Under the pieces are notes generated by a model. That model made no database searches. It was not told where the DNA came from and saw only the letters and a program-made list of their open reading frames with translations. Shown here piece after piece: positions 1 to 64,000 of a stretch of DNA of 64,000 nucleotides (position 1 is its first letter; each line of letters begins with the position of its first letter). Position numbers and translations under genes: made by a program. Source of the DNA: Oikopleura dioica (Eukaryota > Animalia > Chordata); the NCBI GenBank assembly GCA_907165135.1, contig OU015567.1, positions 8,556,001 through 8,620,000 of the forward strand, written 5' to 3'.

Positions 1-804
1 TCAGGCTCGATATGAAGTTTCAGAAGTCAAAAGACAAAGAACGACACTTTCGCATATCTCCTTTTAAATTTCTTTACTTCGCGGGTGGCATTATTTTGAT
101 TCTAGCTGTCCCTTCTGCCGTCTTTACGATCTTAGAAGGCTGGTCAAAGGTATTCAATATATCGATATCAGCTGTTCAAGCATCTTTTCTAGTTGGAATC
201 GTTTTATTTTTCAATTATTTCCTTGTCAACAATCGGATTCGGCGACTACATCCCTCGCAATACTCCTCCTAACTCTATGGGTAACACTAGAATCTATCAA
301 AATGAAGACGACCTACTTCAGCTACGCATGTCAAAAACAACATTGAGTGCTTGAACGAGCTAGCGAACCCGATCCCGCCGAATCGCGAGGGTCAGATCTC
401 AGCCTGCGTACCGGTAAAACTCGATAAAAAAAGGCTGAAGCTAACCATTGTAAGACAAAATACCCAGCAAAGGCAGAAGCGCTTTTCGAAATTTACAGAA
501 TTGGTTGTTTCTTGTGGCTCTCCTTTGGCTTACAGTGGCTTGGTGGGCTCATCTCTCAAATATGGTGAGTTCAAAGTTAGGTTCAAATAGAGACGCAACA
601 CTACATATATACAATAGCATCGTCAAATGAATAATTAAGCAATTCGCTGCGCAGCACCAAGAAGAAATTATCAAAGCCGATATTTCGCTGCAGATATCTG
701 GCCCGATTTCAAGCATTTCTCGCTCATCGCCACTCCTCGGTAATCGAATCATTACGGCAACCTGCATTAAGAAATACTTCTTCAGGGAGATGCTCTGTAT
801 TTAA
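1..804 (+). CDS. Two-pore-domain (K2P/KCNK-type) potassium channel, 3' exons; 5' part lies outside the window
   Basis: Splicing ...GWSK|LESFYFSIISLSTIGFGDYIP gives a pore loop (TIGFGD). A later exon reads IGCFLWLSFGLQWLGGLISQ (M4-like). The 3' end is approximate. Confidence 0.8.
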
Positions 805-810
805 ACGACC

Positions 811-1782
811 TATAACTTATAGGTAGGTAAACTTGATGAAAAATGAGCTCTTTTTAGAGCTTATAAATCAGGGAATATAATACAGTTTTAGATTCCTCAG
901 AAGCTGGGGATCATTTTGACTATTCATACTTGGGGGTTTTGCTCATGCCCTGAGGGGTTTTAGGCCTTCCAAAGTCCCGAAATTTGGCCAATCTAGGTTA
1001 GGGGCTCATAACTTTTCTTCTCCCCACTTCTGGAGAAAGCCCACTATATGAGCTTGTAGAGGAGGCTCTAACGGTTCAGAATATGTATAGAAAACCACCG
1101 GACACCCCCAATTCTAGAGCCTCTAGAAGGCCCGGAAGTTGAGGAAGTCACCGAAAAATCAGTACTTTTTTCCGAAAATAGAGTAAAAGTGCAATATTTT
1201 CATCGGAAATCGTTAGAAAAACGTTTTTAATGACATTCTGACGCACAAAATTTACTCTTGGGTCATTTGAGGTCACGTGGGGTCATATTGTGAGAAAAAA
1301 TTGAATTTCGTAAGAACTCACCCCGGGAGGACCCCAGACTAAATTTTGTACGTAAGAAAGTCATTTGAATGTTTTTCCAACGATTTCCGATGAAAATATT
1401 GCACTTTTACTCCATTTTCGTAAAAAAGTACTGATTTTTCGGTGACTTCCTCAACTTCCGGGCCTTATAGAGGCTCTAGAATGGGGGGTGTCCGGTGGTT
1501 TTCTATACATATTCTGAATCGTTAGAGCCTCCTCTACAAGCTCATATAGTGGGCTTTCTCCAGAAGTGGGGAGAAGAAAAGTTATGAGCCCCTAACTCAG
1601 ATTGGCCAAATTTCGGGACTTTGGAAGGCCCAAAACCCCTCAGGGCATGAGCAAAACCCCCAAGTATGAATAGTCAAAATGATCCCCAGCTTCTGAGGAA
1701 TCTAAAACTGTATTATATTCCCTGATTTATAAGCTCTAAAAAGAGCTCATTTTTCATCGAGTTTACCTACTTATAGGCTATA
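811..1782. mobile_element. ~970-bp palindromic foldback/MITE with ~440-bp inverted arms and a short spacer, TA at both ends
   Basis: 811-~1255 is the near-perfect reverse complement of ~1343-1782 (tataacttataggtaggtaaacttgatgaaaaatgagc / gctcatttttcatcgagtttacctacttataggctata). No coding capacity. Confidence 0.85.
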
Positions 1783-2244
1783 AGATAAGGACGAAGATTG
1801 GAAATAAAGTTATTCGCAGATTCACTTTATTTGAATTCGTTTTCAAGATTTCTTGTTCATTTATTTTCAATAAGTTGTTTTTCTGGCAACATGTTATGTA
1901 CAAAAATGGCACACTGTTAGTATAAATAATTGAAGATGCTTGCTTGTAGGTTAGAATTGTTGGAAACTTTATTTGATGATAGTTAAAAGGGCTTTATGAA
2001 ACAGAATCTACATGAAATATTATTGATGGACGGAAGTTAGCGACGATATTGGAATTGAAGTGCAAATGGAATATGTAATATATCATATCATATAATTTAT
2101 ATGTTTGTTGGAAAGTGCAACTTTTCTCTGTGAATCGGCAACTAACTCCACGGGTCATGCTCGTTGAGTCTTCTGAAGGAGTGAAAATGGCTGCAGCTGT
2201 TTTCTCCGAGAGCCAGTGAAGAGTTGAAGAAATTTGGGTTTAAA

Positions 2245-4032
2245 TTAAATAGACGCTCGCAAACTTGGAAACATGTAATTGTGCTTTCTCTGATCGAGGT
2301 GCGTCCTAGAATTAATAAGTTGTATACAAAAAGATATTGTTGATTCTAACCTCGAAATTTCTTTCGGCAGCACCAGGAAGGTCCAATTTTGTACACAGGA
2401 TGATTGACTATTGAAAGCATAATATTTCGATTGGGAATATTTTTGTTCTGGAGACACAGTGTCCAGATAATTGGCTCATACCAAAGCTCGTACCTTGATT
2501 TATTCAGTTTCAATGACAGTATGACAATCTTACCTTTCTTCTGAAATAGGAACGTCGATAAATGTCCTGCAGAAATACTCGGCTAGCGTGGAAAAATATC
2601 TTTTCATCGTAAATGCAAGTGATAGATTGGACGTTTCTTTTGAAGTGAATGCTGGAATCAGCGAGTTCGCCATGATCAAAAAGAAGTTGAATGAGAAGAC
2701 AGAAGCGTCGAGGAAGACAGTGAGATACTTGACGAGAAAGTTCTTTGGAATTCTGACTCTTTCGGCGCTCTGAGCTTGAATTATCCCTGACGTTCGGGAT
2801 AGAATTCGCGCAAATGTCTCCAGCTCGTCCGGGAGCATGGGCAGCACACGGAACATCTCGTTGATGTCGGCAATACAGTTCTCATCGAGAAGATACTCCA
2901 TTAATCGGTTGGCGACTGCTCCTTGCGGCTCGGAAAAATAAGACGACGCTGGAACCGTGTCGAAGTCGAGATGCATGTTCGACGCCAAGAATTTTCCATA
3001 AATCGACTTGATTTTGCTGAATTTCGATTGTTGAATGAGTTGTCGCGTTTGCCAGTGCAGTAGGTCTTCGACTCGCACCAATCCGAGCGCGATGAGGAGG
3101 AAGTACTCGCCGTGATCGTCCTTGCTCAATTTGCAGTTGCCCATTCCTCGGTTTTCATAAATTGGCGTCTCGTAGAAGCCAAGAAAGAACTCAAGCCACA
3201 CATCTTTGCCAAACGCCTCCTGTATTGGCTGAATCATGGATTCGACGATGAGGGCTCGACCGTGAGCGCCTAACTCGATTTTTGAAATGGACCTTTTATC
3301 AAACTGTCGTGCGAATAGCTTCAAATGAATAAATAAAACCACCAAGTCAAGGATCCAAATTTCTCGCACGGAATGATATCGAGATTTTATGAAGGCCTCG
3401 TAGATCAAAACCAGCATCATTTTCGAGTTGGAGAAGTTGACTGATCGTTCAAAGCCAACCTTGTCTCTTAGTGCTTTGGTTGCCATGCCCATTCGTCGCT
3501 TAATTACTGTGCTTCTCTCTAAATTCGGGTTCATAAACGCTGTGATTGTCACGATCAGGAGTCGACGGCATTGTTCTCTGACTTCTTCTCGATCAATAGG
3601 GCACTCTTCTGCATCTGGGAGGAGATTTTTCGTGTAAAGATGACTGAGAAGCCTCTGGGTCGTGCCCTGCCGCTGCGTGATGTTTAAAATCATATTTATC
3701 AGCTGCGGCTTCTTCATGCCGGAACCAGGATTCTCAACAATTTTTATGCCGTGTTCTCTTCCTTGATTTCTCATGTAGCGACTCTCCAGCGCGAGAGAGT
3801 GCTCGCAAATGCTCATGATCGGCGACACCAGAACAGCAGAGTCGCACGAGCAGCCGCATTCTTCTTGACTTTCTGACTGGGATACTTTTGTGAAGCGCTC
3901 TTCTTTATTTTCTAACAGAAGTGTTTTAGACGAAGGAGAGGTTCTTTCGAAGACTAATTCTGATTCAGCCTCACTCAAGTCCGACACCGACATTCGATCT
4001 CTATAATTTATTTCCAAAACGAGCTTTTTCAA
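2245..4032 (-). CDS. Hypothetical protein: ~500-codon open exon plus probable downstream exon(s)
   Basis: Uninterrupted 500-aa ORF with globular-looking composition; no family motif recognised. Confidence 0.6.
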
Positions 4033-4316
4033 GTAGAAAAGCTTAAATAAACCACAAGGGTCAAAGTGTAAAATTTACATTGCAAGTGATGCAAATACCA
4101 GTTGATTTACAAGCTCCCTGCTTGAAAGTATCAAGATTAATACACACGATAAGGGCAGTTGAGAACAGGACTGGACAGAAAAAAATTCTAGTCATTTCAA
4201 ACGTTAATTAAGCTACTTCTTTGGAATAGAAAGGATGGTGAAACCAACAGAGAACAAGGGAAAGGTGATGGATGATTTTGGAATTTGGAACTAGAAATAA
4301 GAAACAGAAGATAGGA

Positions 4317-7300
4317 TTAGACTTTGAACGACTGGCGTAACGATTCACGGGCTTCGTCGACAGCCATACTTTGACTTTGTTGCGCCTCGAGTTGCTTCTG
4401 CGACTTCGTCTTTCCGTAGTACTTGGGATGGTAGAAGACACCAAAGGTCTTGTCTTGATGCAGCTGCTCGCCCTTTTTGAAGTAGGACGCTGGATGAACA
4501 GGGCGAATTTCGGGCTGGTTCGCCTTCTCGTACCACTTTCGTCGTTTGAGGCCGTCGAGCCAACCTCTCGGCTCAGGACCAGGGCAGTTTTCGGGAATTC
4601 CAGTTTTGAGAACAACCAATCGAGGCGCAGTTTCTACCTGATAAAGGGGATAGACGATGTAAGAAAGTGAGAAAAATTACCTCTTCAGGAATGCCCCAGA
4701 AAATCGCCCCATCTGGGGGTGCTTCAGGACCAAGTTCAGCGGGATCGACGAATGCCTTGGGCTCCCGGTATGCGACGATGTCATCATCAAAAGCGACCTG
4801 TCCCTTTGAAGCTAAATCTTCAGGATATGGACGGCCGAGGACCTTGGAGCACTGGAGCGGATGCATGAACTGGAGTGAGCCAGCACGCGCAAAGTCCGGG
4901 TCATAGTCAAATCGAGCAGGATCCAGTAGCTTTTTGTGAAGTTCGGAGATTTCTCCTTCCTTGTACTTTCGGACCTAGTGAGTAAAAAGTCATGAGCATG
5001 ATTCCAAATCAAGGTTAATTTACCTGTTTCTCTTTTTCTTCAGGAACTTTGACTTGTCTGCTACGCGGCTTCCAAGCTCCCCAATCTCGATCTTCTCGAT
5101 CGCCAGCGTCTTGTCTAGTTGTCTCCGACTCCGCCTGAGTGAAACAAATCAACTCGAGTACAAAATTTGCAGATCTTACCTTCTTGTTCGCCGAATCATA
5201 TGTCCGAAGTTCGGACTCATCAACATCGTAGGACTGTTCCTTCAGCGGCTTGTCGGGGTCTTCTCCGACTCGTTTCATCCAGGACGCATCGAATTTCTTG
5301 GATTTCTTCTTTTTCTTCTCTTCCCCAAGAACTACAAAATAAATTCTACCAACTGGTTATCATTTGAAAAACAACCTTCTCCGTCGACGTCTTTTCGCTT
5401 TTTGGCTTTTGTGCCTTTTCGTCGATTTTGGTTTCCTTCACCCCAGCCGAACTCCTCTGAATCGTCCTGAAAAGTGGATTTAGTTCATCACGAAGGAAAA
5501 GTCGTTCTTACCTTTTCGAAGACGGGCTCTTTGAGGAATGATGGAAGATCTTCTTTTTCCTTCTCCGTTTTTTCTTCTTTTTTCTCCTCTTCTCCAGCAA
5601 GAGCTTGCGCAGCTTCAGAATTAAGATTGAGTTCGATCTTTTTCGTCTCTTCCTTCTTCTTTTTCCAGGTGGAGCCGAAGCCACCTGCATATTTCGAGCG
5701 CTTAGGCTTTTCATCCTTTTTGGCAACGGTGTCTTTTGTGCCTGAGAAGAGACCGCCAGTTCCTGTATCGCCAAAGAACGCGGAGGGATCAAACTCGAGG
5801 TTTTCTTCTTCGAGCACGACATTATCCTCCTAAATTTAATTTTTGGTTGATTCAATGATTGAAAAGTGCGATTCACCTCTTTCTTATCTGGTTTCTTGAC
5901 ACCTTCAACAGCGAAACGCGTATCTTCAGCACGTCTCTTCAAGTATTGCTCCATTTTTGTCTTTCCAGATTGCTGATACAGTTGTTGCTTCTGGTAGTCG
6001 CGGACAGCCATGTTCGCCGCATCCAACACTGCGTTTTCATCAGGAAGATCCTGGACGAATTCAGGAAGTTCTCTGAAAAAAAAAATAGTAAAAATATATC
6101 AAACAAGCTGAGAGTCACACCGTTGAGTTGGCGGCAGGTGATCTTCAGAGACTTCTACAAATTGCTGCTCGTAAGTTTCCCTGGGTCGCTGGCGAAGACC
6201 AGTTTGCTGTTGCCAATGTTTGGGAAGACCCTTGAGAGGACCTTCTTTGTGAATGCCTACACCCTGGCCGGGTCCACCTTCTTCTGGAAGATATTTTGGA
6301 GTCTCGCCCTTTCGACCGAAGAGCTTCTTTTTCGCTGCGATGGTTGCTTCCGTGCTTGTTTCTTCATTTGGTTTCGCAGAAAAGTCGAAAGAAAAGGTGT
6401 CGCCCTCTTCTGCTCTTATGTCGCTATCCTGAGCATTTGCGGCGGTTCCATACATGCTCCATTCTTTTACTCTTTCGCTCTTTCTCGCAGCAGGTTTTTT
6501 GATGTCTGGAGCGGCAGAGATTGTCGATTCTCCATAGATGGCGTTCGGATTAAATTTTGCCGCCATCGCTCGACGCCTTTCAGCGCGTTCCTCATCTTCT
6601 TCCGACTCCGAAGACGATGAAATTTGGACCTCCTCTCCCGCGGGATTGATCATTTCTCCCGGCTGGTTGATGTTCGTCGCCGAAGCGTTCATCACAGTTG
6701 TCGTCAGCGTTTTTGGGTCCATAGTTTCCGTCGCCTTTGCCATCCATGGAGGAAGACGACTTCCACGCTGCCGTTTCTCCGCGCTTTCATCCTCCGATTC
6801 AGTCTCGTCCGAATCAAGATCCGATGATTTAAAACGATGCCGATCTCGACGGAATCTTTCGAGTTTGATGAATTGGAGGGCGTCGTCCTGGGTCGGCAAG
6901 AAGTTGGTTCCCACTGTGGAGGACTGGATTGCACGGGGGCCACGGACAGTGTTGAGCATTCTTTGCATGCGCATGAACTTCTGCTTTTCAGTTTCGTTCA
7001 TTGCCGCTTTCTTGGGAACAAAAGTAGCGCCCGATGGAGCGACATCGATGCCAGTAGAAACAGCGGTACCGGGTTCCATTTGCACTTCGCCGTCCTTCGC
7101 TCCCCAGGGCATCATCTTCGCTTCCTTTTTTTCCGGAGAAGATTGGGTCGTTCAAAAGAGCTTCGTATTTTTCAAGCTTTTTCTCCTTTCTTCGCCTGAG
7201 TTTTCGCTGGAATTCGTCGAGTTTTGCCTCCTCCTCGTCATCAGCTTCGTCTTCCGGGCGATGAGTTGGTGGTGGCGGTGGATCATCCGGGTTTTCTCGC

Positions 7301-8932
7301 GGTTTTTCTTCTTCCACCGAGGTTTGGCCCGGGAGCAGAGGACCAGCTTGCTCCACATCGGGGTCCGCAACCGCGTTGTTTGGATCTTCGTCGGGCGCGG
7401 CAGGGACATTGTTCGCCACTTGCGACTGAATAAAACCTTGGGTGAAGTACCAACCAGCTGCTTGCTTGTGATACTCTTCTTGCTCGTCGCTCCACTGCTT
7501 CCAGTCTTGCAACTGACTTTTGTATCGTCGCCAGAAAGACTCCCAAGCGTCCGACATCTGGATGGCGTCCATCACCGCTGCCGACACCTTTGGTGCTTCC
7601 GGAGCTTTTTCATATTTTCGTTGGATTCGATCTTCTTCATCTTCGATTTCTTTGCGGACTTCATCGGTGATTTCCTTTCGCAGGCGCTCACGAATTTGAC
7701 TGACGATGTCTTTTCGATTCGCGATTTCTTCTTCGTTTTTCTTCGCGACGCCGGGAGCGATGATTTCATTGATCACTTCGGCGCGCTTAATGCGATCTTC
7801 CGTGAGCTGCTTCGCTTCGTCTTTGAGAGAACGCTGCGTCGAAATCCACTTCGCCATTTTTACCTCGATTTTCTTTGCCCGCATCATTCGCTTGTCCAGT
7901 CGCTCTTGGATGGCTTTCTCCATCGCCTTTTGGCGAAGACGTTTTTCAACTTCTTCATCATCAAGGACGGGCTTGAGTTTTGAACCGCCAGGAATCGCAC
8001 CAGCTTCGGGTCGAGGAGCGATTCCAGTTTCTGGAAGCGCTGGGCCAAAGTCTTCTGTTCCTGGGATTAATGCTTCTGTTTCATGAAGCTCGGAAGTGTC
8101 CATCGCATCGACATTTTCATCTGCAGTGGGGACGTAAACTTTCTTGGCGATTTCTTTCTGGCTCCAGCCGAAATCGCCTGAATCGTGAAAGGCTCGATCG
8201 TCGAATTCGCCGATGTCGCGATTTTCGACCTTTTCTTTCTTGATCTTTTTCTTTTTCGTCTTTTTCAAGAGCTTCTGAAGGTGCTTCTTCATCATTGGAT
8301 CCTCTTCCTGATCGATTAGTTCTCTGAGAAGCTCAGGATCGTCCATGCGAAGAGCTTCGCCAGTCTCATCGTCCACACCAAGATCGAAAAGTTGCTCTTC
8401 TTTCTTCTTTTTCATTTTTTTCTTCTTCTTTTGTTCTTTCTCCGCCTTGAGTCGTTCAAACTCGGCTGCAATTTCTTCCTCCGTCGGTTCATAGTTTCGA
8501 AGTTCGTCCAGCACTTCTTGAGGTAGATCCTGCAAGTCCTCAGCATTGAGTAGTTCTTCTTCTGTGGGCATTTCTGGCTCGAGCTGTTGCTTCTTCTTTT
8601 TCTTGCTTTTCTTCTTTGGCTCGGACATTTTAAGCGCTTCGAGAGCGGCATCAGCAGCGACGATATCATCAGCTCCTTCCAGTTGTTTTATTAGGTTTTC
8701 GAGCTCGGCAACTTCCGCTCCTAGCTGCCCCTTTTTATTCTTTTTCTTCTTCTTTTTCTTACTCTTCGGCATCATGTTTGCCAATTCTGCCTGCGCTTCT
8801 GCATAAGCTGCCATAAGCTCTAAAACAGAATAGATACTGGTTATTCTTCATTCTTTACCTGGATCATCTTCCATTCCAGCTACAGCGGCGCTCAGCGCCT
8901 CGGGATCATCTATACTGGGCATGATGATGGAG
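4317..8932 (-). CDS. Large Lys/Glu-rich low-complexity protein, multi-exon (possibly more than one gene)
   Basis: Starts MPSIDDPEALSAAVAGMEDDPG and continues through the 608-, 338-, 109-, 87-, 97- and 100-aa ORFs joined by short GT-AG introns. One apparent frameshift in an A7 run near 7126-7132. Confidence 0.55.
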
Positions 8933-9311
8933 AGATATTGATCTTTTTAGGGTTCACCAACAAGTTCAAAATTCAAAGTCGTATGTTTACTAATTAAAAT
9001 TTCGGTTGCCAGTTAAAGCGTTGAGTAATCCCTTACAGAGGCCCGCTTGCGAGGTGGTGTGTTTATCTAGTTTAAAAATATATAAGTCACATGTTCGCTT
9101 TTTACGATTTCACCTGATCTCTGAAAAAATGACAATTCAAATTTAAAATTTTAGGTAGCTTGCGTTTTACTCAATAGAAATAGTAACAGTCATGAACTGC
9201 CATTTGAAGGCTACGTCGGCCTTCAAACTACAGTGAATCAATGAGACAGTATGAGAGTTCGATTGAGGAAGGCAGCTACAGATACAAACAAGGCGAGTTC
9301 TAACGATGAAG

Positions 9312-9677
9312 TTATTGGGGCGCCTGCTGGATCAAGGTGATGTTGTCGCCCTTGAGGAGGATTCGTCCGACGTTTCGCTTGAAGTGAGTCTGAAATTAAA
9401 CCGTTAATGACTGTTGTTTGGTAATTTGGGTGTACCTTGACGTGCATTTCTTCGACGTCATCGAGGACGAGGTTCATGTATTCGTCAAATCCAACGATGA
9501 CCCCTTCAAGACGAAGGTTGACGACATCGTAGAGCCAGATCTATTGGGAAATCGTAAGTAAAATCAACTAAGTTCGGACTGAAATACCTGGACGCGGATC
9601 TTCTTCTGGAAAAATCGGAAAACAAGGTTGATGGGTTGAACCATCACCTTCTGCACCTTGTGGCCATAACCCGACAT
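9312..9677 (-). CDS. SNRPE: Small nuclear ribonucleoprotein Sm E, 3 exons (9677-9588, 9540-9436, 9389-9312)
   Basis: Spliced product [90 protein letters not shown] matches the Sm E sequence pattern. Confidence 0.96.
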
Positions 9678-9768
9678 GCTAATCGAGCTTTCAAAATTCT
9701 GAACAGAATTTTTTTATACTAGAATCGCCCTGCAACTTTCATCGACATTTTGTTTAGGAAATGTTATA

Positions 9769-10790
9769 TCAATATCGTTTTTTTTTATTTTTTGCTTGAA
9801 GACATAAACAAGTAAGTTGAAGGACAAGGGGAAAAGAAGCAGTAAGAAGAGGTGGCGGTTCAACGAATTCAAACGAGAACTTCTCGTCGAGAAGGATTTC
9901 ATTGTTATTCAATGAGAGTATGATCGTTGAATCGATCGTAGAAGATTTTTTCTGGCGCTGTGTCAACGACATCGTTCCACTCTTTGAGCGTAAAACCATC
10001 GTCAAGCATCAATTGTTTGATAAAGGAAAGATCATCTAATTAGCAAATTATGAATAATCGGAATAACTTAGAGTCTATTATTTACCTTCGAAGTAATATT
10101 TTGCTTCTGGAGTTTTTCTTGAGTTCCCAGCGATGAAGGAACGCATAAGATGCCGATCTCCAAGCGGAATTCTTTGTCCAAGGAATTTTTGGTCAATCAG
10201 CTCTGGGTGATCGAAAACACTTTTCGGTCCAGATATAAAGTAGCGGCCGTGTTCTTTAGACTCTTGCGAAATCATGATATTGTTCTGGATTTGTCGGTCC
10301 CAGCGGGTCCTGAAATCAACTATGAGTGCTGAAAAGACGTGCGCAACTGACCTTAAAAATTGGTCTCGGAGAGCACGGAAGAAATCTTTGCTCAGAAGCA
10401 GTTCTACGAAATCTAGCTCTTCTTCTTCAGTAATATCACACGGCGGCGCATGTGGAAGGACTTCAATGCGCATTCCAGACTTGAACCCTCGCTTACAAAG
10501 ACTTGTGTCCTTCGAAGAGTCCAAATCGTCAAGAATTTGAAATGACGGCCGCAGGAGATCGTTTCCATCCTAAAAACGAGAATTAAACAGGGGCTCTTTT
10601 GAAAGCTCACCCAAATGGAAATGAACTGCATCGACGGAACTAGTCGATGATCATTTTTCGAAGTAATCTCTTCAATTTTGCCCAAAAGCCAGTCTGTAGT
10701 CAGATCGTTCTTTTGAACGGAGCATTTGGTGGAGCTGCCAATAACGCACAAGTCGAATGTCACGATTTCGTCGTCCAACTTTCTCTTCAT
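9769..10790 (-). CDS. Hypothetical multi-exon protein
   Basis: Overlapping 125-, 148- and 78-aa ORFs with plausible short introns; no family recognised; 3' end uncertain. Confidence 0.5.
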
Positions 10791-11192
10791 TTTTACTTTT
10801 TTAAATAAAAAAATCGAGCTGGATTGTGATCTTGACGCACTGACGCGTGAAAATATTCATCTACATATACAGATAGCGCATGTAAATGATCAATTATCTA
10901 AAAATAAAAGAGTGACGAAGAATTCTATATTAAACTTATATCTGTCAGAAAAATGGTGAGGAGGGAGTATCAATGAACTTTGAATAAGGAGAAAAATCAT
11001 TAACAGAAAAATTGAATAAAAGACTTTGAATATTTTATAGACGAGCGAAAAAAAGAACAATAATAAACGGAATGGAAAAGGGGCCAATATGTAGAAGTTG
11101 CAATTAGTTCGTTTATATGAGTTTTTAAATAAAATATAGAGAAGCTGTTTAGCTAGTGCATAAAAGTGGCTAGGAAGAATAAATTTTATAAT

Positions 11193-14100
11193 TTATATAA
11201 AATTCAGTTGGAGTTCTTGGCACCGGCCAAGGATCTGGGCGATTTTGGGACGTTGAAGGGGTTCATCATCGAGCATGTTTAAAATTAGTGCAGCAACGTC
11301 TACAAGATACAGTTTTCTAAGCCTTGACACTGCTTCTTTACCTGAATAGTTGTCTCGAATCGAAAGTGGCAGTATTCCTTCTGATGCTCTTAGAATCACG
11401 GTGACTCTTTCTTGTTGTGTTGAAAAAATCTCGAATAGTTCGAGCAAAATCACTCCCAGAGCATAAATGTCAATGGGGTATGAGTAGGGTAGTCCTTCGC
11501 GCAATTCTGGGGCCATATATAAGCGCGTACCAATGCCTCCAGTATGAATTGATCCTTCGAGGATTGAATTTACATGGGTGATGGCTGATGCTTTATTGTT
11601 TTCTTTCTTCTGGTCTGAAAATTATATGTGGGGTTTTTTCAAATTTCTCGTCCTTTACCTTTCATAACGACAAGACCCAAGTCGCCAATTTTAATGGCAC
11701 CCTTGTCGAGAGAAAAAAGGATATTCGCCGGCTTCAGATCTCTGTGAATCATTTCGTTATCGTGTAAAACTTGAACGCCAAGACAAATCTCTTCGAAAAT
11801 TTTAAGACTCTTTCTTGGATCCACACGCTCGCGCTTTTTGAGCTCATGTTTAAGAGTATCCCGGCGGCAGAGTTGCAGTTGAATGTAGAGAAAGTCGACT
11901 AAGAGTGGATAAGATCATAGAAGAAGCAAGAAAAAATATTGAAATCAAGGAAGACTCATCCCGTTCCTGTATCGTGATTGTAATTCACATTCGCCAAGCT
12001 AATAGAATCCGAGAGTTCTTCAGGTGAATCTTCAGTATATTGACTTTCCGAAGCAATTTGGATTGAACCATCTCCACTTTCGAAAACAATCGAGCTTGAA
12101 GCGTTTGACTGTGTCGATTCAGTTCTAGTTTTTATTGACTTGAATGTGTTTTATTCGTCCGACCTTACCTCTGGATTTCTGTCAATTTTCTGTGGCGAAT
12201 CGAATTTGATCTGTCAGTCTTGAACATGAATAGACCAGAGTCGGACGTTTTGGAAGACTTGTTTCTTTCACAGTTTCCATCGTGAGTATCAGAAGTATCC
12301 GAGGCCGACAAATTCGAATCGTTTCCCCAAGAGCCGTCTGAATCGCCCTCCCAGACAACATCCTCGTTCATGGAAAAATCAAGCTAAAATAAGCGTAATT
12401 TTCGATCAATTATCACAATTAATTCATACCTTGAGCCCCGATGCGACGGAATTCTGGGCTGATCTTGTGAGCTGTTCTGATATTTGATCCTCGATGCGGC
12501 TTTCAGACTTGTCGAGGACTGATAAGCTGTCGTAATTGCTCAGTTGGGACTTGAATTGTCGATCGTGATCGGCGACCCAGTCTGATAAGAATAAATATGG
12601 GTGGAGGAAGCTCTAGTACCTTTGGGGACGTTTTTCTCCTGCCAGCACTGGTAGTAGTCAATGAAATGTCTTGTATTTAGATCTTTGTTCCTGAGAACCA
12701 TCAGCGCTTTGAACTCTCTCTCAATCCTTTCTTTTGAAACTCCAGTCGCACACCTTGGAAGTTCAATTCGTTTGATCGCGTAGTTGCTTTTATCATTTTT
12801 ATTCAACGCTTCAAAGACGACACCGAAGCCTCCTTTTCCAAGAACATTTTTTGTTTCGAATTCTCGTTCATACTTTGACTCAAAATTCGTACTTACTGAG
12901 TCGCTCTGTCTTCGCAGCCGTTCTAGCTCCTCGTTCTTCTCGTCCAAGTCTCGCATGAGTTTCTCAAACTCTTTTCCCGGCATTTCATGATACAAGTCTG
13001 GCACCATCAAGTCTTCTGCTATTTTGATCGAAGTTTCGTTTGATGCAGAAATTCGTCGCTTTCGGACTTTGTTGAACGATTTGATGTGGACGAAGAAATC
13101 ACGCATGAGTCCGTAAACTACTGTGAATTTCAAATATCGCCAGAAATCACGATGTCGTTTATTGCCGATGTAGCAGAGTGAGCCAATACCGATGATGGTG
13201 ATGAGCGTCAAGGTTATTGCCATGTTCCAGTCGTCGACAACTTCGACTTCCATTCCTGGCTCTATTTCCGAGTTCGACAGGTTATCACCCTCTAGAGAAG
13301 GGTCTTTCAGCCAATGATTGTCTTGATCCATTGAATGATCTTCTATTTCTTTCAAAATGCTTTGTTCCTCTTTCACGTGAGGAAGCAAATTCTGAGACTC
13401 TGGATTCTGAGAGGAATTTGGGAGTTCTTTGATGTGAGATTTTTCTGAGAGCGCTTTCATCAAAGGATAGTATGTTTCTAGCGACGTTTCGTGAGCGCCA
13501 TCATAAACGGTCAACTCGTTCGAAAAATTTTATTGTCGCTGATGCTCTTCAAATCTCCAGTTTCAAATTTCGCCGTGTGGAATAGATTCTTAGCGCTAGA
13601 ATCAGCAAGTCGAGAAGAGGGAAAGACTTTCCAACCGAGGCTGATTTCGCTGCCAATTTCTTCGATTTCATTCCACATTTTTACTTTTCGCTGCTTGTCA
13701 GAGTAACCTCGAAAGGTACAGACAGTTTCGCCGCTTCTTCGGATGAACTGGTCGACTTCAAAGGAGTACATGTGTTTCCCTCGGTAGTCGCTTCGGAACT
13801 CAAAGTCCGACTGTTCTTCTATGATCGCGATGGTATTTTGCCTGTTGTCGTCCCAGATGTGCTTGGTCACGACGGATTGAGTACCAATCAGGAGATATTG
13901 CTCTGGGTGCTTCGACGGGTCTTTGGTCAGATATGAAGCGAATTCTGACGAAGGAAAGGTGGGCTTTCCCTTGACAAGATACTGCACGAAGGTTCCGTCT
14001 CTAGCGTCGATTTTGTACATCAACTGTTCTTTGAAAACAACAACGCAGGGCACTCCTTTTTGGCAGTCACTAGAAATGGCTCTTGAAAATCGAATGAAGC

Positions 14101-14569
14101 AAAAACTCACCTGTAAGATTCAACAGTATTGTTTTCAATGGACAGAATATGATCCAAATCTTCCAATTCATCGAATTCCGAGTCTTCGTGAAAATGAACT
14201 TTTGTTATTTTCCCTTCTTTGTTGTAAAACAACCCTTCGATGTACTTGTGTCTAAGACCATCAGTGTTATCGTCATTTTCAAAGGTCTGCGAGTACATGA
14301 AGATATTGTTGGCGATCGGAAAATCCCACATTGATTTTCCGTGTTCGTCATAGGCTGTTAGTCGACGGGACTCGCCTATGTCTAGAGGAAGGGGATAAAT
14401 GAAAGAAGAAGATTGTTTCGTGGTCTTTACCGGATGATTTTTCACGGAGGAAAATGTACTCAGGGAGAACGGCATCTTCCAGCGTCTGGTACTTTTCTAT
14501 CTCAGCTTTTCGATCTTGCCCAAAAGCGTGAGAAAGTGCAATAAGATGAAAAAACGGGAGGTGAACCAT
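11193..14569 (-). CDS. EIF2AK3: PERK-type eIF2-alpha kinase (signal peptide, luminal domain, TM helix, kinase with insert)
   Basis: N-terminal [17 protein letters not shown]; [20 protein letters not shown]; kinase motifs [58 protein letters not shown]. Probable homopolymer frameshifts near 13530 and ~14390. Confidence 0.88.
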
Positions 14570-14710
14570 CGTTTTTGACCAAATTAAGAGCCCGATTACA
14601 TATTGCCTGAAAAAGATAAGAATTTTCAACGATGATGATCAACATTGGTTAAATTAACCTAATAAGAGATTTTTGACAAGTGGCAGTACAGTAAGTTAAA
14701 CAGTCAAGAT

Positions 14711-15934
14711 CTAGAACGCGCCGCTTTGGTTTGTGATGCCCGGCACGGGGTTGTAACTCGGCGGTCTTGGTGGCGGCGCAAAGCCAGGCATCGGCGGTCT
14801 CATGCCGGGTGGGCCGCCCATAGGAGCTCCCATTGGGGCGGGCGCTCTCGCTCCAGGCATTCGCTGACCCATCATCCATGGCGGCACCTGCTGCATGCCA
14901 CCTTGTGGCGGGAACATGCCTCCACCTCCCATTGGAGCCGGTCCTCCAGCACCACCCATCGGTGCTGGCATTCCTCCTCCGCCAGTGCCGCCCATTGGTG
15001 GTGCGTTTCCACCAACTCCATCGGCGAACATCCTAGTACATTTTATAAGAAAGTCGAGAAGGGATGAACTTACGTGTGCGGTCGATCGTTGGTCGCCATC
15101 GGATTTTGAGCAGCCAAAAGTCTCTCTGCAGCAGAACCGTGTCGCTCTCCCTTTCCATCCTTTTTAAACGCGAAGCTAAATTAGGAAAATGTTAAAAGTA
15201 CGGTAGAAGGTGGTGGACCCGGCGCCGGACTAATGCGACGTGGCTTTGTGAATAATGATGAATGTGTCTGTTTTTGGAACGTCGAACCTGATTGTAATGG
15301 GTCTATTGCAGAGGTATTGTCCGTTCATCGCTTCTAGCGCAGCGTCGGCAGCCTCGAATGAAGAATAATTGATGAAAGCGAATCCTAAAACAGATTTATA
15401 TCCAAAGAAAATACGGCAGAAAATTGTCACCTTTGCTGTTGCCAGTGTCGGGATCTCTCATAATCTTGGGCGTCTGTAAAATGACACCGAAGGCGGAAAA
15501 GGTATCGTAGAGCAATTTTTCGTCGATTTCTGGGTCCAAGTTTCCGATAAACAAGTTGGCTCCAACATCCAAATTCTTCTGGTGCGATGACGCTTTATTC
15601 ACTCGAACTAGGAAGGGATGAAATTCAAGCAAAGAAGACGGTCTTACCGGGTTTTCCAAATAGCTTAATCATGTTTAAAATTTTGATGGCGTAATCTGCG
15701 TCCTCTTCTGAAAGAAATTCGACAAAGCCGTATCCTTGATGAGTTTGAGTGACTCTATCTTTTGGCATGTGACAGTTGACGACTGGCCCAACTAGAAAAT
15801 GATCAAGAAGACGTTTCAAAACATCAAAACGAACCCTGAATGAACAACTCTGCGAGTAAATGCTCTGTAACTTTCTCATCCAGTCCACCAACGTAGACTG
15901 TTGCGTCCTGATTTCGTTCCGTCAAGGACGCCAT
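14711..15934 (-). CDS. SF3B4: Splicing factor 3B subunit 4 (SAP49): two RRMs and a Pro/Gly/Met-rich tail
   Basis: [84 protein letters not shown]. Confidence 0.96.
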
Positions 15935-16214
15935 TCTGAAAATTCAACAATCAAAAGCAGCCTACAAGTGAGCATTTCGAGCATTAAAAATGATGAACAC
16001 TTAATGATGAAAAAAGGTCGAGAATTCACCAAAAAAACGAGTCCTATGGCGGGTCCCCGATCTTTTTAACAATGTCCTCATAAAAATGTGAAGATAAGTG
16101 GCAGTCGATACAATACGCTTAAAAATGTACAGAGGCTCCGTCTTCAGAATTATTGCCCCTATAAAAACTTCGTCAATTCAGCCTCTTTTCTAAAGCAAAC
16201 CGAGAGCTGTTGCG

Positions 16215-17436
16215 CTAGAGAATGCGAGTGTGTCGTCGCCGCCTGAGAGTCCTTGGCTCCGTGTTTTCTGGCCTGCTCGTGTCTGGCTTCCGTTTAATTG
16301 CATTTCTGAAGTTTTCCTGGAAAGTTTCGAAGAAGGGCATCTTCATCAGTTGATTTTCTTTCAATTCCTGCTGGAAGATTTTTCGCAGCTTTGGCATTTG
16401 TTTTGGGTCCTTTCCGACTTGGTAGAGGTAGCGAAGATCAGTGACGATCACTCTCGTCCAGGCAAGCACTAGAAAACAACGATAGAAAAATTCGTATGAA
16501 ATCGTATTTTACCAAAGACGCCGCAGTCGTCCGAGTTTTGTTGTGCTTGAATGTTTGTGTTGTTTCGAATGCGCCACTTTGTGAGCCTCGAGTTGTCGCC
16601 TGGCGGGTAGTTATTCTCGAAGAATTCGGCGAGTTTTCTGATCATATTGTAGTCCTCTGTTTCGAGAAGGCAGTCCATTGAGTTGAAGTAAGAAATCGTC
16701 GTTTCCCGATACATCGCCAAAGCCAGGGTCCAGTGGGAGTTCAAGTTGATCGGGATAAAGACGTCTTTGTTCGTTAGATCTACAGAAAAATTACTGTAAG
16801 AGACGTTTCGTAGTAGCGGAGTACCTGGGACTCTTTCTACATTGCCGCGCATAAGGCTGTCAGCGAAAAAGGATGATAGCACGACGAACTTGCCATCTTC
16901 TATTTGCAGGGATTTCAAAGACAAAAAACAACCTTTGGTCGAAAAAGTCGACTTTATCGAAAATTAAACATCGGCTAAGAGGAAAAATTTCGTATCCCGG
17001 TAGCTTTTTGATTCTTGACGACCAGTTTCAAATACTCGTTGATGATCGCGTCGTTCAACCATTCTTTCTCTTCAAGCGTGCACAAATCCGCCTCGGTCAG
17101 ATTTCCATTTCTGTCCAGCGGCTTCGAAGCTTTCAAGACAGCGCTGTTCTTCGCAAGTTCTTCGGCTAACTTGTCGTATTTGTCCTGCAGTTTTTTCAAT
17201 AACTTTTCGTCTCCCTTGATATCTCCGTCGTAGATTCGACCCAGGTGCTGGATTCAAGAAAACGAATCAAAAAAATAAGAGGAAAATAAAATTACCGTGA
17301 GAACTCCATCGAATGTTGGTTGTTCTCCTCGGCCGATAGCTACTTCGATGTAGTTTTTGATGATTTTTCGACATTCCCATAGGTTTGGAAGCCCAGGGCG
17401 TTTTGATAAGCAAACGAGATCGTCCGAATCTGACAT
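16215..17436 (-). CDS. Ulp1/SENP-family (peptidase C48) SUMO/Ubl protease
   Basis: WLNDAIINEYL, FIPINLNSHWTL, SYFNSM and QQNSDDCGVF motifs. Confidence 0.88.
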
Positions 17437-17699
17437 TTTTCCGGATTTCTGAATTTCTGAGTACGGAATGAAGAAATGTTACTTTTTCATTGTTTACATT
17501 TAATTTTATTCAGACAAATAGCTTTAGGTACACCTGAACCTTCGGATATCATAGAATTATAGAAGTTTTAAAGTTTCATTTTATCCTTTTTTTTATAAAT
17601 ATACGTCGAAATGACAGTATAAATGTTGATAACAATGACAGTTCACTCAGTTTGAACACATTTGCCTATTATTTATTTCCGTTTTTGAGTTTTCTCTCC

Positions 17700-17830
17700 T
17701 TTTTATAATTTCGCCCTCATTTCGCCTTTCTGAGAGAATCACTATCTCAGCGCCACATCATTTTAAACTCGCGCGCTGATTGGTCGCTTGCGCTGAGCTT
17801 TTCCTCTATTTTTTCCTTTTTGATCGAGAA
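17700..17830. promoter_or_regulatory. Probable shared (divergent) promoter between the SENP and HTATSF1 genes
   Basis: Head-to-head genes ~400 bp apart; CCAAT box (gctgattggtc, ~17777) next to a CG-rich cgcgcgc motif. Confidence 0.35.
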
Positions 17831-17841
17831 ATATCAAGATA

Positions 17842-19887
17842 ATGGCGATTCCAACAGAAGACGAATACGCCGATTTCCAGCGTCAAATCGAGCTCCAGAA
17901 CGAAAAACCAGAACTGGCCCAAGTCTGGGTCCAATAGAAAATACTGTAGGAGCTACAGTAACTGTAGGTTGCTTGAAAAGTGAGAATGTTTGATTTGACC
18001 CGAAATTAGGAGAAAAGATCAAAGAAAAACGCGACGAAGACGGGACGGTTTACCAATGGGACGAAGTCCAAAAGCCTGGTTTCCAAAAGTCACTCAAGAC
18101 TTTCTAGCGCAGTACCAAGCTACTTATGGCACGATGCGAGAGCCGATTCAAGCGCCAGACGGGACAAAGTACAGTTGGGACGACGAGAAGAAAAACTACT
18201 TTGACGAAAAAGGCAATCAGCTGCCAGAAAATGGCTTTGATCATGAAGGAGTAAAGTATACGTATGACATTGAAAACTTGAGATGGCTGGCTGATGGAAA
18301 ACCACTAGGAAAGGGAAGACAGATTTAAGGGAATCAGCCAATCAGAAATCAATTCTCATTGATCGAGCCAATCAGAAATTCCCATTTGCCCACTAATCGT
18401 TCCCTTTTTTCTAGAGCCAAGCATTCTAACCATAAACGTCGTTTACTAAACTTCATTTATGATTTCTAATCAGATTAATTGAATTTGACTATTGTTGACT
18501 CCATTCCACTCCGTGAATGTAAATCGCTTGTGAAATAATCTATTAAATTTTTTCCGTGGCAAAGTCCACATCTCTCCAACTATCCTTTAAAATCTCGGTT
18601 TAAAAATTCTCTATCCGTCAATTAATCTGATTCAAAGCAAGACCCTGCTTCATAATTTCACCGGGGCCACTATTGTTAATAGTCTTTTGATGATGTCGTC
18701 GTTTATGTCTCCCAAATCAGAATCAAACGGACAGGCATCAACTTTCACAGACGAAAACGGGCAAGTCTTCTTCTGGAACGAAATGAAAAAGCTCTGGGTA
18801 ACTGAAGCTGGCATGTCTTACGATCCAGTGACGCAAATCTATACTGATCTTGAAAGTGGGAAAGTCTACGATCCTCAAAAGATGGAATGGGTGCACCCCA
18901 AGAAGCCAAAAGCGCCAAAGGTCGAAAAAGAAGGCTTGATAAAAACATCGACAAAACGCAAAAAGGCGGAATGGTTTGATGCCGAGGAAACGCAAATTAG
19001 CGCAGTTTATGTTTCAAATTTGCCGAAAACGATCACAATAGAGAAGTTTATTAATTTGATGAAAAAGTGCGGCTTGCTGAAACAATGCGAAAAAACGGAA
19101 AAGCCAAAAGTAAAATTATACACGGACGAAAATGGCAAATTCAAGGGCGACGGATTGGCACATTATTTGGCACCAGAATCGGTCGATTTGGCGCTGCAGA
19201 TTTTGGACGAAGAAGAGTTTGAAGGAAGCAAGATCAAGGTCGAACTAGCGAAGTTTGAGATGAAAGGCAAGTTTGACAAGACGAAGAAGAAAAAAGGAAT
19301 GAATAAGAAAGAAAAAATCGCGGCCAAAAAGTCGAAAAACAAGCTTCTCGGCTGGGGAGGAATGGGTCTCACTTCAGGAGCCGAAGATGTCAAGTCTAAA
19401 AGAGCAAGATATGAAAAGGTAGAGTTTATAAGTGATGTGGATTGCTTATGTTAGTTTTTAAGGTCGTGGTGTTCTCAAATTGCTTCACAGTTGAAGAAGT
19501 GGCGCGGGATCCAACGATCATTCTAAAAGTTCAAGATGAGCTCAGAACTGCTTGTAGTGGCTTTGGCAATCCAAAGGTAAGACCGTTTTGTCAGGATATC
19601 CAGGCTATATCACCCTCCTTTTGTCCCCCTTTTTCATTTCTTTCTAGAAAGTAAACATGTTCGATGGTCACCCAAACGGCGTCTGCTCAGTCGCCTTCAA
19701 CTCTGCCGAAGATGCCGATCGCGCCATCGACGGCCTCGACAAACGACTCTTCCGAGGAAGAACTCTTCAAGTGAAGCGCTGGGATGGCGTCACAGACTAT
19801 CGCATCGAAGAAACTCAAGCGGAAATTGAAAATCGCGATTCTGCCTGGAAAGAGTGGCTCGAAGACGACGACGAAAATGACGATTAA
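17842..19887 (+). CDS. HTATSF1: Tat-SF1 / CUS2 homologue (RRM + UHM)
   Basis: DGTVYQWDE..KAWFPKVTQDFLAQYQATYG; RRM1 AVYVSNLP..KGDGLAHY..ESVDLALQILDE; UHM ..DELRTACSGFG..MFDGHPNGVCSVAF..RWDG. Confidence 0.93.
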
Positions 19888-20011
19888 ATTTAATCAAACA
19901 ATTTAAACGCTGCGTTTTTACTTGTTGCTGATCACTAGCCAACTGTTCCAATATTTTCCAAATTTGAATACGATATAAAAAAGAAAGAAATTCTTGCACT
20001 TGAGCCCAGTT

Positions 20012-20122
20012 CTGGGATCGGGAGCCTGTGTTCAAACCTGAGTCAGGGTCATGAAAGAGATTTTCATTTAAACCATCTTTCAAGACCCTGACTCAGGGTT
20101 CTACACAGGTAACCGAGCCCAG
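20012..20122. mobile_element. ~110-bp palindromic MITE-like element
   Basis: ~46-nt imperfect inverted repeats (cctgtgttcaaacctgagtcagggtc / gaccctgactcagggttctacacagg). Confidence 0.55.
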
Positions 20123-20488
20123 AGTTATACTGAAGTTTGAATCGTTTGTTTTTTGGCTGATTGATTCTGAACTATGTTCAATCAACAAGAAAAACAATGA
20201 ATAGATAGTGCCTCAAATCAACTGTAGACTAGAGATCCGCTCAGCTTTTTTTTGCTACCTAGCCGGCTTATTTATTAAGAGGGAGTGAGCATTCTTGTTA
20301 GAAAACACGGCAGGATTTGGGAGGAGCTTTGTCATGAGAAAGAAACGCTAATTACGGGCTCTGGGCCAAAGGCGTAATCAGCTTTTCTATCTCAAAAACG
20401 TCTTTCACAAGGCCGGTGGTATTTTTCATTTTTTTTTGAGAAAGAGAGAGATACATTCCGTTATTTTTATTTTTCCTTCTTCGCTAGA

Positions 20489-21508
20489 ATGTCAAACGAA
20501 CTGGCTGCGAAGCTGGCGAGACGATGTCAGCTAAATGAAGACAAGTCTGGGGAGAAGGACTTGGGCGCAAAGCTCAGCTGCAATTACAGAAGTGTTTACG
20601 CAGGTAAATCGATGGAGAGGGGAATCGTTTTTTAATGGTGATTTTTTAGAATTCAAAGAGTTTCCACTAAAGAAGATCAGAAGCCTTGAATCGAAGTTCA
20701 AGGAGCGGATAATACATTTATAATTTACACCAGTTTCCTCAGAGGCTGCTCTCGCTCGGAAACCTGTGTAAAACGCCTTAGTAAGTATTTTAATCAGGCT
20801 TTATTAAATGGCCGAGTGCCCTTTGCAACCCCTGTTGGTTTTAAAGCACTTCTCAGGATTTCTACACAGGTTGCCGGGTCGAGCTCAGAGTTTCATTATC
20901 ATATCAAAATTGAAACATGTAGTTATCGCTGAATTTGAGCAATTTGACCAAGACAAAGACAACGCGCTGAATATTGAAGAGCTGAAAAAGCTGATGGAGG
21001 GCCTTGGCGAGCCGCAAACTCACAGGGCCGTGAAGGACATGATCGCTCTTGTTGATGACGACAAAGACGGCAAAATCAGCTTCAGGGAGTTTTTGATGAT
21101 CTTCAGGGAAGGGGGTCATCCTAGCAAATCCTACCTTGACTATTGACTTTTGATGACTCTCGCGATAAAGAAAACAGGAGGAAGGAGAACTTGAAAATGA
21201 CTCAGGCCTGGACAAACTTGCAAAGCTCGCTGAAATTGACGTATCGTCTTCTGTACGTTTTTATTTCCAAAACTCAGAGTTCAAATGAGAGATTTTAGGG
21301 CGTCAGTGGAGCCAAGAACTTCTTCCAGGCAAAAGTGGCCGCGTTTGAACAAGAATCGAAAATCACAGATGAAATTCGTCAAGAATTAGAGGTAGGTTTC
21401 CACTTTTTCTGTTCCGTTTTTCATTCTTTTTAGGCGAAAAAGCAAGAAGCAGAAAACGCCCGTCTCAGACGCGAAGAATTCAAAAGAAAACAAAAGCTCT
21501 TCGGCTAA
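20489..21508 (+). CDS. EFHD: EF-hand protein, swiprosin/EFHD family
   Basis: VYAEFKEFPLKKIRSLESKFK|QFDQDKDNALNIEELKKLMEGLGEPQTH..VDDDKDGKISFREFL..DSGLDKLAKLAEIDVSS|GVSGAKNFFQAKV; C-terminal coiled coil. Confidence 0.92.
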
Positions 21509-21798
21509 CGAATTTCACAAAATTGAAGAAAATCCGAACTTTTCAACCTTTCACGTACTGTAAGAAAGTAACGCTCACTTTACCTGTTACAGTATTTCAT
21601 GACTTTATACATATATACCTACTTCTTTGCTCGTATCTTCGTTATTTTCTGTTGCGGGTGGACAATTTCAGCAATTTTATTAAAAGAAAATGTGTTTATA
21701 TAAGAAAAAATAAGCAAAAACTGCCTTATCCATCATTTACTATCCGTTTCTACTAGTAGTGCCCAATGAAAAAAACTATCGCAATACTACCTATTTAA

Positions 21799-21930
21799 CC
21801 CGTTAACAGGGTGGTCGATTTCGCCTACGCTTTTGCCTGTCGGTGATTGAGTGAAATCAAGGATCCGAGGTTGTGATTGGCTACCCATTTCCACGCGTGC
21901 AGGTCAAACCTGCACGCCCTTGTTAACGGG
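21799..21930. mobile_element. 132-bp piggyBac-type MITE
   Basis: TTAA|CCCGTTAACAGGG ... CCCTTGTTAACGGG|TTAA: TTAA duplication, CCC/GGG termini and a ~13-bp TIR. Confidence 0.75.
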
Positions 21931-22060
21931 TTAACCATTCGCTTCCAAAAAACAACAATCTTGAGTTTCCCTGACCGTTTATATTCGTTCAACAAACAAA
22001 AAACGACCTCTATTTTATAACTTTAAATCCTAGAGTCAAAAATTGACCATCATCTTTATC

Positions 22061-25000
22061 ATGGGACTCTTTGGTTCAACAAAAGTAGACCCAAAAAAGA
22101 TGGTGAACGAAATGTCCTCCGGGCTGAGAAAAGAAATGAGAGCGATCGATCGGCAGATTCTTCAAATTGAGCGCGAGCAGCAAAAAACTAAGGCAGAAAT
22201 TAAAAAGCACGCCAAGAAAAACGACATTGATGTGTGCAAAATTCTGGCCAAGGAATTGGTCAACTCACAAAAGGCCGTTTCAAGACTGCATGCTTCGAAG
22301 GCTCAAATAAACTCGGTTATGGTAAGAACTCACTGTTTTTTGGCTTCACGATTTTGATTTGCTTTCAAGATGAATATGCGAACGCAAGCAGCAACAATCC
22401 GAATGACCGGCGCGGTCGAAAAATCCACGCAAGTGATGCAATCAATGAGCAGACTCGTAAAACTGCCAGAGCTTCAAAAGACAATGACGGCGATGAGCAA
22501 GGAAATGATGAAGATGGGCATCATTGACGAACTGATGGACGACGCGATGGAGTCTCTTGATCCTGATGACATGGAGGAAGAAGTTGATGCTCAGGTAGAC
22601 GAGCGATGCTTAGGGTTTTTCACGGGAGCGCGCGGGGCTCGGAACGCCTTCTGACCGCGATTGCCGTTATCACTTTTTCTTATAGGTTTTATATGAAAAT
22701 TAAGGACAAGACTAAATCGAGGATGAGGATTAATAATATGTTATCAAATTTTAAGTTTTCTCTGAAAAAAGGCGAAAAATGGAAATTTTAGTGAAAAATC
22801 TTCACTTTAACACTGAACACACTCAGACACAGTCTCGATTTTTGAATATGATCAATCTCAAGCATAAAGAATTCACCTCTTAAATTTTTGGATAGCCGAA
22901 AATAGCCGGTCATCAAGAAATCCGCATTTAACTAGAACTTTTTGGCATTGCACGCGCGCTGGAGTCGCGCACGGGGTCAGCGCCTGGCCTGAAAACGCGT
23001 ATATTTACTCACTCCCCCGGAGAGCAGTCCGAACCTTTCTGTAGAAGGTGACGAAATAAAGTGGTTCGATGCAATAATTGGGGGATTTCCGATTTAGACA
23101 TGATAATTTCAGTGCAAATAATGCGGTTAACCCTCGAAAATGCCGAAAAAAGCTAATTGTCAATTAGTTTCTGAACATGGGTTTGCAGAAATGTCAAAGA
23201 TTCACAAAAAAAAAGAACATATTCCTTCGGCAGAAGGAATCCGAACTTTTCCAGAGATTTTACAAAGAAGTCAAAGCAGACTATTCTTATTTTTTTTTCT
23301 AGAGAAATCAGAGCCGAATTACCTTGTTATGTTAGACGATGCTGTATAATAATATCTGCTATTTAACAAAAATAACCATCAGTTTCGGGTTCACCATGTT
23401 CAAAAACCTATAGAAAACTATTTTGGGAAATTTTCACTGAAAAATCTCCCTTGCACCAAGTGCGCCAAGACAGCGCGCGCTGCACCACCAAAACCTCGAC
23501 CGGCGGCTCTGATTTTTGTATTTTTGGAATCAGCGGCAGGGCTGTTGATTTCGAGTCCTTCAAAATTACCCGCAATTTTTCTCCGGGTAACCCGCAGATT
23601 TTTCAACGGGTTACTCGCGCGGAGAGTCTTTTCGCGGGCTACCCGCCATACGATTTTTCTCCTTGCCGCCGAGTAGCTCGCGATAATCCGCTACCCTTTT
23701 ACCCGTTTCTACTCGCGCGGCGGGTTACTCGAAATTACCCGTACCCCTTTTTTCCTCACGCTAAGCGACAAACTGCAATCCATTTTCAAATTTCAAATTC
23801 AAAATTTTCGAAAATTTTTTACTGATTTTTTACCGTTCTTAAAAAAAATAAAATAAAAAGACAATTTATTTGCGAATAAATTTATAAGTAAATTTGGCAG
23901 TGTAAATTCGCCAGTGGAAAAATTGACTCTTTTTGCACTTGATCTGGAGTAGGGTCGGACACAAAAAAATTTTTTGAAAGCCGCAAAAGGGAAATATATA
24001 TGTATCGAAAGAGCAGAAGCTGGCGATTCAAATGATATATGTCTCGATGCCGTGAGAGTTGGGAATATTTTTTAAATAATTTTTAAAGTTTCAAAAAAAA
24101 ACGTGATAATTATACGGGATTCAAGAATTTCAACTTTTGTTCTAGGCGTGCTATGATTACGATCGATAGCTTTTCTTGAAGCTCAGTAATCACTGAATTC
24201 ATCGAGGTGATATTTTTGGAACCAGCTGGTCATTCTGGTGGTTCGTCGCGGTTCAAACCTTTGGATGGATTGAGATCCGGCAATATGTATATCAAAATGC
24301 ATATTTTTTGATAAGAAGAAGTTCCAACAGATTTTCAAACAAAACCACTTCGTTGACCGACCGGTTCACAGCGGTTCAAAACGGTTCACGCTCCGAGTAC
24401 TCACAAAATATTGAAATATGTATATCAAAATGCTTCTCTACTAAAAAGGAGTTCTTCAAACTGATTTTCGAACAGAACCACTTGGCTAACCGCCCGGTTC
24501 ACAGTGGTTCAAAGCGGTTCACGGCCTGAATACTCACAAAATATTGAAATATGTATATCAAAATGCCTATCTACTCAAGAGGACTCTTTAAAACTTACTT
24601 TCGAACAGAACCACTTGGCTTACCGCCCGGTTCACAGCGGTTCACGGTCTGAATATTCACAGAATATTGAAAGATGTATATGAAAATGCTATTCTACTCA
24701 AGAGGAGTCTTTTAAACTGATTAACGAGCCAAACCACTTGGCTAACCGCCCGGTTCAGAGCGGTTAAGAGTGGTTCACGCTCTAAGTATTCACAAAATGC
24801 TGAAATATAAATATCAAAATGTATCTCTAGCTTTAGAAGTCATTTTAACAGATATTCGAACCAAACTACTTGGCTAAATGACTGGTTCGTCGTGGTTCAA
24901 GACAGTTCATCTTCTATTTACAGTCCCATTCATAAAATTGAGTCTGCGACGGGGCGAAGCCGATCCGAAGGAGAGGCCAGTCTCGTTTATTCAATTGAGT

Positions 25001-28000
25001 CGGTGGCGGGGCGAAGCCGACCCGAAGGGGAAGCCAGTCTCGTTTATTCAATTGAGTCCGTGACGGGGCGAAGCCGACCCGAACGGGAGGCCAGTCTCGT
25101 TTATTCAATTGAGTCAGTGACGAGGCGAAGCCGACCCGAAGGGGAGGTCAGTCTCGTTTATTCAATTGACTCAGTGACGAGGCGAAGCCGACCCGAAGGG
25201 GAGGCCAGTCTCGTTTATTCAATTGAGTCTGTGACGGGGCGAAGCCGACCGGAAGGGAGGCCAGTCTCGTTTATTCAATTCAGTTTGCGACGGGGCGAAG
25301 CCGACCCGAAGGGGAAGCCAGTCTTGTTTATTCGATTGAGTCTGCGACGGGGCGAAGCCGACTCGAAGGGGAGGCCAGTCTCGTTTATTCAATTGAGTCA
25401 GTGACGGGGCGAAGCCGACCCGAAGGGGAGGCCAGTCTCGTTTATTCGAATGAGTTTGCGACGGGGCGAAGCCGATCCGAAGGGGAGGCCAGTCTCGTTT
25501 ATTCGCAGACTTAATTGAATAAACTGGACTGGCCATTCGGATCGACCTGGCCCCGTCCCAGACTGAATTGAATAAACGGAACCGGCCTCCCTAGGGGCGG
25601 CTTGGCCCCGTCGCAAACTCAATTGAATAAACGGAACCGGCCTCCCTAGGGGCGGCTTGGCCCCGTCGCAAACTCAATTGAATAAACGAGACTGGCCTCC
25701 CTTCGGGTCGGCTTCGCCCCGTCGCAAACTGAATTGAATGAACGAGACTGGCCTCCCTTTGGGTCGGCTTCGCCCTGTCACAGACTCAATTGAATAAACG
25801 AGACTGGCCTCCCCTTCGGGTCGGCTTCGCCCCGCCACAGACTCAATTGAATAAACGAGACTGGCCTCCCCTTCGAGTCGGCTTCGTCCCGTCGCAGACT
25901 CAATTAAATAAACGAGACTTTCCTTCCCTACGGGTTAGGGTTATATTTCAGCATTTTGTTGATACTAAGAGCGTGAACCGCTTTGAACCACTGTGAACCG
26001 GGCGGTTAGCCAAGTGATCGAAAATCAGTTTGAAAGACTCTTTTTAGTAGAGAAGCATTTTGATATACATATTTCAATATTTTGTGAATACTCGAGCGTG
26101 AACCGTTCGGAACCGCTGTGAACCGGTCGGTCAACGGAGTGGTTTTGTTTGAAAATCTGTTGGAACTACTTCTTATCAAAAAATATGCATTTTGATATAC
26201 ATATTGCCGGATCTCAATCCATCCAAAGGTTTGGACCGCGACGAACCACCAGAATGACCAGCTGGTTCAAAAAATATCACCTCGATGAATTCAGTGATTA
26301 CTTAGTAGGGTTGGCCAAAAAAAGGGATGGTCCTTTGATTTCCTTAAAACTTTCCTTGATTGTATATTTGGGTCTATAAAATAATATTTTTCAAAAAATT
26401 TGGAAAAAAAATTTTCGGGTACCCATTTTTGGAGGCTTGAAAGTAGCCGAAAAGTGGTTTTTTCTCAATAACTTTTTTCTAGTACCACTTTTCAGAAGTT
26501 TTTCTTTTAGATTTAGATAGAGCTCATCAAGGCGGTCTTTTTGAGCCGTCGGATGAGTCTCTAGCGGTATCGGAAGACACTTTTTTTTTCGTGGAAGGTG
26601 TGAGGAAGAGGGCTAAAATTATAAAAATTTTGTTTTTTATAGTTTTTTAGTGTATTATCAATTTAATCCGCTTTTACAATTTGAAAAACGTTTCGATGCC
26701 CTAAAACATCACCCATGAACCAAGGGGGCCCGGGTTCGAATCCCAGTGAGACCATTTTTTTTTGAACACGCTAATTTTTTCGAGATCAATTATTGGAGTT
26801 TATTGAAGTGTTCAACGGTTTGATTGAACAGTTCTTTCAATGATCTTTTCTTTTTCAACTTTGATTGAATGATTTCTTTGTCCTCTGCAGAAAGCTGTTT
26901 GTTGATATAGCCCAGAACATGACCTCGAAACTGATGAAGTGAAACTTTCACTGGGTAGTTTGGCTGCACAAGCTGTGTGAATGTTTTCAAGCACTGTTTA
27001 TCGTCAGCCTAAAGGAAAAATAATGCATCAGATCGAACTACTATTCAACCTCGTTGATGGGAGACGGCCAAAGCTTATGTTCTGCGATAACGGCTTCAAA
27101 AACTGCCACTTGTGTTCGATTTTTTTTCGCCTTCTTCAATATCGGACAGCATTCTCGCAATAGAATCATTATGGTCGGATCTTCTTCTCTCCGTGATAGA
27201 AGCTTCTTTGGAAGAGGCATTGGCCATGAACTGGCCGAGTTTCTGCTCGAAGTCAGTCTGTCGTCGCCAAAAAGAGAAGGTCATATTGAAGCGACTCATC
27301 ACTGCTTGTTGGAACTTGAACGTGTCCATATTATACTTCGAGGAGAATGAGTCTTTAGCTGATCCGAAGCTTCTCTCGCAGTCCTTATTTAAAGTTATGT
27401 ATTTTGTTGTATGCGGACAAATATAAACCTGATTTGTGAATGATATTTCTTTTGCGAATGGAAAGCTGCATTCATTCACGAAATCGCCGAACCGTTTCTC
27501 AACAGCGTGAAGACGCATTTTGATGCACTCGTCGAGGAACTTGGAGTTCGATGTATCTCCAGAGATTTCCAATACAACATCTTCGAATCCAAGTTCCCAA
27601 GAGGAACTGTCGATTTCTTTCGCCCTTTTCAAAAGGAATAAAGCAGGAGAAGAAGATGAGAGAACATCTTTAAGAACTTGCTTGAAATGCTCCTCAAGAG
27701 ACAGATATTGTTCTGAGTTCATCAGGCCGGACACTTTTGACCAGTAAGGACTCACGATGACGGAATAAACCATCGCCGAGCTGGCGAATTCAATGATCGT
27801 CTGCGCTTTATTGTCTTCCATAACCTTCGCATCGTCAGTGAGAGCGAGCTCGAACCGGATGAAATCGACAATATCGCTGTAGTTTGTTGCGATTCGCTGG
27901 AGATTTCTGGTAAGATTACCAAAACTAAGAAAAATGAATATAACTGTTTTCATCAAGATAAATATACCGAACATGACTTTGCATTTCAAGCGGCTTTGTC

Positions 28001-31000
28001 ACTTTCTGTAGACCATCACGAGATCGAAGGGCTTCAAGATAAATTTTGAGCTTGCTGCCTTGGGAACCATGAAGTCCATGGCTCCTGGAACACGTCAAAT
28101 ATGCTTCACAAAACTGCAAGATATCATCAAAAACGTTCTGGATGCAAGCTCGGATACACTTCTCCATGTGACAGACCTAACGGAATAATTCATTTTCTCG
28201 AAAAATATGTCGCAAACAATTACCTTATGCATCGAGCATTTCAGATGAAGCCTTTCTCTTGGCGTGATTTTATCCAAGGTTTCCATGATAAGCTTGCAGC
28301 TTTTAAGTGCGTTCGCCGCAGAATCGCTCGCTGTCGCCATGCACTACAAAGAGTTTAATGCCGTTTCTGAAACTAAAGAAACCTTTGAAGCGAAATGCTG
28401 CTGAGTTTCGTCTGGAAAACTTGAGAGATAAGACTGAAAGGCTTCGCGGACGGTTTCAGACTTTTCATCAGGAATGGCGACCAGTTGAAAAATATAGCAT
28501 TCTGTTCCGGATCTGATCGTGAATGATTGGAACTTTGTCGAAGCAATTTTTGATCCATCCGCTCCCAAAACAAAGTCATCGCAGTCTCGCAAAACTCGAA
28601 CTAGCTGTTCCTTGTTCATTTCCTCAGTGCAGGTGGCAAGCCGCCTAAGATTTCTGGAGCTGAGTCCTCGCGCCTTCTCTGCAACGACAAATTCCTCCGC
28701 CACTTTTTGCGCCTGAATCGAACTAAACGGCTGTTAAAATTTTTCATTTCTAAGGAAATATCACCTTAGGTTATTCTCACTCATGAGCTTCAAAAGCGAA
28801 AACTTTTCTTTGCTATTCGTCACACTTTCCGCCTTTTCCTCTTCAATTATTTCATCGCTGTAATTGGATGAGGTCGACTCAGCAACAGATTCTGTGTCGG
28901 ACAATATTTCGTGAATGTTCTCATCGACTCGGAGCAGGTCGAGAATTTTTCTTGCATGATGAGCTCGAAAACGAGGAAATTCGCGAATTCGCTTGATAAC
29001 ATCTTCTTTCAACATTGATGAGCTATCAATTTGCGTTTCTTCCACAACTTGAATTGCGGAAGAGGTTTCTTCCGTATTTTCCGACTCTTTCAAGTCCATC
29101 ATATCGTCACAACTCATTGTATGGCTGGTATCCAAAGAAGAGGCCATCGTGTCGTAGTTGGAATCAGTGATCGACATGTTCATAGGTTCTTCGCAAGATT
29201 CGTCCTGATCAGTATTGCTCAACATACTTGAATCGAAGTCGGATTCTGACGAGAAGTCCAACGGTTGATGGGGAACGTACAGCTCGATGTCCTCTTCCTT
29301 TGGAAAAATGAGAAGTTTCTTTGCCAACGCCCGGATATTCCGTTGAAGAAATACTTGACAGTTGAATCCCTTCACAATCAGCTGACGGGCGAGTTTCAAG
29401 CTTCGCGCTTCCAGTTTATCTTTGCTTTCTTTTCGGCGCGATAAAGCGAGCTGTTTGACATCCATTCCCGCATTTTTAGCCAACAAGGCGATTTTCATTG
29501 GTTGCTCGAGAACTGCAGAAGGACCGGCCTTTTTCGAAACAAACGACATTTTTCGCAAACAATGAAGATTTCTGAATAATATCTTTTAAGTTTAAGTTAA
29601 TCACATTTTCTGAATGAACAAAATAATAAGTACGCAAAAATAGATTTAAGAAGTTGAAATAATGAAAAAGAAACCCTTTGCGTGTAAGCAGCACTTACAC
29701 GCATCTTTTACTCACAGAAACCTATAAAATTAGAATAGTCAAATCGCTTAATCCTGTGTGTAAATTGCACTTACACACAGTTTTATTTACGAAAAAATAT
29801 CTATTTTGGGGGATGCGGCGGTAAAAAAAATGAAAAAATGAACAATAGTTGACCACGTGTCTTTCGAAAAAAATGAATCTTCATTTGGAAACAAGCTTCT
29901 CAAAAGACACTTTTGAGGGGTTACCGGTGCCCACCCGGCGACTTCATGCTCGGTCATGCCTTGGTCAAGCAGCGTCCACCGGAGAGAGCACTGTCCTGTG
30001 TCTCCCCAGCTTCTGCCTCCCAAACCGGCTTCCACTCCGCATCCAAAGGATGGCCGTCTCTCGATCGGATCACCATAGGTTGTTCTACCTATGGGGAGGC
30101 CTCCAACCACCGGAGTTACGCGTGTTAGGCGCTTGACCTCAGAGGGAAGGGAGAGATGCCTCCACCTGTGAAAGATATATAATTGTATTCACAGGCTTCT
30201 TAGGCATCCCCCTCAGCAGGAAAAAGTACCTGACGCCGCCGCATCGTCAGGCTTTTCCCTGCTCCGTAGCATGACCGGCGAAGCCGATTTACCGAGGAGG
30301 GTGGTTCTCACTCGTCTCCCACTTAAGGACCTTGGCAGATCGGGGAAGGGTTTAGTCCGGGTCGGGCTGGGGTAGCCTCAGGAGCCAGCGCGGCGTACCC
30401 TGAACCATCTGCCAGTCACCGGCCCGGACAAGGCCTCGTCCCTTCCCGTCGATCCGCCGGGGATCCCCTTTGGCGCCCGACAGCTTCTTCTGGCAAAAGA
30501 TCTGTGGGCGCCCCTTCCTGATCTTGAGTCTTTTTATTTTATTTTCAAATATAAAAACTATTTTATTAATTAATATGATTAAATTAATTTACATGTAAAA
30601 TAAGTAAATAAAAATAAGGGTGTCACTATGTTAATTTTAGGAAGAAATTATGTCTACCTCCTAGAGATTAAAAAAATACTTTTTACTTTCCTCCTCCTCT
30701 TCTTCATCGCCATCTTCCTCCTCAACCTCCTCTATTTCGCCTCCGACTCTCCACGATCCTCACAACCGAATTTTCCCTTCACCAACTTCTCTTCCTCGGC
30801 TGGAATTCTTATGCCAGAATTTCCGCCAATGCCGAGCAGCTAGAGAAAATAGTGCAATTTTCTCTCGGTCTTGCAGACGGCTGGTTAGGGGAATTATTTT
30901 ATTTTATATAATTAATCGATATTTTATTATTAAAAGTAATAAATAAGTAAATTAAGTTGGAACAGTGATGAAAACAATCGACGGAATCGTGCTTTTTCCG

Positions 31001-34000
31001 AACAAAGTGAAGAAAACGCTGGTCCTTTTCTTTCAATTTGATGAAAGATTCATATTTTCAAATAAAAACACATTTTCTGAAGCCTCCTCCAAGTATCCAT
31101 GGCTTGGTGGAGAGTGGTGTTGACCGCTCCACCGGACGTTTTGGGTTCGAATCCCAGCGCCGCAATTTTTTTCAAAGTTTCAAATTTTTTAAGGGGTGAT
31201 AAAAGTATGTTCCGATAACGCTAGGGTATCACAATAAATACAAAAAATGTTTACTTTTATATAAACATTTATTTCGAGAAAAAATGACTGAAAAATCGTT
31301 TTCATTTTTTTGGCCAACCCTATTACTTAGCTTCAAGAAAAGCTATCGATCGTAATCATAGCACGCCTAGAACAAAAGTTCAAATTCTTGAATTCTCGTA
31401 TCTGGTAGTTTCAGTCAACTTCGAGGCGCTAGAAAATCTCAGAGGATACCCAGATCATTTATTTTCCCAGTTATGAGAAGAAAACGCTTTGAAAGCTCCA
31501 ATATACGCCATTGACCATGTTTCTAGCACCTATAAACCAGAAATAATTCTTGGAGATTCCTTTTAAAAACGTGAAATTTTCCATATTTGTCCTGTTTGGA
31601 CATAAGAAAAAATTTTTAAAAAATATTCCCAATAGCTATGCATAAAATTTTTATTGAGGATAAAAGCCAAGTGTCTGTTATATATAAACACCCATTATTG
31701 AGATTGCGGCTTTTAGATTTTTTGAGATAAGGCTGTTTTAATATAGCTATTTAAAGAAAAATATGTCACTTGAAAAGTAAAAGGCGTCGCAACTGTCCTT
31801 ATTTTTCATTTCTGCCTCTGAAATTTGTCTCGCATATATTTTGAACCCTTTACTGCAAATAACAAAGAGAAAATAGCTCATCAGCATTCATTATATATTG
31901 AATTCGATTTTTTAAAGCTTTTTAGCCAAAAAATAGCCATTTTTAGGGCTTTTTAGCCTCTCTGGTGGTTCGTCGCGGTTCAAACCTTTGGATGGATTGA
32001 GATCCGGCAATATGTATATCAAAATGCATATTTTTTGATAAGAAGAAGTTCCAACAGATTTTCAAACAAAACCACTTCGTTGACCGACCGGTTCACAGCG
32101 GTTCAAAACGGTTCACGCTCCGAGTACTCACAAAATATTGAAATATGTATATCAAAATGCTTCTCTACTAAAAAGGAGTTCTTCAAACTGATTTTCGAAC
32201 AGAACCACTTGGCTAACCGCCCGGTTCACAGTGGTTCAAAGCGGTTCACGGCCTGAATACTCACAAAATATTGAAATATGTATATCAAAATGCCTATCTA
32301 CTCAAGAGGACTCTTTAAAACTTACTTTCGAACAGAACCACTTGGCTTACCGCCCGGTTCACAGCGGTTCACGGTCTGAATATTCACAGAATATTGAAAG
32401 ATGTATATGAAAATGCTATTCTACTCAAGAGGAGTCTTTTAAACTGATTAACGAGCCAAACCACTTGGCTAACCGCCCGGTTCAGAGCGGTTAAGAGTGG
32501 TTCACGCTCTAAGTATTCACAAAATGCTGAAATATAAATATCAAAATGTATCTCTAGCTTTAGAAGTCATTTTAACAGATATTCGAACCAAACTACTTGG
32601 CTAAATGACTGGTTCGTCGTGGTTCAAGACAGTTCATCTTCTATTTACAGTCCCATTCATAAAATTGAGTCTGCGACGGGGCGAAGCCGATCCGAAGGAG
32701 AGGCCAGTCTCGTTTATTCAATTGAGTCGGTGGCGGGGCGAAGCCGACCCGAAGGGGAAGCCAGTCTCGTTTATTCAATTGAGTCCGTGACGGGGCGAAG
32801 CCGACCCGAACGGGAGGCCAGTCTCGTTTATTCAATTGAGTCAGTGACGAGGCGAAGCCGACCCGAAGGGGAGGTCAGTCTCGTTTATTCAATTGACTCA
32901 GTGACGAGGCGAAGCCGACCCGAAGGAGGCCAGTCTCGTTTATTCAATTGAGTCTGTGACGGGGCGAAGCCGACCGGAAGGGGAGGCCAGTCTCGTTTAT
33001 TCAATTCAGTTTGCGACGGGGCGAAGCCGACCCGAAGGGAAGCCAGTCTTGTTTATTCGATTGAGTCTGCGACGGGGCGAAGCCGACTCGAAGGGAGGCC
33101 AGTCTCGTTTATTCAATTGAGTCAGTGACGGGGCGAAGCCGACCCGAAGGGGAGGCCAGTCTCGTTTATTCGAATGAGTTTGCGACGGGGCGAAGCCGAT
33201 CCGAAGGGGAGGCCAGTCTCGTTTATTCGCAGACTTAATTGAATAAACTGGACTGGCCATTCGGATCGACCTGGCCCCGTCCCAGACTGAATTGAATAAA
33301 CGGAACCGGCCTCCCTAGGGGCGGCTTGGCCCCGTCGCAAACTCAATTGAATAAACGGAACCGGCCTCCCTAGGGGCGGCTTGGCCCCGTCGCAAACTCA
33401 ATTGAATAAACGAGACTGGCCTCCCTTCGGGTCGGCTTCGCCCCGTCGCAAACTGAATTGAATGAACGAGACTGGCCTCCCTTTGGGTCGGCTTCGCCCT
33501 GTCACAGACTCAATTGAATAAACGAGACTGGCCTCCCTTCGGGTCGGCTTCGCCCCGCCACAGACTCAATTGAATAAACGAGACTGGCTCCCCTTCGAGT
33601 CGGCTTCGTCCCGTCGCAGACTCAATTAAATAAACGAGACTTTCCTTCCCTACGGGTTAGGGTTATATTTCAGCATTTTGTTGATACTAAGAGCGTGAAC
33701 CGCTTTGAACCACTGTGAACCGGGCGGTTAGCCAAGTGATCGAAAATCAGTTTGAAAGACTCTTTTTAGTAGAGAAGCATTTTGATATACATATTTCAAT
33801 ATTTTGTGAATACTCGGAGCGTGAACCGTTCGGAACCGCTGTGAACCGGTCGGTCAACGGAGTGGTTTTGTTTGAAAATCTGTTGGAACTACTTCTTATC
33901 AAAAAATATGCATTTTGATATACATATTGCCGGATCTCAATCCATCCAAAGGTTTGGACCGCGACGAACCACCAGAATGACCAGCTGGTTCAAAAATATC

Positions 34001-37000
34001 ACCTCGATGAATTCAGTGATTACTTAGCTTCAAGAAAAGCTATCGATCGTAATCATAGCACGCCTAGAACAAAAGTTCAAATTCTTGAATTCTCGTATCT
34101 GGTAGTTTCAGTCAACTTCGAGGCGCTAGAAAATCTCAGAGGATACCCAGATCATTTATTTTCCCAGTTATGAGAAGAAAACGCTTTGAAAGCTCCAATA
34201 TACGCCATTGACCATGTTTCTAGCACCTATAAACCAGAAATAATTCTTGGAGATTCCTTTTAAAAACGTGAAATTTTCCATATTTGTCCTGTTTGGACAT
34301 AAGAAAAAAATTTTTAAAAAATATTCCCAATAGCTATGCATAAAATTTTTATTGAGGATAAAAGCCAAGTGTCTGTTATATATAAACACCCATTATTGAG
34401 ATTGCGGCTTTTAGATTTTTTGAGATAAGGCTGTTTTAATATAGCTATTTAAAGAAAAAATATGTCACTTGAAAAGTAAAAGGCGTCGCAACTGTCCTTA
34501 TTTTTCATTTCTGCCTCTGAAATTTGTCTCGCATATATTTTGAACCCTTTACTGCAAATAACAAAGAGAAAATAGCTCATCAGCATTCATTATATATTGA
34601 ATTCGATTTTTTAAAGCTTTTTAGCCAAAAAATAGCCATTTTTAGGGCTTTTTAGCCTCTCTGGTGGTTCGTCGCGGTTCAAACCTTTGGATGGATTGAG
34701 ATCCGGCAATATGTATATCAAAATGCATATTTTTTGATAAGAAGAAGTTCCAACAGATTTTCAAACAAAACCACTTCGTTGACCGACCGGTTCACAGCGG
34801 TTCAAAACGGTTCACGCTCCGAGTACTCACAAAATATTGAAATATGTATATCAAAATGCTTCTCTACTAAAAGGAGTTCTTCAAACTGATTTTCGAACAG
34901 AACCACTTGGCTAACCGCCCGGTTCACAGTGGTTCAAAGCGGTTCACGGCCTGAATACTCACAAAATATTGAAATATGTATATCAAAATGCCTATCTACT
35001 CAAGAGGACTCTTTAAAACTTACTTTCGAACAGAACCACTTGGCTTACCGCCCGGTTCACAGCGGTTCACGGTCTGAATATTCACAGAATATTGAAAGAT
35101 GTATATGAAAATGCTATTCTACTCAAGAGGAGTCTTTTAAACTGATTAACGAGCCAAACCACTTGGCTAACCGCCCGGTTCAGAGCGGTTAAGAGTGGTT
35201 CACGCTCTAAGTATTCACAAAATGCTGAAATATAAATATCAAAATGTATCTCTAGCTTTAGAAGTCATTTTAACAGATATTCGAACCAAACTACTTGGCT
35301 AAATGACTGGTTCGTCGTGGTTCAAGACAGTTCATCTTCTATTTACAGTCCCATTCATAAAATTGAGTCTGCGACGGGGCGAAGCCGATCCGAAGGAGAG
35401 GCCAGTCTCGTTTATTCAATTGAGTCGGTGGCGGGGCGAAGCCGACCCGAAGGGGAAGCCAGTCTCGTTTATTCAATTGAGTCAGTGACGAGGCGAAGCC
35501 GACCCGAACGGGAGGCCAGTCTCGTTTATTCAATTGAGTCAGTGACGAGGCGAAGCCGACCCGAAGGGAGGTCAGTCTCGTTTATTCAATTGAGTCTGTG
35601 ACGGGGCGAAGCCGACCGGAAGGGAGGCCAGTCTCGTTTATTCAATTCAGTTTGCGACGGGGCGAAGCCGACCCGAAGGGAAGCCAGTCTTGTTTATTCG
35701 ATTGAGTCTGCGACGGGGCGAAGCCGACTCGAAGGGAGGCCAGTCTCGTTTATTCAATTGAGTCAGTGACGGGGCGAAGCCGACCCGAAGGGGAGGCCAG
35801 TCTCGTTTATTCGAATGAGTTTGCGACGGGGCGAAGCCGATCCGAAGGGGAGGCCAGTCTCGTTTATTCGCAGACTTAATTGAATAAACTGGACTGGCCA
35901 TTCGGATCGACCTGGCCCCGTCCCAGACTGAATTGAATAAACGGAACCGGCCTCCCCTAGGGGCGGCTTGGCCCCGTCGCAAACTCAATTGAATAAACGG
36001 AACCGGCCTCCCCTAGGGGCGGCTTGGCCCCGTCGCAAACTCAATTGAATAAACGAGACTGGCCTCCCCTTCGGGTCGGCTTCGCCCCGTCGCAAACTGA
36101 ATTGAATGAACGAGACTGGCCTCCCCTTTGGGTCGGCTTCGCCCTGTCACAGACTCAATTGAATAAACGAGACTGGCCTCCCTTCGGGTCGGCTTCGCCC
36201 CGCCACAGACTCAATTGAATAAACGAGACTGGCCTCCCCTTCGAGTCGGCTTCGTCCCGTCGCAGACTCAATTAAATAAACGAGACTTTCCTTCCCTACG
36301 GGTTAGGGTTATATTTCAGCATTTTGTTGATACTAAGAGCGTGAACCGCTTTGAACCACTGTGAACCGGGCGGTTAGCCAAGTGATCGAAAATCAGTTTG
36401 AAAGACTCTTTTTAGTAGAGAAGCATTTTGATATACATATTTCAATATTTTGTGAATACTCGGAGCGTGAACCGTTCGGAACCGCTGTGAACCGGTCGGT
36501 CAACGGAGTGGTTTTGTTTGAAAATCTGTTGGAACTACTTCTTATCAAAAAATATGCATTTTGATATACATATTGCCGGATCTCAATCCATCCAAAGGTT
36601 TGGACCGCGACGAACCACCAGAATGACCAGCTGGTTCAAAAATATCACCTCGATGAATTCAGTGATTACTTAGCTTCAAGAAAAGCTATCGATCGTAATC
36701 ATAGCACGCCTAGAACAAAAGTTCAAATTCTTGAATTCTCGTATCTGGTAGTTTCAGTCAACTTCGAGGCGCTAGAAAATCTCAGAGGATACCCAGATCA
36801 TTTATTTTCCCAGTTATGAGAAGAAAACGCTTTGAAAGCTCCAATATACGCCATTGACCATGTTTCTAGCACCTATAAACCAGAAATAATTCTTGGAGAT
36901 TCCTTTTAAAAACGTGAAATTTTCCATATTTGTCCTGTTTGGACATAAGAAAAAATTTTTAAAAATATTCCCAATAGCTATGCATAAAATTTTTATTGAG

Positions 37001-39844
37001 GATAAAAGCCAAGTGTCTGTTATATATAAACACCCATTATTGAGATTGCGGCTTTTAGATTTTTTGAGATAAGGCTGTTTTAATATAGCTATTTAAAGAA
37101 AAATATGTCACTTGAAAAGTAAAAGGCGTCGCAACTGTCCTTATTTTTCATTTCTGCCTCTGAAATTTGTCTCGCATATATTTTGAACCCTTTACTGCAA
37201 ATAACAAAGAGAAAATAGCTCATCAGCATTCATTATATATTGAATTCGATTTTTTAAAGCTTTTTAGCCAAAAAATAGCCATTTTTAGGGCTTTTAGCCT
37301 CTCTAATCCAACGTTCACCACCAATGGTGCTAAATTTTTGTGGGTGGGGTTTTTGACCATGCTGAATTCGGTACTGATGAGAAAAAACGGATTTGAGAAC
37401 TTTTTTCTGTGTCCGACCCTAATCTGGAGGGATGAAATTTTGTGGACATTTTTCTTCAGACCTCAAGGTCCTTATCAAGAAAAAATCAAAAAAATCGAAA
37501 AATTAAGGGTATAGGCTATACCGTATAGGTGTCAAAAAATCGGTTTTTATTTTTGCAAAATTAAGCCTGATAAAACATAGAAGACCCTTTTATAAGTAGG
37601 GCCAGCGCGTGAAAAATCAGCATGCAGAACCCGTTGAGGTAAAGGGCTGAAACTTCGGGACAATATAGATTTTGAGCGAATCAAAAAATTGTAATAGAAA
37701 ATTTTTGGTCTGGTCAAGTGATCACGTGATACAGGCCCTCGAAAACCTAGAAAAGCTTGACGAGCTCGATCCCCTGGTTGTAGTCGATCACATGATAGCT
37801 CAAAAGAAAGAGCATAAAGAGTACTACCTAGAGAGTCAAAAATTCTGGGCCCGATTGTAGTTTAGGCGCTAAAAGCAAGAGAAGGCCTCGAAATGGGTGA
37901 AATTCGGGTAAAAAATGGACATCATTGGGTGATTTCTGGGCCGTCAATCCCCTTAAGGGTAATCCTATACATCGGCGCGGCGCTGCTCGCTCGATCCGCG
38001 CTCCGCCAGAACCTATTTTTCACTAGCCCATAAAATCCGAACGAAGTGAGAGTTTTCAAAATTCAAAAGATTTGGGATGCTTAGACTCTTCACTATTCTT
38101 CTAGCAAAAATGAAAAAATTGGCAACGAAAAACCATCTGAAAACCGCCGGTTTCCTTCAAAAGACATTTCCCGCCATATTTCTCATTCAAATTTCACAAA
38201 AATCAGATGATCTTGTAGAGAATCGTCTGCTCTACAATTCCTGTTTCTTAGATTTTCTTTTTGTGTTCACAAAAATTCTCTATGATAGTTTGAAGAGAAT
38301 GCTATTCTTCTCTGCGCGAGCGCGCCGTGAGAAATAGGAAGCGGAGAGGCGCGAGGGAGAAAAGCGCTCTTCTCAAATGACCATATAAAATTATTGAGAG
38401 CGCAAAATGAAAATCTAAGAAACAGGAATTGTAGAACAGACGATTCTCTACAAGACCATCTGATTTTCGTGAAATTTGAATGAGAAATATGGCGGGAAAT
38501 GTCTTTTGAAGGAAACCGGCGGTTTTCAGATAGTTCCTCGTTGCCGATTCTTTTCATTTTTGCTAGGTAAATAGTAGAGAGTTTAAGCATCTTAAATCCT
38601 TTTGAATTTTGAAAAACCCTCACTCCGTTCGGATTTAATGGGCTAGTGAAAAATAGGTTCTGGCGTAGTGCGGATCGAGCGAGCAGCGCCGCGCTGATGT
38701 ATAGGATTACCCTTAAATTTAATAATCAAGGAACTGGGCTGAGACGGCCAGAAGGGCCGTCAAGCCCCTTAAAATTTAATTATCAAGGAACTTGGCTGAG
38801 ATGGCCCGAAGGGCCGTCAAGCCCTTAAATTTTATAATCAAGGAACTGGGCTGAGACGGCCCGAAGGGCCGTCAATCCCCTTAAATTTAATAATCAAGGA
38901 ACTGGGCTGAGACGGCCCGAAGGGCCGTCAAGCCCCTTAAATTTAATTATCAAGGAACTGGGCTGAGACGGCCCGAAGGGCCGTCAAGCCCTTAAAATTT
39001 ATAATCAAGGAACTGGGCGATTTTTGCAAAAATGGAAATTTTCAAATTGGCAGCATTTCCGTTACCGGACATTACCGGACGAGGTTACAATGTATTTATT
39101 GAGAGCATCGTCCGCACTTTCTTTGGTGGTCTTGATTCGGTTGTGGGTCGTTGTGGTTTCGAGTTATTCGACCAAATGTCCGTTACTCGTGGTATTTTCC
39201 GAAAAAATCGCTATGCTACCATCAAAAATGAAAAATTTTAAATTTTCACTAATTTTTATAGGATCCCCTTTAATTTACGTTTATGGTCACTTGGTTTCAG
39301 CGTTTTTTGAAAACAACACGTTTCCGGCCGAAATCCCACCAGCGCAACCCCATCCATTCACAATCGTGGCGTATGTTTCCGCGAGTAATCCGGGATTCTC
39401 CGCTACCCTTTTCTCCGATTCTACTCGCGTCGCGGGCTACTCGCGATTTTCCTTTACTCATTTACCCGATTTACACGCACGGGTCTCCGCGCGAGTTACC
39501 CGTGTAAAAAACTGCGGGTTACCCGGAGAAAAATTGCGGGTAATTTCAAAGGACTCGAAATCAACAGCCATGATCAGCGGGTCAAATTAAGCAAACGATG
39601 AAAGTTTCAGAAAAAAGTGATAACTACCATTTTCCCGTGAGAAACCCTAGCGATGCTTCTAAGAGCACATTGTTTATTAACTTTTTCAGGTCGAAAAAGT
39701 GCTCCACGAATTGACCAAGGGCGAGCTCGGCTCTCTCCCGAAGCAGGAACATCCGTCCCCGCTCAATCCGTCGCGCAGCCCGCCCAAGCCGAGTCAGATG
39801 ACGAAGACGACATGCTAGAGAGATTGAACGCGCTCAAGAGTTAA
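22061..39844 (+). CDS. CHMP3: ESCRT-III subunit CHMP3/VPS24; coding exons 22061-22594 (with one short intron) and 39690-39844
   Basis: MGLFGSTKVDPKKMVNEMSSGLRKEMRAIDRQI..KSTQVMQSM..SKEMMKMGII..EEEVDAQ|VEKVLHELTKGELG..DDMLERLNALKS*. The last exon needs +1 C near 39738 (homopolymer). Confidence 0.92.
24250..24900 (+). repeat. ~5 tandem ~130-bp subrepeats (gtatatcaaaatgc..aaccacttggctaaccgcccggttcac..)
   Basis: Motif recurs at ~24287, 24420, 24553, 24676 and 24808; repeated in the two downstream tandem copies. Confidence 0.8.
24930..25925. repeat. 57-bp minisatellite arranged as an inverted array (~10 forward then ~7 reverse units)
   Basis: Unit GACGGGGCGAAGCCGACCCGAAGGGGAGGCCAGTCTCGTTTATTCAATTGAGTCWGY, period 57; orientation flips at ~25510-25560. 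Further copies at ~32650-33640 and ~35350-36285. Confidence 0.9.
26690..26764 (+). other. Degenerate tRNA-like unit (B box plus oligo-T)
   Basis: CCGGGTTCGAATCCCAG T-arm, partial acceptor pairing GTTTCGA/GTGAGAC, followed by a T run; D and anticodon arms do not fold well. Confidence 0.35.
26790..29549 (-). CDS. Divergent hAT-like DDE transposase, intron-containing
   Basis: Candidate catalytic D (FVLGADGSK), D (ATASDSAAN), CxxH (KCSMH) and E (NKDCERSFG), in order, inside TIRs with an 8-bp TSD. Exon boundaries only partly resolved. Confidence 0.8.
29917..30535. ncRNA. Candidate ~600-nt structured RNA of unknown class (strand undetermined)
   Basis: GC-rich island in AT-rich DNA; closing helix 29926-29934/30504-30512; many internal helices; T5 run right after the 3' end on the + strand. 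No known family recognised. Confidence 0.45.
31100..31172 (+). other. Degenerate tRNA-like / Pol III unit (A-box-like, B box, oligo-T)
   Basis: TGGTGGAGAGTGG ... GGGTTCGAATCCCAG ... TTTTTTT; acceptor stem does not pair. Confidence 0.35.
37957..38712. mobile_element. 756-bp palindromic MITE with TTAA TSD and GG..CC termini (Kolobok-like)
   Basis: TTAA|GGGTAATCCTATACATC ... GATGTATAGGATTACCC|TTAA, with ~300-bp inverted arms. Confidence 0.8.
38713..39018 (+). repeat. ~56-bp minisatellite, 5 full units, each with the hairpin GACGGCCC-GAA-GGGCCGTC
   Basis: tcaaggaact recurs at ~38726, 38783, 38838, 38894, 38950 and 39005; a partial unit lies left of the MITE at ~37937-37956. Confidence 0.9.
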
Positions 39845-39995
39845 TGATCTTCATTTCTTTACAAAGCCATTCCACTACGGTTCTCAATTTGTCTCGGCAA
39901 TAACAACTATTTCTGCACATATTCAACAATTCAAATAATTCTTATTCAAAAATTTACATTAAAAATCTTTGTTGTTTCACTCTACCTCTCTAAGA

Positions 39996-40519
39996 ATGCC
40001 CGACCAGGAGGAAAGCGGGCAAGTAGACCTTGGTTTCCTTTACAAAATGTTGGACACTCGGGATTCCTCGAAGAGAAGGGTTAAGCCAGCTGATCCTGCT
40101 TTTCTCTGTATTCCCAAGGTAAATCCCTCTCTTTCGACTAATCCTCAATCTCGCAGACAACACATGACGACACGGATTCCGACTACGAGCCTGAAGCTGA
40201 TCCTGAAAACCAAGTAGAATCCGAAAAACCATCAAATAAATCGAATGATGATGACAAAAAGAAGCTACCAGAAGAAGAAGTTCCAACGCCAAAAAGCTCG
40301 AAAAACAAGGTGAAGCGCTTTTGATTTTCAAAAATCGACAATTGATGTTATTCTCATCAGAAGCGAGGAAATGCTGCCAAAACACGAAATAATTCTAGCG
40401 ACGCCGCAGCAACACCGAAGAAAAGGTCAAAAGCGACAAAAAAGCCCTCTCCAACGAAAAAGTCGCCAAGCCAGAAGTCGACGAGAATGACAACGCGTTC
40501 ATCTTCTCGAAAATCGTGA
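39996..40519 (+). CDS. Small hypothetical protein with an acidic middle and a Lys/Ser/Thr-rich basic tail
   Basis: MPDQEESGQVDLGFLYKMLDTRDS..FLCIPK|..DSDYEPEADPE..|KRGNAAKTR..TRSSSRKS*, joined by short GT-AG introns. Confidence 0.55.
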
Positions 40520-40870
40520 CATTTTTCCTCCTTTTTGCTCAACTTCGGAACATTCTTCTTCGCGCTTCATTTACCACCATTTTTACCAAAGTGAAATCTC
40601 GTGACTGATCCCTTTATACTTACAGTTGCCATTTACTGTAATTTGTTTCGTCTGTTTCTTCATTTTTTATCATCGAAATAGCATTTATAAATTCGTTTCT
40701 TTTCTTACCAAGTAATTACTATCGAATTATTCCAAACAGTGTATTTTTGCCTGCTTTTCGTTATTTTTCTTGCTCGCAATACATTCAGTTTTCTTGTTCG
40801 CAACTTCTGCTCAATATTATTTCAACCCTTTCTTCAGATCACTAATCAGATCAAAAAGAGGGGAGTCAAA

Positions 40871-43800
40871 ATGGACGAAGATGATATCGAGCAATACAAG
40901 AATGACTTGAAGGATCTCAAATCCAACCAAAAGCCTCTGATCAACATGTTATCTCAAGGTAAACCCCTTCTCTGTGCCTTTTTTGACCCAAATTATCAGT
41001 TGCTGAAGACTACAAGGACACGGACGGAGCAGAAACAATCTCCAAGCTGATAAGCGCTCGTATCGCAGAGGTTTGCAGAAAACAAAAAAAATCGAAATTT
41101 TAACCAGCTCGTTTTATTCTGTATTCTTCAAGAACATTACCCATTCCAATGGAGAAATTGGAATAAAAAGGATACCAACTTTGTGTTTCAGAGTTATAAA
41201 ATCATTTATAAGTTATAATTATCGCTATTCATTTATATAAAAGTTCATATTTCCTTATTATTTATAGCAGGATGCAGTGTCAAGGATTAATTTGAAAGCG
41301 GTTGCTTGTAGAAAAGTAACAAGTTGATCTCGTTTTTTGCTTGAAAATTAATGGTCACGAGAAATTTAAAATTGAGAACTAGAATAGCTTTAGTTTTTGT
41401 GGCACTACAGTAACTGAAGACTACTCAAGTCAAACTACTGTTGTCAAAAATATGCCGTAATAATTGAGAAGAGGTTTTATTTCAAGCTCGTTATAGACTA
41501 GAACTGTTGCTTATGGAAGTAACGATCGGCAACTGTAGCTTGAAAGGAGGTTTAAATAAAATGTGCTACAGTATCACCGTTTTTTTTCGAAAGAATCGCT
41601 GTGTTACTGTAATTTAATGTGGTTGAGTGAAAACAGTGCTGGTTGACGAGTAGTGAGATCTATTTCAGGCAGGGTTGATTGAATGATGAGCTTTTTTCCT
41701 TCGAAAATATAAATTAAAAGGATAATCATTCCAACCTCTTGAAGGTGAAACCAGATCAGAAGCTGTACCTTCTCTATCTTACCGACTCAATAAGTAAAAA
41801 CGTCCGTGGAAACTACATTCAAATATTCGAGAAAGCTATCGTTGCCAATTTTGAAGATGCCTTCAAAGCTAACGTGAGTATTTTCTTTACCCTTGCTCGC
41901 ATCTCAACTTTTTTGTTAGATAAATCCGGACATCAGAAAGAAGCTATATTTCCTGCGAAAATCATGGCAGGGACTGTTCAAAGATGCGATTCTCAAACGC
42001 CTCGACCGGCGAATTCGAATGGTGGATCCTGGCTGGCCAATTACTGGTCCAACGCAGCAAGAATCCGTACCTGAAATTATCTCAAAACCAGTTCCAGGAC
42101 CAGCGCCCAAGTCAGCGCTAAAACCGACCGTTAGAAAAGTCGCAACTCCAGAACCACCTGCACCAAAGCCAGCGCCAAAGGCAGTATCAAAGCAAAAAGT
42201 TGTCCAAGCTCAAGCCCAGGCCGCTCCCATCGCTAGGAAGGCACAACCAGCTGGAAATGTCCACGTTAACCCAGCATTTTTAAACAAGGTAACTCTTATT
42301 AGTAGTCCTTATCAACAATTTTCGTATCAGAAAACGGCCGATTTGAAGGCAGAGAAGCTGGAACTGCAAGTAAAACTGGATATCTGCGGCGATGAAATCC
42401 AAGAAGCGCGCGAAAAGAAAGCAAAACTAGAACGACAACTGGCGAAGAAAGAAACTGCTGCAGAGAAGAAAGCGATCCGATTCAAACTTCTTGAAGTCAA
42501 CAAGAAAATGATCAACCTCGATGATCAGAAAATTGAACTCGAGAACGACCTCAAGAAGCTCGAGGCGCTCGGAAAGGTGAGTTATCAGAAGCCAGACTCG
42601 ACAAAACAAGCATCGCAAAACTCCCAAAAATCTTCAAGTCAAAGCGCATCGTCTCAAGAGTCCACCGCTTCGGCTAGTCCGCCGTCGAAGCCCGTCAAGA
42701 AAATCATCAAAAATCTCGTCAAACCAAAAACCACGGAGAACCCGCTTATCGACATCCTCGGAGCTCCAAAACGCCGGGCGCCAACTGAGAGTCAGAAAAA
42801 GAACCTGTCTGTCGCTTCAGAACTCAAGAACTCCCTAAGCAAGAAGAAAAAGTCAACACCACCGCAAGGGCCACCCTCGAAAATTGTCAAATCAGAGTCG
42901 AGTCTAAAGAACAACGGAGCGCCTCTTATTCCAAAAGGAAGAATACCGCTCAAGAAAAAGACCGAACCGAAGGTTGAAAAAGGCGATGCGCCAGACATCA
43001 TGGACACTTCCGTCGTCGAGCCAGCTCCTCCAAAGCTTGCGAAAGTTTCAACTTCTAGCAAGGGATCAGTAAATGTCAGAAGACCGGGGGGCATGAGCAC
43101 TAATCCAACAGAACTTCTCAAGAATTGCTCAGTAAGACATTTCTACTTTTTCGTTTTTTTAATAGACATTTTCAGATACCCCAAGTTCGTGAAATGGCTT
43201 ATAACAAGCTCAAGACCGGCATGTTGAACAGGCGAGACTTCGATGTTCTGATCAACAGACTATCAGTGCTAGAGAAGTACGAAGCAGAGAAAAAGTAAGC
43301 AAAAGAAAACTGTCCGACCAAACTTATTTGTCAATTTTAGAGCTGCGAAAGAAGGTAAAGAAGTGCCTCCACCACGTGATGAGCCACGAGACGAAGACAG
43401 TCGAACTCGCCAGCCTTGGTACTCGCACGGGACTCCACAGGACAGAGAAATCTACCACGAGCACCCGCAGAGGCAGCAAGATTGGCGAGACACTCTTTGG
43501 GATCAGTACCACCACGTTCACGGCGACCCGGAGCCTCGTGGTTCCGCTCACAGACCACCTCCTCATGATCCGTGGAAATACGACCCTAGAAACGAGCGGC
43601 CACCGGCAGATCGGCAAATGATGCCAGATCCAAGACGTGGAGATCCACGAGGGCATCCGGGTGAAATGGATCATCGTAGGTCAGTATCGCCGAATGCTCA
43701 AAACAATGTTCCGTCTTCTCGTAATTACATCGTTACTGACGACCTGCCACAGTAAGTGTTCGCTCAATACGTTATGATTCGCATGTTTATATGTTGCATG

Positions 43801-45269
43801 ATTTATTTTTTCTTTCCTCTTTTCTGAGCGCATTTTTCTAGGCCTCCTCGGCCCCCAATTGAAGAGCGCCCAGCGCCTGTTAATCCCGCTCCAGAAAGCT
43901 CAAGTGGCGGCCTCGACCTCCCAATCGACTTGGACACAATCAAAGATCTACTGAAGTCGGTTGAGAGTAAAAACGCCACTTCAACGAGCCAGGAAAAACC
44001 AGTCAAGGCTGATTTGGACGAGTTGCCAAAGAAGTACATCGTTTTACCAGACAAAGAAAAGCCAAAGTCGCGGCGAACGCCTACACCAACGCTTGAGGAT
44101 GAGCCTGTGCCGATTGCTAATTTGGAGGATGTTGGAGATGATATGGATGACTCGAAGCTCCCGAGAGTGGAATTCACTGAAAATGCCATCAAAAAGTATG
44201 CAACTCAGTAAACCTTTGGTTTTATAGTACTTTTAGCCGAATTAATCCGTTGATAAAACGGCTTTACGCTGGGCTGCAATGCTCTGCCTGCGGGATGCGA
44301 TTCAAGAAGTCGCAAACGACCCGATATGCTGACCACTTGGACTGGCATTTCAGAGTTAACAAGCAGGTCAAGAACGGGCAGATCGATACCCACAGGAAAT
44401 GGTATTACAAAGCTTGGGTAAGTCCTCACTTTTCGAACTAAAAACTCACTGTAAAATAAGGACTGGATCATGTACGAGGAAATCGAAGATGCAGATAAAA
44501 AGGCCGATCCTTCCGCGGAAGACAACGGAAGCAGTCCGAAGGGACAGGATGAAAAGAAAGAGGAAGCTGAGGTGGAGGTCAAAGTGAAAACCCTTCCCGT
44601 CACTGCAGGTGATTCCAGCTGTGCCGTCTGCGGAGAACGCTTCCAAACAGCGTATGACGACGATGAAGATGAATGGCACTACCAGGATGTCACCAAGCAC
44701 GAAGATTCAGGTAATGATACGAGTAAGGGGAGATGATTAATTATTGAAGGCAAACTTGTACATACGGGATGTCTGGAGGACGCTGGAAACATGCACATTC
44801 CGCGAATGGTGAGAAGCGATAGTATAGACTCGATAGAGCTGGACAAGACGATGGAAGAGGAGGATAATATTGATGAGGACACGGCGCAGGTACACTCCTG
44901 GTTTTTGGTTGAAATATTGAATATTTTCGAAGGATATTGGAATTGAAATGGATAAGATGAATGTTTCCCCTTCACGAGAGAAAAGTGAAATCAAGGAGGA
45001 AAACGCAGAACCGAACGATGTCGAGATGAAAGAGGAGGAACCTCAAGCAGACCTGCCTCAATCTCCCAAAGCTGAACCAGGATCTCCTGCTCCGCAAGAG
45101 GTAGATAGAGAGCAATTTTAGCAGCTCGATCATCTTTCAGCCGATGAAAACTGAAGTTGCCGAGCCAGATCCACTTGAAGAGACGAATCTTTACGGCGAT
45201 TTGGAAGACGCCGAGCTAGAAGAGATCAACATGTCCTTCGATGCGCCAATTTCACCTCCTGCTGTTTAA
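40871..45269 (+). CDS. PCF11: Pre-mRNA cleavage factor II subunit PCF11
   Basis: CID domain (YKNDLKDLKSNQKPLINMLS..KLYLLYLTDSISKNV..DPGWP); zinc fingers LYAGLQCSACGMRF..HLDWHF and CAVCGERF..WHY..VHTGC. Confidence 0.93.
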
Positions 45270-46024
45270 AAAGTTCATTTTACTTTCTACTCATTTATTT
45301 TATCAACTCAAATGTTTTTCCCTTTTGCGCGCGTTCCTAAATCTGAATTCATGATGGAAAAACTGTCTTGAAATATGTGTATCTACCTACTGCTGCTCCA
45401 TCATGTTGTCATACTTTTCATAAGTCGAGTTGTTTTCGCGCTTCTTTGGAAAATCAAGATTTTCAGATGATTTTCGTCGATAGGATAAATTATATTGATA
45501 TTTTTGCGGTGCAAACGAGTTTTGGTTGAATTCGAAAACCATTGTCTTGAATAACAATTTCCAAAGGCGCGTTTTGAAAACAGCGCTCTTCTTTAAAATC
45601 ATTCTACCGTTTTTCCTTCTTCAAATTCAATTTTACTCTATTTCATTGCCGTGCCCGTGTCGACCCATCGTGGGGTCGCACAAGGAAAGAATCAAATCCA
45701 ACTTATTTTTTTCCATGAAAAAAGAAGAATATTTCAAATATTTGGACAAAGCTAATAAATTGAGATATTTCAGCGGTGTATGGGTTCACTCAACTATATT
45801 ATTTTTGGCAAAAAGCGCATGTTAAAATTTTTAAATTGCATTTATCAGAAAAATTGAAAAGTAATAAATATATTTCGCGTCAGTTAGCAGCATAAAAAAC
45901 TTCTGTTGTTTGAGAATAAAAAATTTAGACTTAAAAACTTGGAATGGGTGGGAGCCAGTTGCGCGGCGTGATTTTGGACGAGTACTGGAATGAAGTTCTA
46001 GCACTGATTGCGGATTGCCACCCA

Positions 46025-46745
46025 ATGTCCACAACGGAGGTAAGTTTCGTTGTTTGGAAAGTTAACAATGTAGCGTTCAGGAAGTGGAGGCGAAGCGTCT
46101 CGCCGACAATTTCCTCCAAATAATGGCTTCTGAATCTCCTCGCTCCGTGAAAATCCGCGACTTTCTTTCAACCTCTGAATCCGTCAACGTCTCCGGCCAC
46201 ATGCGCGAAACGCTGGTGAAACACCTGTCCAGTCATCTCGTCCATCATCGACTCTGGCACCAAGTTTTGACAAAAGAACGCGACGGAATTCAGTTCCACG
46301 AGCGCAAGGTCCTCTACGAACCAATCGAACCCGAGCCACTATGCAAAGCAGTTACCGAGGCGCAACTAAAGACAAATCAGAAAGTCAATAAAATCGTGGT
46401 ATGTTTATAACCAAAACTGAAACGCCTATTTTCAACCGCTTTTCATAGGAAAAGAAATTGGAACAGGCGAAAAACCTGCGCAAAAAACTCGCTGAAGACG
46501 TCGTTAAAGTATCGATCGAGATCTCGTCAGAGCTGCACGAAGTCCTCTCCCAAAAAGACTCGCAAATTCCGAAAGCAGAAATTGCCTCTATCGCTGCGAA
46601 AATAACAAAAGACAAACTCGACGACATCCGAGAAGAGCTCGAAAATCAAATAGAACTGATGCGCGCTGATCTTCCTCCTCCCCGAATTTCAAAAGGCAGC
46701 GCGCCCAAGCCTCGAAAAACCGCCCGAAAGAGCAAGGGCAAATAA
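46025..46745 (+). CDS. Hypothetical coiled-coil protein, 3 exons
   Basis: MSTTE|EVEAKRLADNFLQIM..KVNKIV|EKKLEQAKNLRKKL..KSKGK*, with canonical short introns. Confidence 0.65.
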
Positions 46746-46833
46746 ATCTGTACTTTTATTTTTGTATCACATCATTCTCTAAACTTATATTTTTCTATTC
46801 TTGCGTCTTTTATTGATTCGAGGAGGTGTTTAG

Positions 46834-48724
46834 ATGGACTCGGATGCTTCCGCGAGTCAGAGTACTCGCGGAAAAACGCAAAAAGAGCTCAGAAGTGGGA
46901 AGAAAGTCACACTTTTAGTAGACAACCCAGCGCTAGAACCACCGGAGAAGAAGAAAAGGTCCTGGGAGTCATGGTCCTTCGAGGAAAAGTATGGAAAAAT
47001 CACGAAGATGAGCGTCTAAACTGACTTTTAGAAACTGCTTCTTCGACGCAATAAAAGTCCACCGTCGTGACTTTGAGCAAATCAAGAAATACATGTTCTC
47101 GCGCCTCGGCAAAAGCGGAACCCAAAAGAACAAAGACCAGATCCGCCACATGTACTACCGAACCCTCGGGACGATTCAAAAGAGTCTTACGGACAGTCAA
47201 CTCGTTTATCCGACCGTTTTGAGGGACAAACTCGATCAGGAGTTTTACGCGATGACGGCGTATGCTGAGTTGAGGAAGAAGATGCAAAAAGATCCGCCGA
47301 GAAAGCTATTAGAATCGAAGCTCGAGGAGCTTTTGAAAACACAACAGACAGTTGTCAAAAGCAGAGGTACCTATTTCCTAAAGAGAAGCCATTTATTCAA
47401 TATCTTTTTCAGGAAAAATCGCCAAGGTCAAGATCCCCACTCCAGCAGAAAAGCCCGTAACGACCCTAGAAAAGCGAGTTCTTGAGCCTCTCGTTGAACT
47501 TCGACTTTCACCAGAAGATTGCTACACCCAAAGATGCGTCCAAGCTGCGGCTGCGACGCCACGAATCGTCATCAACATTCCAATTAGAGCAAAAATAAGC
47601 GAAGTGAAGAAGCTTCTGGCCGAAAGATGGGCGACAAAAGAGGAACGAATTACGCTTGGTTTTTATGACAGAGCGGAAAAGATGCAGACTGTTCTCATCG
47701 AAAGGCAAGTCGTTAATCAAATCCATCATTAAATTAATACCCCCTATTGAAGGATCGTCGCCGAAGATCCCAAGTCGCAAACACAAACAATTTATTTTTC
47801 TTTCTCAGAAGAGCCCCCTTTCGACCCTCGAATACCGAACTATCAAGAGACAGAAATTGTTCTTCTTCTGCTTACATCAAAAAGCCTCCATCTCAAATAT
47901 CGTTTTCTCAAAGATCGCCCGTTTGTCGAGCCTGTTTCGCTTTTAGTCAAATGTGCATCCTTATTTACCGAAGGTAAAAGCCTTGAACTCTTTGAGAGCA
48001 ACATCCAAGCCCTGTTTTAGCCCTTACGAATACCCTCGCCAGCAACAGTACCTGTATTCCAGTCTTAGATTCGAAACCGGACGAAAGTGCTCTTCGCACC
48101 TTAATTTTTACGCCCCCTCAGACTAACGGAGGGCCCTCAACTTCTTCCGAGAGTCCAGGTGCGCGCAGGAAGCGCTCTGTTTCCAACTCTTCTGGAAAAG
48201 GAAAGCCGAAGAAGAGCATGGCTGTAAACTCAAATGTTGTTGAACAGCATTTACAGGTATTGTGTCTGCTTTTCCCGATCGATTAAAAAGCAATTTCTTT
48301 GCTAGTTACTCAATGGACTTACTGGCACGAGCAAGCCTTCCCGATCTCCAGCGTACAACGTAAGATAGTTTGGAAGTTTTTCGAATTTCGATTTTTTCAG
48401 AACGAAGTTCCCGAAGTTCCAATTCAATTCATTCAAGAGGAGATGCCCCCTGCTCCTTGCGATCAAAACTCAAACTCGTCCATTTCCAATATTCTCCATT
48501 CAGTCCTCAACGAGCACGAGCGTTCCACTGCGCCCGAGCTTCACAATCGCACAACCCGATCAACCATCCATAATTCAGTTACTCTTTCCCCTTCTTCCGC
48601 CGATGACGGAATCGCGACGAACGAGATCGACAGTCACGTGGGACTGATGATGTCGGAAAACTCGGTCGGTTTTGCGCGCGCGACGAACTTTTACGATATC
48701 CTAGAAAATGATTTACCTTCCTGA
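46834..48724 (+). CDS. CRAMP1: Cramped-like SANT-domain chromatin protein
   Basis: RSWESWSFEEK|NCFFDAIKVHRRDFEQI..KNKDQIRHMYYRT; C-terminal EIDSHVGLMMSENSV motif. Confidence 0.85.
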
Positions 48725-48976
48725 ACAAAAATCAACTTATTCATTCATTGTTCCTTTCCTTTTCCTTACTTCCCGAAATTCATATTCAAACACACTTTTT
48801 TCTATAGAAAGCTTTCCTCGAAATAGTCGAATTGTCAGTGATAAGATTGTCTACCCTTCGAGGGTCATTTTTGGTCGTCTTTTTGGCCATATTTTCTAGT
48901 CAAATGTACAAAAAGAGTGTTTCAACTTTCAGTTTCAGAAATTATCTTTGACTTTCATCCTTTAGATAAGCAAAAG

Positions 48977-49460
48977 ATGGATGTTGATAATTACCTGAGC
49001 ATCAAAAATTCCGGGTGCACATTGACCTGACGCGCCTGAACAAAGGCATTCTCACGAAAGAAGAAATTGACAGTAGGTGAAGTGAGCGTAAATCAAAATT
49101 ACCTGAATAAAAGAGCAATGTATCGATAGCATTTTGCAGCCTGACAAAGACAATCCTCTGCAGTACAGCGGAAAAGAGGCAAAAACGTATTTCGAGGTCG
49201 AAAATGCGGGCAATAAATCTCTTGGAAAGGTAAGTAAGCTTTCTTTTCATCTTTGATTTTCACAAAGTGAAGTCACGTGACGCAAATTAACCGCGCCTTC
49301 GCCAGTCATAAATATTAACCTTTAGATTGTCGGATGGATTACAGACGTCTTTGCAAAGCTTGAGGCGAGGAAAACAACCAACGAAAACGTTGAATTTTCT
49401 CTTGACGACTTGACTGGTAATTTCAATCGTGGAATCAGATTTTATTGCCTTTTTTATGCA
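48977..49460 (+). CDS. Small hypothetical multi-exon protein
   Basis: Exons FRVHIDLTRLNKGILTKEEIDS, PDKDNPLQYSGKEAKTYFEVENAGNKSLGK and IVGWITDVFAKLE, with GT-AG introns; the start needs a homopolymer correction and the end is uncertain. Confidence 0.4.
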
Positions 49461-49774
49461 GAGTGGTTACTCACGGACTGCGTCTCACTTTTTGCGGTAA
49501 CAGAGAAAATAGGCGACCAGGGAATAGGAAAGGGTCTTCATGGCGACATAGAAGAGAGCGGGGTTCTTATCGGTTTTTCTAAGTCTCTGATAAAACGACC
49601 TCTCACAAAGAAAATCACATGCATCTTCTTCCAGCGTCACGACTCTGCAATATTGTCCGTTGCTATCATCTTATTTCAGCAGTTTGAAAGACAACCGCGA
49701 AAAATTTTCAGACACTGCCTTGCTTCAAAAATTCGCCAAATAACAATTTATTTACTTTCGTCTTGCATTTTTAG

Positions 49775-51117
49775 ATGGTCGATGATCGTGATCGGCTCTT
49801 TACGACTTTGACTGATGAGGATGAGCCTTGCTCGTCCGGGCTCAACAGTGAAAATGACACGCTTCTGAGATCAAGGTTTTTAAAAAAAGGTTTTCATTTT
49901 TGATTTCAATTTCTCGCTTTCAGGAGTATAAAAACTTCTGTTGGCGAATCGGGCTCGGACGCTCAACCTTCATCGCTCAACACTTCGGCCGACACTACCA
50001 ACACAGCTCGTTTCGACGTTGCAAAACTCGTATGGGACGGCAGTTGGCACGTTGTCAAGCATTCCGACCTGCCTCTTTGGCTTCAGGACAATGACTATCT
50101 TGTCAACTGGCATAGACCGCCTGTGAGAAGCTTTGGCTACTGCTTTTCGTCGATTTTCAGATGGCACACCGAAACGGGGAACATTTGGACTCATCTCATC
50201 GGCGGATTGGTACTTCTGGCTTTTGGATTGTGATTTAAAGAATATTTTAGATCTTTATTGGACTAACGTCTTACTACATGTTTTTACCGACAGTCCGCTT
50301 CGTCGCGCCTCTGGAAGAAAAGCTCGTCTTTGCTCTTTTCTTCATTTCGGCGATGCTTTGCCTATTTTTCTCAACCTTATTCCACACTCTCAGTGAGTAA
50401 GATCTTATAAGGGCTGTGCTTAAATTTCTCCTAGGTTGCCACTCTGAGCGTATTTTACATATCTTTGGCAAATTAGACTATTCTGGAATTGCACTCCTTA
50501 CTATGGGCAGCTTCGTTCCTTGGGTCTACTACACATTTTACTGTGAAACTCAATCAAAAATTGTATATATGGGTAAGCAAAGTTTCGTTGTTCCCAACTA
50601 ATTCGATGTTTCAGTAACGATTTCTATCTTGGCTGTTATTTCTGTGATTCTGAGTCAATGGGACAGATTCGCACGTCCCGAGTATCGCGCTATCCGCGCT
50701 GGTGTATTTCTATCTCTTGGCCTATCCGGTGTTATACCTATGATTCACGCTTTAATTAAAAATGGTGCAAAATGTAAGTACCCACCCCATTTTCTCCCCG
50801 TTCATTGTTCTTCAGTCTCTTTTGGGGAGGGTCAGATTCATTGGATGATTCTGATGGGAGTCCTCTATGTCGGTGGGGCTACCTTTTACGCGACGCGTTT
50901 TCCAGGTAAAGTCTACTATCATTCTTTGTCTTAACATACGGTAGAATGCGTCTGGCCCGGCCGCTTCGACCTCGTGTTCCAGTCCCATCAAATTTTCCAC
51001 GTCGCCGTTGTTGTAGCTGCTCTTATTCACATGTACGGAATTTCAAACCTGCAATATTACCGCTGGGAACAAGGAAACACCTGCACGCCTGATCCCAATG
51101 ATTCTGATGTTCTTTAA
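49775..51117 (+). CDS. ADIPOR: Adiponectin receptor (PAQR family)
   Basis: WHVVKHSDLPLWLQDNDYLVNWHRPP..HTETGNIWTHL, CHSE..KLDYSGIALLTMGSFVPWVYY, PGRFDLVFQSHQIFHV..H. Confidence 0.94.
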
Positions 51118-51282
51118 AAAGTTGTTCGTTTTTGATTCTTTGCCCTTCTTGCAAAAAATAATTATAATAATTGAACTGTTTACGAGCAGGTCTCGTGTTC
51201 AGTCCGATTCTTCATTCCCTGAAAAATTCAAATAAAATTCATTTTCCAATTCAACTTTCTCTTAATTCGTTCGTCAGCTAGA

Positions 51283-51615
51283 ATGTCCGCCGCTCGACAG
51301 CTCTCTCGACACCTCAAGGAGCTCCGAATCCATCTTTGCCAGACTTCCTCTGCTTCCAAGGGCGCTCGGGAATTTATCAGCGCCAACTACACCACTTTGA
51401 AGTCAGCTAACCCTGACTTTCCCATCCTCATCCGCGAGTGCTCAGGCATCCAGGTAATTTCGAAGCCCTCTTCTTCGACCTTCAAGCGCGTTTAGCCCCG
51501 AGTTATTGGCCGATACGCTTACGGCCGAGAAGAGAAAATCGTCTTGAGCGACATGAGCGCCAACGAAGTCGACCAAGCCATCAACTCCCTTGCCGCTGGT
51601 CCCTCTACCAACTAG
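51283..51615 (+). CDS. NDUFA2: Complex I subunit B8
   Basis: [41 protein letters not shown]|[12 protein letters not shown]. Confidence 0.95.
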
Positions 51616-51748
51616 ATCAAAAGTTCAATTTACTGGCAATTTATAACTTATATAGTATTTATTTTTGTCTCCAAAGGCAAAAGGTCTCAAAGAGTCTTCA
51701 CAAAAAAGTTTTACTAAAAATCATTTCTCGACACTTTTCTTCTTCAGA

Positions 51749-54261
51749 ATGCAGGGTAGAAAAACGGTATGAAATGGGAAAAGAGGAAAAGGGCCACCTG
51801 AGTATTGGCAGAGGTGGAGTAATAAGCCAGTATTCCGGCCGGGAGAGAAATGTCTCCGAGATTGAGGAGAAAGGAGAGCTCGTTGATCGAATCTGCGAGG
51901 CATTGAGATCATGGAAGAGAATTCGCCTTGGCATCAAACTTGGTCCGTTTATTCATTTTTGCCTCTTTCTTATTTTCCAATAGAAAGTTCCCATATTGCT
52001 AGTCATGATCGTTGGCTAATGCTTGTTGCGGATCACTCGGAGGATGACGGATATCGATATTTTCTCGTTGGACTTGACATCAAGGAAGAAGAGATTACAA
52101 TTGGCTTGTACTTGCCTATCACAGTGAATACTCGAGTCTCTCTTGATGGCGATGGAGCCATTGTTGTTACTGGAGATGTGCAAAAGCCAACAACTCTTGC
52201 TGCCTTCAAGCCTATTTCTATCCAAGGTAAACAATTCGACCAAGACTTTCTGCTTTACAGTAACTAGGTCTTTGGTCACTTTACACAGTTCTTTGCCGAC
52301 TAACCACCCAGGCGCCTTGCAATACCAACCCAAGACCAAACTCAGCACCAGAGGTCAAAAGTCCATCATCGATTTTAACCTCGACGCGGGCGGAGAAGAA
52401 TTTATGGGAGTATGACTCCGATTTGTGGTCGAAGCGGCCCGACCGCGTGCAGCACCAGGTTATTGACGACTCAACAGGGACGGCTTCAATTATTTTAACG
52501 CCCCGTTTTACTGCCAGTTGTAAAGCATATGGAAGTGTCAGGTTTCTGGATAGATGGGGCCTTGACCGCATGTCCAGAAGTAAATTAAGTTTGCATGTGT
52601 CAATCAAACTAGAGCCTGTTAAAGACTTGGAGATAAAAAGAAACATCAGGATCACCCTAAAGTTTCTTATGAGCAAAATGGATCTTGACATCGCCACGCC
52701 GAAGGAAATTCAAGAATCCGTTGTTGAAAAAATGCCCAACGTCGATTTGGAAGCGTACAAAAAGTATATCGATACTGAGGTTTTATAATCAAGTATCTTT
52801 CATTTTTTATCGTTATTTGTAGATGCTGACAGTTTTGGGCGAGATGGAAAGCTCCGCTCAAATTCTGGATTTTCTCTATCTTGGTTCAGAGTGGAACGCA
52901 GCAAATTTAGACGAGCTAGAGGAAAACAAAATTACGCACATTCTCAATGTCACCAAGGTGTGTTTTTCCCAAATTTCGAATCATGGAATGTCTTCAGGAA
53001 ATCGACAATTTTCATCCCGAACGATTCCAATACAAGAATATTCTCCTGTATGATCTTGAAAGCTCCAACCTCCTCGATCACTGGGAGACGACTTTTCGCT
53101 TTATAGGCGAGTCTTCAATTCGAGAAAAAAATTGAAATTTGAAGCTTAGATTCCGCGCGAATGAAAGACGGACGGGTTTTGGTGCACTGCAAGATGGGAA
53201 TATCCCGTTCTGCCTCGACCGTATGCGCCTATTTGATGAAAAGTCTCAACTGGAGCCTCGAACAAGCCCTTTCCCACGTCAAAAATCGACGTCCCATCGC
53301 CAATCCCAATGATAGCTTCATCCAACAACTGCAGATTTACGAGGGAATGTTAGCCGCGCAGATTTTTCGCGATGAACTTGATCATGGAGGCGGAGTTGCG
53401 GCAGAAACTGTTTCAGACACAGACTTGATCGACATTGAAAAATCTAGGTAAGGAGCTGGTCTTGAACCATTTTCATAAAATTTTAATAGAGTAAAAAAAC
53501 TTGTCAACAATTTTCATAAACGAGAAAGAGCCATCCGAAGGTCGAATTCCGCCAATCATAAAAAGTAAGGTCATCATTCTAAATCTTCCTCTATAATTTC
53601 TCAGGAGACCATTAAAATTCGGTCGAAATGGAACAACTCTCCAAGACGATGACGACATCCCAACACGACTTGTGATGAGCCATTCCGAGGGAGAATCGAG
53701 CTCCAACGAAACAGATTTCCGGAACGGCCCGAACCTCCGCGAGATCTCACTCAGCTCGGTTTCCGAGTATCCTACTTCTGTTGTCGAGACGTCTGATGTC
53801 TTCGACATTTCTCATTCTCTCTGTAAGAGTTCAAAACAAGCTCTCTGTCCATTTGTCATTCTTTAGGTTCTTTGAGTGAGTCTGAATCTGATGCAGAGCC
53901 GTCTACAAACGATTCTGTCGTGCGTCTCCGTCGAGCAGGACTTGTCCGTCTTCGAACCCGTCAAATCGAAGCTAGAATACGCCGAAGAAACAAACGACGG
54001 CCGAAGAACTTGCCAACTCCTTCCCACCAACCTACCGCTCTTAAAAAGCCCGAATCAAAATTTTCCTTTTTGAAAAGTCAAAGTACTACTACTGCTGAAC
54101 CACCTTGCCATTACGTGTGCCATCCCTTCAAATTCCGCGCTGCCGGACCGAGAAGCCTTTCGCTCGAGCTAGAAAGTGATCGCCACTTCTTTTCCGACCA
54201 TGCTTGCTGTCTATCCGAATCTGCCTGTCTTTACCAGAGTCATATTTATCAATCTGTATGA
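51749..54261 (+). CDS. SSH: Slingshot dual-specificity phosphatase
   Basis: N-terminal SLDGDG..FKPISIQ, DEK-C-like region, FLYLGSEWNAAN, catalytic VLVHCKMGISRSAS. One GC-AG intron at ~53111; the start needs a -1 A correction. Confidence 0.92.
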
Positions 54262-56112
54262 AACTATTATAACTACGAAAAATAAATAAATAGACAAGGA
54301 GAATGAAATTAATAAATTCATTCTTCCATAAATTGTGGAAATAGATATGCTAAATAGTCATTATTTAATATCTTTTTCAGTCGATATATCATATATGATG
54401 AGCAGGGTTTCTTTTACTGTCAGAAATCGGAAGAGCAGGGCCAAATAACGTATATATTTTGGTAAAACAAGCAAAGTAAACGACGCAAAATACAGAGCTA
54501 GCCTTTTGGTGACCTTGACGCACCGACAGCGCTTTTTAGGTGAGATTAAAAACACTTAGAAATGAGGTAAAGAGTAGACGAAATAGAGTAACCTTCTTGG
54601 AAGAGGGAGCGTAATTGAGTGATGCCGGCAAGGTCGAATGAGTTTGGCAGATTATAAGGAAATATAGGTAGATACTGTTGTCTTCTGGGTTACTTTTTTC
54701 GATCTTTTAGTTTCAAACGACCTAAATTATTTTGAAACTTATCTTTATATTTAAGATTCATAAATTTTACATGTTTTGTAACGAAGATTTTTAAAATGCC
54801 TCACAGGCTCATTATAATCGACTTCTCAAGGAAGTAAAGAAAGCAGTCTTTTTTCGTCAAAAAGTATCATTAAAAATATGTTCGCCAGAATGTGCAAATA
54901 AATCTTAAATCTGATGATTTCTTTCCCGTAGCATAGGCCAGTTGCTAATTAATTAAAGTTTGAACAGATTGTTACCACTGACGGCGCTGGCAGGAGCGAA
55001 ATAAACTAACTGGCGGTAGTGGTATTTTTTCCGAGCCAAATCAATACATTCCATTTTTCCAAGCTCACTTTCAGCTGCTCAGAATCGGAGAAAAGAGAGC
55101 TTGAATTTATTGGCGAAGAGAAGGAGAGAATAAATCAACAGCTGTCCATCCCCCAAAACCGGCTCGGCTGCGTCAAATGAGTTCGATAAGCTGAGCAAAC
55201 CAGTCCTATTTTTTCTCAAGAAGAAAACAAAGAGAAACACTGAAACAAGGTCGGACAGAGGATAAAAGGATGATCGAAGAGAGTGGACTTGGATTCGAGA
55301 TAAAGGAAGGGCTTCAAAAGTTAATTGATTGTTATTGCCTTTGCAATACAATCAATAATGAAAGTTGTCCTTTGAAAGCCCACTTCTAGCTCATAATTTG
55401 CACTATATCGTCGTTATACTTCATTTTTCCGGTGATATGAACGGATCAAAAATATGATGATAAACAGAAATTTCATTATCTTAAATGTTTCATTGATTGA
55501 TCCAGTGAAAAGTATTAGCGATATTTCTTTTGAAAGAATTCGAACTGCGCGACATTTGTAATGGAGAATCGTTTTGTCGAATTTACAACAAGTGCCTTCA
55601 ATGCTTCACATGTCGAGGTAAATTTGGATTAACTGGCTAATCGCCAGCATGGATTATAGAAAGACAATTATTGATTAATCTGATGCTGATTGAAAATAAT
55701 GATTTTCGTCAATGACCTTCAAAGGGAATGTCAAAATGTAAAAATTAAGTCGAAACCAAGTTGATTTTTTGATTACGTAACTGATTCAAATGTCACTGTT
55801 CTTGACCTCAATTAATTTTTCAGATTGCCGATCCAAAAACAGTTCTACAACCGACTTCTCAAAGGCGACGGTACACAGCTGTGGCAGCGATTCTCGCCTT
55901 GAACACGTATAAAAATTGAATTCATTAGTAATATGTTCTGTCTGTATGGAAATTCTTCCACCTTACACTTATTCGGGATTTGAGGATTCAAGTACAGCAC
56001 GAGAATAATTCTAAGCTACCTCTTTAGTCTTCGTTTCGGAAAAGTAAATAAAGGCTAAATATGTGTTCGAAGCTGATTTTTGTATAAAATATTTATTCAC
56101 CCAGAATTTGCC

Positions 56113-58979
56113 TCAAACAGAAGGACAGTAATGATCGGCTGGATTTTGATCAGCAGGAATAGTCACTTCTTTGCGACATCTAAATTTTCTATTCAGGGTA
56201 CATGTCGTATCATTCCATTTTTTGCCATTTCCATTTGGCGCAGTCATGCTCCAACTCTCGATACAGGCTTCGAAGGAATTCCCATTCGGCTCTCCTGACG
56301 CCCAATGTGTGATCGTCTGTGGGGATCCATCGGCAGCTACGAAGCCGCCTGAGCCGTCTTTAGAGATTCCAAGCCACTCGGTTGTGTCAGCTGAGATCGT
56401 GTTATAGGCATCTAACTCTTCCTGGGTCTTGAAAAAAGCGATGAAAGAGCCCTCACTAGAACAAGCTTGCTCTGCGTCAGCGAAAGAAACCGGGGTGTCG
56501 TGAAGCTCAAACTGAATACAGTCTTTTGTTCCAACAGGCTCGTAGCAAACAGAATCGGTAGGATCAGCCTGATCAACGGGAACCTCAGTTTCAATTCGAC
56601 AATGAAACTTTGGGATGGGTCCAACGCACCCGACATCATTCCACTGGTATGCAAGGGGGTCTGTTTCTTTTTTGCTCATGATGCAGTCCTGTGAAGGAAG
56701 ATGCGCAAAATCAGGATTGTGCCCATTTGGTTCTCCAGCAGCCCAGTTTGTTATTGCCTGTGTTGAGCCATCTGCTGCTTGCACCCCTCCTAGATTATCT
56801 GTTTTGCTTATACCGAGCCACTGGATTTCAGGTGATGGTAAGGAATTGTACAAATCAAGTTCTTCTTGTGTCTAATAATCGGCTGCAATATATCATAAAA
56901 TGTGGGAAACGCTCGTCTAAATTACCAATTGGTAATGCATTACCAATGTTGGTAATCCATTACCAATTTTTTTGTAATGCATTACCAAACTTCCCGAAAA
57001 GTGCCAATTTTGTTTAGTCAAAGAGCCCTTGTGCGCTCCGCGCCTGTGTGATAGAAAACGTTTGGGAGTGATTTACTCATTTTTTGGACAAAAAATCAGA
57101 ACTTATGAAAAAAGTTTGGTAATGGATTACCAATTTTTGGTAATGCATTACCAAAAATCTTTGGTAATTTAGACGAGCGTCCCCGAAAAATGTCACTTTG
57201 ATCATTCTCACTCAAGGCAAATATTTCTTATATAATCATGAAAAAAATTCTGTAACCAAGCCTTGAAAAATGGAAGATAACCGCCGAGGTTGGCACAAAC
57301 GACTTCTGCATCCGCAAAAGCCATAGAAGTATCGTGGTATTGGAAGGAGACACAGGTCTTGGTTGGTGGTGGATCGCAGCGGATTTCACTGCCGGCATTA
57401 GTGAACTGAGAATTTTCGCAGACAATGGTCGACTCACCGACAAGCGTGTGCGTCGGGTCCGCGCAGGTCAGATCGCAAGTTACTGGAGTCGTTTGATAAA
57501 AAGACTCGATTCCTGAGCAGCTTATATTGAAAGCGCTCTTATCGATGGTAAAAGCTGAGTCGATTTGCCCGCAGGGCGTGTCGTATTCGGGCACACACTC
57601 GACCATTTCTGATTGAGAGTCGTGAACGTGCTGGTAAGTACTACTCGCAGTGTCACACTGAAGAGTGAGATAAGTTGGCATTTCCCCAGCAGGGCAGGAA
57701 AGTGAGCATGAATCACCAGTGCAAGTAGAAGTTAGTCCTGTATTGTCAACGTTGTAAAAGTCTTCAAGACGACCGCATGAAGTTTCGGCACAGTAGATTT
57801 CCGAACCACCAGGAGGCGTAAGCGCTCCATTTGAGCATGAAACTTCGCTGACAGGGTAAGGAACAGGTCTCGAAGCATCTCCGTCGCATGTGAGAGAGCA
57901 CGTCTCTCCAGAGCAGGTAGCGGTGACATCAACCCAGTTTTCTCCATAATTGAAGTCCGCTGGATCACCGCAACTGGTTGCTTTGCAAGTGAGAGTCATT
58001 GAAGAAGCATCCGTTGGTGAAATTTCTCCTGCATTGCATCCAACAACGGAAGCTGGATATGGGAAAAGAGAAGTGTCGGTGCAGGTTGCCGTACAAGAGT
58101 CGGCGCTCGAGTCACAAGTGAAAGTTCCATCAGCGAAGCTTGATTCGAATGATGAAAGATCGCCGCAACTCAAGGATGTTGATGGCGCGGTTGTTGGAGC
58201 GGCCGTTGTTGAAGCCACTGGAGGAGGTACTGTTGTTGAAGCAACTGGCGGGGCTGCTGTTGTTGTTACGACAGGAGGAGAGGCTGTTGTTGTTGCGATC
58301 CCTGATAGATTTTATGAGGAAAATCTTTTGATCTTGACTCACCTGGACATGTGAAAGCTGCAACGTCAGCATCAGTGATCATGCGACTGAATTTCTTTGC
58401 ATTCCAGCCACAATTCTTGCCGTTCCATCGTGGACAAGTACAAACCGCTGTCAATTGATAAGCCTCGCCGTTTGGAAGTTGCAATTTCTCACCGTTCGCG
58501 CATTTGTAGGTACATTTCTTTCTGTTCAGGCCGTTGATCCCGCAAGTAACAGTAATACCTTCAGGTGGAGCGGCAAGATCAGTCGCGCATGTGTCGCATT
58601 CACCGAGAAGTCGCTTCCAGAAAAAGAACTTATGAGGATTGAAGCGGCATTTTGTACGACGCCTTCCAACGGCGAGATAGCCTTTTTGCCTGGTTAAGCT
58701 GTTCTACAAAATAGAAAATAAACCTACCTTGGTCACAGACAAGAGCACAAGTAGACTGATCGCAGACGACTTGTCCGTTAACAGGAGTCTCTAAAGGCTC
58801 GCAAAGACTGTAAAGAGCAGCGATTCTTCCAGCTGGAGCTCCCCAACCACCCTTTTTTTGGTTTAGCACATCAAGAAAATCTCTATATCTCGGCTGCTCG
58901 TAGGAGAGTGCTACTGTTGTGAGAGACGAGAAAAGCTTAAAATTGAAATTAAGTTTTCTCGGCGTTTTCGTACCTTCAT
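56113..58979 (-). CDS. Secreted multidomain protein, copy A: Cys-rich modules, Thr/Ala linker and two C-type lectin domains
   Basis: MK|LFSSLTTVALS signal-like start; CTLDs with WLG, EPN and WND motifs; stop after HYCPSV. Confidence 0.85.
56904..57185. mobile_element. ~280-bp MITE in an intron of lectin copy A only
   Basis: TIR GGGAAACGCTCGTCTAAATTACC / GGTAATTTAGACGAGCGTCCCC; flanking AAAATGT duplicated (7-9-bp TSD); empty site in copy B at ~60303; internal TTGGTAATGCATTACCAA palindromes. Confidence 0.85.
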
Positions 58980-59518
58980 TCTTTTCCCTTTCTCTGCTAG
59001 ATAATATAAGCCAATATTTGGCTTATCTTCGCATCAGCACTATGTTTCGTTCGAGATGAAGATCTCTGCGAGACAAAATATCATTGAATATTATTCAACT
59101 GGTCATGTTGTTGCGGTTTATTTTTGCGAAAATATTCTGGGCGTATCGAACTAATCAGACATAGAAAGTTCAGTCAAAATGTAAAACTAAAACCTTCTTT
59201 CATTTTTTGAGCAATAAATATCGAGCTTTCTATTTGAAAAACTCTGAGTATTTGGATAACTAGGAACGGGGAAAATGACGATTGATTAATGATGGAACCT
59301 ATGATAGCTACGTTCAGTTTCCATGTTTGTGTCAACAAAGGCCACCGCAGGATGACAGAGTTTGTGTCAAATGACAGTCCCCACTCATACAGTCATTTTC
59401 AAGAAAGAAGTGAGGTGAATCAACGTTATTGTCGAGTTTTATTTTGATCGAAAATAAAGGCTAAATATGTGTTCGAAGCTGATTTTTGTATAAAATATTT
59501 ATTCGCCCAGAATTTGCC

Positions 59519-62100
59519 TCAAACAGAAGGACAGTAATGATCGGCTGGATTTTGATCAGCTGGAATAGTCACTTCTTTGCGACATCTAAATTTTCTATTC
59601 AGGGTACATGTCGTATCATTCCATTTTTTGCCATTTCCATTTGGCGCAGTAATGCTCCAACTCTCGATACAGGCTTCGAAGGAATTCCCATTCGGCTCTC
59701 CTGACGCCCAATGTGTGATCGTCTGTGGGGATCCATCGGCAGCTACGAAGCCGCCTGAGCCGTCTTTAGAGATTCCAAGCCACTCGGTTGTATCGGCTGA
59801 GATCGTGTTATAGGCATCAAGTTCTTCCTGGGTCTTGAAAAACGCGATGAAAGAGCCCTCACTTGTACAAGTTTGCTCTGCGTCAGCGAAAGGAACAGGG
59901 GTGTCGTGAAGCTCAAACTGGATACAATCTTTTGTTCCAACAGGCTCGTAGCAAACAGAATCGGTAGGATCAGCCTGATCTACGGGAACCTCAGATTTAG
60001 TTCTACAATAGAACTTCGGGTTGGTTCCAACGCACCCGACATCATTCCACTGGTATGCAAGGGGGTCTGTTTCTTTTTTGCTAACGAGACAGTCCTGTGA
60101 AGGTTGATTGGCAAAATCAGGATTGTGCCCATTCGGTTCTCCAACAGCCCAGTTTGTTATTGTCAGTGTTGAACCATCTGCACCTTGCACTCCTCCTTGA
60201 TTATCTGTTTTGCTTATACCCAGCCATTGGCTAGTAGGTGATGGTAACGAATTGTACAAATCAAGTTCTTCTTGTGTCTAATAATCGGCTGCGATAAATC
60301 ATAAAATGTCACTTCAATCATCCACACTCAAGGCAAATATTACTAAAATTATTAAAATCGGGAGGGAATTCTGCAACCAAGCCTTGAAAAATGGAAGGTA
60401 ACCGCCGAGGTTGGCACAAACGACTTCTGCATCCGCGAAAGCCATAGAAGTATCTTGGTATTGGAAGGAGACACAGGTCTTGGTTGGTGGTGGATCGCAG
60501 CGGATTTCACTGCCCGCATTGGTGAACTGAGAATTCTCGCAGACGACGGTCGACTCGCCGACAAGCGTGTGCGTCGGGTCCGCGCAGGTCAGATCGCAAG
60601 TTACTGGAGTCGTTTGATAAAAAGACTCGATTCCTGAGCAGCTTATATTGAAAGCATTCTTATCGATGGTAAAAGCTGAGTCGATTTGCCCGCAGGGCGT
60701 GTCGTATTCGGGCACACACTCGACCATTTCTGATTGAGAGTCGTGAACGTGCTGGTAAGTACTACTCGCAGTGTCACACTGAAGAGTGAGATAAGTTGGC
60801 ATTTCCCCAGCAGGGCAGGAAAGTGAGCATGAATCACCAGTGCAAGTAGAAGTTAGTCCTGTATTGTCAACGTTGTAAAAGTCTTCAAGACGACCGCATG
60901 AAGTTTCGGCACAGTAGATTTCCGAACCACCAGGAGGCGTAAGCGCTCCATTTGAGCATGAAACTTCGCTGACAGGGTAAGGAACAGGTCTCGAAGCATC
61001 TCCGTCGCATGTGAGAGAGCACGTCTCTCCAGAGCAGGTAGCGGTGACATCAACCCAGTTTTCTCCATAATTGAAGTCCGCTGGATCACCGCAACTGGTT
61101 GCTTTGCAAGTGAGAGTCATTGAAGAAGCATCCGTTGGTGAAATTTCTCCTGCATTGCATCCAACAACGGAAGCTGGATATGGGAAAAGAGAAGTGTCGG
61201 TGCAGGTTGCCGTACAAGAGTCGGCGCTCGAGTCACAAGTGAAAGTTCCATCAGCGAAGCTTGATTCGAATGATGAAAGATCGCCGCAACTCAAGGATGT
61301 TGATGGCGCGGTTGTTGGAGCGGCCGTTGTTGAAGCCACTGGAGGAGGTACTGTTGTTGAAGCAACTGGCGGGGCTGCTGTTGTTGTTACGACAGGAGGA
61401 GAGGCTGTTGTTGTTGCGATCCCTGATAGATTTTATGAGGAAAATCTTTTGATCTTGACTCACCTGGACATGTGAAAGCTGCAACGTCAGCATCAGTGAT
61501 CATGCGACTGAATTTCTTTGCATTCCAGCCACAATTCTTGCCGTTCCATCGTGGACAAGTACAAACCGCTGTCAATTGATAAGCCTCGCCGTTTGGAAGT
61601 TGCAATTTCTCACCGTTCGCGCATTTGTAGGTACATTTCTTTCTGTTCAGGCCGTTGATCCCGCAAGTAACAGTAATACCTTCAGGTGGAGCGGCAAGAT
61701 CAGTCGCGCATGTGTCGCATTCACCGAGAAGTCGCTTCCAGAAAAAGAACTTATGAGGATTGAAGCGGCATTTTGTACGACGCCTTCCAACGGCGAGATA
61801 GCCTTTTTGCCTGGTTAAGCTGTTCTACAAAATAGAAAATAAACCTACCTTGGTCACAGACAAGAGCACAAGTAGACTGATCGCAGACGACTTGTCCGTT
61901 AACAGGAGTCTCTAAAGGCTCGCAAAGACTGTAAAGAGCAGCGATTCTTCCGACTGGAGCTCCCCAACCACCCTTTTTTTGGTTTAGCACATCAAGAAAA
62001 TCTCTATATCTCGGCTGCTCGTAGGAGAGTGCTACTGTTGTGAGAGACGAGAAAAGCTTAAAATTGAAATTAAGTTTTCTCGGCGTTTTCGTACCTTCAT
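59519..62100 (-). CDS. Secreted multidomain C-type lectin protein, copy B (tandem paralog)
   Basis: Same exon structure as copy A; GC-AG intron after LPFFK. Confidence 0.85.
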
Positions 62101-62951
62101 TCTTTTCCCTTTCTCTGCTAGATAATATAAGCCAATATTTGGCTTATCTTAGCAACAATATTATTTTTTCGTTCGAGAGGAAGATCCCTGTGAGAGAAAA
62201 TGTCATTGAATATTATTCAACTGGTCATGTTGTTGCGGTTTATTTTTTGCGAAAAAATTCTGAGCGTATCGAACTGATCAGACATAGAAAGTTCATGCAA
62301 AATGTAAAACTGGAACCTTCTTTCTTGGCGTTATAGAATTTTCAGAGCAATAAATATTGAGCTTTCTATTTGAAAAACCTTGAGTATTTGGATAACAAGG
62401 AACGGGGAAAATGACGATTGATTAATGATGGAACCTATGATAGCTACGTTCAGTTTCCACGTTTGTGTCAACAAAGGCCACCGCAGGATGACAGAGTTTG
62501 TGTCAAATGACAGTCCCCACTCTTACAGTCATTTTCAACAAAGAAGTGAGGTGGAACAAAGTTTTTGTCGAGTTTTATTTTGATCGAAAATAATTTTATG
62601 CTGTACACTAGCGGCTTTTTCGTGTTTTTCGAGGATTGGTCGTTCTTGTTTTTATTTTGATGTAGTCGTAGAATTGATGGATTAGAAAGAAGAAAACGGA
62701 TATTCACAAAAGGAAAACAACAGTTCTAAAATCGAGATTTACGACTGTTTCTCCAGATCTTCTACAGTTTCGTTTCTGAACAAATAATTGGCGTTAGTCT
62801 TCCTTGTTTTCAAGAAATTGTTTTTGGCCGTCAGACAAGAATCAGAACAGGAGCTAATCCTCAAGATCTAACGCGAGGTCACTTTTACGAGTGTTTAAAT
62901 TTATGCTTAGCTTAGCTCCAGTTTTGAATACGATTTTAATCTGGCTTGGAC

Positions 62952-63909
62952 TTACTTCATCCTTAGAGTGACTTGGATCTTCGTGAAGATTAGACCAAAC
63001 GATTCGAATAATGGGTCGAGGAATGTTCTGACCATCAGTCCCCAGACTTTCTTCACGAATTCGGCCTAGATATCAATTTACTGAATGCTCGCTACGAGCG
63101 CTAGAATCTTTACCCAAATAACGAAGCCACGGATGAATGGGACGACACACCAAATCGAGCAGAAAGCGAGGAGAGCAAAGTAGAGACCCCACATGATTGA
63201 CATGGGCACGGCCAAAACTGCTGTCAAGATTCTTAAACAAAGTAAGCGTAAAAAGACCTAGAAGAGGGTTACCTGTAAGTCCAGTATTTGACAACAGAGT
63301 AAGATTTGTAAGATGTTCCCCAAATGGTTGCGAAGGAGTGAGCACCGTCAGGCTCGGCGATGACATCGGAAAAGTTGACCTAAACGATTCTTTTGTTCAA
63401 AGAGGCTCATAAATTTGTCGGCCCCTGAAAACTGCCCTGGGAGAGACAATCAAGCTATTTTCGTGAAATCAAAAGAGAAGATGTAAAACATTTTAGGGAC
63501 TTGAACTTTTTCGATAATAGAGAGCGATAAATGCCGAGTACGAGAAAAAATAATGGCTTGGTATGCGGAGCTCATCTGATTTATGGTCCCAATCATTAAC
63601 GATCACTCCTGGCAGAGGATTTAACGATAATGATAGAGACCCCTGCGCAATGATGGTTTTAGCACTTGGCATTTCTGACATAAAATTCTGAGAAAATACC
63701 AGCCAAGGGTCTTCCAAAGCATCTATGTCGGCAACATAGACCCTGGTAGTCTGTTAAAGTTCAGGATTCCGCAAGGTCAAGTTTGTTTACACAATTTAAA
63801 ACGCTTTAGTCAGACTCTTTTGTTACTGTACCTTGATGTCCGGGTGGAGATTGTGCTGATCACGGTTGGCGTATTCGACATCTTTGTAGTATTTTGGTGT
63901 GAAGCTTGG
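62952..63909 (-). CDS. CAV: Caveolin; 5' end probably outside the window
   Basis: RDQHNLHPDIK|VNFSDVIAEPDGAHSFATIWGTSYKSYSVVKYWTYR|ILTAVLAVPMSIMWGLYFALLAF..W|..DPLFESFGLIF. Confidence 0.93.
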
Positions 63910-64000
63910 CTAGAATTGAAAATTGAGTCAGGTTCGGGAAGGTTGGTTCTTTCATGGTGAGAGAGAAATCAAAAAAAGCGCATGCTTTTTAAGAGTCAGT

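Follow-up and report, generated by a model that had tools for sequence, protein, structure and literature searches.

Introduction

Mobile elements are known to encode guide RNAs, such as the bridge RNA of IS110, which lies upstream of the ORF, and the omega-RNA of TnpB, IscB and Fanzor. Retroelements and viruses carry cis-acting RNAs, among them packaging signals, CTE/RTE and PRE-type export elements. Cut-and-paste DNA transposons have no RNA intermediate, and we know of no eukaryotic transposon of this class that depends on a large structured non-coding module. In bacteria, structured 5' leaders have been described for the transposase mRNAs of IS10, IS200 and ISPpu9 (PMC4513863, PMC8450116). 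As far as these two sources describe them, such leaders are non-coding structured segments directly upstream of the transposase ORF and are thought to set its expression.

Here, we describe a GC-rich block in a window of 64,000 nucleotides from Oikopleura dioica. The block lies in a hAT transposon that we call family A, and two further hAT families of the same genome, B and C, carry blocks at the equivalent position. These blocks resemble the bacterial leaders in their placement and structure. However, the bacterial leaders, within the account given by those sources, are tens of nucleotides long and work through translation-blocking stems and antisense sRNAs, whereas the O. dioica blocks are 470-680 nt long, multi-domain, eukaryotic and probably (trans-)spliced off. 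In addition, in B and C the block exceeds the transposase in conservation.

The likeness to transposon guide RNAs is that of a structured, non-coding segment in a mobile element beside a recombinase or nuclease gene. The guide-RNA systems use a DEDD recombinase or a RuvC nuclease, whereas the O. dioica element has a classical hAT DDE transposase only. Pairing to the element ends, which would mark a guide, is lacking in the A, B and C blocks: when each block was compared with the terminal 120 nt of its element, the longest match was 7-9 nt and did not exceed that in shuffles. A guide role, which a preliminary description of the window had raised, is thus not supported. With retroelement and viral cis-acting RNAs the blocks share the form of GC-rich, multi-helix modules of several hundred nucleotides that are conserved beyond the adjacent coding sequence, but those RNAs serve RNA genomes or the export of unspliced RNA, and the O. 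dioica block matches no Rfam family.

Results

The block is carried by a hAT element

In O. dioica OKI2018_I69, the block is held by a 5,017-bp hAT element with 18-bp TIRs and an 8-bp TSD. Its boundaries and gene are as follows.

26298-26305, no strand: left TSD TTACTTAG, with an identical repeat at 31323-31330
26306-26323, plus strand: left TIR TAGGGTTGGCCAAAAAAA, with a perfect inverted counterpart at 31305-31322
26793-29549, minus strand: spliced hAT transposase gene, with its ATG at 29549-29547 and long minus-strand ORFs
31305-31322, minus strand: right TIR, with a perfect inverted counterpart at 26306-26323
31323-31330, no strand: right TSD TTACTTAG, with an identical repeat at 26298-26305

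The preliminary description had placed the block within the TIRs, about 370 bp upstream of the ATG of a DDE transposase. Its position was confirmed, as the TIRs enclose the block and the ATG at 29549 is 368 nt from the block edge. The pairing with a DDE transposase also held, and the enzyme proved to be Hermes-like. The TIRs begin with TAGGG and are of the short YARNG type that accompanies an 8-bp TSD in hAT elements. The annotated family-B protein P0007 maps onto 29540-26793, and the family profile matches the window's transposase with an E value of 1.7e-36. An alignment of 22 family members contains the DDE residues and the C/DxxH motif after the second D; D210, D276, C305, H308, R378 and N385 show no variation, and a C-terminal TN...E..F motif is part of the consensus. 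In the window, the exon in ORF 28095-28340 reads SDSAANA...CSMH and so contains both SD..A and the CxxH motif CSMH.

Pfam hAT domains (the PF05699 dimerisation domain, the BED finger and DUF4371) were found neither in the transposase exons, which were searched singly and unjoined, nor in the family-C ORF or ten database relatives. Likewise, profile searches of the PDB gave no sequence-level link to solved hAT structures, and only the fold search succeeded. An AlphaFold model of the family-C protein (pLDDT 76.7) has the Hermes-like fold, an RNase H core with an inserted all-alpha domain, and Hermes transposase accounts for each of its ten best PDB matches (E 3e-7 to 8e-6, probability 1.00). Because the fold search gave Hermes, we read the Pfam result as extreme divergence. 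The element in the window is a bona fide hAT with a Hermes-like DDE transposase.

Extent and composition of the block

29917-30535, minus strand (transposase-sense, weakly favoured): GC-rich structured non-coding block of 619 nt

The earlier claim of a sharply bounded, GC-rich block with no credible ORF was borne out. The GC content is 0.55-0.63 over 29900-30499 and falls to 0.31-0.34 in both flanks. The only ORFs that touch the block are one of 107 aa on the minus strand and two, of 95 and 71 aa, on the plus strand; a Pfam search matched none of them. The A and B blocks contain no tandem repeats; in contrast, GC-rich minisatellites are present in neighbouring elements and in a further family, D. 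ARAGORN found no tRNA in the element.

The preliminary description had also been unable to assign the block to a known RNA family, and the Rfam search that it called for leads to the same view. Rfam 15 gave nothing at gathering score over the entire window; at permissive thresholds, the best match to the A block was ceN51, sub-threshold at 25.4 bits where the cut-off is 65. For the B and C blocks, too, neither setting gave anything usable. The block is a transposon-borne, non-coding and strongly structure-prone segment that falls outside the Rfam families.

Folding of the A block

Positions 29917-30535 fold with a free energy of -261 kcal/mol on the plus strand (z -7.18; none of 20 shuffles did as well) and of -285 kcal/mol on the minus strand (z -6.38), compared with a z of -1.14 for a 619-nt control from the transposase coding region. 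As these scores were computed against dinucleotide-preserving shuffles, a z of about -7 indicates that the folding of the A block is not an effect of composition. The following parts emerge from the partition function, in which helices were listed at p>=0.5.

29951-30277, no strand: multibranched domain closed by CGGUCAUGC:GCAUGACCG, from helices at p>=0.5 on both strands
30326-30467, no strand: long hairpin arm of about 140 nt with six stacked helices
30472-30512, no strand: terminal hairpin GGCGCCC..GGGCGCC

Nearly all of the helices that had previously been read by eye were recovered at this threshold. They include CGGUCAUGC:GCAUGACCG (29951-59 with 30269-77), GGUCAAGC:GCUUGACC (29963-70 with 30131-38), GCCUCCC:GGGAGGC, the CAUAGGU hairpin, the GAUGCCU/CCUGUGAA hairpin, the AGCAGG/CCUGACG hairpin and the long arm at 30338-30454. 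The proposed 5'/3' closing helix (29926/30504) can form but is outcompeted in the ensemble by the terminal hairpin. Within the multibranched domain, GGUCAAGC:GCUUGACC closes a sub-domain, and two long hairpins lie at 30154-30209 and 30215-30263. The helices of the A block consist almost entirely of Watson-Crick pairs, and neither strand forms them better than the other; G-U pairs number 13 on the minus and 6 on the plus strand, a difference that is not decisive for strand.

Families B and C conserve a block in the same slot

The hAT families B (loci L013 and L014) and C (loci L018 and L019) provide four blocks in total in this genome, with L013 1241-1751 and L018 3109-3575 as references; the B and C loci lie at G000:C2:3585800-3587200 and G000:C1:6501700-6503200, respectively. 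These blocks are 470-680 nt long with 56-68% GC. In family C, the block is 92-99% identical between copies, compared with 80-91% for coding and 65-86% for other non-coding sequence. In family B, the block is 95-99% identical, the flanks 77-81% and the coding sequence 76%. Thus, measured by sequence identity, no other part of the element is conserved as well as the block within B or within C. In family C, high conservation continues for about 220 nt past the block and about 350 nt upstream. Gene conversion could alternatively account for a high-identity tract of about 1 kb. The conserved B block contains frameshifting indels, which excludes coding as the reason for its conservation.

The transposases of B and C are only about 25% identical, but their blocks have six exact colinear motifs of 8-14 nt in common: CGGTGACC, CCCTTGAGCAAGG, CCCRCAACCCRAGCC, ACCCCGAC, GGGGAAACTACG and GGAGACGGGTCATG. 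This chain has a weight of 97, whereas shuffles reach at most 61. Thermodynamically, the B and C blocks do not stand out (fold z of -3.2 and -1.8 in family B, and of -0.9 and -2.1 in family C). A covariance model derived from C only, which is too specific, retrieves B at the correct place but without significance (E 0.5). Other families with the same transposase in this genome have no comparable block.

Helices are conserved between B and C

Eleven helices are positionally equivalent in B and C. They comprise 62 pairs, 22 of which have changed on both sides and none of which is broken, whereas 36-53 pairs are broken in slid controls. When helices were mapped through the shared anchors, 83 of 92 base pairs were matched, compared with 66.5 +/- 5 under the null, and none of 300 trials reached the observed value. 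RNAalifold, applied to a plain MAFFT alignment, also gave 9 pairs with two-sided changes. Changes from G-C to G-U are present within families.

Helix conservation is equally significant on both strands, so that this test does not discriminate between them. Within-family substitutions avoid the stems of the sense strand. In B, sense-strand stems contain 2 of 12 substitutions (P=0.0007) and antisense-strand stems 4 of 12; in C, the corresponding figures are 4 of 10 and 7 of 10, all counted on single-sequence MFE structures. The comparative evidence leans slightly towards the transposase-sense strand.

Copies of family A and their relation to B and C

Family A is represented in its own genome by one full and one deleted copy of the block.

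28603-30346, no strand: segment absent from the second family-A copy (G000:C5:256374-259635), an internal deletion of 1,744 bp

This deletion removes 430 of the 619 nt of the block together with transposase exon 1, and the second copy is defective anyway because of the lost exon. Absence from other copies, which the preliminary description would have counted against its proposal, therefore has little meaning here, as the sole other copy is this deletion derivative. There is no other copy of the block elsewhere in the genome, which does not favour its suggestion of a captured host ncRNA, and scans of metagenomes found no further copies.

The A transposase is 50-63% identical to that of B, despite the dissimilar blocks. 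No similarity between the A block and those of B or C was found on either strand by blastn (word size 7), mismatch motif search, exact-match chaining or a covariance model. Four of the six B/C motifs need 3-4 mismatches to be placed in the A block on either strand, ACCCCGAC needs 1-2, and two of the six are absent altogether from the plus strand. The weight of the exact-match chain between A and B or C equals that of controls, and the covariance model from C has no match in the A block. We also considered that the plus strand of A might bear diverged copies of two B/C motifs at the correct spacing; this candidate failed its controls and was rejected. As one full and one deleted copy are all that this genome has, the A block has no comparative support of its own, and since it has no homologue, the comparative evidence for A is one of positional analogy. 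We infer that it is either a replacement module or a B/C block that has diverged beyond recognition.

Putative transcription and processing signals

29564-29580, minus strand: putative 3' splice or trans-splice acceptor at the junction of ATTATTCAG and AAATCTTC, with its AG at 29573-29572, 22 nt before the ATG
30546-30555, minus strand: TATA-like TTTATATTTG, read from the sequence, 11-20 nt upstream of the sense 5' edge of the block

The acceptor motif YAG/AA(A)TCT is found just upstream of the ATG in all three families, and the annotated B and C CDSs begin downstream of it and leave the block out. The TATA-like TTTATATTTG sits within an AT-rich spacer, and the spacers that abut the B and C blocks are comparable; such a spacer may function as a promoter. 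In family C, the GC-rich segment that adjoins the block has CCAAT and TATAAG boxes.

The T5 run that had been noted 3' of the A block on the plus strand is present, and in B and C runs of T4 to T10 follow the block on the sense strand. However, T4 or T5 runs are also internal to the A block, on both strands, and to the B block. These internal runs, together with the comparative lean to the sense strand, do not support a Pol III gene on the plus strand.

Discussion

We propose, with confidence that falls somewhat short of even, that the transposase transcription unit includes the A block as a structured RNA module, namely a leader or outron. Among the options in the preliminary description, a structured 5' leader appears to fit best. 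As sister families B and C hold a block in this slot under strong constraint, a functional module that probably acts at the RNA level would fit. Moreover, B and C retain the slot block better than they retain their transposase genes, so that the A block is likely to be a functional RNA leader module that belongs to no kind described so far.

In our model, the block fills a fixed slot that runs from the 5' subterminal region of the element, through the block, to the acceptor 22 nt before the ATG. Transcription would start in the AT-rich, TATA-like spacer at the sense-strand 5' edge of the block. The block would then act as RNA, in the form of a strongly structured leader or outron. It would amount to a first, non-coding 'cistron' of the transposase unit and would be cut off from the coding mRNA at the acceptor. 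Once released, the block RNA may set the level of the transposase transcript or protein, or it may persist as a stable RNA. Transcription of the block, its strand, its splicing-off and its function are all predictions from sequence.

The block could instead act as DNA, as a promoter, enhancer, GC island, insulator or protein-binding region whose hairpins are incidental or form in DNA only. Its location upstream of the transposase gene and the CCAAT and TATAAG boxes next to the C block would suit such a role, as would A helices that are almost purely Watson-Crick and equal on both strands and helix-conservation tests that do not tell the strands apart. Nevertheless, we consider it unlikely, because the two-sided compensatory changes between B and C and the within-family G-C to G-U changes are not predicted for protein-binding DNA, and because sense-strand stems are avoided by within-family substitutions more than antisense-strand stems are. 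An independent trans-acting ncRNA gene, with its own promoter and terminator on either strand and a product that serves, for example, as an RNP scaffold or cofactor with the transposase, seems quite unlikely to us. T4/T5 runs interrupt the A block on both strands and the B block, a PSE-type promoter was not identified in a search made without a PSE consensus for this species, the block lacks complementarity to the element ends, and conservation in C extends beyond the block in both directions, which suggests a longer Pol II unit. Such a gene would, on the other hand, explain why the block is discrete and sharply bounded, why T-runs follow it in all three families, and why the B and C blocks outdo the transposase in conservation; by eye, the order on the A plus strand (branched domain, long arm, end-closing helix) also resembles the sense layout of B and C.

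It is improbable, in our judgement, that the A block is functionless filler, that is, a GC-rich fragment that a young element of two copies captured or rearranged and whose folding is a by-product of composition and history. The single full copy, the absence of homologues in the searched genome and metagenomes, and the dissimilarity to B and C in spite of related A and B transposases are all in keeping with filler, and the deleted copy shows that the block can be lost. However, that copy lost exon 1 as well and is defective regardless, the fold score stands out from dinucleotide-preserving shuffles, and all three families have a GC-rich segment of about 600 nt in one slot although their remaining non-coding DNA has diverged past alignment. 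We give very little credence to the idea that the block is a set of clustered hairpins from which small RNAs (miRNA- or siRNA-like) are processed, either to control the element or to flag it for silencing. Near-perfect hairpins of 40-140 nt do occur several times, and Rfam reports miRNA hairpin families, but these matches are weak and sub-threshold (17-19 bits against thresholds of 84-93 bits), the stems, at 17-19 bp, are on the short side for animal pre-miRNAs, and long-range helices nested around multibranch domains are atypical of precursors. Highly improbable, too, is the bolder idea that Oikopleura hATs carry a conserved multi-domain RNA as an RNP cofactor, scaffold or ribozyme for transposition or for escape from host control, with the A block as a second, non-homologous type of equivalent role. 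If the cofactor reading were true, it would be the first case of a eukaryotic cut-and-paste transposase with an RNA partner.

What is new here is a slot block in B and C that, judged by identity, is retained more faithfully than the transposase. If the leader or outron module that we favour does act as RNA, it would be a cis-regulatory transposon RNA of a new class, or possibly a cofactor RNA, and would tie transposon expression to the trans-splicing and operon machinery of Oikopleura. The B/C module can be modelled and tested, since its six motifs are invariant and its helices covary, and the A block would be a second type in that slot. In a very compact chordate genome, each of the three hAT families reserves 470-680 nt for its block.

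A structured non-coding block in family A

The window's family A hAT element contains a block (29917-30535) in which GC is 55-63%, compared with 31-34% in both flanks. ORFs in the block had no family match, a tandem repeat search found none, and an Rfam search gave no match. In RNA folding, z was -7.18 for the + strand (-261 kcal/mol) and -6.38 for the - strand (-285 kcal/mol), and no shuffle was as good on either strand, whereas a control of the same length from the transposase coding region gave z -1.14. The preliminary description of a sharply bounded, GC-rich, non-coding, foldable block was accurate; in agreement with the Rfam result, it had found no counterpart among several known RNA classes. 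Nearly all of the helices listed there were recovered in the partition function; the outermost one proposed, which would close the block, may form but is less favoured than the terminal hairpin.

Structural features of the family A block (partition function)
29951-59 : 30269-77 and 29963-70 : 30131-38, helices closing a multibranched domain
Two long hairpins within the block
30326-30467, long arm of ~140 nt
30472-30512, terminal hairpin

These helices are nearly all Watson-Crick (G-U in 6 of 161 pairs on the + strand and 13 of 155 on the - strand). The two arms of a 7-bp inverted repeat, AAAAGAC/GTCTTTT (29902-29908 and 30528-30534), frame the block exactly, and a separate perfect hairpin, CTCAAAAGTGTCTTTTGAG, lies at its 3' edge on the sense (transposase-coding, here minus) strand (29899-29917). 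Neighbouring nested elements (32596-33730 and 35302-36380) hold GC-rich arrays as part of a region that is repeated several times and has long inverted repeats, whose 290-nt arms are 88% complementary. These arrays are different in kind from the family A block, which is not repetitive.

In the genome, the family A block occurs as one full copy and as a remnant of 189 nt that is 99% identical. The remnant sits in a second family A element with a 1,744-bp internal deletion, equivalent to window 28603-30346, which also takes out transposase exon 1. As a defective derivative, this copy gives little indication of whether the block is required. Metagenome scans for relatives of the block gave no match.

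Conserved blocks in the same slot of families B and C

When the transposase was searched against all six frames of the genome, two related families emerged, B (50-63% amino-acid identity to the query) and C (about 25%). In each of them, a GC-rich block of 470-680 nt occupies the corresponding slot, which runs from the 5' subterminal region to the transposase ATG; there are four genome copies in all.

Blocks of the B/C type (G000:C1 and C2 are sequences of the same genome)
L013:1241-1751, family B (G000:C2)
L014:3140-3640, minus strand, family B
L018:3109-3575, family C (G000:C1)
L019:2806-3273, family C

No comparable block was found in two further genome families of the same transposase. In a fourth family, a GC-rich minisatellite with 15-, 30- and 90-nt periods (L020:4525-5109; G000:C5:7949525-7950109) lies downstream of the ORF and stands in place of the upstream block. 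Directly 5' of the structured block in family C is a GC-rich segment (L018:2780-3050) with boxes GGCCAATCA and GCGTATAAGCG and numerous GCGC palindromes. Copies of this segment are 92-95% conserved, and it probably serves as the family C promoter.

Within B and within C, no other part of the element comes close in conservation to the block together with 170-350 nt upstream.

Identity within families
Family B: block 95-99%, coding sequence 76%, flanks 77-81%
Family C: block 92-99%, coding sequence 80-91%, other non-coding 65-86%

The conserved B block contains frameshifting indels, which rule out that it is coding. A gene-conversion tract could mimic this identity profile, but it would leave unexplained both the conservation of motifs and helices between families and the avoidance of stems by substitutions. 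Six exact colinear motifs of 8-14 nt, similarly spaced, are common to the B and C blocks (chain weight 97 versus a maximum of 61 in 100 shuffles). When each sequence was folded separately, eleven helices occupied anchor-equivalent positions; their 62 pairs comprise 35 identical, 5 with one-sided and 22 with two-sided changes, and none is broken, whereas sliding the partner by 1-3 nt broke 36-53. Because these helices were picked by hand, we added an anchor-interpolation test, in which the 14 high-probability helices of C mapped to B helices covering 83 of 92 bp (null 66.5 ± 5; matched in 0 of 300 trials). On a MAFFT alignment made without guidance, and visibly wrong in part, RNAalifold still found two-sided changes at 9 pairs. 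A search with a covariance model made from C alone did not pick up B at a significant level, and neither the B nor the C blocks stand out strongly in thermodynamic terms (z -0.9 to -3.2).

Substitutions within families avoid the sense-strand stems of single-sequence MFE folds (2 of 12 in B, P=0.0007; 4 of 10 in C); on the antisense strand, 4 of 12 and 7 of 10 fell in stems. Helix conservation between B and C is equally significant on both strands. The B/C-type block, which has six invariant motifs and covarying helices and is better conserved than its own transposase, is the most suitable candidate for building an RNA model.

Relation of the blocks and a proposed mode of action

Neither strand of the family A block showed similarity to B or C when compared with blastn, a motif search, exact-match chaining and the covariance model. 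The A transposase is much closer to that of B than B's is to C's, and thus block and transposase have not simply evolved together. Two explanations offer themselves: exchange of the module in A or in B, or divergence of the A module past recognition. The case for the family A block rests on its exceptional fold, its non-coding nature and a slot shown to be kept under constraint in two related families; the new evidence is strongest for a non-homologous counterpart in sister elements rather than for the block of the window. This block is best read as a structured non-coding module that is carried by the transposon and has no known family, and that probably acts as RNA and probably as a leader.

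An AT-rich, TATA-like spacer abuts the sense-strand 5' edge of the block in all three families (A: 30546-30555), and a conserved acceptor-like motif, YAG|AA(A)TCT, lies 12-25 nt before each transposase ATG.

Acceptor-like motifs
Window 29564-29580, family A
L013:2281-2296, family B
L018:4103-4123, family C

The motif suggests a point of splicing or SL trans-splicing; Oikopleura operons use SL trans-splicing. The annotated CDSs of B and C begin past the acceptor and leave the block out. Inspection of the fold sequence shows many AUGs, which rule out the block as a scanned 5' UTR. In the simplest account, which we infer at every step, transcription would start at the block or before it, the block would fold as a leader or outron, and splicing or SL trans-splicing would part it from the coding mRNA. 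This could set transposase output or yield a stable RNA. Other roles raised in the preliminary description, whose interpretation is partly supported overall, fit less well. A guide role finds no support: against the terminal 120 nt, the longest match of the block is 7-9 nt, no more than in shuffles. Internal T4 or T5 runs cast doubt on a Pol III gene on the + strand.

The host element and its transposase

The element is 5,017 bp long; its TIRs are 18 bp and start with TAGGG, and its TSD, TTACTTAG, is 8 bp. Its transposase is spliced, on the minus strand, with the ATG at 29549; its exons were queried one by one, unjoined. A Pfam search recognized neither this transposase nor its tested relatives. 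Despite this, invariant D, D, CxxH, R and N columns in a 22-member alignment, the predicted fold of a family C member (AlphaFold, pLDDT 76.7), whose top ten PDB matches are Hermes transposase (E 3e-7), and a family profile match to the window's exons (E 1.7e-36) place it in hAT. Thus, pairing of the block with a DDE transposase was correctly proposed. About 50 database representatives form this hAT clade (A5; P0003-P0053), none of those tested being recognized by Pfam; its link to Hermes is by predicted fold only.

Near both element ends, on the + strand and in the same orientation, are two tRNA-like 3' halves (26722-26760 and 31100-31175), each with a GGTTCGAATCCCAG T-arm, an acceptor-like end and then a T7-9 run; ARAGORN called no tRNA there. 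A comparable hairpin, also T-arm-like, lies near L013:925 in family B. Finally, a 69-nt segment in the element's 5' region (30956-31024) has at least 8 other genome copies at 87-92% identity and may be a small repeat or captured fragment.
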